DNA from: Leptospirales bacterium
GTDB taxonomy: Bacteria > Spirochaetota > Leptospiria > Leptospirales > Leptonemataceae
Length of the DNA stretch: 31,465 nt
Direction of reading: 5' to 3'
NCBI GenBank assembly: GCA_050305335.1
Contig: JBNLFC010000001.1
Span: 1-31,465 of the forward strand
Shown here: positions 1 through 31,465 of the stretch, one piece after another
How positions within the stretch are numbered: the first letter of the stretch is position 1
Layout: the number at the start of each line of letters is the position of its first letter
Translations under genes and position numbers: made by a program
The notes under the pieces: model-generated
Database searches by the model: none
Told to the model about the DNA's origin: nothing
What the model saw: the letters and a program-made list of their open reading frames with translations, nothing else

Positions 1-76
1 TGGTGTCCGGTCCCCCGGCCCGCATGGGCCAGGAGAACTTTTTGCCCGCCGGAGTGACCGGACGTGTTGCCCGGCG
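1..76. repeat. 76-bp terminal direct repeat, identical to 31390-31465 (circular closure or terminal redundancy). GC-rich, with a nested hairpin GGCCC-GCAT-GGGCC at 17-30 inside an outer stem GTCCGGTC (5-12) / GACCGGAC (56-63).
   Basis: Exact match of the first and last 76 nt read directly; inverted repeats read directly. Confidence 0.9.
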
Positions 77-89
77 GAAATTGGAATTA

Positions 90-398
90 CTAAAAATCTT
101 CTATAATATCGAGAATCTCGCCAATATGTTTGCAGTTTTTTCCAACGGTTCGTTCGATTACGTCTCGAATGTCATCACCATAATTCTCATCCTCTACATC
201 GATGATCTCGCCGTCATCGCGCTCCTCATATGTGACAACGTGATCAGCGTAGAATTCTGCTCGTACTCGTGTTGTTTTCTGGCTCAAAACCCATGATCCG
301 GCGGCCAGCGCTTCATCTCTCGTCATGATCACATGCACATAATCAGACACGACCTCGACGCCGTTGAATTTCTCTGGTTTTACATATTCGATTAACAT
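90..398 (-). CDS. hypothetical acidic protein (102 aa)
   Basis: ORF with SD GAGGAG 7 nt upstream of ATG; start overlaps the stop of the upstream gene (400-402); shares a 22-nt leader with the 400-750 gene. Confidence 0.5.
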   Translation of the reverse strand: MLIEYVKPEKFNGVEVVSDYVHVIMTRDEALAAGSWVLSQKTTRVRAEFYADHVVTYEERDDGEIIDVEDENYGDDIRDVIERTVGKNCKHIGEILDIIEDF

Positions 399-399
399 G

Positions 400-750
400 T
401 TAGTTCTCCTCTATTTTTTGCGGGATTCCATCGCCCCGGCGGCGGGGCTGGTTCAAATAATAGGCGATTTTACCACACAAGATATTAACGTATCGTATTA
501 CGGGGTCCGATTCTATAGCAATTAATTTGTCTGCATACCTGTCGATGATTAGATCCAATTCAGTCTCTTGCTCTGGACTCACTCCGTCATATTCCGCTGA
601 GTCCCATTCGCGTTGATAGTCACAGAGTATACGAGCGACATCATTTTCTCGATGTACGAGATCGAGCGATTTCGCTACCTGCGAGGGGGTGGCTAAATTC
701 GCGAGGTAGCGAACTAACTCATGACAGATTTGATCTTTAGTTATTTTCAT
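400..750 (-). CDS. hypothetical protein (116 aa)
   Basis: ORF with SD GAGGAG, immediately downstream of a leftward sigma70-like promoter; a GC hairpin (433-448) lies in its 3' end. Confidence 0.5.
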   Translation of the reverse strand: MKITKDQICHELVRYLANLATPSQVAKSLDLVHRENDVARILCDYQREWDSAEYDGVSPEQETELDLIIDRYADKLIAIESDPVIRYVNILCGKIAYYLNQPRRRGDGIPQKIEEN

Positions 751-800
751 CGTTTTATCTCCTCTATTTTTTGCGGGATGCGGTCCCGCTCTCTGTATCT

Positions 801-829
801 ATTATAGGACATGAGGACTCTGGAGTCTA
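801..829 (-). promoter_or_regulatory. leftward sigma70-like promoter: TAGACT (-35, + coords 824-829), 17-bp spacer, TATAAT (-10, + coords 801-806)
   Basis: Perfect -10 hexamer and 4/6 -35 on the minus strand, correctly spaced upstream of the 400-750 gene. Confidence 0.45.
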
Positions 830-883
830 CTATTTTTTATCCATACGAGCAAAAAAAACGGAAAAAAATTGCAAAAATCGGGC

Positions 884-912
884 TTGACAGTCCTCTCTAT
901 ATATAGTAGAGT
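884..912 (+). promoter_or_regulatory. rightward sigma70-like promoter: TTGACA (884-889), 17-bp spacer, TAGAGT (907-912), with an upstream A-tract (851-880)
   Basis: Perfect -35 hexamer, 4/6 -10, A-rich UP-like element; precedes the first rightward gene at 933. Confidence 0.4.
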
Positions 913-932
913 CTCAAAACAGGCAAAAAACG

Positions 933-1157
933 ATGAAAATCCGGAGCACACAGCAGGCGGAGCAGCAATATCAGGAGATCATTGACTATTATGTCTCCTA
1001 CATCCAGCGGGCGGCCCGGGAGGCCGGCGGGATAGGGGCACTATCAGAGGCGCTTGGCAGGGAAAAATCTTATGCTCGGAAAATGATCTCGCGGCGGGCT
1101 ATAATTCCGCTGCGAGAGATAGTGCAGAAATTGGAGCGAGACAGGGGGATGGTGTGA
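933..1157 (+). CDS. small protein (74 aa), possibly an HTH-like DNA-binding protein
   Basis: First gene after the divergent promoter; segment GIGALSEALGREKSYARKMISRR is helix-turn-helix-like; stop overlaps the GTG start of the next gene. Confidence 0.35.
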   Translation: MKIRSTQQAEQQYQEIIDYYVSYIQRAAREAGGIGALSEALGREKSYARKMISRRAIIPLREIVQKLERDRGMV

Positions 1158-1669
1158 GTAAAAAGCCAAAAATAGAATATCTTCCTATCTCCAGTTTAAG
1201 ATCGTTCAAAAGAAATCCTCAGTATATGACAGAGCGGCAAATGACCGCTTTATCTAACTCGATAAAAAAAGATGGATTCGTTTCCCCAGCTCTTGTAAGA
1301 CCAATAAAAAATAACGAGTATGAGATAATTTCAGGTCATCATAGGATCATGGCAGCGCATAGAGCCGGATTAAAGGAAGTGCTGTGCGTAATTGCCTCTC
1401 TCACAGATAATCAGGCGAAGAGGCTGGTGGTCAATCTCAATACTATCCATGGCGAGCCAACCGCTGATCAATTGGCTCCTTTTCTCCTGGATGTGAAAGA
1501 TATTTCTGGCATTTTTCTTTCGGATGATCTTGAAAAGGCGGTTGGGGATATTGAAAACACAATCGCAAAACATATAAAAGAAATGAAAGTAAAAATTAAC
1601 AAACCGAGTAAGCAGGTTCCTAATTGCAAGTGCCCAATATGCGGACAAAAACATATCAAAAAAAAATAG
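1154..1669 (+). CDS. ParB N-terminal (ParB/Srx-like nuclease) domain protein with a C-terminal CxC...CxxC zinc ribbon
   Basis: Motif YEIISGHHRIMAAHRAGL matches the ParB box (yeIIaGerRwrAA..aGl); GTG start with AGGGGGA SD; C-terminal CKCPICGQKH. Confidence 0.75.
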   Translation: MSKKPKIEYLPISSLRSFKRNPQYMTERQMTALSNSIKKDGFVSPALVRPIKNNEYEIISGHHRIMAAHRAGLKEVLCVIASLTDNQAKRLVVNLNTIHGEPTADQLAPFLLDVKDISGIFLSDDLEKAVGDIENTIAKHIKEMKVKINKPSKQVPNCKCPICGQKHIKKK

Positions 1670-2109
1670 AACAATTGAGTGCAAACGATTACTCAATTGC
1701 AAAGGATGTTTTTAACAAAGGCAAGCATCCGGGATTTATTGGAAAGGGCATGCATGAAACAGCCTCCCGTAATGGCGGGGCATTTGCTGTGGTAATTGAT
1801 AAAAAAATAGCAGCCGTCGCCCTGGTAAATATGAGAAAAAATATTCTGACGGCTATCAATGTATTGCCTGAATATAGAAAGTCGGGAATCGGTCAAATGT
1901 TGATGAACTATATATCACCCAATTTCTGTCGAGTAATTGAGCCAGTAATCCCTTGGTTCGAAAAAATGGGATATGTAGTTTCAAGTGATTTTGTGGAAGG
2001 AAATAAATATCGCGTGGTAATTATGAGCATGAAAAATCTTGTCAACCTATCCAGAAAACATAAAATAACATGGGAAGGAGGGACAAAAATTGAAGACCAT
2101 CAGCATTAG
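1639..2109 (+). CDS. GNAT family N-acetyltransferase (frame open from 1624; true start unclear; possible -1 fusion to ParB through the A9 tract at 1658-1666)
   Basis: GNAT motif A YRKSGIGQMLM and typical beta-strand pattern; no convincing SD for an independent start. Confidence 0.65.
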   Translation: MRTKTYQKKIEQLSANDYSIAKDVFNKGKHPGFIGKGMHETASRNGGAFAVVIDKKIAAVALVNMRKNILTAINVLPEYRKSGIGQMLMNYISPNFCRVIEPVIPWFEKMGYVVSSDFVEGNKYRVVIMSMKNLVNLSRKHKITWEGGTKIEDHQH

Positions 2110-2428
2110 ACAGCCCTGGGCATGGGCAATTGTTTCCGGGCATAAACCAATAGAAAATAGAAATTGGGATACAAAATATAGAGGATTGATTCAAATTCAC
2201 GCATCAAAAAAAGATGACCCAGCGGGATATGAATTTCTGTCCAGAATGGGAATTGAGTGCCCGGAGAATCTACCCAGAGGCGGAATTATAGGAAAGGTGG
2301 AAATAGTCGATACAGTCAGAGAATCATCCAGTCCATGGTTTTTTGGAAAAATAGGATTTGTATTGATAAATGCGGTAATGGAAAATTTTAGGCCAGTTCG
2401 CGGCCAGCTTGGTATTTTTGAGGCTTGA
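2090..2428 (+). CDS. ASCH domain protein
   Basis: N-terminal IRQPWAWAI...GHKPIENRNW matches the ASCH GxKxxExR signature; TTG start with GGAGGG SD. Confidence 0.6.
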   Translation: MKTISIRQPWAWAIVSGHKPIENRNWDTKYRGLIQIHASKKDDPAGYEFLSRMGIECPENLPRGGIIGKVEIVDTVRESSSPWFFGKIGFVLINAVMENFRPVRGQLGIFEA

Positions 2429-2850
2429 AAATGGTAAAAAAAAAGGGAAACAGTGACAAAAACACAGACAAAAGACTTTTGAATCTCATTCCTTTTCAGC
2501 CAGGTCAATGCGGAAATCCGAAGGGCCGACCTCGCTTATCCGATGAGGAGAAAAAAGCGAGGCAGCAAGCTCGGCACGAGGTGGTTCGCTACCAGAAATA
2601 CAAAACCATGAGTCTGGATCAGCTCAAAAATTTAGACACAAAAATGCTGCCTGCCGTGGATGTTATTATCATCCGAAAAATTATAGATGACATCAAAAAC
2701 AGTGACACAACTGAATTACATCGGATGTGGTCCAGACAGTTAGGGGCACCTAAAACAGATGGGGAGAATCCGAAAATCGATCTATCAAACAGCAAGGTCG
2801 TTATCAGAATAGCCACAGGACAGACACAGGATAGTGAGGATGGAGGTTGA
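2425..2850 (+). CDS. putative terminase small subunit
   Basis: Basic protein with a GNPKGRP motif common in phage small-terminase/DUF5681 proteins; lies directly upstream of and overlaps the large terminase. Confidence 0.5.
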   Translation: MKMVKKKGNSDKNTDKRLLNLIPFQPGQCGNPKGRPRLSDEEKKARQQARHEVVRYQKYKTMSLDQLKNLDTKMLPAVDVIIIRKIIDDIKNSDTTELHRMWSRQLGAPKTDGENPKIDLSNSKVVIRIATGQTQDSEDGG

Positions 2851-4117
2851 ATTAGATGTTGAGCTCCTTCCGAAACAGGCTGAGTACGTAAACAGCATCT
2901 CGGATATAGCAATCTACCATGGAGGGGTTGGCTCGGGGAAAAGCATTGCTGATGTAGTGCTTGCAATCAAAACCGCAATCGAATGGCCGGGGATTGATAT
3001 TCTGGTAGGAGCTCCTACCTACGGTATGTTGCGGGACACGATCATGCGGGAATTCTCTGAGCGCTGCCCCTCCATCCTCCTGGAAAAATTCACGACAGGG
3101 ATCTACCCGGAAGCGGTATTCATCCCAAATCGCGGACAGCGATCTACAATTCGATTTCGATCATACGACAAACCTGGCAAACCTAAGGGACTGACAATCG
3201 GAATGGCGATACTGGATGAGATTACCGAGATCGAGGAGGATGTCCTGAACGAAATTTTGCGTCGCGTCCGCCAGGCTGGAATGCCGAACTACATCCGGTT
3301 TTCCACAAACCCGGATTCGAAAATGCACTATGTGTACAAGCGCTTCATCGAGCCGGCAGAGATGGGGACCATTCCGATCAATCGATTGCATTCTATCCAC
3401 ACCACCACCTATGACAATTTCCTTCTGCCGGAAAACTACATCAGGCAGATTGAGCAACTCAAGATCACGAACCCGGCAGAATACATGCGAGCCGTCCTCG
3501 GGCTCTGGGGCGATTTCGACGAAAACTCAATCGGAGCATTCGAGATAGTGCCGGCGTTCTCCTCTCCGTATCTCGTCGCCTTTCTCGATACATCATTCTC
3601 TGATTCCACCGTGTCTGATCGTACCGCACTCTCAATTGTCGGTTTCGTCCCGCAATTCGGGCTGGAAAACAAATACTGGCCCATTGAATTCACAGGGAAA
3701 AGCTGGCAGAAGAGCATAACCAACATCGAAGTTATTGTAGACATGCTCAATTTTCTGCACAGGTTCACACCGATCGAAGTCCAGGTAGAGTCTCAACTCG
3801 GGGATTCCACGCAAACATTCATTGACAATTTTCGGAACATGGAACGACAATTGAATCTGAGCCCGAAGAATCATTGGACCGTCCTCCACCAAACGAAAAA
3901 TAAACATGAGCGTATCATGCTGGAGGTGGCGGGGAATAAACCGAGAATGAAAGTTCTTGAGGATACGCCAGCGGATTATCTGAACCCAATTGTGGCCTAC
4001 ACAAAAAAGGCAGAGCATGATGATGAGGCGGATTCACTGGCAGGTGCGATAGAGTTGTGGCGAACCAGTAAGAACTTGCGAGACTATATATTGATGGCGG
4101 AAAGGGGGAAACGATAG
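2834..4117 (+). CDS. terL: terminase large subunit (PBSX/Terminase_6-like)
   Basis: Walker A GGVGSGKS, Walker B ILDEITEI, conserved FSTNPDS coupling motif and a C-terminal RNaseH-like nuclease region; SD GGAGG. Confidence 0.9.
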   Translation: MRMEVELDVELLPKQAEYVNSISDIAIYHGGVGSGKSIADVVLAIKTAIEWPGIDILVGAPTYGMLRDTIMREFSERCPSILLEKFTTGIYPEAVFIPNRGQRSTIRFRSYDKPGKPKGLTIGMAILDEITEIEEDVLNEILRRVRQAGMPNYIRFSTNPDSKMHYVYKRFIEPAEMGTIPINRLHSIHTTTYDNFLLPENYIRQIEQLKITNPAEYMRAVLGLWGDFDENSIGAFEIVPAFSSPYLVAFLDTSFSDSTVSDRTALSIVGFVPQFGLENKYWPIEFTGKSWQKSITNIEVIVDMLNFLHRFTPIEVQVESQLGDSTQTFIDNFRNMERQLNLSPKNHWTVLHQTKNKHERIMLEVAGNKPRMKVLEDTPADYLNPIVAYTKKAEHDDEADSLAGAIELWRTSKNLRDYILMAERGKR

Positions 4118-4287
4118 TGGGCATATCTCCTGAATTTATTGAATGGCTGAGGGAAAACGGCATAGAGGGAGCTCTGGAGTGGCTATATGATATGGCGAGA
4201 ACGACTCCTTATAAGAGTATGCAGGCAGACTCACTGGCGAAAGCTATGATCATTGAGAGTATGATTGAGGTAAAAAATGAGCGATAA
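4117..4287 (+). CDS. small ORF (56 aa) not in the ORF track
   Basis: GTG start overlapping the terL stop (taGTG), AAGGGGGA SD 8 nt upstream, fills an otherwise non-coding 160-bp gap. Hand-translated, no internal stops. Confidence 0.3.
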   Translation: MGISPEFIEWLRENGIEGALEWLYDMARTTPYKSMQADSLAKAMIIESMIEVKNER

Positions 4288-4462
4288 AGAAAAACTTATT
4301 GAATTACTTACTTCATTCGGAATAAAATTTGAAGATGAGGGATCTCATGTTAAAATCAGTGCCGATGGCGAATGTGAAAAGATAGATGGATATTTTTATT
4401 TTTATACTATATTTGAATTTAGCGAAGAGGGAAATTTTGTCCAGATAGGAATATGGGAATGA
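4277..4462 (+). CDS. hypothetical protein (61 aa)
   Basis: ORF with ATG; overlaps the next gene start. Confidence 0.35.
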   Translation: MSDKEKLIELLTSFGIKFEDEGSHVKISADGECEKIDGYFYFYTIFEFSEEGNFVQIGIWE

Positions 4463-4899
4463 AATCTCTACGCTTCGGAGTTCATCCGATCAAATCGCGC
4501 CGAAAAAATAAAAACGGACAGACATCTAAAACAGATCCTCCAGATCTGGGAGAAGTGGCTATCTGGAACGAATACGGTACCGCTACCATCCCGCCTCGCC
4601 CGGCATTCAGGATGGGACTTGAGGCAGCAGTTAAAAAGCACAAAAAACTACTCGACGCGCAGCTCAAAAACATTGCACAACTGGTATTGACAGGCAGACA
4701 TATAGATATAGATCGTAACCTGACAGTGTTATTGACACAGATAGGAAGATCTGCTAAAAAAGAAACTCAGGACATTATTCGCGCGGGATCAACTACTCCG
4801 AATGCGCCATCAACTATTGCGCGGAAAGGGTTTGACCACCCGCTTTATGAGGAGGGAGTATTGCTGGAAAATGTTGACTATGAGGTGATAGACGAATGA
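4453..4899 (+). CDS. HK97 gp10-like protein
   Basis: Motif YGTATIPPRPAFRMGLE resembles the HK97-gp10 family signature GT..IPARPF. Confidence 0.45.
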   Translation: MGMKSLRFGVHPIKSRRKNKNGQTSKTDPPDLGEVAIWNEYGTATIPPRPAFRMGLEAAVKKHKKLLDAQLKNIAQLVLTGRHIDIDRNLTVLLTQIGRSAKKETQDIIRAGSTTPNAPSTIARKGFDHPLYEEGVLLENVDYEVIDE

Positions 4900-5105
4900 A
4901 AAGTTGTAATTGTCATCTGCCATATAGCAATCCAGAGGCATGCAAATATTGCCCAAATGGATTGCTGACACATCCAGATCCGGTTTTTTTTGTTTCAAAA
5001 CTTCCCATAAAAAGAATAACAGAACGCTATTATCCAGATGGAAAGTTGAAAGAAAGAATTACTGAAATCATTGAAGAAGATGAATATAAGGTAAAACAAA
5101 CATGA
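4896..5105 (+). CDS. small Cys-rich (zinc-ribbon-like) protein
   Basis: CNCH...CKYCPNG arrangement; translationally coupled (ATGA overlaps) on both sides. Confidence 0.4.
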   Translation: MKSCNCHLPYSNPEACKYCPNGLLTHPDPVFFVSKLPIKRITERYYPDGKLKERITEIIEEDEYKVKQT

Positions 5106-7138
5106 GTACAGAATATAATCTTCACCAGCTATTATCCGCAATCCAGGTGCTCAAAGATCTTCCGGTCATGAAGCTGGCCGAAAACAAAACCCTTGTGAGA
5201 GAGATTCAATCTGTAATTTCCGGGCGGAACATCAATGGAATAATTGAATCAATGCAGCGAGATTACAGGTTGGAGCAGGACGCGGCCTTCAACACGCCAA
5301 AAAATTCATCATCCATAGGCATGGATTCTCCTGAGTTCCACCATCTCTATGCAAAATACCGGGGAGCTGCTCACAATGTGCTATCAGAGAAAGCGGGTAA
5401 ATCATTCACGCAACCGATCTCTATGTCCGGGGCAGTGGCATTTAATGCTCTTTCCGAAAACCCTATGTTCTCGAAATCTATTCTGGAATTACCAGAGGCG
5501 AAACGATTTAAGGAAGCGTTCAATTCCATCTACTCAGATCATGCTCTCCAGATCCGCACCGCCAACGATCCGACAACCATTTCGTCATTCATCGATTACA
5601 GCCCGTACATCTGGAATTACATCTATTATCTATCCATTCCAACCCTGGCACAGACAATTGATCTCTCTATTCAGATCGCAACCAGGCAACCACCACGGAT
5701 AGAGATGGAGGATAAAGAGCTCAAAAAGCAAATCGAAACCGTCCTGAAAAGAACCCGGTTTACCGAGAAGCTCCAGAAAATGCTTTTATACTCTCATCTT
5801 TCGCCGCGCGGCTCTCTCATCGTTCCGATTCAGGATGATGACGGAACCATCCGATTCAACATATTCAACGACACTCAGTTCACATATGCCACATCCTATC
5901 AGTACAGCCGGATTGATTTCCGGGAAAACATGACCGGCGTTTCCTCTCTTTACGTTCTCGGGCACCTGCTACAGAACGAGGTCACCGCTCATTTTCTCTG
6001 CCCGGGATTCGAGCCGATTTATGCCATCGGGAAAAATCGATTGTACCAACTCAAAGACGCGGCGGAAGCTGTGAATATCTATCTCTATACCATCAAGGTC
6101 CTAGCAATCCGGGCCCAGGTAATGGTGCAGAGTTGGGGAGGAGAGGGGCAGAATGATACTCTTCTGAGGATGATGCAAAATCAGACCGATGACATCAATT
6201 CTAAACTCTCGCTGAATACTGCCGTCAAACTACCGCAGGATGCAAAGTTGGACATCCTGAATAGCAATTTCACTCCTGGATTCGCAGAGGTCAGCACAAT
6301 CGTAAAAGAATATCAGGGGATGCTTTCCGGAATCATGGCGGACTATTTCTATGGATCAGATACAGCCTATGCGGCGAATACGTTCAACATTCATGCGACT
6401 CACCAGAATATCCGATCACAGGTTCAGGAGGCGCAGGTCGAGCCCATCTACCGGTTCGTGATCAACAAATATCTGGAAATGGATTCGAGATTCGAGAAAT
6501 GGCGAAAATACCGGGATGAATTCGACATTTATTTCGAGTCTCTTTATGAGCCGACAGAGACCGAAAAGATAGAAAACGATGCGAAAAAAATCAACAACAT
6601 TGTGACTATGGCGGGATATCCGGAACTCCAGAGGATCTTCAAGGAATCTGACGTAATGAACGATGAATGGGAGTTTCCGGAGATAGAAAGGCCTTCTGCA
6701 TTCCCGGCAGCAGAGGAAGAGGAATCATCCGGGTCTGAGGCAAAAAACAGCACCTTTATACAGACAATTGATCCGAAAAAAATCATGCCACTACATGAGG
6801 TGCGATATGAGCCTAAACTCATGCGCCTGATGAAGCGGATGGAGGAATTCGGTTGGCAGGGAGACCCATTGATCGTTATTGACAGGGCGGCAAACATGAC
6901 TCAGGGAATCACCGGGACTCATCGGATTCAGGCGGCGCAGGCTGTGGGAATTGAAATGCCGGTGGTAAAAATTCCATCAACGGAGATCACAGAGAAATTG
7001 ACCACCGGGAAAGACGAACACAGATTGAAGATCATCGAAAGCCAGGAGTTTGCGGATTCGGTCGGACATGTTGAGCTGATTGATTTGTGCCGGAGGATCA
7101 TGCGGGCTGAAGTGAAAAAAAACGGGGATGGTTGGTGA
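5102..7138 (+). CDS. putative portal protein with a C-terminal ParB-like domain (aa ~562-678, nt ~6785-7135)
   Basis: Position immediately after the terminase genes and its size; C-terminal PLIVIDRAANMTQGITGTHRIQAAQAVGIEMPVVKI matches the ParB box; acidic linker EEEESSGSE precedes the domain. Confidence 0.55.
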   Translation: MSTEYNLHQLLSAIQVLKDLPVMKLAENKTLVREIQSVISGRNINGIIESMQRDYRLEQDAAFNTPKNSSSIGMDSPEFHHLYAKYRGAAHNVLSEKAGKSFTQPISMSGAVAFNALSENPMFSKSILELPEAKRFKEAFNSIYSDHALQIRTANDPTTISSFIDYSPYIWNYIYYLSIPTLAQTIDLSIQIATRQPPRIEMEDKELKKQIETVLKRTRFTEKLQKMLLYSHLSPRGSLIVPIQDDDGTIRFNIFNDTQFTYATSYQYSRIDFRENMTGVSSLYVLGHLLQNEVTAHFLCPGFEPIYAIGKNRLYQLKDAAEAVNIYLYTIKVLAIRAQVMVQSWGGEGQNDTLLRMMQNQTDDINSKLSLNTAVKLPQDAKLDILNSNFTPGFAEVSTIVKEYQGMLSGIMADYFYGSDTAYAANTFNIHATHQNIRSQVQEAQVEPIYRFVINKYLEMDSRFEKWRKYRDEFDIYFESLYEPTETEKIENDAKKINNIVTMAGYPELQRIFKESDVMNDEWEFPEIERPSAFPAAEEEESSGSEAKNSTFIQTIDPKKIMPLHEVRYEPKLMRLMKRMEEFGWQGDPLIVIDRAANMTQGITGTHRIQAAQAVGIEMPVVKIPSTEITEKLTTGKDEHRLKIIESQEFADSVGHVELIDLCRRIMRAEVKKNGDGW

Positions 7139-7842
7139 TAAATATTTTTAAACATTTATCGCCTGCCTATTCTCGCATATTGCGAGAGTTTGCAATCAAA
7201 GTCTGGTACGGAAGAGGGGACACGAGAGAGTTTTATGAGAGTGCGGCCCGATACAAGAAACGCTATGAAAATGAGCTCATGGCATTTTACAGGAAAAAGG
7301 GCTGGCCATTCCGCCCGGAGGAAATCAGAACACTCGCCGATGCATGGCTGGCAGATCAACTCACTGTTGCGGATCGGGTCAACTCAGTAGCGGCGGAAAA
7401 AAAAGATGGACTTTTAGTAGAACTTGATAAACTTGTCGAGGAGAAGCGCGGAGAAGTTCGCGATCTACTCTCAGGGGTAAAAAAACCAGAGGGCAGAGTA
7501 GTGAGTGTGGTTGCATTCTCGAATAATTTCGAGGCGAAGGCCATCCAGATGGGAGACGATGCCGCATTCGATCTGGCAACTGAGATCAACGATCATGTTG
7601 TGAAGGGGATGACGGACCGATACGACTGGAATACTCAAGAGGATTCGGCGGTAAGGGTAACGCATCGAATGTTGAATAAAAAAACTTTCTCTTACGATAA
7701 TCCGCCGACAACGATCGATCAATATGGACGGAGACACACGGGTAATTGTGGGACTGATTGGGGATGCAGATGTTTTGCGACCCCGTCATATCGAAAACCG
7801 CTTCTGAATTATGTGGCAGATGCGAGACGGAAAAGAGCATAG
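7132..7842 (+). CDS. putative head morphogenesis / minor head protein
   Basis: Synteny only (the gene after the portal, as in SPP1 gp7 / Mu F arrangements); C-terminal Cys cluster CGTDWGCRC. Confidence 0.3.
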   Translation: MVINIFKHLSPAYSRILREFAIKVWYGRGDTREFYESAARYKKRYENELMAFYRKKGWPFRPEEIRTLADAWLADQLTVADRVNSVAAEKKDGLLVELDKLVEEKRGEVRDLLSGVKKPEGRVVSVVAFSNNFEAKAIQMGDDAAFDLATEINDHVVKGMTDRYDWNTQEDSAVRVTHRMLNKKTFSYDNPPTTIDQYGRRHTGNCGTDWGCRCFATPSYRKPLLNYVADARRKRA

Positions 7843-7849
7843 CTGAAGA

Positions 7850-9190
7850 ATGGAAATATTACTAATTTCATCACTCACCTCGTTGATGACCGGTCTCATA
7901 ACCGGGCTGGTCGTTTTTTCACTCCTAAAACCTAAACCGAAAAAGGCCCGGAAACGGTCCGCAAAAAAACAGACTGTTGGCCGCGCTATGAATGCCACGG
8001 CTCTCAATGCAGCAGTAGATTTCCAAAAAATCAAAACAGCGGAAATCGAAATTCCGGTTATTGCCGAGGATGTTCTGGAATATGAGCCTGGAGAACTCGG
8101 AGAGGCTTATCCCGAGAAAACCAGACTCTTCTATTCTGCAGAGGCCATCAGCGATCCGGAATATCTGGAGACTGTGAAACGATCCGCATTCCAGGTTCAG
8201 ACTCATCAAAAAAACACCTCCGAATACAACCGAGATGTAGACGGATGGCCGACTGAGGTCTGGTGGGATGCAGAACGGAAACGGGTTATGACTCGTGGAG
8301 TTCTCCATGGCGAAAAAAACGTTGAGTACGCGGCAGAGAACAAAAACCTTCCCGGGTTTGGTACGAGTGCGTATATCAGTTTTCTCCGTGTAGAAAAAAC
8401 ACCCGGGACTGCGCCGAACGGGAAGCCCTACGATGCGATCGTAAAAAAGGCCGTGAACAATCACATTGCTATCCTGCCAGGAATACGAGACCCCAAAAAC
8501 GTGATCGTGGCAATGAACGCCGTTGAAGCGGAAAATTCAATTGACTCTGGGAATCAGGATGGTAAGCCGGATAAATCTATCTGGGAACGGGCGAGAAAAG
8601 CGGTAGAAGAGGAAAACCATGAACTCCTTCATACTCTCGCAACGGACATTTTTAATTCAATCAGTGGAAAAAATTCACACGGGAGAAACTCAATGGACAA
8701 GGACGAATTCAAAGCCGCAATGAACGAATACGAAGCGGATAAAAAAAAGGAAGAGGAAGCTGCCAACAGAATTAAAAACGCTGTCCTCAATGAGCTGAAA
8801 TCATCCCCGGGAGATAAACCTGTTACCAGCTCTTCTCCTGGCGGAGAAAATTGCGGAAAGGGGAAAAACGCAGAGACGTCAACATCTACAAAAACTTCCG
8901 CAGGAAATACAGATGAAGCGGATAAAAAAAAGGAAGAGGAAGCTGCCAACGCCCTCAACGCCCTCCCTTCGCAGGAGATGGTGACCGATTTCTCGACTAA
9001 TCTGGGAGTTACGTTTCCAAAAACCCCATCTCTCAGAGAGCTTGCGTCACTGGTAGGTATTAAGGAAACTGAACCCGCCGCACTCATTTCCGCTCTGAAT
9101 GCAAAACGCGAAGAGCTTAAAAAACCTCAAACATCCACAGATGCTCAAAATTCAAAAACGTCCCTGGCTGATTTGATGAACGTTATCTAA
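7850..9190 (+). CDS. putative scaffolding/prohead-associated protein with an N-terminal TM helix and a K/E-rich C-terminal half
   Basis: Hydrophobic N-terminus followed by a basic stretch; charged coiled-coil-like C-terminal half containing a 36-bp direct repeat (8732-8767 = 8915-8950); position between the portal-module and capsid genes. Confidence 0.3.
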   Translation: MEILLISSLTSLMTGLITGLVVFSLLKPKPKKARKRSAKKQTVGRAMNATALNAAVDFQKIKTAEIEIPVIAEDVLEYEPGELGEAYPEKTRLFYSAEAISDPEYLETVKRSAFQVQTHQKNTSEYNRDVDGWPTEVWWDAERKRVMTRGVLHGEKNVEYAAENKNLPGFGTSAYISFLRVEKTPGTAPNGKPYDAIVKKAVNNHIAILPGIRDPKNVIVAMNAVEAENSIDSGNQDGKPDKSIWERARKAVEEENHELLHTLATDIFNSISGKNSHGRNSMDKDEFKAAMNEYEADKKKEEEAANRIKNAVLNELKSSPGDKPVTSSSPGGENCGKGKNAETSTSTKTSAGNTDEADKKKEEEAANALNALPSQEMVTDFSTNLGVTFPKTPSLRELASLVGIKETEPAALISALNAKREELKKPQTSTDAQNSKTSLADLMNVI

Positions 9191-9208
9191 TTCGAAGGAG
9201 ATAAAAAA

Positions 9209-9751
9209 ATGCCTAAATCCCATCAATCAATCGGTTCTACGCAACCAAAAACAGGCACCTTTCAATATGACACCCATCGTCTGCAGGGATTACCGTTGAA
9301 AATCCCGGCTGGTGCGGGAGTGTCGAGCGTGTCCAATAACAGGATCGTATCCCTCCAGGTGGACTCAAACAATGTCATGTATGCAGTTGTCTATCCGGCC
9401 CAAATTGCTGATCATACTTTGATCGGCTGGGGAGTTCTGGAAGAGGCGCTTCAATCTGGCGGTCTTACATCGATTGCCCCATCACCAAACACATTTGTCG
9501 ATGGTGACACGGTGGTTGTATTGCGATATCCAATGGAGGCGTACATGATCGATTACGATTCTTCCAATGCCCCCACTGAGGGAATCGGAACTGCATATAT
9601 TGATGCGCAGGGTAGATTGACGAGCTCAAGTGCTGGCGATAACAGAGCTGTAAAAGGAGCAGTATTCTCTGCGGTTCCTGGACGACAGATGGCAAATCAA
9701 CTGAAGTCCTACTGTAAATATTTTCAGATGTATTCACCGGTCGATCCGTAA
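9209..9751 (+). CDS. hypothetical head-associated protein (180 aa)
   Basis: Strong SD AAGGAG; lies between the scaffold-like and capsid-like genes. Confidence 0.4.
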   Translation: MPKSHQSIGSTQPKTGTFQYDTHRLQGLPLKIPAGAGVSSVSNNRIVSLQVDSNNVMYAVVYPAQIADHTLIGWGVLEEALQSGGLTSIAPSPNTFVDGDTVVVLRYPMEAYMIDYDSSNAPTEGIGTAYIDAQGRLTSSSAGDNRAVKGAVFSAVPGRQMANQLKSYCKYFQMYSPVDP

Positions 9752-9779
9752 TCCGGCAGACCTAAAGGAGTAAAACGAA

Positions 9780-11309
9780 ATGATCGGAATCAAACGAATC
9801 AATACAAACCCTGCGGAACAAACCGTATCAAATTTCATGGCCGCAACGAATGCCTATGCTGAACAGCTCAGACAGCGTGGAGAAAAGACCGAATTTGTAA
9901 CGGCTGCGAACGCGCGGGATGTGCACAAAAAGTTAATCAAAACCGCTGTGGCTCTGGCAAACCCCGGGCATGAAAAACACAATGCCGCATTTAATGCCCT
10001 ATCGGCAGAATTCGGACATCATCGCGAGGGGCTAGATCTCATGCATGATATCGGTGCCCGCTATCTCAGAGATAGCATGGTGCTGGCAGAAAGCGCAGTA
10101 AAGCGCGGGATGTCTGGTGAAGCAGCTCTGGATTTCGCATTCAACAGTCTCGCGGGTAATCCTGTTTTTGACCACTTCGGTAACCTGAACCTTCTGGCCG
10201 GGCAGCTCTATGAAGAGCAAACATTTGTTGAGGCGTTTCTCTCCTCTGGAGATGCGTTCGCAGTTCCTACCGAGGCGGGCGGAACGAATCTTGATAAAAG
10301 CAGATTCCGAGCACCGGTTGAACAGGTGACCGGTTCTGCGAAAATTCTTCAGGGAGATATCAACCCGAGATCTCATCTGATGGATGACAACAACAGAACT
10401 CAGATTTCTCTTTACAACGAATTCAAAGACGCGGTAACTCTCGACACAGTTTTCTCGATCACTCAGGCGCAGCGAGACCAGGCCCTGGGATATGAGAAGG
10501 CCGTGAGTCCTGCTCTTGCCGGGTTCATTCTTCAGAATAGATATTTTCAGTCCTCTCAGAAACAGGTAATGAAACTCGCCGAGCTGATGTTCGCCTTCGG
10601 TCTGGATGCGTCCGGTAGTTACACTCCGAACGTCGGTGGATCTTATGGCATTCTGTCCTCTGCAATTCAACTGGCCCTGGCAGATTGGAACACCGCTACA
10701 CCTGCTCCAGCAGGTTATTCGGATTGGAATTCCAATACCACAAAACTTATTCAGAAAATTCAGAACTACAACTACAAACCAACCAGCGTTTCCGCTGCTC
10801 TGGATCTGTCAGTTGACCCATCTCTGATGTACAAGGACATTGTTCGACTGATGTCTCTTGCCGCACAACAGAACGTAAATTTCACACCGAGAGAATGGGT
10901 GTTGTTCGTGCCCACCTCCTGGTATGCTCTGGCAATGCAATATCCCGGAACTCAATCCGGTGGAACAGGTCAGGGAACGTTCAACAAACAATTGAACGAG
11001 ATGGTAACTACCGCAACGGAAGGAAAGATCGTTGGAAATATCCGGATTCTTCCCTCTTCTCTGCTCAACTATGGAGCGAGCAACGGAATCGGTGGAAGCA
11101 ATTCCTACAACTACATGCTGGCGGTCGCCATGGGGTGCGCGCAGGAAAACAAGCCTGTGATCATGCCAGGCCAGACCGCAATCCCGTATGTGGTAAGCGA
11201 AAACGTTTCCGCAACGATCATGAATTTCCGATCGCAGTACCTTTTCGGCGGCCCGATGTTCATGCATTACGGCGGTGCTTTTATGATGGAATTTTCGTTG
11301 GCTGCATAA
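9780..11309 (+). CDS. putative major capsid protein (509 aa)
   Basis: Largest ORF in the head module, strong SD AAAGGAG, position after the scaffold and before the neck genes; no motif-level confirmation possible by eye. Confidence 0.45.
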   Translation: MIGIKRINTNPAEQTVSNFMAATNAYAEQLRQRGEKTEFVTAANARDVHKKLIKTAVALANPGHEKHNAAFNALSAEFGHHREGLDLMHDIGARYLRDSMVLAESAVKRGMSGEAALDFAFNSLAGNPVFDHFGNLNLLAGQLYEEQTFVEAFLSSGDAFAVPTEAGGTNLDKSRFRAPVEQVTGSAKILQGDINPRSHLMDDNNRTQISLYNEFKDAVTLDTVFSITQAQRDQALGYEKAVSPALAGFILQNRYFQSSQKQVMKLAELMFAFGLDASGSYTPNVGGSYGILSSAIQLALADWNTATPAPAGYSDWNSNTTKLIQKIQNYNYKPTSVSAALDLSVDPSLMYKDIVRLMSLAAQQNVNFTPREWVLFVPTSWYALAMQYPGTQSGGTGQGTFNKQLNEMVTTATEGKIVGNIRILPSSLLNYGASNGIGGSNSYNYMLAVAMGCAQENKPVIMPGQTAIPYVVSENVSATIMNFRSQYLFGGPMFMHYGGAFMMEFSLAA

Positions 11310-11614
11310 TGGCTGATCCTTTAACATATCTCGCAGAGCTTAAAATGAGGCTTCAGAACCCTGCGGTCAGTGACTCCGATCTGACCGTATATCTGACAGC
11401 CGCTCTGCGAGAGGTTAAAGACGCTTACTACAGCTCAGATGATTTTGATGCCCAGGTTCTTGACACCGCCTGCCAGATGCTCGCAATAGATGGAAAATTC
11501 CCTGAGATAAACTCGGTTTCCTCCCAGGGAGTTACTACATCGTTTACGTCGAATGATCCGGAACGATATCGCAGGAGAATAGCAGCGCGCCGGCAGGCCG
11601 CATGGATGGGATAA
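11309..11614 (+). CDS. putative head-tail connector / head completion protein (101 aa, ATG at 11309 overlapping the capsid stop)
   Basis: taATG overlap; small gene after the capsid (synteny). The ORF-track call 10895-11614 is an upstream in-frame extension inside the capsid gene. Confidence 0.35.
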   Translation: MADPLTYLAELKMRLQNPAVSDSDLTVYLTAALREVKDAYYSSDDFDAQVLDTACQMLAIDGKFPEINSVSSQGVTTSFTSNDPERYRRRIAARRQAAWMG

Positions 11615-11615
11615 G

Positions 11616-11978
11616 ATGAGTTACATCACGAGAGATCTGGCATCTATGGCAATTGCCCGAAACGCTGGAGAGGAAGTGGTTTTCAAAATTAAAACTCAGG
11701 TTCCAGCCGGTGATGGATCATTCCAGGTTTACACGCGCGAATTAAAAAAAATGGCCCGGGTTGTGAATCTACAGCCGAATGAAATTCAGAGATTGCAGGA
11801 GAAAGGCGTTACACTGAACCAGGGAGTTTCCATTTCAATCGCAGACGAGTTTACCACGGCCCCGGATAAAATTACAAGGGCCGATGGCACGGTGATGAAG
11901 GTCGTGGACTACACCATAGCCGAAAACATTTCCGTTTTTATAGCAGACGTCCCGGCGATGGGGGCCGCGATTGTATGA
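11616..11978 (+). CDS. putative neck/head-tail joining protein
   Basis: Synteny; tight coupling to neighbours. Confidence 0.3.
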   Translation: MSYITRDLASMAIARNAGEEVVFKIKTQVPAGDGSFQVYTRELKKMARVVNLQPNEIQRLQEKGVTLNQGVSISIADEFTTAPDKITRADGTVMKVVDYTIAENISVFIADVPAMGAAIV

Positions 11979-12535
11979 GCGGGCTGACTCTTTTACAGCG
12001 CTATTACGCTATAAACCAGAAACTCAACGAGTATCTGGAGTCGAAAAATGTAAAATGCCCGATCATCAAGTATGGAATAGATGTAGCCATTCTCAAGACT
12101 CGTTTCCGGGACCAGAAAGAATTTACATATCCGTACATGCAGACGTACATCCGCCAGCTCACTCCGCATTACTGGACATCGGAAAATGCGGGGATTCTGA
12201 CAGAGTTTGAATACCAACTTTCGTTTTTCACAAGTCCTGATGATGAGTTTATCAATGATACATTGCATTTCGTCCCGTTTGAAGCGGCGAAAAATGCTCT
12301 TTCAGATATCACAGTTGGTTTGCTGGAAACGGTCGACGACGATGGGAAAGAGACAACTATAGCAGATCTTTTATCAATGCAGATTCACTATGAATTCGAA
12401 ATGAGAACTGGATCGCCGGTTCCGGCGGCTTTTCTGATTGCAAAATTCAGAGCGGTGTGCGGATATGCACTGGATGTCCCGGATGCAACTCTCGCAACAG
12501 ATATTGACGACGCGGTAACATATACGCAGGATTAA
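11975..12535 (+). CDS. putative neck/tail completion protein
   Basis: Synteny; ATGA overlap with the upstream gene. Confidence 0.3.
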   Translation: MSGLTLLQRYYAINQKLNEYLESKNVKCPIIKYGIDVAILKTRFRDQKEFTYPYMQTYIRQLTPHYWTSENAGILTEFEYQLSFFTSPDDEFINDTLHFVPFEAAKNALSDITVGLLETVDDDGKETTIADLLSMQIHYEFEMRTGSPVPAAFLIAKFRAVCGYALDVPDATLATDIDDAVTYTQD

Positions 12536-12538
12536 CCA

Positions 12539-13732
12539 ATGGCTCAAGCAGAATTTATTAAAATACAGAGTCTCGCAACAACAGGGACACTTGCTTCTCT
12601 CACCAGATCGGTGATGATTGTTACACGTGAAACAGTGAGTGGTTACTCTGCGGACTCAGAAACCGGATTGTACAAAATAAACGACAGCGATTACGACGCT
12701 TTCGTTGCGGCAAATCCGACTCAATATGGACTCATAAATGCTCTTCGTGTAACATTCGCTCAGGTTTACGCCTACAGCTATGTGTACATTCTCTCATCTC
12801 CTACTGGCGTAACCAGTACGGAGCTTTCTAACGCAAACAAAAATCCGCGTGACTGGTCGTTCATCACGATCGCCGATCGGTACAATGGAGATGGAACAGG
12901 TGGAGCGGGAAGCACTGACTATTTTGCGGACCTTGCGACCATCCAGACATGGGGCCCGCGCACATACAAAAAAATCGTGGTGCATACCTATTCAGTCGAG
13001 GAAAGCGGCGGAGTAATTACACTCCCCACAGAACTTCAGCTCGGTGGAGATATCGGATCGGACGGCGGGTTTAAAACAATCGTTTCTAACTCGCAAAGTC
13101 AGGTTGCTACGGTGGGAGGATCTCCGGTTTACGCTTACGACAATATTGCCCTTGCTCTTCTCTCGTTTGTAATCAACGGTCCGGCTCTGGCGAGGTCATG
13201 GGGATCTCTCTCAGATGCGCATGATTTTTTGGGGGTCTATGCGGATGACTACAGCACTACCTCCCGTTCTACGATAGAAAACGCATCTCTTGCGCAATAT
13301 AATGGCGCGAAGGACCGGGCCGGTTCATTGTTTGTTTATGACACTCAGATGAATGATGATGTAAACCCGGCATTGACTGATCAGATTGAAGCTCTTACAT
13401 CCGGGGACTATATTGAAGACTACGTTTATGTCTATGTGCATAACGCCCTTCAGGCAGCCGGTCAGACCGGAGTTACAAACGATGATGCCGGTATACAGAA
13501 AGTGCTGGGATTGGTACGTCGGGCACTCACTGACTGTTTTGATCTCGGTCTTATTCTATCGCAGGAGAACGGGGCTCCTGATTTCAGCGTAGGTGCCCTC
13601 ACGGCTGCGCAGGTTACTCAATTATCTTCTAACTGGAAGGTCACTGGAATCTGGCCGTCAGGTACGATCTACGCCTCTATTCAGAGATTCAGTGCAGACC
13701 ACTATCTGATAATCAATTTCACATTCTCTTAA
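12539..13732 (+). CDS. putative tail sheath protein (397 aa)
   Basis: Size and position match a P2 FI-like sheath followed by a ~160-aa tube, a frameshifting chaperone and a tape measure. Confidence 0.4.
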   Translation: MAQAEFIKIQSLATTGTLASLTRSVMIVTRETVSGYSADSETGLYKINDSDYDAFVAANPTQYGLINALRVTFAQVYAYSYVYILSSPTGVTSTELSNANKNPRDWSFITIADRYNGDGTGGAGSTDYFADLATIQTWGPRTYKKIVVHTYSVEESGGVITLPTELQLGGDIGSDGGFKTIVSNSQSQVATVGGSPVYAYDNIALALLSFVINGPALARSWGSLSDAHDFLGVYADDYSTTSRSTIENASLAQYNGAKDRAGSLFVYDTQMNDDVNPALTDQIEALTSGDYIEDYVYVYVHNALQAAGQTGVTNDDAGIQKVLGLVRRALTDCFDLGLILSQENGAPDFSVGALTAAQVTQLSSNWKVTGIWPSGTIYASIQRFSADHYLIINFTFS

Positions 13733-13740
13733 GGAGTTAA

Positions 13741-14214
13741 ATGATGTCTACATCAATGAACTTTGCAACCATAATCATGACGTTGACTCCTCATGATACT
13801 AACTATTCGCCATTGGTATTGAAATCAGATACTCTGTTCAATGAGGAAGAATTCCTAGGAGAACCTCAGCCGGACAAGGACCGTACGAGATGGTTTGCGT
13901 CTAATGATGGAGTTACCGGTCAGTATCTCGATATTTTTGCTATTGCAGGGAAGAGAGATCTGACCATCATAGATGGAAGTTTTGCAGATCTATTGCAAAA
14001 CTATGCATATGCAAACCCGCAACCGATGTTTGATTTCGATTTCAGATATCAAAGAAATGATCAGGACAACTCACAAATCCGGACTCACTCTCACAAAGAT
14101 TGCAAATTCACAAATCATCCGGCCAGGGTAATGTCCAACGATATAGTAGTTACTAAATTCACTCTGCATTATGGAACGATTAAGATTCTGGATGTAGATG
14201 GAAATCCAGTATGA
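13741..14214 (+). CDS. putative tail tube protein (157 aa)
   Basis: Synteny with the sheath/chaperone/tape-measure arrangement; SD AAGGAG. Confidence 0.4.
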   Translation: MMSTSMNFATIIMTLTPHDTNYSPLVLKSDTLFNEEEFLGEPQPDKDRTRWFASNDGVTGQYLDIFAIAGKRDLTIIDGSFADLLQNYAYANPQPMFDFDFRYQRNDQDNSQIRTHSHKDCKFTNHPARVMSNDIVVTKFTLHYGTIKILDVDGNPV

Positions 14215-14693
14215 ATCTGATTCGAGTTTCTCGCGCCTCATTCCTGTCAAAAACTTTTGATGTGAATGAGGATGAGCTCATTGCTAAACTCACCGGAGAG
14301 GAACTGGAGGCCGCAATTGCAGAATTGCCCACCGAAGAAGAAAAAGAATTCATGAAAATTTTCCGCTCTTCTGCTCCTGAGCTGGAGAGAATGAAGAGAA
14401 AAATGAGCGTGTGCCTTGATGCTGAGGTTCTGGAGCTGGAGGAGGATAGAGTAGTCTATGAGTATGCCGGCAAGAAATTTGAAATCCTTTCTCCGAAGAA
14501 CGTTTTCAAAATTTCGCAAATGCTGGATAGAGGAATATCTGAGGCGTTTTCGGAAATGTGTGTTCAGGGTTGCGTTTCAGTCGATGGAAATCCGTTGACC
14601 GATGTGAAAAACAAATGTCCTATCGGGGTAGATGAATTTCAATTACTGGTGCTGATTACCAGGAAGTTTTTTTTTCAGATTTACTTGGCCTGA
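14211..14693 (+). CDS. tail assembly chaperone (short form)
   Basis: Acidic protein directly upstream of the tape measure; ends just after a T9 slippery run (14667-14675). Confidence 0.55.
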   Translation: MNLIRVSRASFLSKTFDVNEDELIAKLTGEELEAAIAELPTEEEKEFMKIFRSSAPELERMKRKMSVCLDAEVLELEEDRVVYEYAGKKFEILSPKNVFKISQMLDRGISEAFSEMCVQGCVSVDGNPLTDVKNKCPIGVDEFQLLVLITRKFFFQIYLA

Positions 14694-14851
14694 TTGATCA
14701 GTCTGGTCGAACCATCTCACCCGGTATAGATATCATCGATATGATTGCAATGCGAGTTATCTCGTTGACAGAGGCGAAAGAAATTGATTTAATTACTCTC
14801 AAGAAAATCTACTCCCGCTGGAATGAGTACAGAGGAAAAGGCCTTATATGA
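14211..14851 (+). CDS. tail assembly chaperone, -1 programmed-frameshift long form (slip at G TTT TTT TTC 14666-14676; extension open to TGA 14849-14851, overlapping the tape-measure ATG)
   Basis: The -1 frame is stop-free for 60 codons from the T-run (hand-translated) and terminates exactly at the next gene start, matching the conserved G/GT-type tail chaperone frameshift. Confidence 0.5.
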
Positions 14852-15990
14852 TACGCGAAGTTTTAGGACTCGGAATAAAAGGGCAAGACGTAGTCCTCTC
14901 GTCTTTGAAGAAAATCGAGAAAGAAAAAAAGAAATTCGCACAGCCTCAGAAAGTTTTAATGCAGGCTGGCCCAGGTGGGTATACTCCATCCTTTGCCGCA
15001 CAAAGGGCTGCTCAGATGGGAGGCCAACCCGCAGCAGCCGCGATCCAGGCAGCACAAAAAAACGCTCCTCAATCAGGACAGAATGAAACCGTCCAGAAAA
15101 TGGAACAGATCTATCGGAAAGAAAAATCCGATGATCGCAATAAAGAGCTCCGCCAGAAAATGACAAAATTCGCTCAGGGAACCGCTGGAGTGGCTGCGGG
15201 AGTAGGTACGTTGCAAACCGGGGCGGCAACTAAAGCAGTTCTGGAGGGAGTTGCATCCGCCTTTGGCCCCATCGGAATGGTTGTAGGAAAAATGGCAGGC
15301 ACTCTGGTGGATGCTGCGCAAACATTCAAGGACCAGGTAAAATCTTCAGCGAATATAGTAGCAGATACCGCAAGAGCACAAAACGTAGCTCACAACATAA
15401 TGGGTGCCGGCAACGAAAGGTTTTTGCGCAAACAACGAGTCGATATTGATGTTGCAAGCCAGAGAGCCCTTGTAGAGGGAATGGGGCAGAAATTCGGTGT
15501 AGTCGGCGAGCATCTACGCAAATCTGTTGAGCGACTTTATGGAGACATGAATAATCCTACCGATGTAACTCAGGCGGCATCTCTGGCGACAGGTAATTTT
15601 GCGGCACTGGGAACTGATAAAGGTTTTTTCATGCAAAAAATCGCTGATCAGGTAAACACTCTCCCACCCTCAGCGAAACAGGAGATCATGTCCCAGATGA
15701 TGGACATGATTCCCAAAGATGAAATGTTCAAACAGACTGACGCTGTAATTCGTGGAGTTACAACTACATTTGATAATCTGGAAAGAGAAAGAGCTCAGAT
15801 GATGCTGGGGGAAAAAGGAGTTAACGTTTCAAGTGCTATTCAGTTACAGCATACTATAAACACAATTGACTCCGCATTAAATAATGGAATGGGAAAATTG
15901 GTTTCAGCTCTTACCGTTGCTGCCAAAAAAATAAACGATCTCATGGGACCTCCTGCACCTGCAAATAATTATCGGAAGGCCACCCCATGA
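14848..15990 (+). CDS. putative tail tape measure protein (380 aa)
   Basis: Ala/Gly/Gln-rich helical and hydrophobic segments; position after the frameshifting chaperone; SD AGAGGAAAAGG. Confidence 0.5.
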   Translation: MIREVLGLGIKGQDVVLSSLKKIEKEKKKFAQPQKVLMQAGPGGYTPSFAAQRAAQMGGQPAAAAIQAAQKNAPQSGQNETVQKMEQIYRKEKSDDRNKELRQKMTKFAQGTAGVAAGVGTLQTGAATKAVLEGVASAFGPIGMVVGKMAGTLVDAAQTFKDQVKSSANIVADTARAQNVAHNIMGAGNERFLRKQRVDIDVASQRALVEGMGQKFGVVGEHLRKSVERLYGDMNNPTDVTQAASLATGNFAALGTDKGFFMQKIADQVNTLPPSAKQEIMSQMMDMIPKDEMFKQTDAVIRGVTTTFDNLERERAQMMLGEKGVNVSSAIQLQHTINTIDSALNNGMGKLVSALTVAAKKINDLMGPPAPANNYRKATP

Positions 15991-16670
15991 CATCGTTCTC
16001 ATTCGATCCTCAAAACCTGTTGGGTGGAATGACTCAGGGAGTTACAAATCTTCCTATTATCATCGGTCTTCCGAGCCGGCAGAATCCTGTACCAAATTTC
16101 ATCATGGGGATAACCACCACTGAAAGAGCAAGGACATCCAGCACATTGCCAGGAATGCAACTTACCGCAGGTGACCTGTTTTTAAAAAGCGCGCGAAATG
16201 GAAGTGAGTTTACGTTTCGCGTTATAGTTTCCGAGACTCCGAATATAAAAAAAGAGGTTGTTGAGACAGTCTCAAAAGCCATCCAACAGCTATCTACTAT
16301 CGCCTCTTCCTTTGCAAATTTCGGAGGAGTTTTTCCAAACACATCAGGAATTACATCGAATTTCGTATCCTCGCAATTGTCCGCATTGAGCTCAATGAAA
16401 GACGGATTTCAACCAATCATGGCTCTAAATATGTTCATGCCTCTCAGTGCATTTTCAATTCAAAATCCATATCTCACGAGCTCCTGGTACATAGATCATG
16501 TAGAACATGCGAAAGAGGAGGCAGAGCGCGGGGTAGTGGTTGATGTAACTCTCAGAGAATTACTGATGAAGCGCGATCCTTCGTTTACATTGTTGACGAA
16601 AGTGGCGGCAAATCTCGCGAATCAACTGGTTGGACCAGGTGTTGGTTCATCTATAGGGAGTCTATTGTAA
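15987..16670 (+). CDS. putative tail/baseplate assembly protein
   Basis: Synteny (between the tape measure and baseplate hub). Confidence 0.3.
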   Translation: MTSFSFDPQNLLGGMTQGVTNLPIIIGLPSRQNPVPNFIMGITTTERARTSSTLPGMQLTAGDLFLKSARNGSEFTFRVIVSETPNIKKEVVETVSKAIQQLSTIASSFANFGGVFPNTSGITSNFVSSQLSALSSMKDGFQPIMALNMFMPLSAFSIQNPYLTSSWYIDHVEHAKEEAERGVVVDVTLRELLMKRDPSFTLLTKVAANLANQLVGPGVGSSIGSLL

Positions 16671-16990
16671 TGTCGTATTTCACTTCGATAGATGATGCAA
16701 TCGTCTCCTCTACGCTGGAGTTTACAGAGATCTCAGAAAGCTCTATGCAACAATTCACCTGTAAGGGCGGGGAAATTGCCGGGTTTCAAATTCGCAATCT
16801 GTATGTGATGGGATCGAATTTTCAGGTTTCTCAAATCTATGATTGCACAACAGGGAAACCAGTATTGCAGGGCACCGTTTCTGTTGTGCCTGGGATTGAT
16901 CTCACGGGAGGATATTTTTCAAGCGGCTGTTTCGCGGACGGTGATCCGACTGCGGAAGGCACAAAATTTTATCAGGTCGACTATGTATGA
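16670..16990 (+). CDS. hypothetical baseplate-module protein
   Basis: Synteny; overlapping start/stop codons with neighbours. Confidence 0.3.
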   Translation: MSYFTSIDDAIVSSTLEFTEISESSMQQFTCKGGEIAGFQIRNLYVMGSNFQVSQIYDCTTGKPVLQGTVSVVPGIDLTGGYFSSGCFADGDPTAEGTKFYQVDYV

Positions 16991-18141
16991 TTATAATCTA
17001 CAAACCTGGAAATGGAGATACGGTTGATCCGATAGTGATAATTGATTACACTCGATCGGATGAGCAATATTCCGAAGCTCAAATAATGCGTTACGTTTCC
17101 TCTCTCGGTGTTCAGGCTGCTAAAGGAAAAGGAATCAACACCGCGAATCTGAAGATTTATTCTCTCGACTATGCCTGCTCATTCACTCACTCCGGGATAA
17201 ACTACGGTGATGCGATAAAGACAAAATTCCAGGCTACCATCGAAAACGCTCCCATGTCCCTGGTAGGAGCGTTGAACATAAAACAATATATCAGCGAAGA
17301 GAATATAAATTCTCTATCGAATGCGAGCCGATCCATTATTGACCCGGAAGTTTTTTTCCCTACCGGCGCGATGGTGATAAAGACAAACAGCAATAGCACA
17401 GACACAATAACCCGAACATTCATGCTGTATTCTACTCCGTTCAATTTCGATTCGCGAAGATTGAATAGTTCCCTGATCCTTCAGGGGGCGGACTATGACT
17501 CAATGGTGATTCGTCTTCAATTCGCGGTGAGTCTGAAAAAAAATACTCCTCTGGTTTCGCAGTTGAGCACGATCCTGAGTGGTCAGGGTTACACAGTAAA
17601 CTCTGACGATTCTTTGACGAGCACTTTCCCGGTAGTGGAAAGATACTATCCGCCAGCTCCGATCAATGCTGTCATCAGTGAGGTTTGCCGGGACAACAAT
17701 CTTGCATATCGCATAAATTCGGATGAAAAAACGATCTACATAAAATCGCTATCCCCTTCAGACAAACCTGACCGATACGGGAATGGAATGTGCTTCAATG
17801 GATATGTGACCGGCGCAAAGATCATGTCCAGTTTTTCGCTACAGAATTACGCTTCCTGTACATTTGAGGCTGAAGCATTCGATGCCGAATTATTTGAGAG
17901 CCTGACTGTTTACGATGACTCAATGACCGAAGGGCAATTTGCAAACCTGCGCCAGATGCCAGGGGTATACATGGCCGGCAGTGTTCCTGTAAAAAAATAT
18001 CGATTCTATGTGCTTGAATATACCTACACCGATAATCGCTATAAAACGAGCGTGACGATTAGAGGAACAAACAACTGGTTGATCAACAATTTCAAGCTGG
18101 ATTCATTTCTGGAAAACAAAATTTACACGGGGGGAGTATGA
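16987..18141 (+). CDS. putative baseplate hub protein (P2 gpD / Mu gp44-like position)
   Basis: Synteny (precedes the spike/V-like gene). Confidence 0.35.
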   Translation: MIIIYKPGNGDTVDPIVIIDYTRSDEQYSEAQIMRYVSSLGVQAAKGKGINTANLKIYSLDYACSFTHSGINYGDAIKTKFQATIENAPMSLVGALNIKQYISEENINSLSNASRSIIDPEVFFPTGAMVIKTNSNSTDTITRTFMLYSTPFNFDSRRLNSSLILQGADYDSMVIRLQFAVSLKKNTPLVSQLSTILSGQGYTVNSDDSLTSTFPVVERYYPPAPINAVISEVCRDNNLAYRINSDEKTIYIKSLSPSDKPDRYGNGMCFNGYVTGAKIMSSFSLQNYASCTFEAEAFDAELFESLTVYDDSMTEGQFANLRQMPGVYMAGSVPVKKYRFYVLEYTYTDNRYKTSVTIRGTNNWLINNFKLDSFLENKIYTGGV

Positions 18142-18671
18142 CCGATGCTTTTATCGCAGAGGTGGTAAGCGCCGGAACCGAGGCAAATACATGGACAGTT
18201 ACGCCTCAGATTACCGAGCACGATGGAACTCTTCACCCTGATATCACGGTTGGTGTAGTGGAGGGGATAACCCCTCATGCCGGGGAAAAGGTTCTTATTT
18301 TGACGACTCGAAACAACCTGGACAATTCCGCGATTCATCGCTATTATGAAGCATCGGAGGCTTGCGGTAGAATCGTGGCCGTGGTCCAAACCTCGACAGA
18401 ATTTGAGTTGACGGGCGATTTTAAATTTGTCGGTGATATGACTGTAGACGGAAATCTACATGTGACCGGTGATCTGACCGTGGACGGAAACGCAACAATC
18501 AGCGGGGATGCTGATTTTGATGGAGCTGATAAAACTGTAACATGTAGTAATGATCTACAGGTCGATGGAGATCTTACGGTAAATGGAACTTTTATGAACG
18601 GGTCTGTTAATATGACGACTCATACTCACTCAACATCTTCTCCAGGAGCACCTACAGGACCACCACAATGA
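18138..18671 (+). CDS. baseplate spike (gpV-like) protein
   Basis: C-terminal beta-helix-like repeats TGDFKFVGDMTVDGNLHVTGDLTVDGNATISGDADFDG... typical of phage spike proteins. Confidence 0.5.
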   Translation: MTDAFIAEVVSAGTEANTWTVTPQITEHDGTLHPDITVGVVEGITPHAGEKVLILTTRNNLDNSAIHRYYEASEACGRIVAVVQTSTEFELTGDFKFVGDMTVDGNLHVTGDLTVDGNATISGDADFDGADKTVTCSNDLQVDGDLTVNGTFMNGSVNMTTHTHSTSSPGAPTGPPQ

Positions 18672-18949
18672 TAATGCTGGACGATGACGGAAATTTTGCG
18701 GTTGATTCATCAAACCATCTAAAGTCGGCTACGAATCCGGCCGGTCAGAATTTCAAATCAGAGGTGAGGTGCATTCAGGGTACATGGACTCCCGATGAAA
18801 CATTTGGTAGAAATGCCTTGATCTGGACTCTATCTCAATCGGTGCAGGATAGATGCTCTGATCTGACTCGCATCGGAAATAAGTACATGACAGTAGAATC
18901 GGTTTCGTATAATAGTACAACTAAACAATATTCCATACAGGCGAAATGA
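18668..18949 (+). CDS. small baseplate protein (gpW/gp25-like position)
   Basis: Synteny V-W-J-I. Confidence 0.35.
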   Translation: MIMLDDDGNFAVDSSNHLKSATNPAGQNFKSEVRCIQGTWTPDETFGRNALIWTLSQSVQDRCSDLTRIGNKYMTVESVSYNSTTKQYSIQAK

Positions 18950-20352
18950 TGCTGGATGAAAACGGAAAATATACGGTTCTGGATTTAAACGACGCACTCA
19001 CTCTCACGCTGGAGGACGCGGAGACCGCCGGAGTGGAGGTGCCTTCTGGATCAGTGGAGGATCAGATAAATACATGGCTGGCTCAGGTGTTTATGAGATT
19101 GGATCAAGCCGCGTATGCATCATATGTGAAGCAGTTTAACCCCACCGGATCCGATATCGATCTCCAGAATCCTGGAACTCCTCGACTGGACGCCGGAACC
19201 GCATCCGGTTATCTATCTCTATATAATCCCACGGGAGGAACGATTTCTGTCCCGTCTGGTACGGTTTTCACCGCTCCAAATGGGAACACCTACACCAACT
19301 CTACTGCGACATCTGTAGGAACAATGGCAACCGTTTATTCCAGTGTCACATCTGTAAGCTCAGGTATTGCACAGAATCTGCCTGCTTTGCAATCATTCAC
19401 AAATTCTCTAGGACTTACTGTGACAAACCCTCAACCGTTCGTTGATGGACGGGATGAGGAGACAGACACCGAATATATCAGCCGATTAACGTATTTAAAA
19501 TCAAACAACACAAGCGAACAGGCAACACCGGCAGCAATCAAAGAACTTCTGGATTACTATGAAGCTGCTCGCATCTATGTGAATAACACACAGAGTAACT
19601 ACACCACACCGGTCCCGATTGTAATGGTTGGGTATACATGCGTGATCCTTCTCCCATCCGGGAAAACCGCCGGAAGTGAGGAGATACAGAACGCAATCAA
19701 TGTGCTGGTGAGTCGATTCGAATTCGGAAACATCCTTCGGACATCCACAACGATTCATCCGCTTCTCACCGGAATAATCTACACGGGAACCTTCCCGCAG
19801 ACATTCACCATTGCGCCTGCCCAGGTGGTGCAATGGACTCTCAACTGTGAGATCTCGGTTTCATTCGACGCGGCCACGGCGAGCGAAGAGAAAGAAATTC
19901 TTGCCCGGGCTTTCGCCACGCAATTCGTTCAAAATCTGTTTGATTTCTACGGGGGAGCTGCGGGGAATTTCAACTGCTCATTTCAGGAGGCAGGAAGCCC
20001 TTTACCATCGGCGGTCAATTCAACGCCTGCGATTCTGGCGTCGGATGGAATCGTCGATAAAATCGGGCCGGTGATCGCAATAGAACAGGTACGGGCGTTC
20101 ATCTCTGACGAGGCTACGGCGCAGACCGTGACCGGGATAAACTATCTGACATGTGATGTCCTGACCGTGGAACTGGACCCGAACGAATCCGGTGAAAGTG
20201 CCTATACCCTGAGTATTGACGCACCGACCGGGAGCACGGTTGCCGTAGTGGATTTCGTGAACGATGCTCTTTTTTCTGACTCGACATCATGGTATGACCG
20301 GTACGTGTATCTTGACCCCTCACTCATCACGGTAACGGTGACCGAGACATGA
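18946..20352 (+). CDS. baseplate J-like protein
   Basis: Size (468 aa) and position after the W-like gene. Confidence 0.45.
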   Translation: MMLDENGKYTVLDLNDALTLTLEDAETAGVEVPSGSVEDQINTWLAQVFMRLDQAAYASYVKQFNPTGSDIDLQNPGTPRLDAGTASGYLSLYNPTGGTISVPSGTVFTAPNGNTYTNSTATSVGTMATVYSSVTSVSSGIAQNLPALQSFTNSLGLTVTNPQPFVDGRDEETDTEYISRLTYLKSNNTSEQATPAAIKELLDYYEAARIYVNNTQSNYTTPVPIVMVGYTCVILLPSGKTAGSEEIQNAINVLVSRFEFGNILRTSTTIHPLLTGIIYTGTFPQTFTIAPAQVVQWTLNCEISVSFDAATASEEKEILARAFATQFVQNLFDFYGGAAGNFNCSFQEAGSPLPSAVNSTPAILASDGIVDKIGPVIAIEQVRAFISDEATAQTVTGINYLTCDVLTVELDPNESGESAYTLSIDAPTGSTVAVVDFVNDALFSDSTSWYDRYVYLDPSLITVTVTET

Positions 20353-21446
20353 TCTATACAGATCCAACATTCCGTGAATTGACCGCGCCAGGGTATTTCG
20401 ATTTCTCTTCTGGCCAGACCGCAAAAACGGCGGCCATGGTCGCGTGGTTCGATGCGGTGATGGCTCGATGGGGAGCTCAGGTAAATCTGTTTGACGAAAC
20501 ATTCCGCCTATGGGCAACCAGGGATTACTCGGCAGTCACGGTGTCAATGACACCATGGCTTCTGAGATTGCTGAACGAAAACGGGATAGGATGGTTCGGA
20601 GGAACAATAGAACAATCAGTTGCACTATTAACGTATATTTCTAAATCATACCCTTCCAGCATTGCGATGTGTTTCCAGGAGCTTTTTGAATTTCTGGCGG
20701 CAGCGCCGCTACAGTGGATGACAGGTGCCGGAACCATAGAAATTGGTCTGGATCTTCCTGCGAGATTCGCAGAGACTCTCATCATCTATTCCACATCGGG
20801 AACTCCTCCGGCAACGCCGGCAGCGACAGTATACACGGCACTTGAATGGACGGCGCCCACCGGGTGGGATAAAACCGCTTCGAGCGCGACTTATTATTCA
20901 CGTGGATATCTGTCCGGTGGAAATATCGTATGGATGACACCACGGGCAACCTCCGCTGTGTCAATGATGCAGGACGTGGCCGATCTCGGGAGTCTACCAG
21001 GAAGCCCTTCTGCCGGTGATCTCTGTGGTGTTGCCGATGACGGGACCGGGGACGTGGGAGCGATATACTATTACGACGGAGCAGCATGGCGCAAAACAAC
21101 AACTCCAAATGTGAACCAGGGAGAGGTGATATACGAAGTAGCTCCAGATCCGGGGTCAACTGTATTTGCTGAAAATGGATATGTTTCATCTACGATTCAA
21201 CCATCTGCCAGTGGCCCGAGTGAGGGATATGGCTATTACGGGATTTTCGGGGAATTCGTAATCTACCCGAGAAGAATAAACATCAAAATGGATCTTACAA
21301 CGGCAGGAGTTTCAAATCTGGGAATGATTGTTTATCTTTTCAGAAAGATAAAACCTACTCTGAATCAACTTGTTCTTCTATACACAACTCCCACAAATCC
21401 AGATTATACATTTATCGACGTTAAAGACATAGGAGCGGTATCATGA
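20349..21446 (+). CDS. baseplate/tail protein (gpI-like position)
   Basis: Synteny; ATGA coupling. Confidence 0.35.
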   Translation: MIYTDPTFRELTAPGYFDFSSGQTAKTAAMVAWFDAVMARWGAQVNLFDETFRLWATRDYSAVTVSMTPWLLRLLNENGIGWFGGTIEQSVALLTYISKSYPSSIAMCFQELFEFLAAAPLQWMTGAGTIEIGLDLPARFAETLIIYSTSGTPPATPAATVYTALEWTAPTGWDKTASSATYYSRGYLSGGNIVWMTPRATSAVSMMQDVADLGSLPGSPSAGDLCGVADDGTGDVGAIYYYDGAAWRKTTTPNVNQGEVIYEVAPDPGSTVFAENGYVSSTIQPSASGPSEGYGYYGIFGEFVIYPRRINIKMDLTTAGVSNLGMIVYLFRKIKPTLNQLVLLYTTPTNPDYTFIDVKDIGAVS

Positions 21447-22867
21447 CATTGCCTTATACAGACCCTGCATTATCCACAGCAGCAAATCCATATTTTCAGG
21501 ACAACTCATTTGTTCGGGGCGATCAGATGCGCGGAAATAATGAGAAGATCTGGGCAAATTCACAATATCTTGATAATATTGCAACAGATCATGAGTCAAG
21601 AATAACAGACCTTGAAGCGCACAGTCTGGAGTATTATCTATATGGTGTGGATTCTATTAATGGACCTACTACCATTTTAAGTCAATTTTCAACTATAGTA
21701 AATAACGTATCATCTAAAAATTATGCTTTGATATCTGATTATCAAAAATTAAGATTTTCAGTTCGTTCCATGGCTGATAATGGAGGTAATTCAGCAGCGG
21801 CAAAACATATCCGTTTAAATGACGATATGATATTAGTATGCTATTATGCATCAGGAACGACCTATGATTTTATAATATATTATAGAATTTCAAGATCTTT
21901 CGTTGCAGCAAGAGGATCTTCGACCATATCAGTAACAAGCGCAGGAGTAAATTCGATTGATGGGTGCTTATTAAATAATGGAAAGATTCTTATAATTGTA
22001 TACGCATCTACTACAACATACAAATTGTATATTTTTGACCCGGAATCTGAATCAATCGCAGCCGCTTCTGGCACACCTACGTTAACTGTAATAGCATCAG
22101 TAGCATCATTCAGACCATGCGTGAAAAAGTTAACCAATGGAAACGTTCTAATCTCGGTAACTGATACTGGATCTTCATATGATCTCTATATTTTCGATGA
22201 GGCAACCCAGACGGCAACGCCTGCTTCTGGAACTCCAAGTATATCAACTACCGGTACAGGCACACTGGAAATCATACCATTAGCAACTGGTGATTATCTA
22301 TTGACTGCTCCTGTTAGTCCTACTGCAACAAATCTCTATATTTTCGATGAGGCAACCCAGACGGCAACGCCTGCTTCTGGAACTCCAAGTATATCAATTA
22401 CCGCATGTGCTGATATGTTTGGGGCATGCGGTGTGGATGGGAATGTTCTATTAGTAGGAGGATCTGTTGGTGGAACTGCTTATAATCTCTATATTTTCAA
22501 TGTAGCAACTGAGACGGCAACGCCAGCGTCAGGAACTGCTTCAATAAGTGCAACGAAATCTTTATATGGAACAGTAAAATTATTACCTTCTGGACTGTTT
22601 TTACTAAAAGTTGTTAAGGAATATGGAACTAATGACTACGTTGATTATCTGTTATTTGATCCTTCTTCTGAATCAGCTACAAGCCCATATACGTTATCAG
22701 TTGCAGATGCTCAGAGAAGTCATGATTTGGTTTTATTTTCGAATAACTCTATAGTTACAAGTGATATATTCTCATCCTATCGAACTATTTATGTAATAGA
22801 TGGACCGTGGGGATCTGCAAATCGATATAAATTTCCTATGGAATTACAGGACGCCGGACTTGTATAA
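21443..22867 (+). CDS. tail fiber / receptor-binding protein with six ~50-aa internal repeats (Y-x-L-Y-I-F-D-x-x-T-x-T-A-T-P-A-S-G-T-P-S-I-S)
   Basis: Repeats read directly; two copies are near-identical at the DNA level (22182-22247 = 22332-22397). Confidence 0.5.
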   Translation: MTLPYTDPALSTAANPYFQDNSFVRGDQMRGNNEKIWANSQYLDNIATDHESRITDLEAHSLEYYLYGVDSINGPTTILSQFSTIVNNVSSKNYALISDYQKLRFSVRSMADNGGNSAAAKHIRLNDDMILVCYYASGTTYDFIIYYRISRSFVAARGSSTISVTSAGVNSIDGCLLNNGKILIIVYASTTTYKLYIFDPESESIAAASGTPTLTVIASVASFRPCVKKLTNGNVLISVTDTGSSYDLYIFDEATQTATPASGTPSISTTGTGTLEIIPLATGDYLLTAPVSPTATNLYIFDEATQTATPASGTPSISITACADMFGACGVDGNVLLVGGSVGGTAYNLYIFNVATETATPASGTASISATKSLYGTVKLLPSGLFLLKVVKEYGTNDYVDYLLFDPSSESATSPYTLSVADAQRSHDLVLFSNNSIVTSDIFSSYRTIYVIDGPWGSANRYKFPMELQDAGLV

Positions 22868-23211
22868 TGGCTGATACTTACGATATACGAGCAAACCAGA
22901 ACGCCGATTTACTGGTCACATTCCAGTCATTGGACTCTGACGATAATCCTCTGATTGACCTGACGGACTATGAGATCAAGGCCCAGGTGCGCGAGGATTT
23001 CGGAGATACCGATCCGTTGATGGAACTCACGACAGCTATCATAGATGCGGCACAATGCCAGTATTCTATCTCTGCCACCGCTGCGGAACTGTGGGCCATT
23101 TCAGCGGCGGTGACTGCCTACTATGATGTTCTGGCAATCAAGACTGGGAGCCCTACGATATCCATGGTTCGGGGAAGATTTATTCTTGTGGGGGCGGCAA
23201 CTGAACCATGA
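22867..23211 (+). CDS. hypothetical tail-fiber-module protein
   Basis: ORF, translationally coupled. Confidence 0.3.
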   Translation: MADTYDIRANQNADLLVTFQSLDSDDNPLIDLTDYEIKAQVREDFGDTDPLMELTTAIIDAAQCQYSISATAAELWAISAAVTAYYDVLAIKTGSPTISMVRGRFILVGAATEP

Positions 23212-23672
23212 CAGTAATCGTACAGCCAGTTGAGCAGAATGTGACCGTCACACAGGAGAGGCCACTCACCACCCTGGTGCAGGATTTGACCGCTCCGGGA
23301 TCAGTGATCATAAACCCTGCGGCGTTCACCGTTGCAAAAATGGCGCAGGACATCGTCATGCAGCAAATCACGCCGGCGTGGTCAATCGTTACCTGGACCG
23401 GATACATTGCGGACTCGTCGAATACAAATCACATCGGAAGAATCGCTGGAATTACCATTGCCGCATGTGAGAAGGACGTGAGCACGTCCGTGATTGTGAT
23501 CGGGCCAGTCACAAACACATCGTGGACCTGGAACCCGGGGGATGAGCTCTATCTTAATGGCTCGGGAAATTTGTCGACAACAGCGCCGACGTCTGGTTTC
23601 GTACAGAAAATTGCCACGGCGAAAAGTGCGAATATAATTGAACTACTTTTTTCACCACCTGTAAGGTATTAG
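23208..23672 (+). CDS. hypothetical tail-fiber-module protein
   Basis: ORF, translationally coupled. Confidence 0.3.
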   Translation: MTVIVQPVEQNVTVTQERPLTTLVQDLTAPGSVIINPAAFTVAKMAQDIVMQQITPAWSIVTWTGYIADSSNTNHIGRIAGITIAACEKDVSTSVIVIGPVTNTSWTWNPGDELYLNGSGNLSTTAPTSGFVQKIATAKSANIIELLFSPPVRY

Positions 23673-23681
23673 GAGGGTATA

Positions 23682-24155
23682 ATGGCACTGAGAAAAGCTC
23701 TTGTAGTTAACGGAGGACAGATTCAGCAACTCCAGTCTGGAGACACGCTGGATGTGCAGGCCGACGTTGTTGGAGTACAGAACGACAATGCGAGTCCGGC
23801 TCCGATCGGGACGCCGCTCTATACGAAGGCGGGGGGAACCCAGGATTTTGCCCGAGCGAATGCATCCGGGACCAGTATCGTAACCGGACTGGTAATCGAT
23901 GCCTCCATTTCCTCAGGTGGAACCGGCTACGTAAAAGTGTCCGGGGTAATGAGTGCAACGACCGGGCAATGGGATGCAGTAACTGGCGGATCTGGCGGTC
24001 TCACTCCGGGATCTATTTACTATTTAGATCCATCTACAGCCGGAAAGCTGACGTCGACTGCACCATCTACAACGGGACAATTTGTTTGCGAAGTTGGCGA
24101 GGCGATCTCCACAACTGATTTCGTTATCCGAATTAATAAAATTGTAGGTTTGTAA
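23682..24155 (+). CDS. hypothetical Gly/Thr-rich tail-module protein
   Basis: ORF with SD GGAGGG. Confidence 0.3.
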   Translation: MALRKALVVNGGQIQQLQSGDTLDVQADVVGVQNDNASPAPIGTPLYTKAGGTQDFARANASGTSIVTGLVIDASISSGGTGYVKVSGVMSATTGQWDAVTGGSGGLTPGSIYYLDPSTAGKLTSTAPSTTGQFVCEVGEAISTTDFVIRINKIVGL

Positions 24156-25144
24156 TGACCGCCCGTACGCCGCTTGCAATAGTGGCTGGCCTGATAGAGC
24201 AGATCCAATCTGCGGACATGGCGGACTCTCTCTCTGCTCTACTCGACTGGCTGGGATCCGCCGCCCAGGGGGATATTCTGTACCGTGGTTCGTCAAGTTG
24301 GGCCTACCTGGCTCCTGGAACCAGCGGTCAATTATTACAGACCAACGGGGCGTCCGCAAATCCGACATGGGTTTCCCCATCCGCGACGACATTTCCTCCT
24401 GGAATAGTGATTCCCTATGGTGGAATATCGGCCCCATCCGGCTACCTGATGTGCGATGGAAGCTCTGTTTTGCGGGCGAGCTATGCAGATCTTTATGACA
24501 TCATATGCCCGAGCAAAGGCACATTTACAGTTACTATTGCGACTCCTGGCGTGGTCACTCTCACCAGTCACGGAATGCAGACAGGAGATAGAGTTGAACT
24601 CACCACCGACGGATCTCTGCCTACCGGGTTGACAGCCTATACAAATTATTACGTAATATATATAGACGCGAATAGTTTTAATCTTGCAACATCATATGCA
24701 AACGCAATAGCATCTACTGCGATAGATACATCAGGAACTCAGAGCGGAACTCATACATTGAGATACATACCGAACGGAACGGCAGATTCAACTCATTTCA
24801 ACGTGCCTGACATGGTAGGCGCAGCACCGCGTGGAGCAGGAACATCAACCGGATATACTCAGGATGTTTCTGTCGTGATGGGACACAAAGACGATGATCA
24901 GTTTCAGGACGCACAGATAGGTGTGACAGTATCCGGAACTACGTATTATGGATACTCTGATGCACAGAACTACGCCAACTCTGTTTCCGCAAGCTCAAAT
25001 TTCGCTCCTCTATATGCTAATTCAACAAAACAGGGAGTGTCTGGTAAGTTGGGACATTTAAGCGATGGGACAAATGGAACTCCACGAACCGGAAACGAAA
25101 CAAAAATGAAGAACGTAGGTTTAAATTTTATAATAAAGACGTGA
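24155..25144 (+). CDS. tail fiber protein with a phage tail-collar domain
   Basis: IVIPYGGISAPSGYLMCDGSSVLRASYADLYDII matches the tail-collar motif (P.G.l.CDG..l....Y..L...iG). Confidence 0.6.
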   Translation: MTARTPLAIVAGLIEQIQSADMADSLSALLDWLGSAAQGDILYRGSSSWAYLAPGTSGQLLQTNGASANPTWVSPSATTFPPGIVIPYGGISAPSGYLMCDGSSVLRASYADLYDIICPSKGTFTVTIATPGVVTLTSHGMQTGDRVELTTDGSLPTGLTAYTNYYVIYIDANSFNLATSYANAIASTAIDTSGTQSGTHTLRYIPNGTADSTHFNVPDMVGAAPRGAGTSTGYTQDVSVVMGHKDDDQFQDAQIGVTVSGTTYYGYSDAQNYANSVSASSNFAPLYANSTKQGVSGKLGHLSDGTNGTPRTGNETKMKNVGLNFIIKT

Positions 25145-25509
25145 CGATGGATATTCAATTATGGATAAATTTAGGATTGGGATCTATTATTGGTCTGGGT
25201 AGCTATATCTATAGAGACCGGGATAGCCAGATAAAAGATCTTAAAAAAGAGGTTTCCCACTTGAAAGACGAGCTGGCTGAACAGAAAACACAAATCGCGG
25301 TTCTGGATGGTGTTACAACAACACAGGCCTCAGCTACCGATAGTAAGATAAATCAATTGGACACTGATCTAAAAGAATTTCGAAAAGAGTTTAACGAAAA
25401 TATAAAAGATCTTCACAAAAAAATAGAATCATCTATGCACCACATGAAAAATGAAATTATCGCAGTATTACCAAAACGTTCAGAAGACAAAATAGGGGAT
25501 AAATTATGA
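25141..25509 (+). CDS. membrane-anchored coiled-coil protein (i-spanin-like)
   Basis: N-terminal TM helix (INLGLGSIIGLGSYIY) then a charged heptad-like region; first gene of the lysis cluster. Confidence 0.35.
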   Translation: MTMDIQLWINLGLGSIIGLGSYIYRDRDSQIKDLKKEVSHLKDELAEQKTQIAVLDGVTTTQASATDSKINQLDTDLKEFRKEFNENIKDLHKKIESSMHHMKNEIIAVLPKRSEDKIGDKL

Positions 25510-25748
25510 AGAAAGTTTACAGCATATTATTTTTTATAATTGGAGTTGGAGCTCTGGGATTTTCTGCTATAGCATTTTTGAATCCTGTTGCAGTCAATCT
25601 TCAAATCATGGGAGCAGTTATTCCACCGTGGGCTGCCGGTCTGGCAGTGGCAATCGTAACTCTTTCGCCATCGTTTTCGGTAGTGATAAAAGGGACTCCT
25701 CTACCCGGAATGTTGAAAAGTTTGCCATTTATTAGGAGAAAAGAATGA
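25506..25748 (+). CDS. putative holin (80 aa, 2-3 TM helices)
   Basis: Hydrophobicity pattern; charged C-terminus; position near the endolysin. Confidence 0.4.
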   Translation: MKKVYSILFFIIGVGALGFSAIAFLNPVAVNLQIMGAVIPPWAAGLAVAIVTLSPSFSVVIKGTPLPGMLKSLPFIRRKE

Positions 25749-26026
25749 TTGAAAAACTAAAATCGGTTGGTTCATTTCTTGTAGCCAATTGGAAAATCAC
25801 ATCGATTGCAATCGCTGGTATTATTATACTGATTGTAATAAACGTGTCAGTGAGATACATCTATTATCGGTTCAAACGACCGGATGCAACCGTGCCGGCG
25901 AATCAAACTCGACCGGTGGATTACCTGGGTGATACAAATTATGAAAACTGTCAATTCACTTCAAACATAGGAGATCCAGATGAACGTCACTCGTTTTGTG
26001 TTGATATCAGCAATTCTGCTGAGTAA
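25745..26026 (+). CDS. small single-pass membrane protein
   Basis: TM segment ITSIAIAGIIILIVINV. Confidence 0.3.
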   Translation: MIEKLKSVGSFLVANWKITSIAIAGIIILIVINVSVRYIYYRFKRPDATVPANQTRPVDYLGDTNYENCQFTSNIGDPDERHSFCVDISNSAE

Positions 26027-26378
26027 TTTTTCCTGTTCCAGTTTCACTCGACCAGAAGTTGAGGTGATTCCTCCCCCTGGTAGAGCCGGCTGCACACAGT
26101 ACCAGTATGATCGGCTAAAATACCAGAGCTGTCTTGTTGGAATGCGACAAACCTGGGAACAACGAGAAAATGCAGACCCCGTACTGGAACTCGTCGAAAC
26201 AAAGCGAAGCGACTCAGTCTGGGTAATCCAGCATTACCGCATATGCCGACATGACTTCTGCACAGAATTCCAGGTACCCAGCGAAGACCACACTCTGTGG
26301 GGAGACATCCAGAGAGGAGGCCTATGGTTTCTCAGCGGATTCATAACTGGCGTAGTAGCAATACTGGCGGGTGGATAA
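25980..26378 (+). CDS. secreted/membrane protein with an N-terminal signal-like segment and a C-terminal TM anchor (possible o-spanin-like or lysis accessory protein)
   Basis: N-terminal hydrophobic FVLISAILLSNFSCSS and C-terminal LWFLSGFITGVVAILAGG; SD GGAG. Confidence 0.3.
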   Translation: MNVTRFVLISAILLSNFSCSSFTRPEVEVIPPPGRAGCTQYQYDRLKYQSCLVGMRQTWEQRENADPVLELVETKRSDSVWVIQHYRICRHDFCTEFQVPSEDHTLWGDIQRGGLWFLSGFITGVVAILAGG

Positions 26379-26379
26379 A

Positions 26380-26511
26380 ATGGAAATTGCAAAAATTGCA
26401 GGTATCGTCGTAGGAGTTCTGGCCCTTGTGGCCCTCGGTTTGTATGTAGGATTCAGGATTGTGTTCAACTGGATCCTGTCTGGATTTGTAAAACTATTCC
26501 GATCAAGGTAA
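26380..26511 (+). CDS. small TM protein (43 aa), not in the ORF track
   Basis: ATG immediately after the upstream stop; the whole ORF is one TM helix plus a basic tail; hand-translated. Confidence 0.25.
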   Translation: MEIAKIAGIVVGVLALVALGLYVGFRIVFNWILSGFVKLFRSR

Positions 26512-26514
26512 AAT

Positions 26515-26976
26515 ATGCAGTTTAAGGTTTTCATTCCACCAACCGGTCCAGAAGATCGAATCCGAGTCACATCACCGTATGGCTGGCGAATCCTCAACGG
26601 CCAAAAACAATTCCATCCAGGCTGGGACTTACGAACCATCTGGCCAAGAAAAGAATATGATGGCCTCATTCGTGCCCACGAATCCCTTGTAATTATGCGA
26701 ATTGAAGACTACGGCGGATACAAATACATAGATGCCAGTGGAGCCTCAGGTCTCTTCTATCGATTTGGTCATGTAGAACCGGTAACAGATCTACGAGAAA
26801 ATCAAGAAATCGTGAGAGGGTACTACTTCTCCAGAGCTGGATTGTTCGCCACAACCTCGTTACACCTGCACTTTGAAGTACATCATGTGGATCCAGCGTA
26901 TCGTAAGGGAGTAGATCCATCAGAGTTCTTCGCTCACATCCATCGATGCGATGAACATGGAAATATTATAGCATAG
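26515..26976 (+). CDS. M23 family peptidase (LytM-like peptidoglycan endopeptidase), putative endolysin
   Basis: HPGWD (HxxxD) and HLHFEVHH (HxH) M23 active-site motifs; last gene of the lysis cluster and of the rightward unit. Confidence 0.7.
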   Translation: MQFKVFIPPTGPEDRIRVTSPYGWRILNGQKQFHPGWDLRTIWPRKEYDGLIRAHESLVIMRIEDYGGYKYIDASGASGLFYRFGHVEPVTDLRENQEIVRGYYFSRAGLFATTSLHLHFEVHHVDPAYRKGVDPSEFFAHIHRCDEHGNIIA

Positions 26977-26993
26977 CCCCGGTTTCCCGGGGC
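26976..26993. terminator. GC-rich hairpin GCCCCGG-TTTC-CCGGGGC between convergent gene ends (bidirectional terminator candidate); its core is repeated at 31229-31244
   Basis: 7-bp G/C stem with a 4-nt loop read directly; lies between the stop at 26974-26976 (+) and the stop at 27008-27010 (-). Confidence 0.45.
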
Positions 26994-27007
26994 AGGAGTT
27001 TGTTCAG

Positions 27008-27841
27008 TCACTTTACGTTTACAAAAGGGACGGAGCTTCCGGGGATCATGGAGGTAGGCAATTTACCGTCCCATTTTTTTATCGCTTCCTGCTGCACTTT
27101 TATTCGCTCATATTCCAGAAGAGCTTGTGTAATCGATTGAGCTTTTTTGCGTAGGGCTTCTGCTTCACCTCTCGCCTGCGCAATTTGTTTATCTGCCTCT
27201 GCTCTGGCTTCAGCAACCTCATTCTCTCTCTGTTGCGCTTTCTGGGTAGCCTGGACTTTTGCATTAAGAGCTTCTGTCATAGCTGATGGCAATCTTAACT
27301 CTCCGATCCAGTAGATTTTATCCACTATTATTCCGAATTGAGACACCTGGCTTGATACATCTTTTTGCACTCGTTCGATTAAATCCGCTTTGCCTGCTCC
27401 ATATACGGATTCAATTTCATATCCTCCAGCGATTTTATTGAGAGAATCACGGACATAATTTCGCAGATATATATCAGTTATCTCATCGGTTCCCTTACGG
27501 AATTTCTCAAACAGAGCAGAAACTTTGGTAGGATCTATATGATATGATATACCCAAATCGGCTGAAACTTTCATTCCTTCTTTTGTTTGAAACGAAATCG
27601 ATTCGTCGTTTGGAGATCCTTCATCTCTGCTTTGAGTCCATACATAGTTTTGCTGGAATGTAGGAAAAAGATAAAGCTCTTCGTTTACTCCGATCCAATA
27701 TCGACCGATTCCAAGCTCTTCATGGTCCACGCCTTTTGATGTTCCTAGCAGGTAAACCTTTACGCCCACATGCCCGGCAGGAACTTTGCTACACGCCATC
27801 AATGTTGCAATCATCAGAAAATAAACAACAAGTTTTCTCAT
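27008..27841 (-). CDS. SPFH/Band-7 (prohibitin/HflC-like) domain lipoprotein
   Basis: Lipoprotein signal with LMAC lipobox; SPFH core followed by a long Ala/Glu/Gln-rich coiled coil (EVAEARAEADKQIAQARGEAEALRKKAQ) typical of Band-7 proteins. Confidence 0.7.
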   Translation of the reverse strand: MRKLVVYFLMIATLMACSKVPAGHVGVKVYLLGTSKGVDHEELGIGRYWIGVNEELYLFPTFQQNYVWTQSRDEGSPNDESISFQTKEGMKVSADLGISYHIDPTKVSALFEKFRKGTDEITDIYLRNYVRDSLNKIAGGYEIESVYGAGKADLIERVQKDVSSQVSQFGIIVDKIYWIGELRLPSAMTEALNAKVQATQKAQQRENEVAEARAEADKQIAQARGEAEALRKKAQSITQALLEYERIKVQQEAIKKWDGKLPTSMIPGSSVPFVNVK

Positions 27842-28110
27842 TCTATTACCTCACTAATTTTTTTGACGGCATATTTTATTACTGAAAAATCTGCCAGAAT
27901 CAGAATAATTCCGATAATAATTCCCGCAATCACAAATTCTGTAACTGAACTGGAAATAAAAATCGGCTCAATAACACCTATGACAAATGTATTCACAATC
28001 AAAAAAGTGATTATGAATACAAGATGTCTTAATTTTATTTTATCAATCATTTGCTTCATGCTCAGGATAATAGTTTTTCTGTATCTTCCAGATTGCTTTT
28101 GCGCATTCAA
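27838..28110 (-). CDS. small two-TM membrane protein (possible NfeD/YqiJ-like partner of the SPFH protein)
   Basis: Two hydrophobic helices; directly upstream of and translationally coupled to the SPFH gene, the canonical NfeD-SPFH gene order. Confidence 0.35.
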   Translation of the reverse strand: MNAQKQSGRYRKTIILSMKQMIDKIKLRHLVFIITFLIVNTFVIGVIEPIFISSSVTEFVIAGIIIGIILILADFSVIKYAVKKISEVIE

Positions 28111-28819
28111 AAACCTGACGAGAATTTATCCTATCGTCTGCATCCCAGAATTTAAAGTACCATTTTCCTGGATTCATTCTATCAATTATCAGGTTTGCTG
28201 TAAAATATAAAGGACCATCATATGCCATTGCATAAGCTTCTAATTGATAGCACCATTCTGGATAAAATACAGGTTTCTCTTTGACATCCTGAGATTTTAC
28301 ATCAATCAAGATTTTATCAAATGAACCAATCATTCCAATTAGATCATAAGTTCCAGCATAATCAGAGTTAACAATAATATTTTCTGATGATTTGATCCTG
28401 ATCTCATATTCATCAATGCAGGATTGAAATGCAATGAGATATTGCGTCATTTTATTCGAAAATGATTTGTGTTTAACATATGCTTCAATCGCTCTATGGA
28501 TCTGTGTCCCGAGATCGGCTGAATTTTTGGTATGCTCCTTCGCGTCTTTCACTGCTCGTTTTGCAAAATCATCCAGGGATTCGTCTTCTATTCGAGGCAA
28601 CGTAAGAGAAGCCAAAATGGCCTGTTCCTGTTTCCATGCCTCAAGCTGGGGTTTGTTGAGCACCTGGAGAATGCTGGTAACAGATGGTAGCAGATCCATT
28701 TTCCTGGCATCGCGCAAAGTGGTAGGACGCCATTCTCCGTTTTTAGATTGTACCTCATGCACTGGCCTACCATCTCTGGTGTACCAGTGCGCTGAGTTAT
28801 AGACAGTTATGAGCTTCAA
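28043..28819 (-). CDS. PD-(D/E)XK family nuclease (RecB/YqaJ/Cas4-like exonuclease)
   Basis: Motifs D (YDLIG), IDVK (E/D-x-K) and QLEAY (QxxxY) in the canonical order. Confidence 0.5.
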   Translation of the reverse strand: MKLITVYNSAHWYTRDGRPVHEVQSKNGEWRPTTLRDARKMDLLPSVTSILQVLNKPQLEAWKQEQAILASLTLPRIEDESLDDFAKRAVKDAKEHTKNSADLGTQIHRAIEAYVKHKSFSNKMTQYLIAFQSCIDEYEIRIKSSENIIVNSDYAGTYDLIGMIGSFDKILIDVKSQDVKEKPVFYPEWCYQLEAYAMAYDGPLYFTANLIIDRMNPGKWYFKFWDADDRINSRQVFECAKAIWKIQKNYYPEHEAND

Positions 28820-29745
28820 AACAGATCCTCCGTCTGTTCTGATGATGATTCTGGTTGTGCTGGAATGCTTTCGCCTTCCTGTTTGAACTTGAATTTAGAT
28901 TTTGCAAACCCGATAACGTCGAAACCATTGTGGCGAAGATCTGGATTTTTACCGTTTGTCGCTGTGTTCCATCGAGTTTCGATTACCTCAAGATCTTGCA
29001 ATGAGTTTGCCTTATCAACCTCATCCTGAAGGCGTTCGAGAGCTGATTTTGTCGGAGTAGGTTCTGGAATATCCTGCCCTTCGTTTAACCAATGAATCAG
29101 ATCCTTTCCGAGATCAACGCCTGGTTTTGGAATTATTGCGTCCTGATACTTTCCAGTTCTATCTTTAGTGACATGCCCGGAATGTTCTTCGCTAAGTTCG
29201 ATCAGCATGTCGAATTCATATTCGATACCCTTTCCCTGCTCAGGAGATAGACCGAGTTTTTTAGGTGCCACTTTCCCCTTGTCTGTTTCAATCAATGCAT
29301 ACTCAATTTTGCTGCGCATCGTTGCTATAACATGACCAGGGAATGAAAGAATGGAATTGACAAACATTTTTTGTTTCGGTGTCCCCTCGCTCCATGCGGA
29401 CCAGGTATTTCCTCGAAATTTTGATTGTGCAATCTTTTCCACTTCCTGTAACAGCTCTTGCCAGGCATGAGACATAGAGTCGATAATAAGGACATTGTAT
29501 TGACCTGATGCTTCTGCAATGTATTTCACATATTCAGAGATATCACATCTGTTAAGATCTACTGTGTCAAAATCAAATCGATCCGCATATTTTGACGCGG
29601 AAGATCTCTCGGAATCGATCAGGGCAATTTTCCCTCCAATTCCTGTAGCGATAGAAAGAGCTGTATAGGTTTTTCCGCTTCCAGGAGGACCGAATATTGC
29701 ACAGCGTAGTTTAGATTTACTTTTAACTGCCTTTTTAAAGCTCAT
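28816..29745 (-). CDS. AAA_24 / Sak4-like RecA-fold ATPase (phage single-strand annealing/recombination ATPase)
   Basis: Walker A GPPGSGKT near the N-terminus, Walker B LIIDS, ~230-aa core with a C-terminal acidic tail; adjacent to the nuclease. Confidence 0.65.
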   Translation of the reverse strand: MSFKKAVKSKSKLRCAIFGPPGSGKTYTALSIATGIGGKIALIDSERSSASKYADRFDFDTVDLNRCDISEYVKYIAEASGQYNVLIIDSMSHAWQELLQEVEKIAQSKFRGNTWSAWSEGTPKQKMFVNSILSFPGHVIATMRSKIEYALIETDKGKVAPKKLGLSPEQGKGIEYEFDMLIELSEEHSGHVTKDRTGKYQDAIIPKPGVDLGKDLIHWLNEGQDIPEPTPTKSALERLQDEVDKANSLQDLEVIETRWNTATNGKNPDLRHNGFDVIGFAKSKFKFKQEGESIPAQPESSSEQTEDLF

Positions 29746-29942
29746 TCCTCACCTCTCCCTCGCATCTCTGCAAGCTCCTCGTATATATCGTCCATCTCTG
29801 CGGGAGTTATGGTATCTGTTATATCTACTCCGTCTCTCTCTACTCTCTCAATCTCCAGTATTCCGGAGTATCCTACTCGTGGTTCTGGAGGTGCATAATA
29901 GATCTCTACCTCTGCTCCTGGGATAGTGCTGATAGATATCAT
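29742..29942 (-). CDS. hypothetical acidic protein (66 aa)
   Basis: ORF, coupled (ATGA overlap). Confidence 0.35.
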   Translation of the reverse strand: MISISTIPGAEVEIYYAPPEPRVGYSGILEIERVERDGVDITDTITPAEMDDIYEELAEMRGRGEE

Positions 29943-30199
29943 GACAGCACCTCACGGGTGATTCGATACAATCTCCAATTTTTCCCCTTCAATCTACGCG
30001 CGGATAGATTATGCAACCAGATCCGGGCTCGCATGTGCCGGTTGGCCTGTTTCCGCAGGTAATCAATCTCTTTTTGCATCGAACAGTGTACCTCCTCTAT
30101 CCGACGGATCTCCTCTCTTGCGCTGGATTTTTCCGGCACGTACACTCTGTCGAGATTGCGCAGAGTTCGCAGCTCGTATTCTATGTCATATGGTTGCAT
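29939..30199 (-). CDS. hypothetical basic protein (86 aa)
   Basis: ORF, coupled. Confidence 0.35.
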   Translation of the reverse strand: MQPYDIEYELRTLRNLDRVYVPEKSSAREEIRRIEEVHCSMQKEIDYLRKQANRHMRARIWLHNLSARRLKGKNWRLYRITREVLS

Positions 30200-30765
30200 T
30201 GTTTTTTATTCTCCTGTTCCGTTTTGATGAATTTCTCTGCAACAAACGAAAGAACCTCGAACGCAAATTTTCTGCGATTTGATTCATAGGAATCATCGTT
30301 CGGAAATTCGTTATCGTTATTCCAAAAGTCATTAGCCCACTCCTGTTGCGACCTGTAATGACAACCAAATCTCATATACACCGAATCGTCATAAAATATA
30401 ACGAGAGTATTTTTGTATCTGTATAGATTATTGTAAAACGATATATGTTTTACAAGCTTATTTTTGTATAAAATTTTGCCGACTGCGCGAATGTCGCCGT
30501 TTGCGTCAATGTGTCCGACTGCGTCAATGTGTCCGACTGCGTGAATGTAGCCGTCTGCGTGAATGTAGCCGCTTGCGTCAATGTGTCCGACTGCGTCAAT
30601 GTTGCCGTCTGCGTGAATGTAGCCGATTGCGCGAATGTCGCCGTTTGAGCGAATGGAGCCGTCTGTGCGAATGTCGCAATTAAATTCAATTGAATCCTCG
30701 ACAATAAAATTGCCATAATTGTTCAGCATTGAATTAAACTGTTCTTGAGTGTCTATAGTTAACAT
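30181..30765 (-). CDS. hexapeptide-repeat protein: ~11 tandem G-[HY]-I-[DHR]-A-[VDS] units encoded by the 18-bp tandem repeat, plus a Tyr/Asn-rich C-terminal domain
   Basis: SD AGGAGT 7 nt upstream of ATG; repeat units read directly in the translation. Confidence 0.5.
   Translation of the reverse strand: MLTIDTQEQFNSMLNNYGNFIVEDSIEFNCDIRTDGSIRSNGDIRAIGYIHADGNIDAVGHIDASGYIHADGYIHAVGHIDAVGHIDANGDIRAVGKILYKNKLVKHISFYNNLYRYKNTLVIFYDDSVYMRFGCHYRSQQEWANDFWNNDNEFPNDDSYESNRRKFAFEVLSFVAEKFIKTEQENKKQCNHMT
30481..30678. repeat. 11 x 18-bp head-to-tail tandem repeat, consensus G(A/T)(C/T)TGCG(T/C)(C/G)AATGT(A/G)(G/T)CC
   Basis: Units aligned by eye; all three frames on both strands are stop-free across the array. 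Confidence 0.9.
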
Positions 30766-31070
30766 GTTTTTTCTACTCCTGTTATCTCGAATGGAATTGC
30801 GAATAGATGTTTACCCTCTCGCTCTATTGATATGTTGTCAAGCTCAGGATGTCGCTTCTGGATTGCGGTAGCGATTATATCTCTGTTCCGATTAAGACGC
30901 CGCTCCAATTGTCCCAGAAGCGATTTCAGTCTGCGTACGGTCAATTCGTCGCAATCCGGATCGTCGATCGTTTTTAGGTATGCGTCCGCATCTCGCATGA
31001 TATCCTCATTTAATAGAACGAGGTCTATAATTTCAAGATTCACTTCGTGTGATAGATGTATGCGTACCAT
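30759..31070 (-). CDS. hypothetical protein (103 aa), first gene of the leftward unit
   Basis: SD GGAGG 9 nt upstream of ATG. Confidence 0.5.
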   Translation of the reverse strand: MVRIHLSHEVNLEIIDLVLLNEDIMRDADAYLKTIDDPDCDELTVRRLKSLLGQLERRLNRNRDIIATAIQKRHPELDNISIEREGKHLFAIPFEITGVEKTC

Positions 31071-31146
31071 TTTATTTTCCTCCAGAATTCAATTTGCGTT
31101 CAGGGGCAATAATATGACTCAGCATAAACTGAATCATAACCCGATG

Positions 31147-31219
31147 TGCCGTGTGTGTGGTTCGAACAAACGACCCCATGATTACAAAACAGATGCTCTA
31201 CCAACTGAGCTAAATCGGC
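31147..31219 (-). other. 73-nt tRNA-Thr(UGU)-like sequence, probably a pseudo-tRNA or tRNA-derived element (perfect D-arm and T-loop; 5 mispairs in the acceptor, anticodon and T stems)
   Basis: Minus strand reads GCCGATT TA GCTC AGTTGGTA GAGC A TCTGT TTTGTAA TCATG GGGTC GTTTG TTCGAAC CACAC ACACGGC A; canonical lengths for every element; no CCA. Confidence 0.35.
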
Positions 31220-31227
31220 ATAATTCA

Positions 31228-31245
31228 CCCCCGGTTTCCCGGGGG
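31228..31245. other. hairpin CCCCCGG-TTTC-CCGGGGG, second copy of the CCCCGGTTTCCCGGGG motif, 8 nt 5' of the tRNA-like element on the minus strand
   Basis: Read directly; core identical to 26977-26992 in the same orientation. Confidence 0.6.
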
Positions 31246-31389
31246 ATCCTCAACAACTCCGGTCTCTCCCAGTGTCTCGCTATTCGTAGCGTTCGTCCCC
31301 GTGGGGAAGATCTCCAGCGTCCCGGAGATCGGCAATCGGGCTTGTGACCGATCAATGCGCATTACCGCCCGCATAGGGCGTCACTCTGC

Positions 31390-31465
31390 TGGTGTCCGGT
31401 CCCCCGGCCCGCATGGGCCAGGAGAACTTTTTGCCCGCCGGAGTGACCGGACGTGTTGCCCGGCG
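31390..31465. repeat. right copy of the 76-bp terminal direct repeat
   Basis: Identical to 1-76. Confidence 0.9.

Follow-up and report, generated by a model that had tools for sequence, protein, structure and literature searches.

What does a ParB-like domain do at the end of a phage portal protein? The question was raised by a 31,465-nucleotide window of Leptospirales DNA (contig JBNLFC010000001.1), which encodes a putative portal protein with such a tail and, separately, a small ParB-like protein. The original prediction saw in these two copies a pair acting at the packaging channel, in packaging-site recognition or DNA-end processing.

A single gene encodes a portal protein with a C-terminal ParB/Srx-fold module

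The portal gene is an open reading frame with no stop or frameshift within the frame, and its product can be divided into three regions:

5102..7138, + strand: portal-ParB/Srx fusion gene, 678 aa plus stop (single ORF)
5102..6646, + strand: portal core, residues 1-515, with crown-like helices H486-504 and H508-515 at its end (phrog_146, PF06381, AF2 and Foldseek)
6647..6751, + strand: disordered acidic linker, residues 516-550, ...EWEFPEIERPSAFPAAEEEESSGSEAKNS (pLDDT and ortholog variability)
6752..7135, + strand: ParB/Srx-fold module, residues 551-678, predicted as a core of ~80 aa and a helical extension of ~50 aa ending ...NGDGW (AF2, Foldseek and family profile)

The N-terminal ~515 residues matched phrog_146 (E 8e-13) and, below the cut-off of 33.8 bits, Pfam Phage_portal_3 (PF06381; E 6e-7, 28.8 bits). 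Foldseek matched the model of this core to the solved portals of T1, Pam3, E217, T4, lambda, SPP1 and T7 (E 5e-7 to 2.5e-4). Both this fold and the position of the gene between terminase and head-morphogenesis genes are those of a portal. In the full-length AF2 model the portal core is followed by a disordered linker, where residues 532-548 have a pLDDT below 50, and then by the ParB/Srx module. The linker sequence differs among six orthologs, and short-form portals terminate at the linker. The tail therefore does follow an acidic linker, as predicted, and its length is about 128 aa (nt 6752-7135) rather than the ~117 aa first assigned to it. The string originally quoted from the tail, PLIVIDRAANMTQGITGTHRIQAAQAVGIEMPVVKI, corresponds to residues 589-624 (nt 6866-6973).

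An independent assembly, contig L001, encodes the identical portal-ParB/Srx protein, and five more clusters, from other samples and 64-69% identical, share the full-length architecture. With an unbroken frame and five full-length orthologous clusters, the C-terminal part is neither the result of a frameshift nor a separate gene product, a concern voiced with the original prediction. When the portal gene was searched by megablast in 50,697 phage records, no match was returned.

The gene lies in a head-gene cluster with the order TerL, three small ORFs and a Neck1-like gene, portal, MuF and a scaffold-like gene. The neighbors that bear on the argument are:

2425..2850, + strand: DUF5681 protein, probable small terminase subunit (PF18932, E 2.2e-7), directly upstream of TerL and overlapping it
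2834..4117, + strand: large terminase subunit (Terminase_3, E 2.4e-19; phrog_2, E 1.6e-33)
7132..7842, + strand: Mu-F-like minor head protein, abutting the portal stop codon (phrog_4529, E 5.9e-13; PF04233, E 1.5e-5)
7850..9190, + strand: scaffold/protease-like head protein (phrog_2229 'head maturation protease', E 1.8e-6; weak DUF2213 match)

The tail belongs to a distinct clade of the ParB/Srx superfamily

The module was modeled with high confidence (pLDDT 90.6), and Foldseek matched it to ParB, Noc, KorB, sulfiredoxin and SbnI. Matches to the ParB CTPases 7bnk, 6sdk and 7nfu had E values of 2.5e-5 to 1e-4, and the module superposed on sulfiredoxin 6ky4 with an rmsd of 2.7 Å over 86 residues and on SbnI with 2.2 Å over 75 residues. 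At the sequence level, the tail from the window reached no Pfam threshold and weakly matched the ParB-like part of phrog_498 (E 0.0095), and a six-sequence module profile found nothing above noise among PDB sequences. The family as a whole gave a clearer answer: Pfam ParB_N (PF02195) was matched by five of the six clade members and by 51 of 68 family members (best E 2.1e-8), and the 68-sequence family profile retrieved Myxococcus ParB (E 1e-7) and SbnI (E 1.6e-5) from the PDB. The alpha+beta core fold, the profile matches and a GxxR motif with an invariant Arg all place the module in the ParB/Srx superfamily. Together with the uninterrupted 678-aa frame, the structural models confirm the predicted portal with a C-terminal ParB-like domain, in which residues 551-678 would fold independently.

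Three motifs stand out in the family alignment, whose members are about 30% identical:

6788..6805, + strand: PLHEVR motif, residues 563-568; His in 67/68 and Glu in 50/68 family members (conservation count)
6851..6868, + strand: GWQGDP motif, residues 584-589; G 68/68, W 67/68, G 67/68 and P 66/68 (conservation count)
6911..6937, + strand: phosphate-binding P-motif T-G-T-H-R followed by IQAA, residues 604-612, the equivalent of ParB G-E-R-R (alignment and conservation)

Within the P-motif, G and R are present in all 68 sequences and H in 67. In the numbering of the family alignment, G57 and R60 are invariant and align with the G and the second R of GERR, and H17, H59, T56 and W37 are each kept in 67 of 68 members; the alignment contains no conserved stretch of 7-10 columns. 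Among the six orthologs 55 of 130 module columns are invariant, and every family-invariant residue is retained. The canonical G-E-R-R with both arginines is thus not present, 67/68 members having a His where the first Arg would stand. The original prediction had both arginines replaced; this holds for the first and fails for the second, which is invariant.

These features bear on the proposed CTP-binding clamp or DNA binder. No HTH family was matched in Pfam after the module core, where only ~50 aa of helices are found, and no conserved box III E-N...R stands out among the 68 family members. An acidic DD[DE][DE]R cluster ~30 residues past the P-motif has its first two Asp in 40-45 of 68 sequences, and HMMER aligns this stretch with low confidence. 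The family is acidic, with a median pI of 4.45 and a net charge of -13, unlike the module of the window itself, which is neutral (pI 7.1). The lack of an HTH and of a conserved box III, the GxHR P-motif and the low median pI therefore leave the CTP clamp or DNA binder unsupported; a nuclease activity is conceivable. Rather, the GxHR and His-Glu motifs indicate a putative nucleotide-binding or phosphotransfer site. In the structure of the toxin ToxB, GNHR occupies the place of GERR, and ToxB binds ATP (bioRxiv 10.64898/2026.05.05.722872). By analogy with ToxB, Srx and SbnI, the nucleotide of the module would probably be ATP.

We found 694 representative relatives of the module at E <= 1e-3, almost all of them metagenomic, and inspected the best 150 of the 694. 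Among the matches listed, most are solo proteins of ~120 aa. A tblastn search of the module and one solo relative against the 50,697 phage records recovered only Virus Rctr197k, in which the family member lies within a 2039-aa protein. In the fusions, the module sits at the extreme C-terminus of a Portal_Mu portal (P0129) and of two Phage_portal_3 portals (P0144 and P0120), and it is also joined to Mu-F proteins (P0133, P0134, P0154 and P0186), to a DUF2213 head protein (P0145) and to ART-PolyVal, LPD3, HAD/PNKP and cell-wall hydrolase domains. The module has thus been joined independently to two other portal families as well as to Mu-F, DUF2213 and polyvalent-protein domains. Of the six solo gene contexts read, three have the homolog beside the terminase module, and some solo members sit in early-gene contexts; a terminase-flanking position fits a packaging-related role as well as that of an 'earliest gene'. 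We conclude that the tail represents a distinct, unnamed and apparently undescribed clade of ParB/Srx proteins with the signature PLHE...GW.G.P...TG[ST]HR..AA.

The fusion is an accessory gain in one portal clade

Among 113 portal homologs, the fusion is confined to one clade of six members. This clade is monophyletic on the portal core, and its sisters are short-form portals that lack the module and end at the acidic tail. No other copy of the module was found in the available genome stretches of the sister portals, and none stands alone between portal and Mu-F in the short-form loci L004, L006 and L007; the search thus did not demonstrate an origin by fusion of adjacent genes. The fusion is genuine and maintained by selection, and its module was acquired as an accessory by a single clade. 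Since the closest sister portals do without it, packaging in this lineage does not depend on the fusion, which leaves an essential packaging or end-processing role unsupported.

The free ParB is an ordinary phage protein

The second ParB-like gene named in the original prediction is genuine and lies upstream of the terminase genes, as described:

1154..1669, + strand: free classical ParB_N protein, 171 aa, basic (pI 9.65), with P-motif S-G-H-H-R and C-terminal CKCPICG (PF02195, phrog_620, Spo0J)

Its product matched PF02195 well above the cut-off (E 2.8e-15; 56.6 bits against 26.3), phrog_620 (E 9.5e-26) and Spo0J (E 4.8e-12), and has homologs in 168 phage records. It is an ordinary phage ParB_N protein. 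The string first quoted from it covers residues 56-80 (nt 1319-1393). The alignment drawn between the two proteins was reproduced by hhalign, which pairs TGTHRIQAA of the tail with SGHHRIMAA of the free ParB (E 2e-4, at a probability of only 46%). The family HMM gave the free ParB only 31.7 bits and the narrower six-sequence clade HMM 12.2 bits. We rejected a recent duplication as the source of both, given their separate clades and the low hhalign probability.

Nor do the two genes travel together. At the long-form locus L002 no free ParB was present in the 10 kb of upstream sequence, and the short-form relative L007 has one; the free ParB therefore does not co-vary with the fusion. With this distribution, and with the two proteins in different clades, their supposed pairing is not supported.

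The module resembles known or predicted virion cargo

The closest precedent in the literature is the group of DdrB-like ParB domains (Iyer et al. 2017, PMC5512222). Like the module, these belong to the ParB/Srx superfamily with a conserved active-site Arg, occur in phages either alone or as fusions, within virion proteins or beside them, and share ART-PolyVal, LPD3, lysozyme-type hydrolase and MuF among their partner domains. They are predicted to be packaged in the head and have no ParA partner (PMC5512222); a ParA-like family was likewise not matched among the ~20 window ORFs scanned. However, hhalign detected no relation between the N-terminal domain of P1 DdrB and the family profile (E 0.45, probability 0.1%). 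The Asp/Asn at the end of strand 2 in DdrB-like proteins is not conserved in the module (position 46: D18/E14/A8/R7 of 68), and the module family has no invariant Tyr to match that of the extra DdrB-like helix. Moreover, the module family scores on classical ParB_N, unlike the DdrB-like clade, and no ddrB-type Pfam family was matched among 121 scanned proteins. We therefore rejected membership of the module in the DdrB-like clade on the hhalign result and the absent strand-2 and Tyr features.

Effectors carried on portal or MuF proteins (PBECR, 2H, InPase; MuF polymorphic toxins; MuF-VIP2 of Microbacterium phages) share the arrangement of a head protein with C-terminal enzymatic cargo, and the logic of loading cargo into the capsid. 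They differ in that the cargo here is a ParB/Srx fold, and we identified no neighboring immunity-like gene. Tox-ParB is not listed among the MuF-delivered toxins (PMC3482391). ToxB, a CDI ParB-fold ATPase toxin, resembles the module in its stand-alone ParB-CTPase fold with no DNA-binding domain, its C-terminal position on a delivery protein and its G-x-H-R P-motif, and it binds ATP, not CTP (bioRxiv 10.64898/2026.05.05.722872). This likeness is one of structure and motif, and ToxB differs in its bacterial T5SS delivery and its cognate immunity protein.

Sulfiredoxin and the SbnI/SerK kinases gave the best local superpositions (rmsd 2.2-2.7 Å) and have GxHR in common with the module. In HMMER, PLHEVR aligns with SbnI 'DLHE', so that 'LHE' is shared; the His-Glu link to SbnI/SerK is that HMMER alignment only. 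The catalytic Cys of Srx is absent from the module, which has T or S at that position, the Asp before the Gly in SbnI is a Thr, and the substrates are unrelated. The ParB/Noc/KorB clamps share the fold and were the top Foldseek and profile matches, but the module differs from them in the His for the first GERR Arg, the missing conserved box III, HTH and C-terminal dimerization domain, and the acidity of its family.

We found no described portal-ParB fusion in the literature. The text of PMC5512222 does not mention one, and the module clade in a portal or Mu-F context goes unmentioned in those parts of the 2017 polyvalent-protein catalogue and the 2025 ParB-CTPase-fold fusion survey that were available to us. 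Our best reading is that the fusion is a fresh variation on the known theme of an effector fused to a head protein.

A proposed pre-loaded accessory enzyme and its alternatives

We propose a single fusion event at the root of a small phage clade, in which a complete small phage gene for a ParB/Srx-clade protein was added in frame to the 3' end of the portal gene. A flexible acidic linker of ~35 residues would tether the module to the portal crown helices, and in the full-length AF2 model, a monomer that cannot place the module within a dodecamer, the module hangs from these C-terminal helices. In all solved portals the C-terminal crown points into the capsid, and the terminase docks at the opposite end. 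Because of this topology, the twelve modules of a dodecameric portal would lie within the head, surrounding the opening of the DNA channel on its inner side. This interior location, inferred from conserved portal topology, argues against the earlier placement of the module at the packaging channel alongside the terminase.

In this position the fusion would pre-load an accessory enzyme into the virion and have it present at the very start of infection, as suggested by the independent fusion of the same module to other head and polyvalent proteins. The module might be freed by cleavage in the linker, or might act on whatever passes the portal; the product of 7850..9190 is a possible source of proteolytic processing. 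The least certain step is the role itself, which would be host takeover or anti-defense and not a core packaging step. We give about an even chance to the full proposal of a fused, capsid-internal, nucleotide-binding accessory module pre-loaded for such a role, as judged from motifs, models and analogy. Its independent fusion onto other portals and head proteins makes the module more likely a virion-carried accessory enzyme than a part of the DNA-cutting machinery. A sealed capsid with no obvious NTP supply speaks against the proposal. No portal is known to be ejected, so delivery of the module into the host is speculative. As a precedent in favor of the proposal, packaging and delivery have been described for effector domains attached to MuF or portal proteins (PMC5512222).

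Other explanations must be weighed against this one. An assembly or frameshift error, or a functionless neutral read-through in decay, might be suspected from a fusion found in only six clusters whose tail in the window scores poorly against Pfam. Yet six independent samples keep the architecture at 64-69% identity with all family-invariant residues, the AF2 fold is confident, and independent fusions occur in two other portal families; this hardly credible reading is already effectively refuted. We consider it improbable, too, that the portal ParB is a nuclease or CTP-dependent DNA clamp working with the terminase and the free ParB in pac-site recognition or end processing. The ParB superfamily does include reported nickases and NTPases (PMC5512222), the free ParB is encoded upstream of the terminase genes, and solo homologs adjoin terminase genes in 3/6 loci. 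However, a module hung from the crown would be on the capsid-interior side, away from the terminase, the closest sister portals manage without the fusion, and the free ParB is missing from L002 and present in L007. The strong acidity of the family, its GxHR in place of GERR and the absence of both an HTH domain and a conserved box III also speak against such a task.

A structural role is also unlikely, although it draws on a well-established property of the fold. ParB N-domains self-engage upon NTP binding, as established for ParB, Noc and KorB, and structures of these self-engaging proteins are among the fold matches of the module. NTP-dependent dimerization might thus link portal subunits into a gate or plug, or dock Mu-F, scaffold or cargo during procapsid assembly. 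The long flexible linker would permit pairing, and most identifiable partners (portal, Mu-F and DUF2213) are expected to assemble in the head, on the portal vertex or close to it. But the window holds no second copy of the module clade for docking, most family members are solo and some lie in early-gene contexts, and the ART-PolyVal, HAD/PNKP and cell-wall hydrolase partners resemble effectors, not assembly factors. In a bolder form, which we regard as a long shot, the twelve modules would pair on nucleotide into a gated ring or plug over the inner channel mouth, which would secure the DNA end packaged first or last, or time genome release; this would be a previously unknown ParB-type NTP switch, part of the vertex through which a virus packages and ejects its DNA.

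The fusion lends no support to a novel mechanism of packaging-site recognition. If the pre-loaded accessory enzyme is the right explanation, it would add a naturally occurring case in which the portal C-terminus tolerates a folded domain, useful for engineering display on the capsid interior. It would also define a sizeable ParB/Srx clade with a sharply conserved active-site signature, present in one of 50,697 deposited phage genomes. Capture of this clade by three portal lineages and by Mu-F would be strong comparative evidence that phages benefit from the enzyme inside the head, where it would be a tractable candidate for a virion-delivered anti-defense or host-takeover activity, or for another function at the inner face of the portal.

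A ParB/Srx-fold module fused to a phage portal

The 678-aa portal protein is encoded by a single uninterrupted ORF in a typical head-gene block. The relevant features of the window are:

1154-1669 (+): free ParB_N protein, member of the head-gene block
1624-2109 (+): GNAT acetyltransferase, sharing 46 nt with the 3' end of the free ParB gene
2090-2428 (+): ASCH/PUA-like protein (phrog_3193, E 1.3e-43)
2425-2850: DUF5681 protein, likely small terminase subunit
2834-4117: large terminase
4453-4899 (+): Neck1/tail-completion-like protein (phrog_222, E 3e-28), grouped with three small ORFs between large terminase and portal
5102-7138 (+): portal-module fusion, 678 aa
7132-7842: Mu-F-like protein
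7850-9190 (+): scaffold/protease-like protein
after the scaffold/protease-like gene: probable capsid protein, 509 aa, without a PHROG match
within 27008-29745 (-): lipoprotein-like protein (phrog_200, E 3e-79)
within 27008-29745 (-): Sak4-like/phrog_1366 ATPase (E 4e-79)

The Neck1-like gene, between large terminase and portal, is in an unusual place for a connector gene. The scaffold/protease-like gene, near the portal-module gene, encodes the motif ADKKKEEEAAN twice, 61 residues apart (nt 8735 and 8918), and its product weakly matches DUF2213 and head-maturation-protease PHROGs; a DUF2213 protein outside the window (P0145) itself bears the ParB/Srx module. Most large structural ORFs between 9780 and 22867, including the probable capsid gene, lack PHROG matches, and megablast of the portal gene against 50,697 phage records returned none; two genes can still be recognised, one baseplate-wedge-like (18946-20352) and one for a tail fibre (24155-25144). 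The phage looks like a member of a poorly sampled tailed-phage lineage, and the switch to the minus strand at 27008-29745 probably marks the start of an early or replication region.

The N-terminal ~515 residues of the fusion are a portal, as judged by matches to phrog_146 (E 8e-13) and Pfam Phage_portal_3 (E 6e-7, under the gathering score) and by the match of the full-length AF2 model to the solved portals of T1, Pam3, E217, HFTV1, T4, lambda, SPP1 and T7. In this model the portal ends in helices 486-504 and 508-515, a disordered linker comes next (pLDDT below 50 at 532-548), and residues 553-675 form an independently folded module.

The original prediction held that this tail is ParB-like and belongs to the portal product, and both points were borne out; the string it quoted from the portal spans residues 589-624, and the one from the free protein residues 56-80. 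From the window sequence by itself the ParB case is weak: the tail matched no Pfam family, reached E 0.0095 against the ParB-like N-terminal part of phrog_498, and aligned with the free ParB by hhalign at E 2e-4 with a probability of only 46%. The case becomes solid once relatives and structure are added. Pfam ParB_N was matched by five of six orthologous tails, and an exhaustive profile search recovered 694 relatives at E <= 1e-3 (96 at E <= 1e-10). A profile of 68 of these (alignment A3) matched Myxococcus ParB (E 1e-7) and SbnI (1.6e-5) as well as Spo0J, Noc and sulfiredoxin, and 51 of the 68 sequences matched ParB_N individually. AF2 modelled the tail with confidence (pLDDT 90.6, pTM 0.84); Foldseek paired the model with ParB, Noc, KorB and PadC CTPase structures (E 2.5e-5 to 1e-3), and its core fits closely onto sulfiredoxin (2.7 Å over 86 residues) and SbnI/serine-kinase N-domains (2.2 Å over 75).

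An independent Logan assembly (L001) also encodes this protein, identical in sequence. Of 113 portal homologs, six clusters that stem from different samples have the tail (675-702 aa, 64-69% identity); about 100 others stop at 520-585 aa, straight after an acidic stretch. The six long forms are monophyletic on the portal-core tree, and the outgroups nearest to them are the short forms P0007 and P0008. The tree indicates a single acquisition of the module by this portal clade. Of 130 tail columns, 55 do not vary among the six, which also keep every residue invariant across the module family; the tail is therefore under purifying selection. We regard the fusion as real, specific to this clade and well established: a complete ParB/Srx-fold gene joined to the C-terminus of a portal.

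Conserved motifs of the module family

We counted conservation over 68 sequences of ~30% identity (module numbering plus 548 gives the portal residue). G36, G57, R60 and A63, together with S/T at position 58, are present in all 68 members; H17, M32, W37, G39, T56, H59 and A64 in 67; P41 and E/D at position 122 in 66; P15 in 63, P72 in 62 and E18 in 50. HMMER aligned the TG[ST]HR motif to ParB GERR and SbnI DGVHR, and PLHE to SbnI DLHE. In the ATP-specific ParB-fold toxin ToxB, the P-motif G105-N-H-R108 is structurally equivalent to ParB G101-E-R-R104 (bioRxiv 10.64898/2026.05.05.722872); the module has its G-x-H-R P-motif in common with ToxB, sulfiredoxin and SbnI. The family has no HTH domain, does not conserve box III and is strongly acidic (median pI 4.45, median net charge -13), although the window's copy is neutral. 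This combination speaks for a site of nucleotide binding or phosphotransfer and against a DNA-clamping ParB. Motif conservation and the analogy with ToxB, sulfiredoxin and SbnI make nucleotide binding by the module reasonably likely.

The module and the free ParB are independent

The free 171-aa protein is unambiguously an ordinary, classical ParB_N protein (ParB_N E 2.8e-15; Spo0J E 4.8e-12); 168 deposited phage genomes encode homologs, most often under the annotation 'ParB-like nuclease domain'. Its P-motif, S-G-H-H-R, is likewise of the G-x-H-R type, and in contrast to the portal module the protein is strongly basic (pI 9.65). Near its end, residues ~158-167 read CKCPICGQKH, a motif that could be one half of a zinc ribbon or knuckle. 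The GNAT and ASCH genes separate it from the terminase genes. According to a 2025 survey of ParB-CTPase-fold fusions, phage ParB is frequently fused to PUA-like DUF3850, so the free ParB and the neighbouring ASCH protein may be a split counterpart of that pairing.

A functional pairing of this protein with the portal module, as originally proposed, did not hold: L002 has a long-form portal and no free ParB in 10 kb of upstream sequence, and in L007, whose portal is short-form, a ParB_N protein is encoded upstream of the terminase, so the two are independent. Nor does the module appear to be necessary: in three short-form relatives (L004, L006, L007) the portal lacks it, and no copy turned up in the 6-22 kb searched of their 17-42 kb contigs. 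What lies at the portal/Mu-F junction of such relatives is a varying set of small ORFs, four on the forward strand in L004 (11655-13084) and three on the reverse strand in L006 (2509-3714), a locus without a called Mu-F gene. The 3' end of the portal gene has the look of an accessory-gene hot spot, and the module was gained at this variable spot as an accessory element.

Fusion partners and solo genes

Solo proteins of 97-180 aa spanning the whole module make up 100 of the best 150 of 694 representative matches, and some include the terminal '...N..GW'. Partners of the module among the larger proteins are:

Portal_Mu-type portal: P0129 (754 aa), module 621-750
canonical Phage_portal_3 portal: P0144 (683 aa), module 565-683
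Phage_portal_3 fragment: P0120, module at the extreme C-terminus
Mu-F: P0133, P0134, P0154, P0186, module N-terminal, internal or C-terminal
DUF2213 head protein: P0145, module 159-280
ART-PolyVal: P0187 and one more
LPD3: P0176 and one more
cell-wall hydrolase: P0147
HAD/PNKP: P0183, P0197 and one more
large virion-type proteins (969-2039 aa): P0164, P0123, P0218 and a Virus Rctr197k protein (2039 aa)

In all three other portal fusions the module is at the extreme C-terminus. The top BFVD match, the only full-module match there, covers the first ~1000 residues of a larger protein and is probably the Rctr197k protein. Membership in the DdrB-like ParB clade was rejected (hhalign against P1 DdrB, E 0.45; clade-specific residues not conserved). 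Just before the module, an unrelated portal (P0144, ~530-560), a Mu-F protein (P0186, ~290-320) and a 969-aa protein (P0164, ~340-380) carry the conserved motif (R/H)W(V/E)TI(N/H)G(A/Q)HV(L/F)I(D/G)..G, perhaps a small domain in its own right or else an element for processing or docking that travels with the module.

Polyvalent proteins and MuF/portal-fused effectors have been argued to be head-packaged and delivered with DNA (Iyer et al. 2017, PMC5512222), and the set of partners seen with the module is the signature of this theme.

In three of six contexts a solo module gene flanks the terminase operon: it diverges from the operon in L009 as in L011, and immediately precedes TerS in L014. 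The others lie upstream of capsid genes (L010) or among early or replication genes (L012, L013). A ParA/CbiA-like ATPase gene in L009 (6174-6848), 2.8 kb downstream of the solo module, is the only hint of ParA association among the six. The L013 copy, on a bacterial contig (Myxococcus sp. CA040A, JABUMR010000022.1; 6001-6408, 8528-10213), has small phage-like genes around it, with a Cas_Csd1-domain protein and a KilA-N/ANT protein nearby, and probably sits in a prophage or other mobile element.

Possible roles of the portal module

The terminase-flanking solo genes keep some packaging-related role alive, and are equally compatible with genes placed at the genome end for very early expression. 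A packaging nuclease or clamp, as originally proposed for the packaging channel, is nonetheless unlikely: the family is acidic, without an HTH or a conserved box III, short-form sisters do without the module, the free ParB is independent of the fusion, and the module follows the crown-like C-terminal helices of the model. In all solved portals the crown is known to face the capsid interior, with terminase docking outside; this topology would probably put the module inside the capsid. An NTP-dependent role in dimerisation, gating or docking seems rather unlikely. An artefact or neutral remnant is highly improbable; the tail recurs across samples and is conserved by selection.

The underlying themes are known: effector domains on portal and MuF proteins and ParB/Srx domains in virion-associated polyvalent proteins (PMC5512222), and ParB folds as delivered ATPase toxins (ToxB, bioRxiv 10.64898/2026.05.05.722872). 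Tox-ParB was not MuF-delivered in the 2012 polymorphic-toxin catalogue (PMC3482391), and the available text and supplements of the 2025 PNAS fusion survey contain no portal, MuF, virion or capsid terms. We could not find this ParB/Srx clade or its recurrent fusion to portals described in these sources, in the text of PMC5512222 or in targeted literature searches, and both are apparently undescribed.

The fusion-partner network leads us to a preferred but tentative reading, the least certain step of this analysis, in which the module would be an accessory enzyme pre-loaded in the virion through its fusion and used at the start of infection. Since we know of no portal that is ejected, such a module would need either to be freed by a cut in the linker, perhaps by the product of the nearby scaffold/protease-like gene, or to be active from inside the head.

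Follow-up and report, generated by a model that had tools for sequence, protein, structure and literature searches.

The SPFH/Band-7 lipoprotein gene described here and the small membrane-protein gene directly upstream of it make up an unremarkable copy of a gene pair that is widespread among phages (the gp19-gp20 type of coliphage N4) and also occurs in some bacteria. The pair lies in a stretch of 31,465 nucleotides (the window) from a small (about 31.7 kb), myovirus-like phage without a close cultured relative: its portal protein has no informative relative among GenBank phages, and a DNA search of the window returned only weak matches, all confined to the SPFH gene. The first-pass annotation had considered an SPFH protein unexpected as phage cargo, a view that is not supported, since the protein belongs to phrog_200 and has homologues in 735 GenBank phage records, including N4 gp20, phi1026b, Stx2-associated prophages, and MbpS of Kayvirus. 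The features of the locus are the following.

26976..26993, no strand assigned: 7-bp G+C hairpin GCCCCGG-GAAA-CCGGGGC between the convergent stops of the SPFH and M23 endolysin genes (folding)
27008..27841, minus strand: SPFH/Band-7 lipoprotein gene, 277 aa, phrog_200 member (open reading frame, Pfam, PHROG, AlphaFold2 with Foldseek)
27011..27073, minus strand: conserved C-terminal tail W-D-G-x-L-P...P-G...P-F-x-x-V, residues 257-277 (alignments)
27074..27286, minus strand: long helical region of coiled-coil type, residues 186-256 (DSSP on the AlphaFold2 model)
27194..27787, minus strand: SPFH domain, residues 19-216 (Pfam envelope)
27791..27841, minus strand: lipoprotein signal peptide, residues 1-17, with lipobox L-M-A-C (read from the sequence)
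27838..27841, minus strand: ATGA overlap of the partner stop and the SPFH start, indicating translational coupling (sequence)
27838..28059, minus strand: partner gene, two-TM hairpin protein of phrog_1130 type, 73 aa (start codon scan, hydropathy, family HMM)
27849..27852, minus strand: GAGG, Shine-Dalgarno-like, 7 nt upstream of the SPFH ATG and within the partner gene (sequence)
28043-28819, minus strand: PD-(D/E)XK exonuclease gene in the same unit, its stop overlapping the partner start (PHROG)
28816-29745, minus strand: AAA_24/Sak4-like ATPase gene in the same tightly packed unit (Pfam AAA_24, E=1.5e-27)

The lipoprotein and its two-TM partner

The larger gene product had been read as a lipoprotein-type SPFH/Band-7 protein with an LMAC lipobox and a coiled-coil tail, and each element of this description was borne out. 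Pfam Band_7 (PF01145) matches the 277-aa protein far above the cut-off (90.8 vs. 23.6 bits; E=1.4e-25) across residues 19-216 and model positions 2-176 of 176, and the phrog_200 profile covers residues 5-276 (E=3.1e-79). In the N-terminus, MRKLVVYFLMIATLMAC, a basic n-region and a hydrophobic core lead into an L-M-A-C lipobox conforming to PROSITE PS51257; the mature protein is predicted to begin with Cys17, in lipidated form. This cysteine is invariant in all 8 diverse and all 44 closer aligned homologues, as are W257, G259, P262, and P272 of the C-terminal tail; and a lipobox is present in 107 of 117 non-redundant SPFH homologues. The residue that follows the lipobox cysteine (i.e., position +2) is serine in the window protein.

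The AlphaFold2 model (mean pLDDT 78) has an alpha/beta core of high confidence (residues 60-183) followed by helices at residues 186-236 and 239-256, as assigned by DSSP; the first 40 residues of the mature protein are poorly modeled (pLDDT below 50). Full-length chains of prohibitin, stomatin, HflK/C, and erlin make up the top 29 Foldseek matches, with flotillin at ranks 35-36, and in both sequence and fold matches to the PDB the helical region is aligned to helices from the walls of the prohibitin and HflK cages. As modeled, the protein matches the fold class of the cage-forming prohibitin, HflK/C, and stomatin proteins. Close homologues carry the NCBI name 'prohibitin family protein'. The designations 'serine protease' and 'transposase' that are attached to these proteins likely reflect an annotation habit, and are corrected here.

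The upstream gene had been described as encoding a translationally coupled two-TM protein of 90 aa. Hydropathy supports the two hydrophobic segments, which are bounded by basic N- and C-termini, and the ATGA junction supports the coupling; the length, however, is more likely to be 73 aa, judging from the available start codons. Initiation at TTG 28110, as needed for 90 aa, would overlap the upstream exonuclease gene by 68 nt and is probably an over-extension, whereas ATG 28059 (73 aa, beginning MK) or ATG 28050 (70 aa) fits better because the median length in the family is 69.5 aa and its members usually start with MK. The family motif at the end of the first TM segment, P-x-[LMI]-[IVF]-S (also given as P-x-L-[IVF]-[SN]), reads P-I-F-I-S in the window partner. 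Among 42 syntenic partners, 38 match phrog_1130 ('membrane protein'). The window partner has no match in PHROG at E<=0.01, and a custom HMM built from 41 partners at other loci retrieves it from among 386 window ORFs with 37 bits (E=6e-11), the next-best ORF scoring E=0.03. By the custom profile, though not by the library profile, it appears to be a divergent phrog_1130-type member. In at least one GenBank record, the small partner gene is unannotated, and overlooking it is likely a second such annotation habit.

In that the small gene is co-oriented and coupled with the SPFH gene, the arrangement resembles the SPFH-NfeD operons (QmcA-YbbJ, PH1511-PH1510, FloT-YuaF), in which a small membrane-protein gene shares its transcript with an SPFH gene, and the partner had indeed been labeled NfeD-like. 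If this were a canonical operon of that kind, the partner would be a truncated NfeD regulating a stomatin-type SPFH protein on the cytoplasmic face of the membrane, to which we assign a negligible probability. A Pfam scan found NfeD (PF01957) in none of 42 partners, even at E<=10; and since about 45 of the 73 aa form the two TM helices, with only some 12 N-terminal and 12 C-terminal residues outside them, the partner has no soluble domain and no room for an OB-fold. The closest solved relatives of the SPFH protein are, moreover, prohibitin-2 and HflK by sequence and the prohibitin cage by fold, and in both prohibitin-2 and HflK the membrane anchor leaves the SPFH domain on the non-cytoplasmic side. 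Because the window protein carries an export and lipidation signal, its SPFH domain is predicted to face the periplasm, as in HflK/C and prohibitin, and would thus lie on the side of the membrane opposite to the NfeD-paired stomatin-type domains, which face the cytoplasm (the QmcA topology). We therefore reject membership of the pair among the SPFH-NfeD operons.

Genomic setting and distribution of the pair

The pair forms the end of a tightly packed leftward string of genes that includes the AAA_24/Sak4-like ATPase and the PD-(D/E)XK exonuclease (the genes upstream of the pair matching phrog_1366, phrog_124, and phrog_298), just as the first-pass annotation had it, closing a leftward unit beside a recombination module. 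The further claim that the pair is outside the lysis cassette is correct as regards strand and unit, since it occupies the other strand within a recombination/replication unit, but physically the two abut: an interval of 32 nt separates the 3' end of the pair from that of the rightward lysis cassette. The hairpin in this interval folds with a dG of -17.1 kcal/mol (z=-3.65) on the minus strand and -15.9 kcal/mol (z=-2.84) on the plus strand, and is probably a two-way terminator that closes the leftward unit; a consensus terminator scan left it uncalled because it is without a clear T run.

Across loci, the two genes keep close company. At 51 of 57 phage loci, and at 94 of 128 when all loci are counted, a partner gene is found no more than 420 nt upstream of the SPFH gene, and the control for this synteny gave 4 matches in 15,971 segments, all of which were displaced partners at loci without an upstream copy. 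The junction is usually an overlap of 1 to 8 nt, most often 4 nt (36 of the 94 loci), then 8 nt (15) or 1 nt (10), and at two loci (L103 and L094) the genes are fused in a single ORF with the order TM1-TM2-signal/TM3-SPFH, which agrees with the topology proposed below. A tblastn search with N4 gp19 matched only close N4-like relatives, and the partner adjoined an SPFH-type product in every annotated record with such a feature under the match. When 1,101 neighbors were clustered all-against-all, no conserved neighbor emerged except the partner. A PHROG scan of 143 neighbors from 55 phage loci recovered mostly genes of DNA and nucleotide metabolism, with no lysis family among the 25 most frequent families, and such surroundings would fit early or middle expression.

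Carriers of the SPFH gene include many strictly virulent phages of unrelated hosts, Gram-positive hosts among them, as well as megaphages, crAss-like phages, and many prophages. The pair is also found in core chromosomal settings, in Sphingomonas within the order recF-ompA-pair-gyrB and in Leptospira adjoining sdhA/B, and these copies favor some general function at the membrane over a phage-specific target.

Resemblance to described systems

The best-known example of the pair is N4 gp19-gp20, which is situated just after the RNAP II genes: gp19 is a 68-aa two-TM protein (with P-S-M-V-S) whose gene overlaps the start of that for gp20, a 278-aa lipobox SPFH protein that is 39.6% identical to the window protein over 97% of its length and shares the conserved C-terminal W-x-G-x-L-P tail. 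Unlike N4 gp19, the window partner is divergent, without a phrog_1130 match at E<=0.01 and recognized only by the custom HMM, and the window phage differs from N4 in being myovirus-like with a genome of about 31.7 kb. A literature search found no published function for gp19-gp20, nor any functional work on phage SPFH proteins or on the pair.

In the Kayvirus pair MbpV-MbpS (phage K/G1), a small membrane-protein gene likewise lies directly upstream of, and abuts, the SPFH gene, and MbpS is about 27% identical to the window protein over 99% of its length. The differences are substantial: the host is Gram-positive, MbpS is TM-anchored and without a lipobox, MbpV has one TM helix and a long charged tail in place of the P-x-L-I-S hairpin, and the pair is located inside the lysK-tgl lysis region. 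The pair has been discussed previously, with MbpV noted as resembling a holin (PMC7150955).

Among cellular proteins, the best structural match is prohibitin PHB1/PHB2 (9o9z and 8rrh, E about 2e-11), and prohibitin-2 is also the best PDB sequence match (E=2e-5); however, prohibitin is eukaryotic, heteromeric, and TM-anchored, and sequence identity is only 16-18%. E. coli HflK/HflC shares the succession of SPFH domain, long helix, and C-terminal cap (Foldseek E about 1e-9 to 1e-10; HflK PDB sequence match E=3e-5) and, judging from the signal peptide of the window protein, a position on the periplasmic side. In contrast to HflK/C, the window protein has a lipid anchor that replaces the N-terminal TM helix, is encoded by one SPFH gene rather than two paralogues, is accompanied by a dedicated two-TM partner, and has nothing that ties it to FtsH. 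We reject its membership in HflK/HflC, for which it scores 27.1 bits against a TIGR01933 cut-off of 159.4, and retain the resemblance as an analogy; N4 gp20 scores 20.7 bits against a cut-off of 134.4 with the HflK/HflC NCBIfam models (TIGR01933/TIGR01932).

A possible further relative, likened to the window protein by description, is PM0222 (Pmorf0222) of a Pasteurella multocida prophage, an HflK/C-like SPFH protein with an envelope or outer-membrane vesicle location that has been studied only as a virulence factor and TLR1/2 agonist, and for which no partner gene is described (PMC9872710).

A membrane cage and competing roles

We lean, with a little better than even confidence, toward a model in which the partner and the SPFH protein, each with its existing PHROG family, act as one functional unit: a lipid-anchored SPFH cage, built together with the partner on the outer face of the cytoplasmic membrane and made along with the replication genes, that corrals or shields inner-membrane components. 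The partner would insert in the cytoplasmic membrane as an N-in/C-in hairpin, placing its conserved loop, P-x-L-I-S-S-x-D, at the outer face. After export and lipidation on Cys17, the SPFH protein would stay attached to the periplasmic face of that membrane, where its long helices and C-terminal tail may drive oligomerization into a closed cage, as in prohibitin, HflK/C, and stomatin, fencing a membrane patch that contains the partner. Production would coincide with that of the replication and recombination genes, well before lysis, and during infection the pair would most likely confine or shield components of the inner membrane. The best candidate client, judging from HflK/C and prohibitin, would be a membrane AAA protease such as FtsH; against FtsH stand the HflK/HflC score (27 vs. 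159 bits), the single SPFH gene, and the lack of anything linking the pair to this protease.

In Enterobacteriaceae, aspartate at position +2 is the Lol-avoidance signal that retains lipoproteins in the inner membrane, and all intact copies in Enterobacteriaceae prophages have Asp directly after the lipobox cysteine, such that the invariant cysteine together with this residue supports an inner-membrane location. Against the model, the +2 serine would direct the window protein to the outer membrane under E. coli sorting rules, which may not be those of its host, and a putative homologue from a Pasteurella prophage has been reported in outer-membrane vesicles (PMC9872710). The low-confidence modeling of the first 40 mature residues also counts against it.

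An envelope complex made early could instead serve in superinfection exclusion, blocking the entry of incoming phage DNA at the inner membrane or periplasm, for which T4 Imm/Sp and P22 SieA are precedents, or could act as an abortive-infection or anti-defense scaffold. The predicted envelope location and a genomic position suggestive of early or middle expression would suit such a role, as would two local settings: in a Stx2-associated prophage the pair occupies the interval from cI to xis-int, on the same strand as cI, a frequent site of exclusion genes, and in the Vi01-like phage PhiSH19 the SPFH gene adjoins an annotated superinfection exclusion gene. We nevertheless regard this role as unlikely, in that neither protein matches PADLOC-DB v2 at E<=0.01, a literature search found no functional link between SPFH proteins and exclusion, the pair is carried by so many strictly virulent phages of unrelated hosts, and the core chromosomal copies do not suggest a dedicated anti-phage role. 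It is more unlikely still that the lipoprotein serves lysogenic conversion or virulence, as a moron expressed from a prophage whose target, like that of PM0222, is the bacterial surface or an animal host. Homologues do occur in many prophages, and deletion of PM0222, which is found in outer-membrane vesicles and may belong to the same clade, attenuates virulence (PMC9872710); but PHROG and Pfam scans of 24 window ORFs detected no integrase or repressor, the SPFH gene is embedded in a recombination operon, and many carriers are virulent phages.

Proximity to the lysis cassette raises an alternative in which the two-TM partner is a holin- or antiholin-like protein and the SPFH cage sequesters either it or a holin, delaying or sharpening lysis, or else aids the export of a muralytic enzyme. 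N4 is known for its delayed lysis, and at one locus (L003) a gene with an SLT domain is directly upstream. In addition to the 32-nt spacing in the window, MbpV-MbpS is flanked by lysK and tgl, which encode an endolysin and a transglycosylase, and MbpV is the protein said to resemble a holin (PMC7150955). Against these stand the orientation of the window pair, which is on the strand opposite to the lysis genes and part of the recombination unit, and the presence in the window of separate candidate holin and spanin genes. Furthermore, lysis families are missing from the 25 leading PHROG families around phage copies, and cellular copies adjoin gyrB and sdh genes. The partners match phrog_1130 and no lysis-category PHROG, and the window gene lies in the leftward recombination unit; assignment of the partner to the holins or antiholins is not supported, and we consider a role in lysis timing as a whole improbable.

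A bolder version of the cage model, which is possible but doubtful, holds that the pair is a phage-carried, self-sufficient equivalent of HflK/C or prohibitin, whose lipid-anchored cage, on the periplasmic side of the inner membrane, takes hold of a host membrane machine (FtsH being the best candidate) and so reprograms membrane-protein turnover or protects the membrane from collapsing too early under abortive-infection effectors or holins of the phage itself. If this were true, the pair would serve N4-like, Kayvirus-like, rV5-like, jumbo, crAss-like, and many temperate phages alike as a general device for host takeover.

Taken by itself, the finding in the window is ordinary: a divergent copy of a module with established PHROG families that is present in hundreds of sequenced phages. 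The phrog_1130-phrog_200 module is, however, among the more widely distributed pairs of phage membrane proteins, and is found in model phages such as N4, phage K, and phi1026b, in Stx-associated prophages, and in megaphages and crAss-like phages. Its pairing is very tight, to the extent of gene fusions, and it resembles the HflK/C and prohibitin cages, structures of which were solved only recently. A role found for the pair of N4 or phage K would extend to a large gene family.

The SPFH lipoprotein and its phage relatives

27008-27841, minus strand: SPFH/Band-7 lipoprotein ORF, 277 aa (ORF call)

The identification of this product as an SPFH/Band-7 lipoprotein in the first-pass annotation holds. 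A Pfam scan matches it to Band_7 (PF01145) over the whole model with E = 1.4e-25 and 90.8 bits (gathering score 23.6). Its N-terminus (MRKLVVYFLMIATLMAC-SKVPAG) combines a hydrophobic core with a basic n-region and an L-M-A-C lipobox conforming to the PROSITE PS51257 rule. Across alignments of eight diverse and 44 closer homologues, Cys17 is invariant, as are W257, G259, P262 and P272 in the tail. In the AlphaFold2 model (mean pLDDT 78), an alpha/beta SPFH core spans residues 60-183, two helices follow (186-236 and 239-256), and the tail is extended.

The same annotation regarded such a protein as unexpected phage cargo. This premise is wrong, because the protein belongs to phrog_200 ('lipoprotein'; E = 3.1e-79), tblastn detects homologues in 735 of 50,697 GenBank phage records (the match spanning at least 80% of the protein in 722), and the contexts examined among 2,722 matches from a metagenome protein search were all phage-like, one of them a 277-kb contig that also encodes NAD-salvage functions and a T4-type RNA ligase. 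Carriers include coliphage N4 (gp20, 39.6% identity), Burkholderia phi1026b, Bruynoghevirus-like Pseudomonas phages, PVP-SE1/KB57-like and phiCbK-like phages, Stx2-converting phage records, crAss-like and Lak phages, Halorubrum HF2, and 275 Staphylococcus phages (Kayvirus MbpS). GenBank names these homologues variously lipoprotein, prohibitin family, SPFH, HflC, 'serine protease' or 'transposase'; several labels of the type 'transposase', 'mobile element protein' or 'serine protease' (phage records H1, H2, H10, H13, H19, H22 and H24) look like propagated misannotations. In full texts available without subscription we found genome papers naming the gene, a Kayvirus discussion and a Pasteurella virulence study, but no functional analysis of the phage pair.

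A small membrane protein as second component

A translationally coupled 90-aa protein with two transmembrane (TM) segments had been proposed directly upstream. The coupling is evident, in that the partner TGA shares an ATGA overlap with the SPFH ATG, and GAGG is located 7 nt before that ATG; likewise, hydropathy reveals two hydrophobic segments and a short loop (P-I-F-I-S-S-S-V-T-E), and the protein is basic at its N-terminus and in its C-terminal tail. The length did not stand: the TTG at 28110 that yields 90 aa falls deep within the upstream exonuclease gene, and the readings of 73 aa (ATG 28059, beginning MK) or 70 aa (ATG 28050) fit the family better. Because both termini are basic, the positive-inside rule indicates that the partner probably forms an N-in/C-in hairpin. 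It has no PHROG match at E <= 0.01; against an HMM of the other 41 partners it scores 37 bits (E = 6e-11), the runner-up among 386 window ORFs reaching E = 0.03, so that by this HMM it is a divergent member of the partner family.

In each of the loci inspected by hand (L001-L008), a hydrophobic ORF of 63-102 aa adjoins the start of the SPFH gene (e.g., N4 gp19, CKB-S1 gene 34 and phi1026b gp49); in L004 this ORF is not called as a gene. The larger survey sampled 80 IMG/VR loci and 80 GTDB genome loci. Of 117 non-redundant SPFH genes, 107 encoded a lipobox. When only ATG starts were considered, 94 were preceded by a small hydrophobic ORF that terminates where the SPFH gene begins, 84 of these 94 containing the motif P-x-[LMI]-[IVF]-[SN]; the commonest overlaps were 4 nt (36 loci), 8 nt (15) and 1 nt (10), and several seeming absences proved to be GTG starts or unannotated genes. 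A partner-HMM search of the 420 nt preceding each SPFH gene, which is free of start-codon bias, gave matches at 94 of 128 non-redundant loci (51 of 57 phage loci). As a control, 15,971 segments of the same loci yielded matches from only four loci, which were displaced partners in loci without an upstream copy. Most partners (38/42) match phrog_1130 ('membrane protein'), and none of the 42 has a convincing match to any Pfam family. The window pair adds a somewhat divergent new member to a phage module that is already known and very common.

In two MAG contigs, from Iamiaceae (L103) and Eubacteriaceae (L094), partner and SPFH protein lie in one continuous ORF, representing a natural fusion or at least the lack of a stop codon between them; the order TM1-TM2-basic linker-signal/TM3-SPFH is as the proposed topology predicts. 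Other arrangements also occur. The partner is displaced to about 1 kb upstream of the SPFH gene in L124 and L015 (L124 and L125, Shigella and E. coli chromosomes, are among the loci with variant arrangements), lies downstream in loci L023 and L034, and has an internal stop codon in L112 (Buttiauxella). In the Stx2a-converting phage record LC567820.1 (L169, 4816-5004), the partner is unannotated in GenBank: a 62-aa two-TM ORF (MRLYFTIV…PFLISMKD…) ends where a 'serine protease' gene starts, this gene encodes the SPFH lipoprotein, and the pair, on the same strand as cI, is flanked by cI and xis-int.

Genomic position and expected timing

1154-1669, plus strand: ParB-like nuclease-domain protein, encoded ~1.2 kb ahead of the large terminase gene (phrog_620, E = 9.5e-26)
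25141-26976, plus strand: compact lysis cassette, convergent with the SPFH gene
Lysis cassette, plus strand: Rz-like ORF, 122 aa, with N-terminal TM helix and coiled coil (phrog_739, E = 2.4e-6)
Lysis cassette, plus strand: small TM ORFs of 80, 93 and 46 aa
25980-26378, plus strand: 132-aa ORF of the lysis cassette, with N-terminal lipobox LLSNFSC and C-terminal TM helix (LWFLSGFITGVVAILAGG)
26515-26976, plus strand: M23 peptidase/endolysin (phrog_3578, E = 2.9e-10)
~31070 to 27008, minus strand: tightly packed gene string with overlapping stops and starts (unknown genes, Sak4-like AAA_24 ATPase, PD-(D/E)XK exonuclease, partner, SPFH gene)
30181-30765, minus strand: 194-aa ORF with a run of near-identical short repeats (…DGNIDAVGHIDASGYIHADGYIHAVGHIDAVGHIDANGDIRAVG…)
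31146-31219, minus strand: tRNA-Tyr (GTA) heading the leftward unit, close to the window end

The window represents part of a tailed-phage genome, with genes on its plus strand for a large terminase, a portal protein, a head protease and a baseplate wedge protein. Comparison of the portal protein with cultured phages gives no informative relative, and neither integrase nor repressor was found among the 24 window ORFs submitted to family scans. A ParB-like gene near the terminase is common in phages, and such proteins are sometimes linked to packaging. The 132-aa ORF is laid out as in unimolecular spanins such as T1 gp11; the sole family match is a weak one to phrog_12133 (function unknown). 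The repeat-bearing 194-aa ORF has no PHROG match, and its DNA is repetitive in alternative frames too. The tRNA-Tyr could be phage-borne or what is left of an attachment site; no integrase was seen in the window.

Because the SPFH and endolysin stops converge at a distance of 32 nt, with a 7-bp G+C hairpin between them (dG -17.1 kcal/mol, z = -3.65), the pair ends the recombination unit. It had been placed beside that module and apart from lysis; the pair does close the unit, yet it also adjoins the lysis cassette.

Across the compared loci the partner is the sole conserved neighbour. The 143 neighbours from 55 phage loci belong mainly to DNA and nucleotide metabolism families (i.e., clamp loader, thymidylate synthase, ribonucleotide reductase, ligase, primase/helicase and annealing protein), which supports early or middle expression of the pair. 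Two exceptions are Kayvirus, in which MbpV-MbpS sit between lysK and tgl, and L003, in which an SLT-domain gene lies directly upstream. For Kayvirus, the authors considered MbpV holin-like and suggested a role in Tgl export (PMC7150955).

Possible roles of the pair

Among solved structures, prohibitin-2 (E = 2e-5) and HflK (E = 3e-5) are closest in sequence, and the top NCBIfam models, HflK and HflC, reach 27 bits, far below the cut-off of 159. The best fold matches are full-length cage-forming SPFH proteins, with human PHB1/2 (E ~2e-11) followed by stomatin, HflK/C, erlin and flotillin. Since it bears an export and lipidation signal, the SPFH domain is predicted to lie outside the cytoplasm, as in HflK/C and prohibitin. 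In Enterobacteriaceae, Asp at position +2 after the lipobox Cys is an inner-membrane retention signal, and all intact prophage copies from this family have it; the window protein has Ser there, and its localisation is suggested only by homology.

The best-supported model is that the partner would form a two-TM hairpin within the inner membrane, contacting a SPFH protein lipid-anchored on the periplasmic face and oligomerised into a cage via its helices and conserved tail. Probably made alongside replication genes, the pair may compartmentalise or protect a membrane patch. The analogy with HflK/C and prohibitin would make a membrane AAA protease, for example FtsH, the best candidate client. Direct observation underlies the domain identity, lipobox, fold class, coupling, synteny, fusions and genomic position, and the model's localisation, cage, contact between the two proteins, timing and client are inferred from these.

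The alternatives differ in how they fare. A true NfeD operon is refuted by domain content: the partner had been called NfeD-like, but none of the 42 partners matches PF01957 even at E <= 10. Moreover, the stomatin-type SPFH proteins that pair with NfeD face the cytoplasm, whereas the window SPFH domain should lie on the other side. Superinfection exclusion or defence, suggested by the first-pass annotation, is unlikely, with no PADLOC match. Its suggestion of lysis-timing control is also unlikely: no lysis family is among the most frequent neighbour PHROGs of the 55 phage loci. A lysogenic-conversion lipoprotein such as Pasteurella PM0222 (PMC9872710) is very improbable. The original observation is confirmed, with the partner shortened, and its interpretation is only partly supported.

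Copies of the pair also occupy core chromosomal positions. Many Sphingomonas genomes (loci L130-L159) have the order recF, OmpA-family gene, partner-SPFH pair and gyrB, and in Leptospira genomes (loci L096-L104 and L122) the pair adjoins sdhA/sdhB. The module is thus cellular as well as viral rather than restricted to phages, and this speaks for a general function at the membrane.

What the first reader, a model, noticed from the sequence alone, without database searches (positions are those of the whole stretch)
30181..30765. Gene built on an 11 x 18-bp perfect-period tandem repeat, encoding a G-H-I-D-A-V hexapeptide array
Positions 30481-30678 are eleven head-to-tail 18-bp units with only a few substitutions. 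The unit length is a multiple of 3 and every frame on both strands is stop-free across the array. In the minus-strand gene, which has a good SD and lies in the early leftward unit, the array translates to ~11 consecutive hexapeptides (DIRAIG YIHADG NIDAVG HIDASG YIHADG YIHAVG HIDAVG HIDANG DIRAVG ...). These are far more regular than ordinary left-handed beta-helix hexapeptide proteins, and their His/Asp-rich faces suggest a metal-binding or beta-solenoid surface. Gain or loss of units by replication slippage would change protein length without breaking the frame, giving a built-in length-variation mechanism. The same DNA could double as an iteron-like array for a replication or partition protein; two ParB-like domains are encoded elsewhere in the genome.
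Basis: seen in the sequence. Interest (0 to 1): 0.75.

Follow-up and report, generated by a model that had tools for sequence, protein, structure and literature searches.

The report
Phage repeat-rod protein with unnamed domain
The 11 x 18-bp repeat is real and lies inside a genuine early phage gene whose product is a rod of stacked six-residue repeats joined to a conserved C-terminal domain that none of the domain libraries searched describes, and a close homologue shows that such arrays really do gain or lose whole repeat units in frame.

Summary
Window 30478-30675 holds eleven indel-free 18-bp units inside the 194-aa minus-strand ORF 30181-30765. The ORF has an AGGAG Shine-Dalgarno site and overlaps both neighbouring genes. 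It is a real gene with three parts: an N-terminal cap, 11 x-I-x-A-x-G hexapeptides, and a C-terminal domain (CTD) of about 75 aa. AlphaFold predicts one beta-strand every six residues in the repeat region. The CTD has no match in Pfam, NCBIfam, PHROGs, PADLOC or PDB. It occurs in at least 285 retrieved proteins, found only in metagenomic contigs and MAGs (metagenome-assembled genomes); every examined locus with recognisable genes looks like phage. There it sits behind pentapeptide, LbH-like, LRR or Cys-rich repeats, or has little or no repeat region in front of it. Only two relatives share the full architecture. In one of them, two contigs are identical over 431 nt except for a 54-bp (3-unit) in-frame indel in the array, so unit gain or loss is shown for a homologue. 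The repeats are not LbH. "Every frame stop-free" is wrong: three of six frames are. His/Asp richness is not conserved. Nothing supports an iteron role. The function is unknown. My best guess is an accessory early host-interference protein with a fast-evolving solenoid rod.

The parts
30181..30765 (-). Whole gene: 194-aa early phage protein made of N-cap, hexapeptide beta-solenoid and conserved C-terminal domain (the stop codon is 30181-30183).
   Evidence: ORF list. Exhaustive phmmer gives 331 hits with E<=1e-3; the best, P0001, has E 6.7e-23 and covers residues 21-171.
30776..30780 (-). Shine-Dalgarno AGGAG, 10 nt upstream of the ATG at 30763-30765.
   Evidence: Sequence read.
30676..30765 (-). 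N-terminal cap, residues 1-30 (MLTIDTQEQFNS...). It is shared with P0001 and P0093, and with small x-I-x-A-x-G solenoid proteins that carry a different C-terminus (P0023, P0043, P0084, P0127).
   Evidence: AlphaFold single-sequence 10-residue-block mean pLDDT is 90-94 here.
30478..30675 (-). Eleven head-to-tail 18-bp units, residues 31-96. Consensus TAC ATT CAC GCA GAC GGC (Y-I-H-A-D-G). I and G are fixed, A is A/S/T, and positions 1, 3 and 5 vary.
   Evidence: Strands every 6 residues in the AlphaFold model.
30184..30477 (-). C-terminal region, residues 97-194, containing the conserved C-terminal domain (CTD). The core is about residues 113-172 (30250-30429). Family-invariant residues (A2, 64 sequences): Y115, G134, C135, N150, E153, F154, R165; nearly invariant: Y117, W143, F147, W148, N149, P155, N156, S162, A168.
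   Evidence: Alignments A1 and A2. AlphaFold with the alignment gives 10-residue-block mean pLDDT 84-96 (overall about 92) for residues 101-194. No hit in Pfam, NCBIfam, PHROGs, PADLOC or PDB sequences.

Best explanation
The array is the coding sequence of a beta-solenoid inside a real, early-transcribed phage gene. The product has three modules:
1. A short N-terminal cap.
2. Eleven x-I-x-A-x-G hexapeptides. They stack into a regular solenoid in which Ile and Ala point inwards, Gly makes the turn, and positions 1, 3 and 5 are exposed.
3. A conserved alpha/beta C-terminal domain (CTD) of about 75 aa that ends in a long helix.

The CTD is the constant, functional head of a large protein family known only from metagenomic contigs and MAGs. 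The solenoid in front of it is an interchangeable module of variable length. Across the family it is a pentapeptide, LbH-like, x-I-x-A-x-G, LRR or Cys-rich repeat, or there is little or no repeat region in front of the CTD.

The solenoid evolves as a DNA tandem repeat. Whole units, or blocks of units, are gained and lost in frame by slippage or unequal recombination. Point changes accumulate on the exposed positions.

Inferred rather than shown: the protein is an accessory early host-interference factor (anti-defence or host take-over). In this reading the CTD binds a conserved partner and/or dimerises the protein, and the solenoid supplies a rigid, rapidly changing rod or surface.
For: Shown:
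- Repeat and ORF.
- The solenoid is predicted from sequence alone. The CTD is predicted with 10-residue-block mean pLDDT 84-96 (about 92 overall) once family sequences are supplied.
- 331 relatives were found among 1.84 billion representative proteins.
- 285 of 325 fetched proteins carry the CTD. By a crude regular-expression classification the region in front of it is: 146 pentapeptide, 27 LbH-like, 2 x-I-x-A-x-G, 84 other, and 26 with an N-part shorter than 30 aa, some of which may be fragments. Pfam confirms PF00805 and PF00132 in members.
- P0001 and P0093 share the cap, the x-I-x-A-x-G solenoid and the CTD.
- All point variation among the 11 units is in codons 1, 3, 4 and 5 at first or second positions. 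The only synonymous change is GGC/GGA. pN/pS between units is 2.45. P0001's array shows the same pattern.
- L047 and L065 are 100% identical over 431 nt except for a 3 x 18-bp in-frame indel in the array.
- Most CTD genes examined carry DNA-level arrays of period 15 or 18, with 2.5-34 copies.
- Context is phage in every examined locus that has recognisable genes, among small early ORFs. In the window, L023 and L052 the gene lies upstream of a Sak4-like AAA_24 gene.
- One MAG contig has five tandem paralogues.
- None of 46 phages related through Sak4 carries a clear copy. The gene is therefore accessory.
Against: - No experiment or annotated homologue gives a function.
- No conserved partner gene was found.
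- pN/pS above 1 rests on about 12 inferred substitutions and is not statistically significant alone. My estimate is p about 0.19, or about 0.06 when combined with L053.
- Only one of five single-sequence AlphaFold models was confident for the solenoid. The alignment-based model lost the solenoid.
- Copy-number variation is shown for a homologue, not for this gene. No second copy of this array exists in the collections searched.
Confidence: 0.6

Rival explanations
1. DNA-mimic inhibitor. The solenoid rod imitates B-DNA as in the pentapeptide proteins Qnr and MfpA, and blocks a host DNA enzyme (gyrase, RecBCD/AddAB, a restriction or BREX-type system). The CTD helix would make the tail-to-tail dimer.
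For: - Most CTD proteins carry PF00805 pentapeptide repeats with weak NCBIfam similarity to MfpA and Qnr.
- Pentapeptide proteins dimerise through C-terminal helices and mimic DNA (PMC10886550).
- The query solenoid has net charge -7.
- The gene sits just upstream of the recombination genes, as gam does in lambda (my own knowledge).
Against: - Net charge of the N-terminal parts across the family has a median of 0 per 100 aa, and the closest relative P0001 is +2.
- LRR, Cys-rich and short-N-part members cannot all be DNA mimics.
- There is no sequence or fold link to Ocr, ArdA or Gam.
Confidence: 0.12
2. Dual-use DNA. The 11 x 18-bp array is also an iteron or partition-site array (origin or centromere) bound by a phage protein such as the ParB-like protein.
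For: - It is by far the strongest direct repeat in a complete 31.4-kb circular genome (76-nt terminal overlap).
- No replication initiator was recognised among the ORF products scanned.
- The flanks are AT-rich: 22% GC at 30380-30477.
- Third codon positions are unusually invariant.
- Lambda ori lies inside gene O (my own knowledge).
Against: - Variable sites fall every 6 nt, exactly at exposed side-chain codons.
- The non-repeat parts of the gene are AT-rich in general: the CTD-coding part is 33% GC and the cap-coding part 29%, so the AT-rich flank is not a special unwinding element.
- There are no extra copies of the unit elsewhere, and no palindromes nearby.
- Homologues in unrelated phages carry equally repetitive arrays with different DNA units and periods of 15 or 18. 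Repetitiveness is therefore a property of the protein family.
- An 18-bp head-to-tail spacing is out of helical phase.
Confidence: 0.05
3. Metal-binding or enzymatic solenoid. His/Asp ladders on the solenoid faces coordinate metal ions, as in gamma-carbonic-anhydrase-type LbH proteins.
For: - 6 His and 10 Asp among 66 repeat residues.
- If one turn is 18 residues, the faces stack as Y-H-D / Y-H-D and H-D-x / H-D-x.
Against: - His is absent from the repeat units of P0001 and from most family members.
- There is no Pfam Hexapep or carbonic-anhydrase hit.
- The side-chain geometry was not examined.
Confidence: 0.05
4. Filament-forming (bactofilin-like) phage cytoskeletal element.
For: - Weak Pfam hits to Bactofilin, FapA and MinC_C.
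- Large repeat relatives P0002-P0005 pass the FapA or Bactofilin gathering thresholds.
- A BFVD hit is annotated 'polymer-forming cytoskeletal protein'.
Against: - The query scores 13.7 and 16.3 bits against cut-offs of 27.9 and 31.
- The solenoid is capped at both ends by other domains.
- Most family members have pentapeptide solenoids, which are not known to polymerise.
Confidence: 0.08

Closest known systems
Pentapeptide-repeat proteins (PF00805; Qnr, MfpA, AlbG)
   Same: Small cytoplasmic beta-solenoid rods followed by a C-terminal helix. Most proteins that share this gene's C-terminal domain carry PF00805 repeats.
   Different: The period here is 6 residues, not 5. The globular CTD with invariant G, C, N, E-F and R is absent from Qnr and MfpA. 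Charge is not consistently acidic across the family.
Bactofilin / FapA / MinC C-terminal beta-solenoids (PF04519, PF03961, PF03775)
   Same: Hexapeptide-based solenoid with alternating inward hydrophobic and small residues. These are the only Pfam models giving even weak hits. Tail-fibre-like proteins with the same x-I-x-A-x-G repeats pass those models' thresholds.
   Different: The query is below every gathering score. Foldseek against PDB gives only E>0.1 hits to generic solenoids. There is no evidence of polymerisation.
Left-handed beta-helix hexapeptide transferases (PF00132)
   Same: Six-residue period. Some CTD-family members do carry true PF00132 repeats.
   Different: The query motif x-I-x-A-x-G does not fit [LIV]-[GAED]-X2-[STAV]-X in register. 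There is no Hexapep hit at E<=10, and no transferase features.
Intragenic in-frame variable-number tandem repeats (e.g. E. coli tolA, PMC3477136)
   Same: Unit length is a multiple of 3, and length polymorphism arises by unit gain or loss without frameshift. This is shown here for a homologue.
   Different: Here each unit is one strand and turn of a solenoid, so unit number sets rod length. The family uses many unrelated repeat types in front of one domain.
Iterons of lambda ori inside gene O
   Same: Direct repeats of about 18-19 bp inside a coding region next to AT-rich DNA.
   Different: Here there are eleven contiguous units, no cognate initiator was recognised, and the variation pattern is dictated by codons.
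Viral pentapeptide + DUF5758 (PF19062) proteins
   Same: Analogous architecture of a solenoid plus a small C-terminal domain of unknown function. One is encoded next to a CTD-family gene in L054 and L055.
   Different: The DUF5758 sequence is unrelated to this CTD. The query has no PF19062 hit.

Membership tests
Solenoid + 'GC..R..EW..FWNN..EFPND' C-terminal domain family (unnamed; defined here by alignments A1 and A2) | C-terminal domain of about 75 aa. Invariant in A1 (57 sequences): C, W, N, E, F, R. Invariant in A2 (64 sequences): Y, G, C, N, E, F, R, with W nearly invariant. | tested here: met
   The query has Y115, G134, C135, W143, F147, W148, N149, N150, E153, F154 and R165. HMM score 100.6 bits, E 1.7e-29.
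Solenoid + 'GC..R..EW..FWNN..EFPND' C-terminal domain family (unnamed; defined here by alignments A1 and A2) | Tandem-repeat (solenoid) region directly N-terminal to the domain, encoded by a DNA-level tandem array. | tested here: met
   11 x 18 bp in the query. Period 15 or 18 arrays in most of the other CTD genes examined.
Solenoid + 'GC..R..EW..FWNN..EFPND' C-terminal domain family (unnamed; defined here by alignments A1 and A2) | Phage early or accessory-region context. | tested here: met
   The window is a complete phage genome with the gene in the leftward early operon. Loci L047, L048, L050-L052 and L054-L056 are phage-like.
LbH hexapeptide repeat (PF00132) | Match to the Hexapep profile, i.e. 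the [LIV]-[GAED]-X2-[STAV]-X motif. | tested here: not met
   No PF00132 or PF14602 hit at E<=10.
Bactofilin / FapA beta-solenoid (PF04519 / PF03961) | Profile match at or above the gathering score. | tested here: not met
   13.7 bits against 27.9, and 16.3 bits against 31. This shows resemblance only.
Pentapeptide repeat (PF00805) | Five-residue A(D/N)LXX period. | tested here: not met
   The period is 6 residues. There is no PF00805 hit.
Replication-origin or partition iteron array | Cognate initiator or centromere-binding protein that binds the repeats. | not testable with these tools
   No initiator was recognised by PHROGs or Pfam among the 14 ORF products scanned. A ParB_N protein is encoded at 1154-1669, but binding cannot be tested here.
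Replication-origin or partition iteron array | Conserved DNA recognition core independent of coding constraints, often with further copies or an AT-rich unwinding element. | tested here: inconclusive
   The core is conserved, but every variable site coincides with exposed-residue codons. There are no copies elsewhere. The AT-rich flank is coding, and the non-repeat parts of the gene are AT-rich in general.
Diversity-generating retroelement variable region | Template repeat copy and a reverse transcriptase nearby. | tested here: not met
   There is no second copy of the unit in the genome. Variable sites are not adenine-specific. No RT was seen among the proteins scanned, though not every ORF was scanned.

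The most novel reading that the evidence does not exclude
The unnamed C-terminal domain defines a new class of phage early effectors. In this class one conserved head is fused to interchangeable beta-solenoid rods that vary in length through tandem repeats. The rods would act as evolvable decoys, rulers or blocking surfaces against host defence or DNA-handling machinery. Repeat slippage would give the phage population a standing pool of length and surface variants, i.e. a contingency locus on the phage side of the arms race.
Probability: 0.25. Interest if true: 0.8.

Novelty: new variant of a known kind. Interest (0 to 1): 0.55.

Why it matters
Beta-solenoid repeat proteins and in-frame tandem repeats are both known. 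What is new here is a widespread family found only in metagenomic contigs and MAGs, in which one conserved C-terminal domain is joined to at least five unrelated kinds of repeat, or to little or no repeat region.

Key points:
- The domain is absent from Pfam, NCBIfam, PHROGs, PADLOC and PDB sequences, and from 50,697 deposited phage genomes.
- The repeat regions are encoded by DNA-level arrays that demonstrably change unit number between otherwise identical phages.
- One MAG contig carries five tandem paralogues.

This pattern is typical of genes caught in host-virus conflict, so the family is a good candidate for anti-defence or host take-over screens. It also offers a natural series of solenoids of graded length for structural study.

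Tried and rejected
- Word-indexed homology search with the whole protein found nothing. Only the exhaustive HMMER scan found relatives.
- PDB sequence searches with the protein and with the CTD profile gave no hits.
- Fold searches:
  - Foldseek of the solenoid model against PDB gave only E>0.1 generic solenoids.
  - BFVD gave only E>0.1 hits.
  - The afdb50 library was unavailable.
- tblastn of this gene's CTD and of a consensus-like CTD sequence typed by hand against 50,697 phage records gave no match.
- blastn of the region against phages matched only the tRNA.
- Looking for the same gene or array elsewhere to count copies failed. The protein is not on record. There was no relative in IMG/VR. 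N-cap and array DNA patterns were absent from the metagenome, viral and genome collections.
- 46 phages related through the Sak4-like gene lack the gene. The only possible exception is a marginal cousin in L023, with GTWxN repeats and a 'VGCKQKTIQEW' stretch. Its HMM E is 0.007 and its hhalign probability is 50%, so I do not rely on it.
- No conserved neighbouring partner gene was found.
- Literature searches for phage pentapeptide anti-defence proteins, DUF5758 and solenoid repeat-number variation returned nothing specific.
- The 54-bp super-period is not evidence for an 18-residue turn. The L053 array has a 36-bp super-period, so super-periods reflect duplication history.

Full report
**1. 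The observation**

Tandem Repeats Finder reports an array at 30478-30677 with period 18, 10.9 copies, 80% matches and no indels. Super-periods of 36 and 54 bp also score. The unit core ACATTNNCGCANNCGG, with one mismatch allowed, occurs 10 times in the window. All ten are inside the array, against 0.09 expected from shuffles.

The array lies in the minus-strand ORF 30181-30765, which encodes 194 aa. An AGGAG site sits 10 nt before the ATG. The ORF overlaps the upstream gene by 7 nt and the downstream gene by 19 nt.

In codon register the units are 30478-30675, which is residues 31-96.

One detail is wrong. Only three of the six frames are stop-free across the array.

The longest exact internal repeat is 30 nt. 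An assembly collapse or expansion is therefore unlikely.

**2. Genome context**

The window has a 76-nt exact terminal overlap. It is therefore a complete circular or terminally redundant genome of about 31.4 kb.

- Plus-strand genes from 1154 include ParB_N, GNAT, ASCH, a DUF5681 protein, the large terminase and the portal.
- The minus-strand block 27008-31070 encodes an SPFH protein, a PD-(D/E)XK-like exonuclease, a Sak4-like AAA_24 ATPase and several small ORFs, one of which is the repeat gene.
- The large terminase is only 28% identical to that of any deposited phage.

**3. It is a real gene with two homologous modules**

The word-indexed search found nothing. The exhaustive HMMER scan of 1.84 billion representatives found 331 proteins with E<=1e-3.

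The hits fall into two groups.
- The first group matches residues ~95-180, a C-terminal domain (CTD) with the pattern LYKY...GC..R...EW..DFWNN..EFPND.S..S..R..AF.
- The second group matches the cap plus the repeats.

In alignment A1 (57 CTD sequences) the invariant residues are C, W, N, E, F and R. In A2 (64 full-length sequences) they are Y115, G134, C135, N150, E153, F154 and R165, with W143 nearly invariant.

The CTD has no match in any library searched:
- Pfam
- NCBIfam
- PHROGs, including for the two short CTD-only proteins scanned, P0041 and P0091
- PADLOC
- PDB sequences, even with the profile
- 50,697 deposited phage genomes, by tblastn

In 185,579 species genomes it appears at only 12 loci. 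All are MAG contigs from disparate phyla.

**4. Architecture of the family**

Of 325 fetched proteins, 285 carry the CTD, always at the C-terminus. A crude regular-expression classification of the region in front of it gives the following:

| Region in front of the CTD | Proteins |
|---|---|
| Pentapeptide repeat | 146 |
| LbH-like hexapeptide | 27 |
| x-I-x-A-x-G hexapeptide | 2 |
| Other (includes LRR and Cys-rich repeats) | 84 |
| N-part shorter than 30 aa (some may be fragments) | 26 |

The length of this region ranges from 0 to 198 aa. Pfam confirms PF00805 and PF00132 in family members.

The query's own combination of TQxxF cap, x-I-x-A-x-G solenoid and CTD is shared only by P0001 (183 aa, 35% identical) and P0093 (137 aa). 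The cap plus solenoid also occurs with a different C-terminus in P0023, P0043, P0084 and P0127. Both modules are therefore shuffled.

**5. Structure**

- Single-sequence AlphaFold gives 10-residue-block mean pLDDT 84-94 for residues 1-70, with three-residue strands every six residues from 20 to 100. That is a regular solenoid. Only one of the five models was confident.
- With the family alignment, the blocks covering residues 101-194 have mean pLDDT 84-96 (about 92 overall). The CTD is a small sheet, a short helix, a conserved loop (FWNNDNEFPNDDS) and a long helix at 160-192. In this model the solenoid is lost, because the pentapeptide rows misalign.
- Foldseek of the solenoid model against PDB returns only weak generic solenoids: ice-binding proteins, MinC, bactofilin and LbH enzymes, all with E>0.1.
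- BFVD gives sub-significant hits to viral proteins annotated as beta-solenoid, pentapeptide, bactofilin-like or hexapeptide proteins.

The repeat is not LbH. Pfam Hexapep gives no hit. The only weak hits are FapA (16.3 bits), bactofilin (13.7 bits) and MinC_C. Tail-fibre-like proteins with the same x-I-x-A-x-G repeats do pass the FapA or bactofilin thresholds.

**6. How the array evolves**

Among the 11 units, Ile (ATT) and Gly are fixed and position 4 is A/S/T. All point variation is at first or second codon positions of codons 1, 3, 4 and 5. The only synonymous difference is GGC versus GGA. pN/pS between units is 2.45 in the gene frame. The array of P0001 in L053 (18 bp x 9.7 copies) shows the same pattern.

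The positional pattern, with inward residues fixed and exposed residues free, is what a solenoid predicts. The excess of non-synonymous changes is suggestive only, because it rests on about a dozen events.

Units 4 and 7 are identical. Units 5/9, 6/10 and 3/11 differ at one base each. This points to recent block duplications.

Decisive for the mechanism are the contigs L047 and L065, which come from different projects. They are 100% identical over 431 nt of the P0093-type gene except for a 54-bp (3 x 18 bp) in-frame indel inside the array. Both arrays are shorter than the assembler k-mer of 141, so the difference is probably real.

Most CTD genes examined have DNA-level arrays of period 15 or 18, with 2.5-34 copies. 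One Sulfurimonas-MAG contig (L064) carries five tandem paralogues.

**7. Function**

Nothing annotated resembles the CTD, and no partner gene is conserved. The gene is accessory: 46 phages related through Sak4 lack it. In the window, L023 and L052 it lies upstream of the Sak4-like gene, and elsewhere among small early ORFs.

I infer an early host-interference or anti-defence role. In this reading the CTD is the constant binding and/or dimerising head, and the solenoid is an evolvable rod.

The Qnr/MfpA-type DNA-mimic model is attractive, because pentapeptide proteins dimerise by C-terminal helices (PMC10886550). It is weakened by the neutral median charge of the solenoids across the family. 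The query is -7 and P0001 is +2.

**8.

- Metal binding. The His/Asp ladders are not conserved in P0001 or in the family. The idea was not tested.
- Iterons. There are no other copies of the unit, no initiator recognised among the ORF products scanned and no associated palindromes. The AT-rich flank is coding, and the non-repeat parts of the gene are AT-rich in general. Unrelated homologues are equally repetitive with different units. A dual role cannot be excluded in silico, particularly as no origin or initiator has been identified in this complete genome. I put it at about 5%.

**9. Verdict**

The finding is real and the coding, solenoid and slippage parts of the interpretation hold. The repeat type and the all-frames-open claim need correcting.

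Noticed in passing
window 31336-31390 (-), next to tRNA-Tyr 31146-31219 (-): A type-P5 twister self-cleaving ribozyme (Rfam RF02684, 48.6 bits against a gathering score of 37.6, full-length match). It lies 116 nt upstream, in the minus-strand sense, of a phage tRNA-Tyr(GTA) in the early leftward transcription unit. It might process the transcript around the tRNA.
   Followed up: partly
window 31220-31465 and 1-90: A tract of about 63% GC in a 45% GC genome surrounds the twister ribozyme. The parts outside the 55-nt ribozyme have no Rfam match and may hold further structured RNA.
   Followed up: no
window 1-76 = 31390-31465: An exact 76-nt terminal direct overlap. The window is therefore a complete circular or terminally redundant phage genome of about 31,389 bp. 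The leftward early operon probably starts at the divergent region 750-1154 and runs through ORFs 400-750 and 90-398, the ribozyme and the tRNA into the repeat gene.
   Followed up: partly
whole window: The complete genome shows no recognisable replication initiator, helicase, primase or polymerase among the 14 ORF products scanned. Only a Sak4-like AAA_24 ATPase (28816-29745), a PD-(D/E)XK-like exonuclease (28043-28819), an SPFH/Band-7 protein (27008-27841) and a ParB_N protein (1154-1669) were recognised. The large terminase is at most 28% identical to any deposited phage.
   Followed up: partly
L064:2043-6240, also L066 and L068 (Sulfurimonas MAG contigs JAKISX010000032 and JAKISX010000030): Five head-to-tail paralogous pentapeptide+CTD genes in a row, with roughly 3 to 34 pentapeptide units each. 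Some copies have degenerate CTDs. This is a tandem gene-family expansion on top of the intragenic repeat expansion.
   Followed up: no
L054:5157-5861 and L055:236-940: A second solenoid protein, pentapeptide repeats plus the Pfam DUF5758 C-terminal domain, is encoded immediately upstream of the pentapeptide+CTD gene. Phages may therefore keep several 'solenoid + small C-terminal domain' genes side by side.
   Followed up: no
L023:4673-5200 (+): In a phage related through Sak4, an ORF in the same upstream region has seven GTW(K/E)(N/D/S) pentapeptides followed by a 'VRVGCKQKTIQEW' stretch that weakly resembles the CTD core (HMM E 0.007, hhalign probability 50%). It may be a very divergent cousin.
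   Followed up: partly
window 30450-30716 (-), 30501-30683 (+) and 30511-30648 (+): Alternative-frame ORFs of 45-88 aa run through the array. Between units they show pN/pS below 1 (0.34-0.52). This is a by-product of variation falling at codon positions 1 and 2 of the real frame, and is a caution for frame calling from substitution patterns in repeats.
   Followed up: yes

Follow-up and report, generated by a model that had tools for sequence, protein, structure and literature searches.

The window, by which we mean the whole 31,465-nucleotide stretch of DNA that was analysed, carries a compact phage genome. Its first 76 bases are repeated at its end as an exact direct repeat (1-76 = 31390-31465), so the assembly is circular (or terminally redundant) and holds 31,389 bp of unique sequence. 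Once the circle is closed, the genes at 90-750 (minus) lie directly upstream of a 408-nt non-coding island, which holds a twister ribozyme, a set of hairpins, and a tRNA-like element. The minus-strand operon runs in the order ORF116, ORF102, island, ORF103, ORF194, small ORFs, Sak4-like ATPase, exonuclease, and SPFH/Band-7 protein. Its features, read along the minus strand, are as follows.

829-801, minus: promoter-like site before ORF116
400-750, minus: ORF116, upstream of ORF102
90-398, minus: ORF102, the last gene upstream of the island once the circle is closed
31391-31465, minus: structured leader upstream of the twister (z = -3.04), identical to window positions 2-76 through the assembly wrap
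31336-31390, minus: twister-P5 self-cleaving ribozyme (RF02684)
31220-31335, minus: spacer from ribozyme to tRNA, 116 nt, with four or five stable hairpins
31147-31219, minus: degenerate tRNA-Thr(UGU) gene, 73 nt (RF00005, ARAGORN, homology to phage tRNA-Thr)
31151-31160, minus: run CCACACACAC within the tRNA-like element, tRNA positions 60-69 (read from the sequence)
31071-31146, minus: trailer from tRNA to ORF103, with an 11-bp hairpin at 31113-31138 (z = -2.99)
30759-31070, minus: ORF103, the first gene downstream of the tRNA
30181-30765, minus: ORF194, repeat-containing, after ORF103
28816-29745, minus: Sak4-like AAA_24 ATPase, downstream in the same operon
28043-28819, minus: exonuclease, same operon
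27008-27841, minus: SPFH/Band-7 protein, same operon

The plus strand encodes ParB-like, GNAT, terminase, portal, head, baseplate, tail-fibre, and endolysin-like peptidase genes. The GNAT acetyltransferase-domain protein (161 aa, 1624-2109, plus; Pfam Acetyltransf_7/10/1) belongs to the early plus-strand block and adjoins the gene for the ParB-like nuclease-domain protein (1154-1669); some GNAT toxins acetylate aminoacyl-tRNAs. A pair of 72-bp near-identical direct repeats (22182-22253 and 22332-22403, spaced 150 bp) lies inside a 474-aa ORF at 21443-22867, and was detected as off-diagonal blastn matches between the window and L047. A plus-strand ORF over the tRNA-like element (30832-31347) was rejected as spurious, being antisense to ORF103 and absent from the called genes of a near-identical NCBI contig. 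Pfam and PHROG matches for 37 of the ~43 ORFs included no integrase, excisionase, or repressor family, and the six remaining ORFs, which fell outside that scan, encode 80-160 aa, too short for an integrase. An earlier note on this DNA had remarked that no integrase or repressor remains; the scans are consistent with this but do not prove it, as most ORFs match nothing. Inference of the host from the terminase and from cluster metadata gave no usable result. ACA is the commonest Thr codon of the phage (33-38%, 235 codons).

On the minus strand, 31147-31219 reads GCCGAUUUAGCUCAGUUGGUAGAGCAUCUGUUUUGUAAUCAUGGGGUCGUUUGUUCGAACCACACACACGGCA and parses as the cloverleaf GCCGAUU-UA-GCUC-AGUUGGUA-GAGC-A-UCUGU-UUUGUAA-UCAUG-GGGUC-GUUUG-UUCGAAC-CACAC-ACACGGC-A. 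The 73-nt length, perfect D-arm, UUCGAAC T-loop, and U33-UGU-A37 anticodon loop that the earlier note had described are all present. Infernal aligned the element across the full RF00005 model (positions 1-71) and gave it 42.0 bits, where the gathering score is 29 (E = 8e-6, whole window). ARAGORN, one of the checks that had been proposed, also called the locus, at 31146-31219, though as tRNA-Tyr(GUA); its Tyr label results from the weak anticodon stem having been moved by one base. Because the alignment to tRNA-Thr genes is gap-free, UGU (31184-31186) is the ancestral anticodon register, and in that register tRNA positions U36-A41 read UAAUCA. No CCA is encoded, the gene ending in GGCA followed by CAU. 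This is the only tRNA gene in the 31.4-kb genome.

The stretch at 31147-31219 is a genuine full-length homologue of tRNA-Thr(UGU), far beyond chance. When 29500-31465 was compared by blastn with 50,697 phage records, 79 records were matched, each over a stretch of ~75-80 nt confined to the tRNA-like element and at 77-82% identity, and nearly all of them are annotated as tRNA-Thr at the aligned stretch. Over its full length, the element is 77-82% identical to annotated phage tRNA-Thr genes. The closest similarity is to Thr genes, with UGU in the homologous register, and a covariance model built from 22 tRNA-Thr genes scores the element at 63.4 bits. The loop and tertiary bases that are conserved in tRNAs, namely U8, A14, G18, G19, A21, U33, G53, U54, U55, C56, A58, and C61, are all kept (alignment posterior marked by an asterisk in Infernal). 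ThrRS recognizes its substrate through G1-C72, C2-G71, G35, and U36, and these identity elements are likewise intact.

The stems are a different matter: 16 of the 21 pairs are canonical in the Infernal alignment and five are not. Two tandem mispairs lie in the acceptor stem (A5.A68 and U6.C67), two in the anticodon stem (C28.U42 and U31.U39), which is left with merely two contiguous pairs, and one in the T stem (U51.C63), so that the acceptor/T minihelix holds three of the five. Infernal flags exactly these five pairs, which agree, stem by stem, with the counts in the earlier note. The (CA)n run noted there at the 3' end corresponds to CCACACACAC at 31151-31160, which makes up the 3' strands of the T stem and lower acceptor stem and contains three of the five mispairing bases (C63, C67, and A68).

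The energetic cost of these mispairs is large. Computed in ViennaRNA with non-canonical pairs left open, the element's cloverleaf has an energy of -3.1 kcal/mol and lies 12.4 kcal/mol above its own minimum free energy (MFE), while six comparator cloverleaves reach -20 to -28 kcal/mol and lie 0-3.8 kcal/mol from their minima. An in-silico "repaired" version of the element returns to -19.8 kcal/mol. The anticodon stem is missing from the MFE fold of the native element, and shuffled versions of the sequence fold equally well (MFE z = -0.05). A cloverleaf with four canonical stems is not the preferred fold of this sequence.

A similar picture emerged from model scores. Five phage tRNA-Thr comparators, all of which encode CCA, reach 59-73 bits on RF00005, and the tRNAs next to them reach 54-76 bits. 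From 22 cellular tRNA-Thr(UGU) genes we trained a pair of covariance models: the first includes the cloverleaf, the second considers only the sequence. On the sequence-only model, the element scores 60.4 bits, the highest value tested and one inflated by the training genes having been found through its own nucleotides 18-38, compared with 36.8-55.2 bits for the five phage tRNA-Thr genes. Adding structure raises the element by 3.0 bits, to 63.4, and the five phage genes by 23.5-37.9 bits, to 73.6-83.2; the two models are weighted differently, and the contrast between sequences is still valid. The pattern that tRNAscan-SE takes as a sign of a possible pseudogene is a total of less than 55 bits, of which structure supplies less than 5 (PMC8450103). 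The element resembles that pattern by analogy only, with 42 bits on Rfam and +3.0 bits of structure from our own, differently weighted models. Of 50 other ARAGORN-called tRNAs in the fetched viral loci, 43 have 0-1 non-canonical stem pairs, against four for the element even in ARAGORN's most favourable register. Since the cloverleaf is not thermodynamically favoured now, the element would have lost an efficient adaptor role in translation.

Both halves of the earlier description, an element too tRNA-like to be chance and too damaged to be an ordinary tRNA, agree with these results: 42.0 bits against a threshold of 29 and 79 matching phage records on one side, and 59-73 bits in comparators, -3.1 kcal/mol, and +3.0 bits of structure on the other. 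The RF00005 score lies above the threshold, and the similarity to tRNA-Thr extends past the D-arm, reaching nucleotides 1-38 of the Lactobacillus acetotolerans gene.

The damage can be assigned to one side of the molecule. A scan for element nucleotides 18-38 across one genome for each of 185,579 species (GTDB) found 22 loci, all 22 of which are tRNA-Thr(UGU), and in every one the strand opposite UCUGU is ACAGR or CCAGA. The tRNA-Thr(UGU) of L. acetotolerans is identical to the element at nucleotides 1-38 and in the variable loop. Given these 22 loci and the L. acetotolerans identity, U39 and U42 are derived. The 5' acceptor strand GCCGAUU was found again in several other tRNA-Thr genes. No counterpart appeared for the other strands: the T-arm followed by the 3' end CACACGGCA had no match in the GTDB species genomes or in JGI metagenomes, and neither the 3' strand of the anticodon arm, nor the T-arm, nor the exact 44-nt tRNA core was found in IMG/VR. 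As the 5' strands recur and the 3' strands are matched nowhere in these collections, all five mispairs are best placed as 3'-strand changes, falling into two putative patches at 39/42 and 63/67/68. The second patch gives the (CA)n run, by turning a CAAACAAUC-like sequence into a perfect CACACACAC, and would more plausibly stem from a single local event, such as slippage or a templated patch, than from three separate changes.

Two other origins of the 3' half were considered. Inheritance of the 3' strand from a tRNA with a complementary 5' strand was rejected, no such tRNA being present in GTDB genomes, JGI metagenomes, or IMG/VR. Fusion of two tRNA-Thr lineages within the anticodon loop appears unsupported, given that the 3' half is about 66-74% identical to each tRNA-Thr lineage, with no single lineage closer (manual count on aligned sequences). 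Aeromonas phages 31 and Aes012 carry U42 and a 28:42 mismatch in apparently normal tRNA genes.

The twister ribozyme and the stable hairpins around the element were not part of the earlier note. The twister at 31336-31390 matches the full RF02684 model (positions 1-58) at 48.6 bits against a gathering score of 37.6 (E = 2e-7). The highly conserved twister bases are all present (GCAGAG, UAAUGC, GCA, CGGUC, and CAAGCCCG), and the MFE fold of the region gives P2, P1, and P4. Judged by its sequence, the ribozyme is intact and is predicted to self-cleave, at what we take to be U31364^A31363, the U^A step 3' of P1. The predicted cleavage site is 144 nt upstream of the tRNA 5' end; 116 nt separate the end of the ribozyme from the tRNA-like element, and the ribozyme has co-oriented gene blocks on both sides.

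The rest of the island is structured as well. Compared with shuffles, the leader (z -3.0), spacer (-3.6), and trailer (-3.0) all fold better, and the tRNA-like segment does not. The spacer (31220-31335) has an MFE of -49.7 kcal/mol (z = -3.64) and no Rfam match at E <= 1. Its start, UUGCCGAU, repeats the tRNA 5' end through the 7-mer TGCCGAT, found at 31334 and 31220. In the MFE fold of the whole leader, the spacer copy of this 7-mer pairs with the tRNA 3' end and trailer (CGGCACAUCGGG). GCCGAU and a hairpin following the twister, considered as a possible further tRNA-like fragment, were dismissed as coincidence, with only the 7-mer shared, a 7-bp hairpin stem, and no ARAGORN or Rfam call. After the trailer hairpin comes a ribosome-binding site, GGAGGA, lying before the ATG at 31070. 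The island was found to contain neither promoter-like nor terminator-like sites, including any for the tRNA itself. For this reason, co-transcription with the operon is the simplest assumption, and the element would be transcribed as part of the minus-strand early/recombination operon.

We then looked at relatives. One NCBI contig (GCA_050305915.1, JBNLGF010000001.1) is 99.5-99.8% identical to the window, with an island that is 100% identical, and differs mainly by 270 bp extra in the downstream tandem-repeat gene; the only other copies found were Logan fragments ending short of the island. The tandem repeat in question, in ORF194 at 30478-30677, has an 18-bp unit (six codons) in ~11 copies, and the ORF194 of the NCBI contig is 284 aa long (270 bp longer), so that copy number differs between isolates. 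ORF103 had a sole match among 5.8 billion proteins, the same protein of this contig. The nearest relatives of the Sak4-like protein share 56-69% identity with it, and none exceeds 69%. The nearest Sak4-bearing relatives (L174, L175, and L001-L046) have neither a tRNA nor a twister at the equivalent place. By this comparison, the RNA island is lineage-specific as judged from the available sequences, and no diverged relative of it, in which covariation or decay could show, was found. A more distant Sak4-bearing relative (L010, IMGVR_UViG_3300037424_003018, 871-4461, plus) has genes for tRNA-Val, tRNA-Met, and tRNA-Pro on the strand of its recombination module, upstream of it. At 43.5 bits on RF00005, the tRNA-Met of this relative shows that low-scoring tRNAs at such positions are not unique to the window.

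Recurrence of the pair was assessed in IMG/VR, where a core twister pattern identified at least 120 loci with 140 sites. A tRNA lies within 1.5 kb at 5 of the 140 viral twister sites, and within 300 nt downstream at none of the 140 (120 IMG/VR loci). A pattern that places the twister P4 loop 110-140 nt upstream of this D-arm had no match in JGI metagenomes or IMG/VR. These counts suggest that the combination of a twister and a tRNA is probably not a general functional unit. Four IMG/VR loci (L058, L076, L096, and L146) have a tRNA (Phe, His, Ile, and Ile, respectively) 350-460 nt upstream of a same-strand twister, an order opposite to that of the window.

The reading that we favour, and to which we give about an even chance, is that the element is a recently decayed phage-borne tRNA-Thr(UGU), a young pseudogene. 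Of the three origins raised in the earlier note, a decaying phage tRNA gene fits best; a tRNA-like RNA with another role has become somewhat more plausible with the twister and hairpins; and a relic of integration has lost ground, given its unmatched 3' half and full-length gene. Under decay, the ancestor would have been a canonical tRNA-Thr with an anticodon arm UCUGU-UUUGUAA-ACAGG and an acceptor stem GCCGAUU/AAUCGGC. Mutations in two short patches, both on 3' strands (39/42 and 63/67/68), would have opened five stem pairs and left the loops and tertiary-contact bases untouched. The decayed gene would now be carried along in the operon leader, inside the structured, untranslated island of 408 nt. 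This account starts from observed features (the homology, the damage, the 3' half unique to this element, and its genomic context), and the order of mutations within it is one that we infer. The Sak4-bearing relatives without a tRNA or twister at this place support a recent, lineage-specific presence. Several points count against decay: a 31.4-kb genome has little room for junk, and the surrounding island is structured, with an intact ribozyme; the loop and tertiary bases and the ThrRS identity elements are intact, and ACA is the commonest Thr codon; and presumably working phage tRNAs exist with a 28:42 mismatch (Aeromonas 31, Aes012) or with scores in the low 40s (the L010 tRNA-Met).

Some of these same points could be read as signs of a tRNA that still works, which we consider unlikely. 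A mismatch-tolerant tRNA-Thr(UGU) might decode ACA, or stand in for a host tRNA-Thr(UGU) that an anticodon nuclease has destroyed; in the cell, tertiary contacts, modifications, and protein partners would keep it stable. The Rfam score over threshold, the invariant loop bases, the U33-UGU-A37 loop, and the intact upper acceptor stem are consistent with this, as are the heavy use of ACA among the Thr codons (235 codons) and the fact that tRNA-Thr(UGU) genes are common in phages. The missing CCA is also seen in many cellular tRNA-Thr genes, such as L181. [quoted passage not shown] However, the element keeps the AriB-sensitive U36AAUC^A41 (^ marking the cut) and is not an escape variant. The structural evidence also argues against a working molecule: five broken pairs, including the acceptor tandem mismatch, and an anticodon stem with only two contiguous pairs; a cloverleaf 12.4 kcal/mol above the MFE; a structure gain of ~3 bits, compared with 23-38 bits in real tRNA-Thr genes; and an anticodon register that is ambiguous between UGU and GUA.

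A similarly improbable reading gives the element a role in RNA processing. Here, an exapted tRNA-like processing or stability module would cut the early polycistronic RNA together with the twister. In detail, which we hold just as tentatively, the ribozyme cut at 31364/31363 and RNase P/RNase Z cuts at the tRNA-like ends would give separate ends and half-lives to the ORF116-ORF102 and ORF103-recombination messages. The placement of the element is suggestive, between co-oriented gene blocks and in an island without a promoter-like or terminator-like site, as is the retention of a 408-nt island in a compact genome, with an intact twister and flanks at z -3.0 to -3.6. RNase P and RNase Z chiefly read the top of the acceptor stem, the T-loop, and the D-arm, and all of these are preserved here, the acceptor top with four G-C pairs. 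Phage theta ribozymes offer a precedent for a ribozyme joined to a tRNA (PMC10879173). Against such a module, the twister-then-tRNA order does not recur (0/140 within 300 nt, and 0 matches for the twister-plus-D-arm pattern), three of the five mispairs fall in the acceptor/T minihelix itself, and the tRNA-like segment, taken alone (z = -0.05), shows no selected alternative fold.

Taken more broadly, a crippled cloverleaf might have been kept on purpose, either as punctuation that splits the operon RNA together with the twister or as a U36AAUC^A41 mimic that diverts a nuclease such as PARIS AriB. We regard this as doubtful; if true, it would be a new use of the tRNA fold in a small phage. The second of these roles, an unchargeable decoy soaking up a host nuclease aimed at tRNA-Thr(UGU), is very improbable when taken by itself. 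The element does keep U36-A-A-U-C^A41, which surrounds the site where AriB cuts tRNA-Thr(UGU) and tRNA-Lys(UUU) of E. coli, and the 22 cellular genes with the same 5' strand have A39 instead. Yet UAAUCA is ordinary in many tRNA-Thr(UGU) genes, including those of the Alishewanella and Bacillus phages, the case is purely circumstantial, and we are aware of no earlier example of such a tRNA decoy.

The least probable reading, with hardly any weight in our view, takes the element for what remains of an attP or attL site, left from integration at a tRNA gene when the phage was temperate, an origin suggested by a tRNA-derived sequence in a phage without a detectable integrase and by damage found only on the 3' side of the anticodon loop, a pattern that a hybrid junction could leave, but contradicted by a full-length gene in place of a 3' fragment, with its 5' 38 nt as the canonical half, by a 3' half that should match the host tRNA and matches nothing (185,579 species genomes and JGI metagenomes), by the integrase, excisionase, and repressor not found, by the lack of an att-arm-like flanking repeat beyond a 7-mer, by a position inside an operon leader beside a ribozyme, and by U51.C63, which lies within a single half and cannot be produced by a junction. 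An attP is normally the 3' part of a tRNA only, matching the host gene. The earlier suggestion of an integration-site relic is not borne out, with no match for the 3' end in GTDB or JGI, a full-length gene, and no recombinase.

Whichever reading holds, the locus calls for caution in annotation. ARAGORN names it tRNA-Tyr, Rfam passes it as a tRNA, and similarity points to tRNA-Thr, and it probably decodes nothing. Counting it as a phage tRNA, or deriving a host, lifestyle, or att site from it, is unsafe. To our knowledge, no biological role has yet been established for the twister ribozymes of bacteria and phages, and the island is a compact, genetically simple locus in which to ask whether ribozyme cleavage and tRNA-type processing shape phage mRNA.

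Several known systems can be set beside the window. Phage tRNA-Thr(UGU) genes, such as those of Alishewanella phage Slickus01, Aeromonas phages 31 and Aes012, and Bacillus phage MarvelLand, share with the element the anticodon, D-arm, T-loop type, and 5-nt variable loop; the Aeromonas genes also share U42 and the 28:42 mismatch. They differ in having 0-1 mispairs, 59-73 bits, cloverleaves at -21 to -24 kcal/mol, and an encoded CCA, and in sitting in tRNA arrays of 140-175-kb genomes. The tRNA-Thr(UGU) of L. acetotolerans DSM 20749 is like the element at nucleotides 1-38, in the variable loop, and in having no encoded CCA, but 12 of its 35 3'-half nucleotides differ, including A39U and G42U, which break two pairs. 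With the pseudogenes recognised by tRNAscan-SE the comparison is by analogy only: the element has a high primary-sequence score and almost no gain from base pairing, as measured with our own, differently weighted models.

For the ribozyme, the closest parallel is with the theta (HDV-like) ribozymes of gut phages, which adjoin viral tRNAs and have been implicated in their 3' processing (PMC10879173). As in those units, a small self-cleaving ribozyme and a phage tRNA gene share one strand and one non-coding stretch. The window differs in that its ribozyme is a twister-P5, lies 116 nt upstream, and belongs to a pairing that is not recurrent; by this spacer and by the lack of recurrence, it falls outside the theta-like processing units. 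Compared with other twisters of phages and prophages (RF02684), which are common in viral contigs, the ribozyme is itself ordinary, with a full-length match and every highly conserved base, and the one uncommon thing about it is that a tRNA-like element follows shortly downstream. The juxtaposition of the two in a very small genome is likewise uncommon. Degenerate phage tRNA genes and phage twisters are both known kinds, and the window adds a new instance of each.
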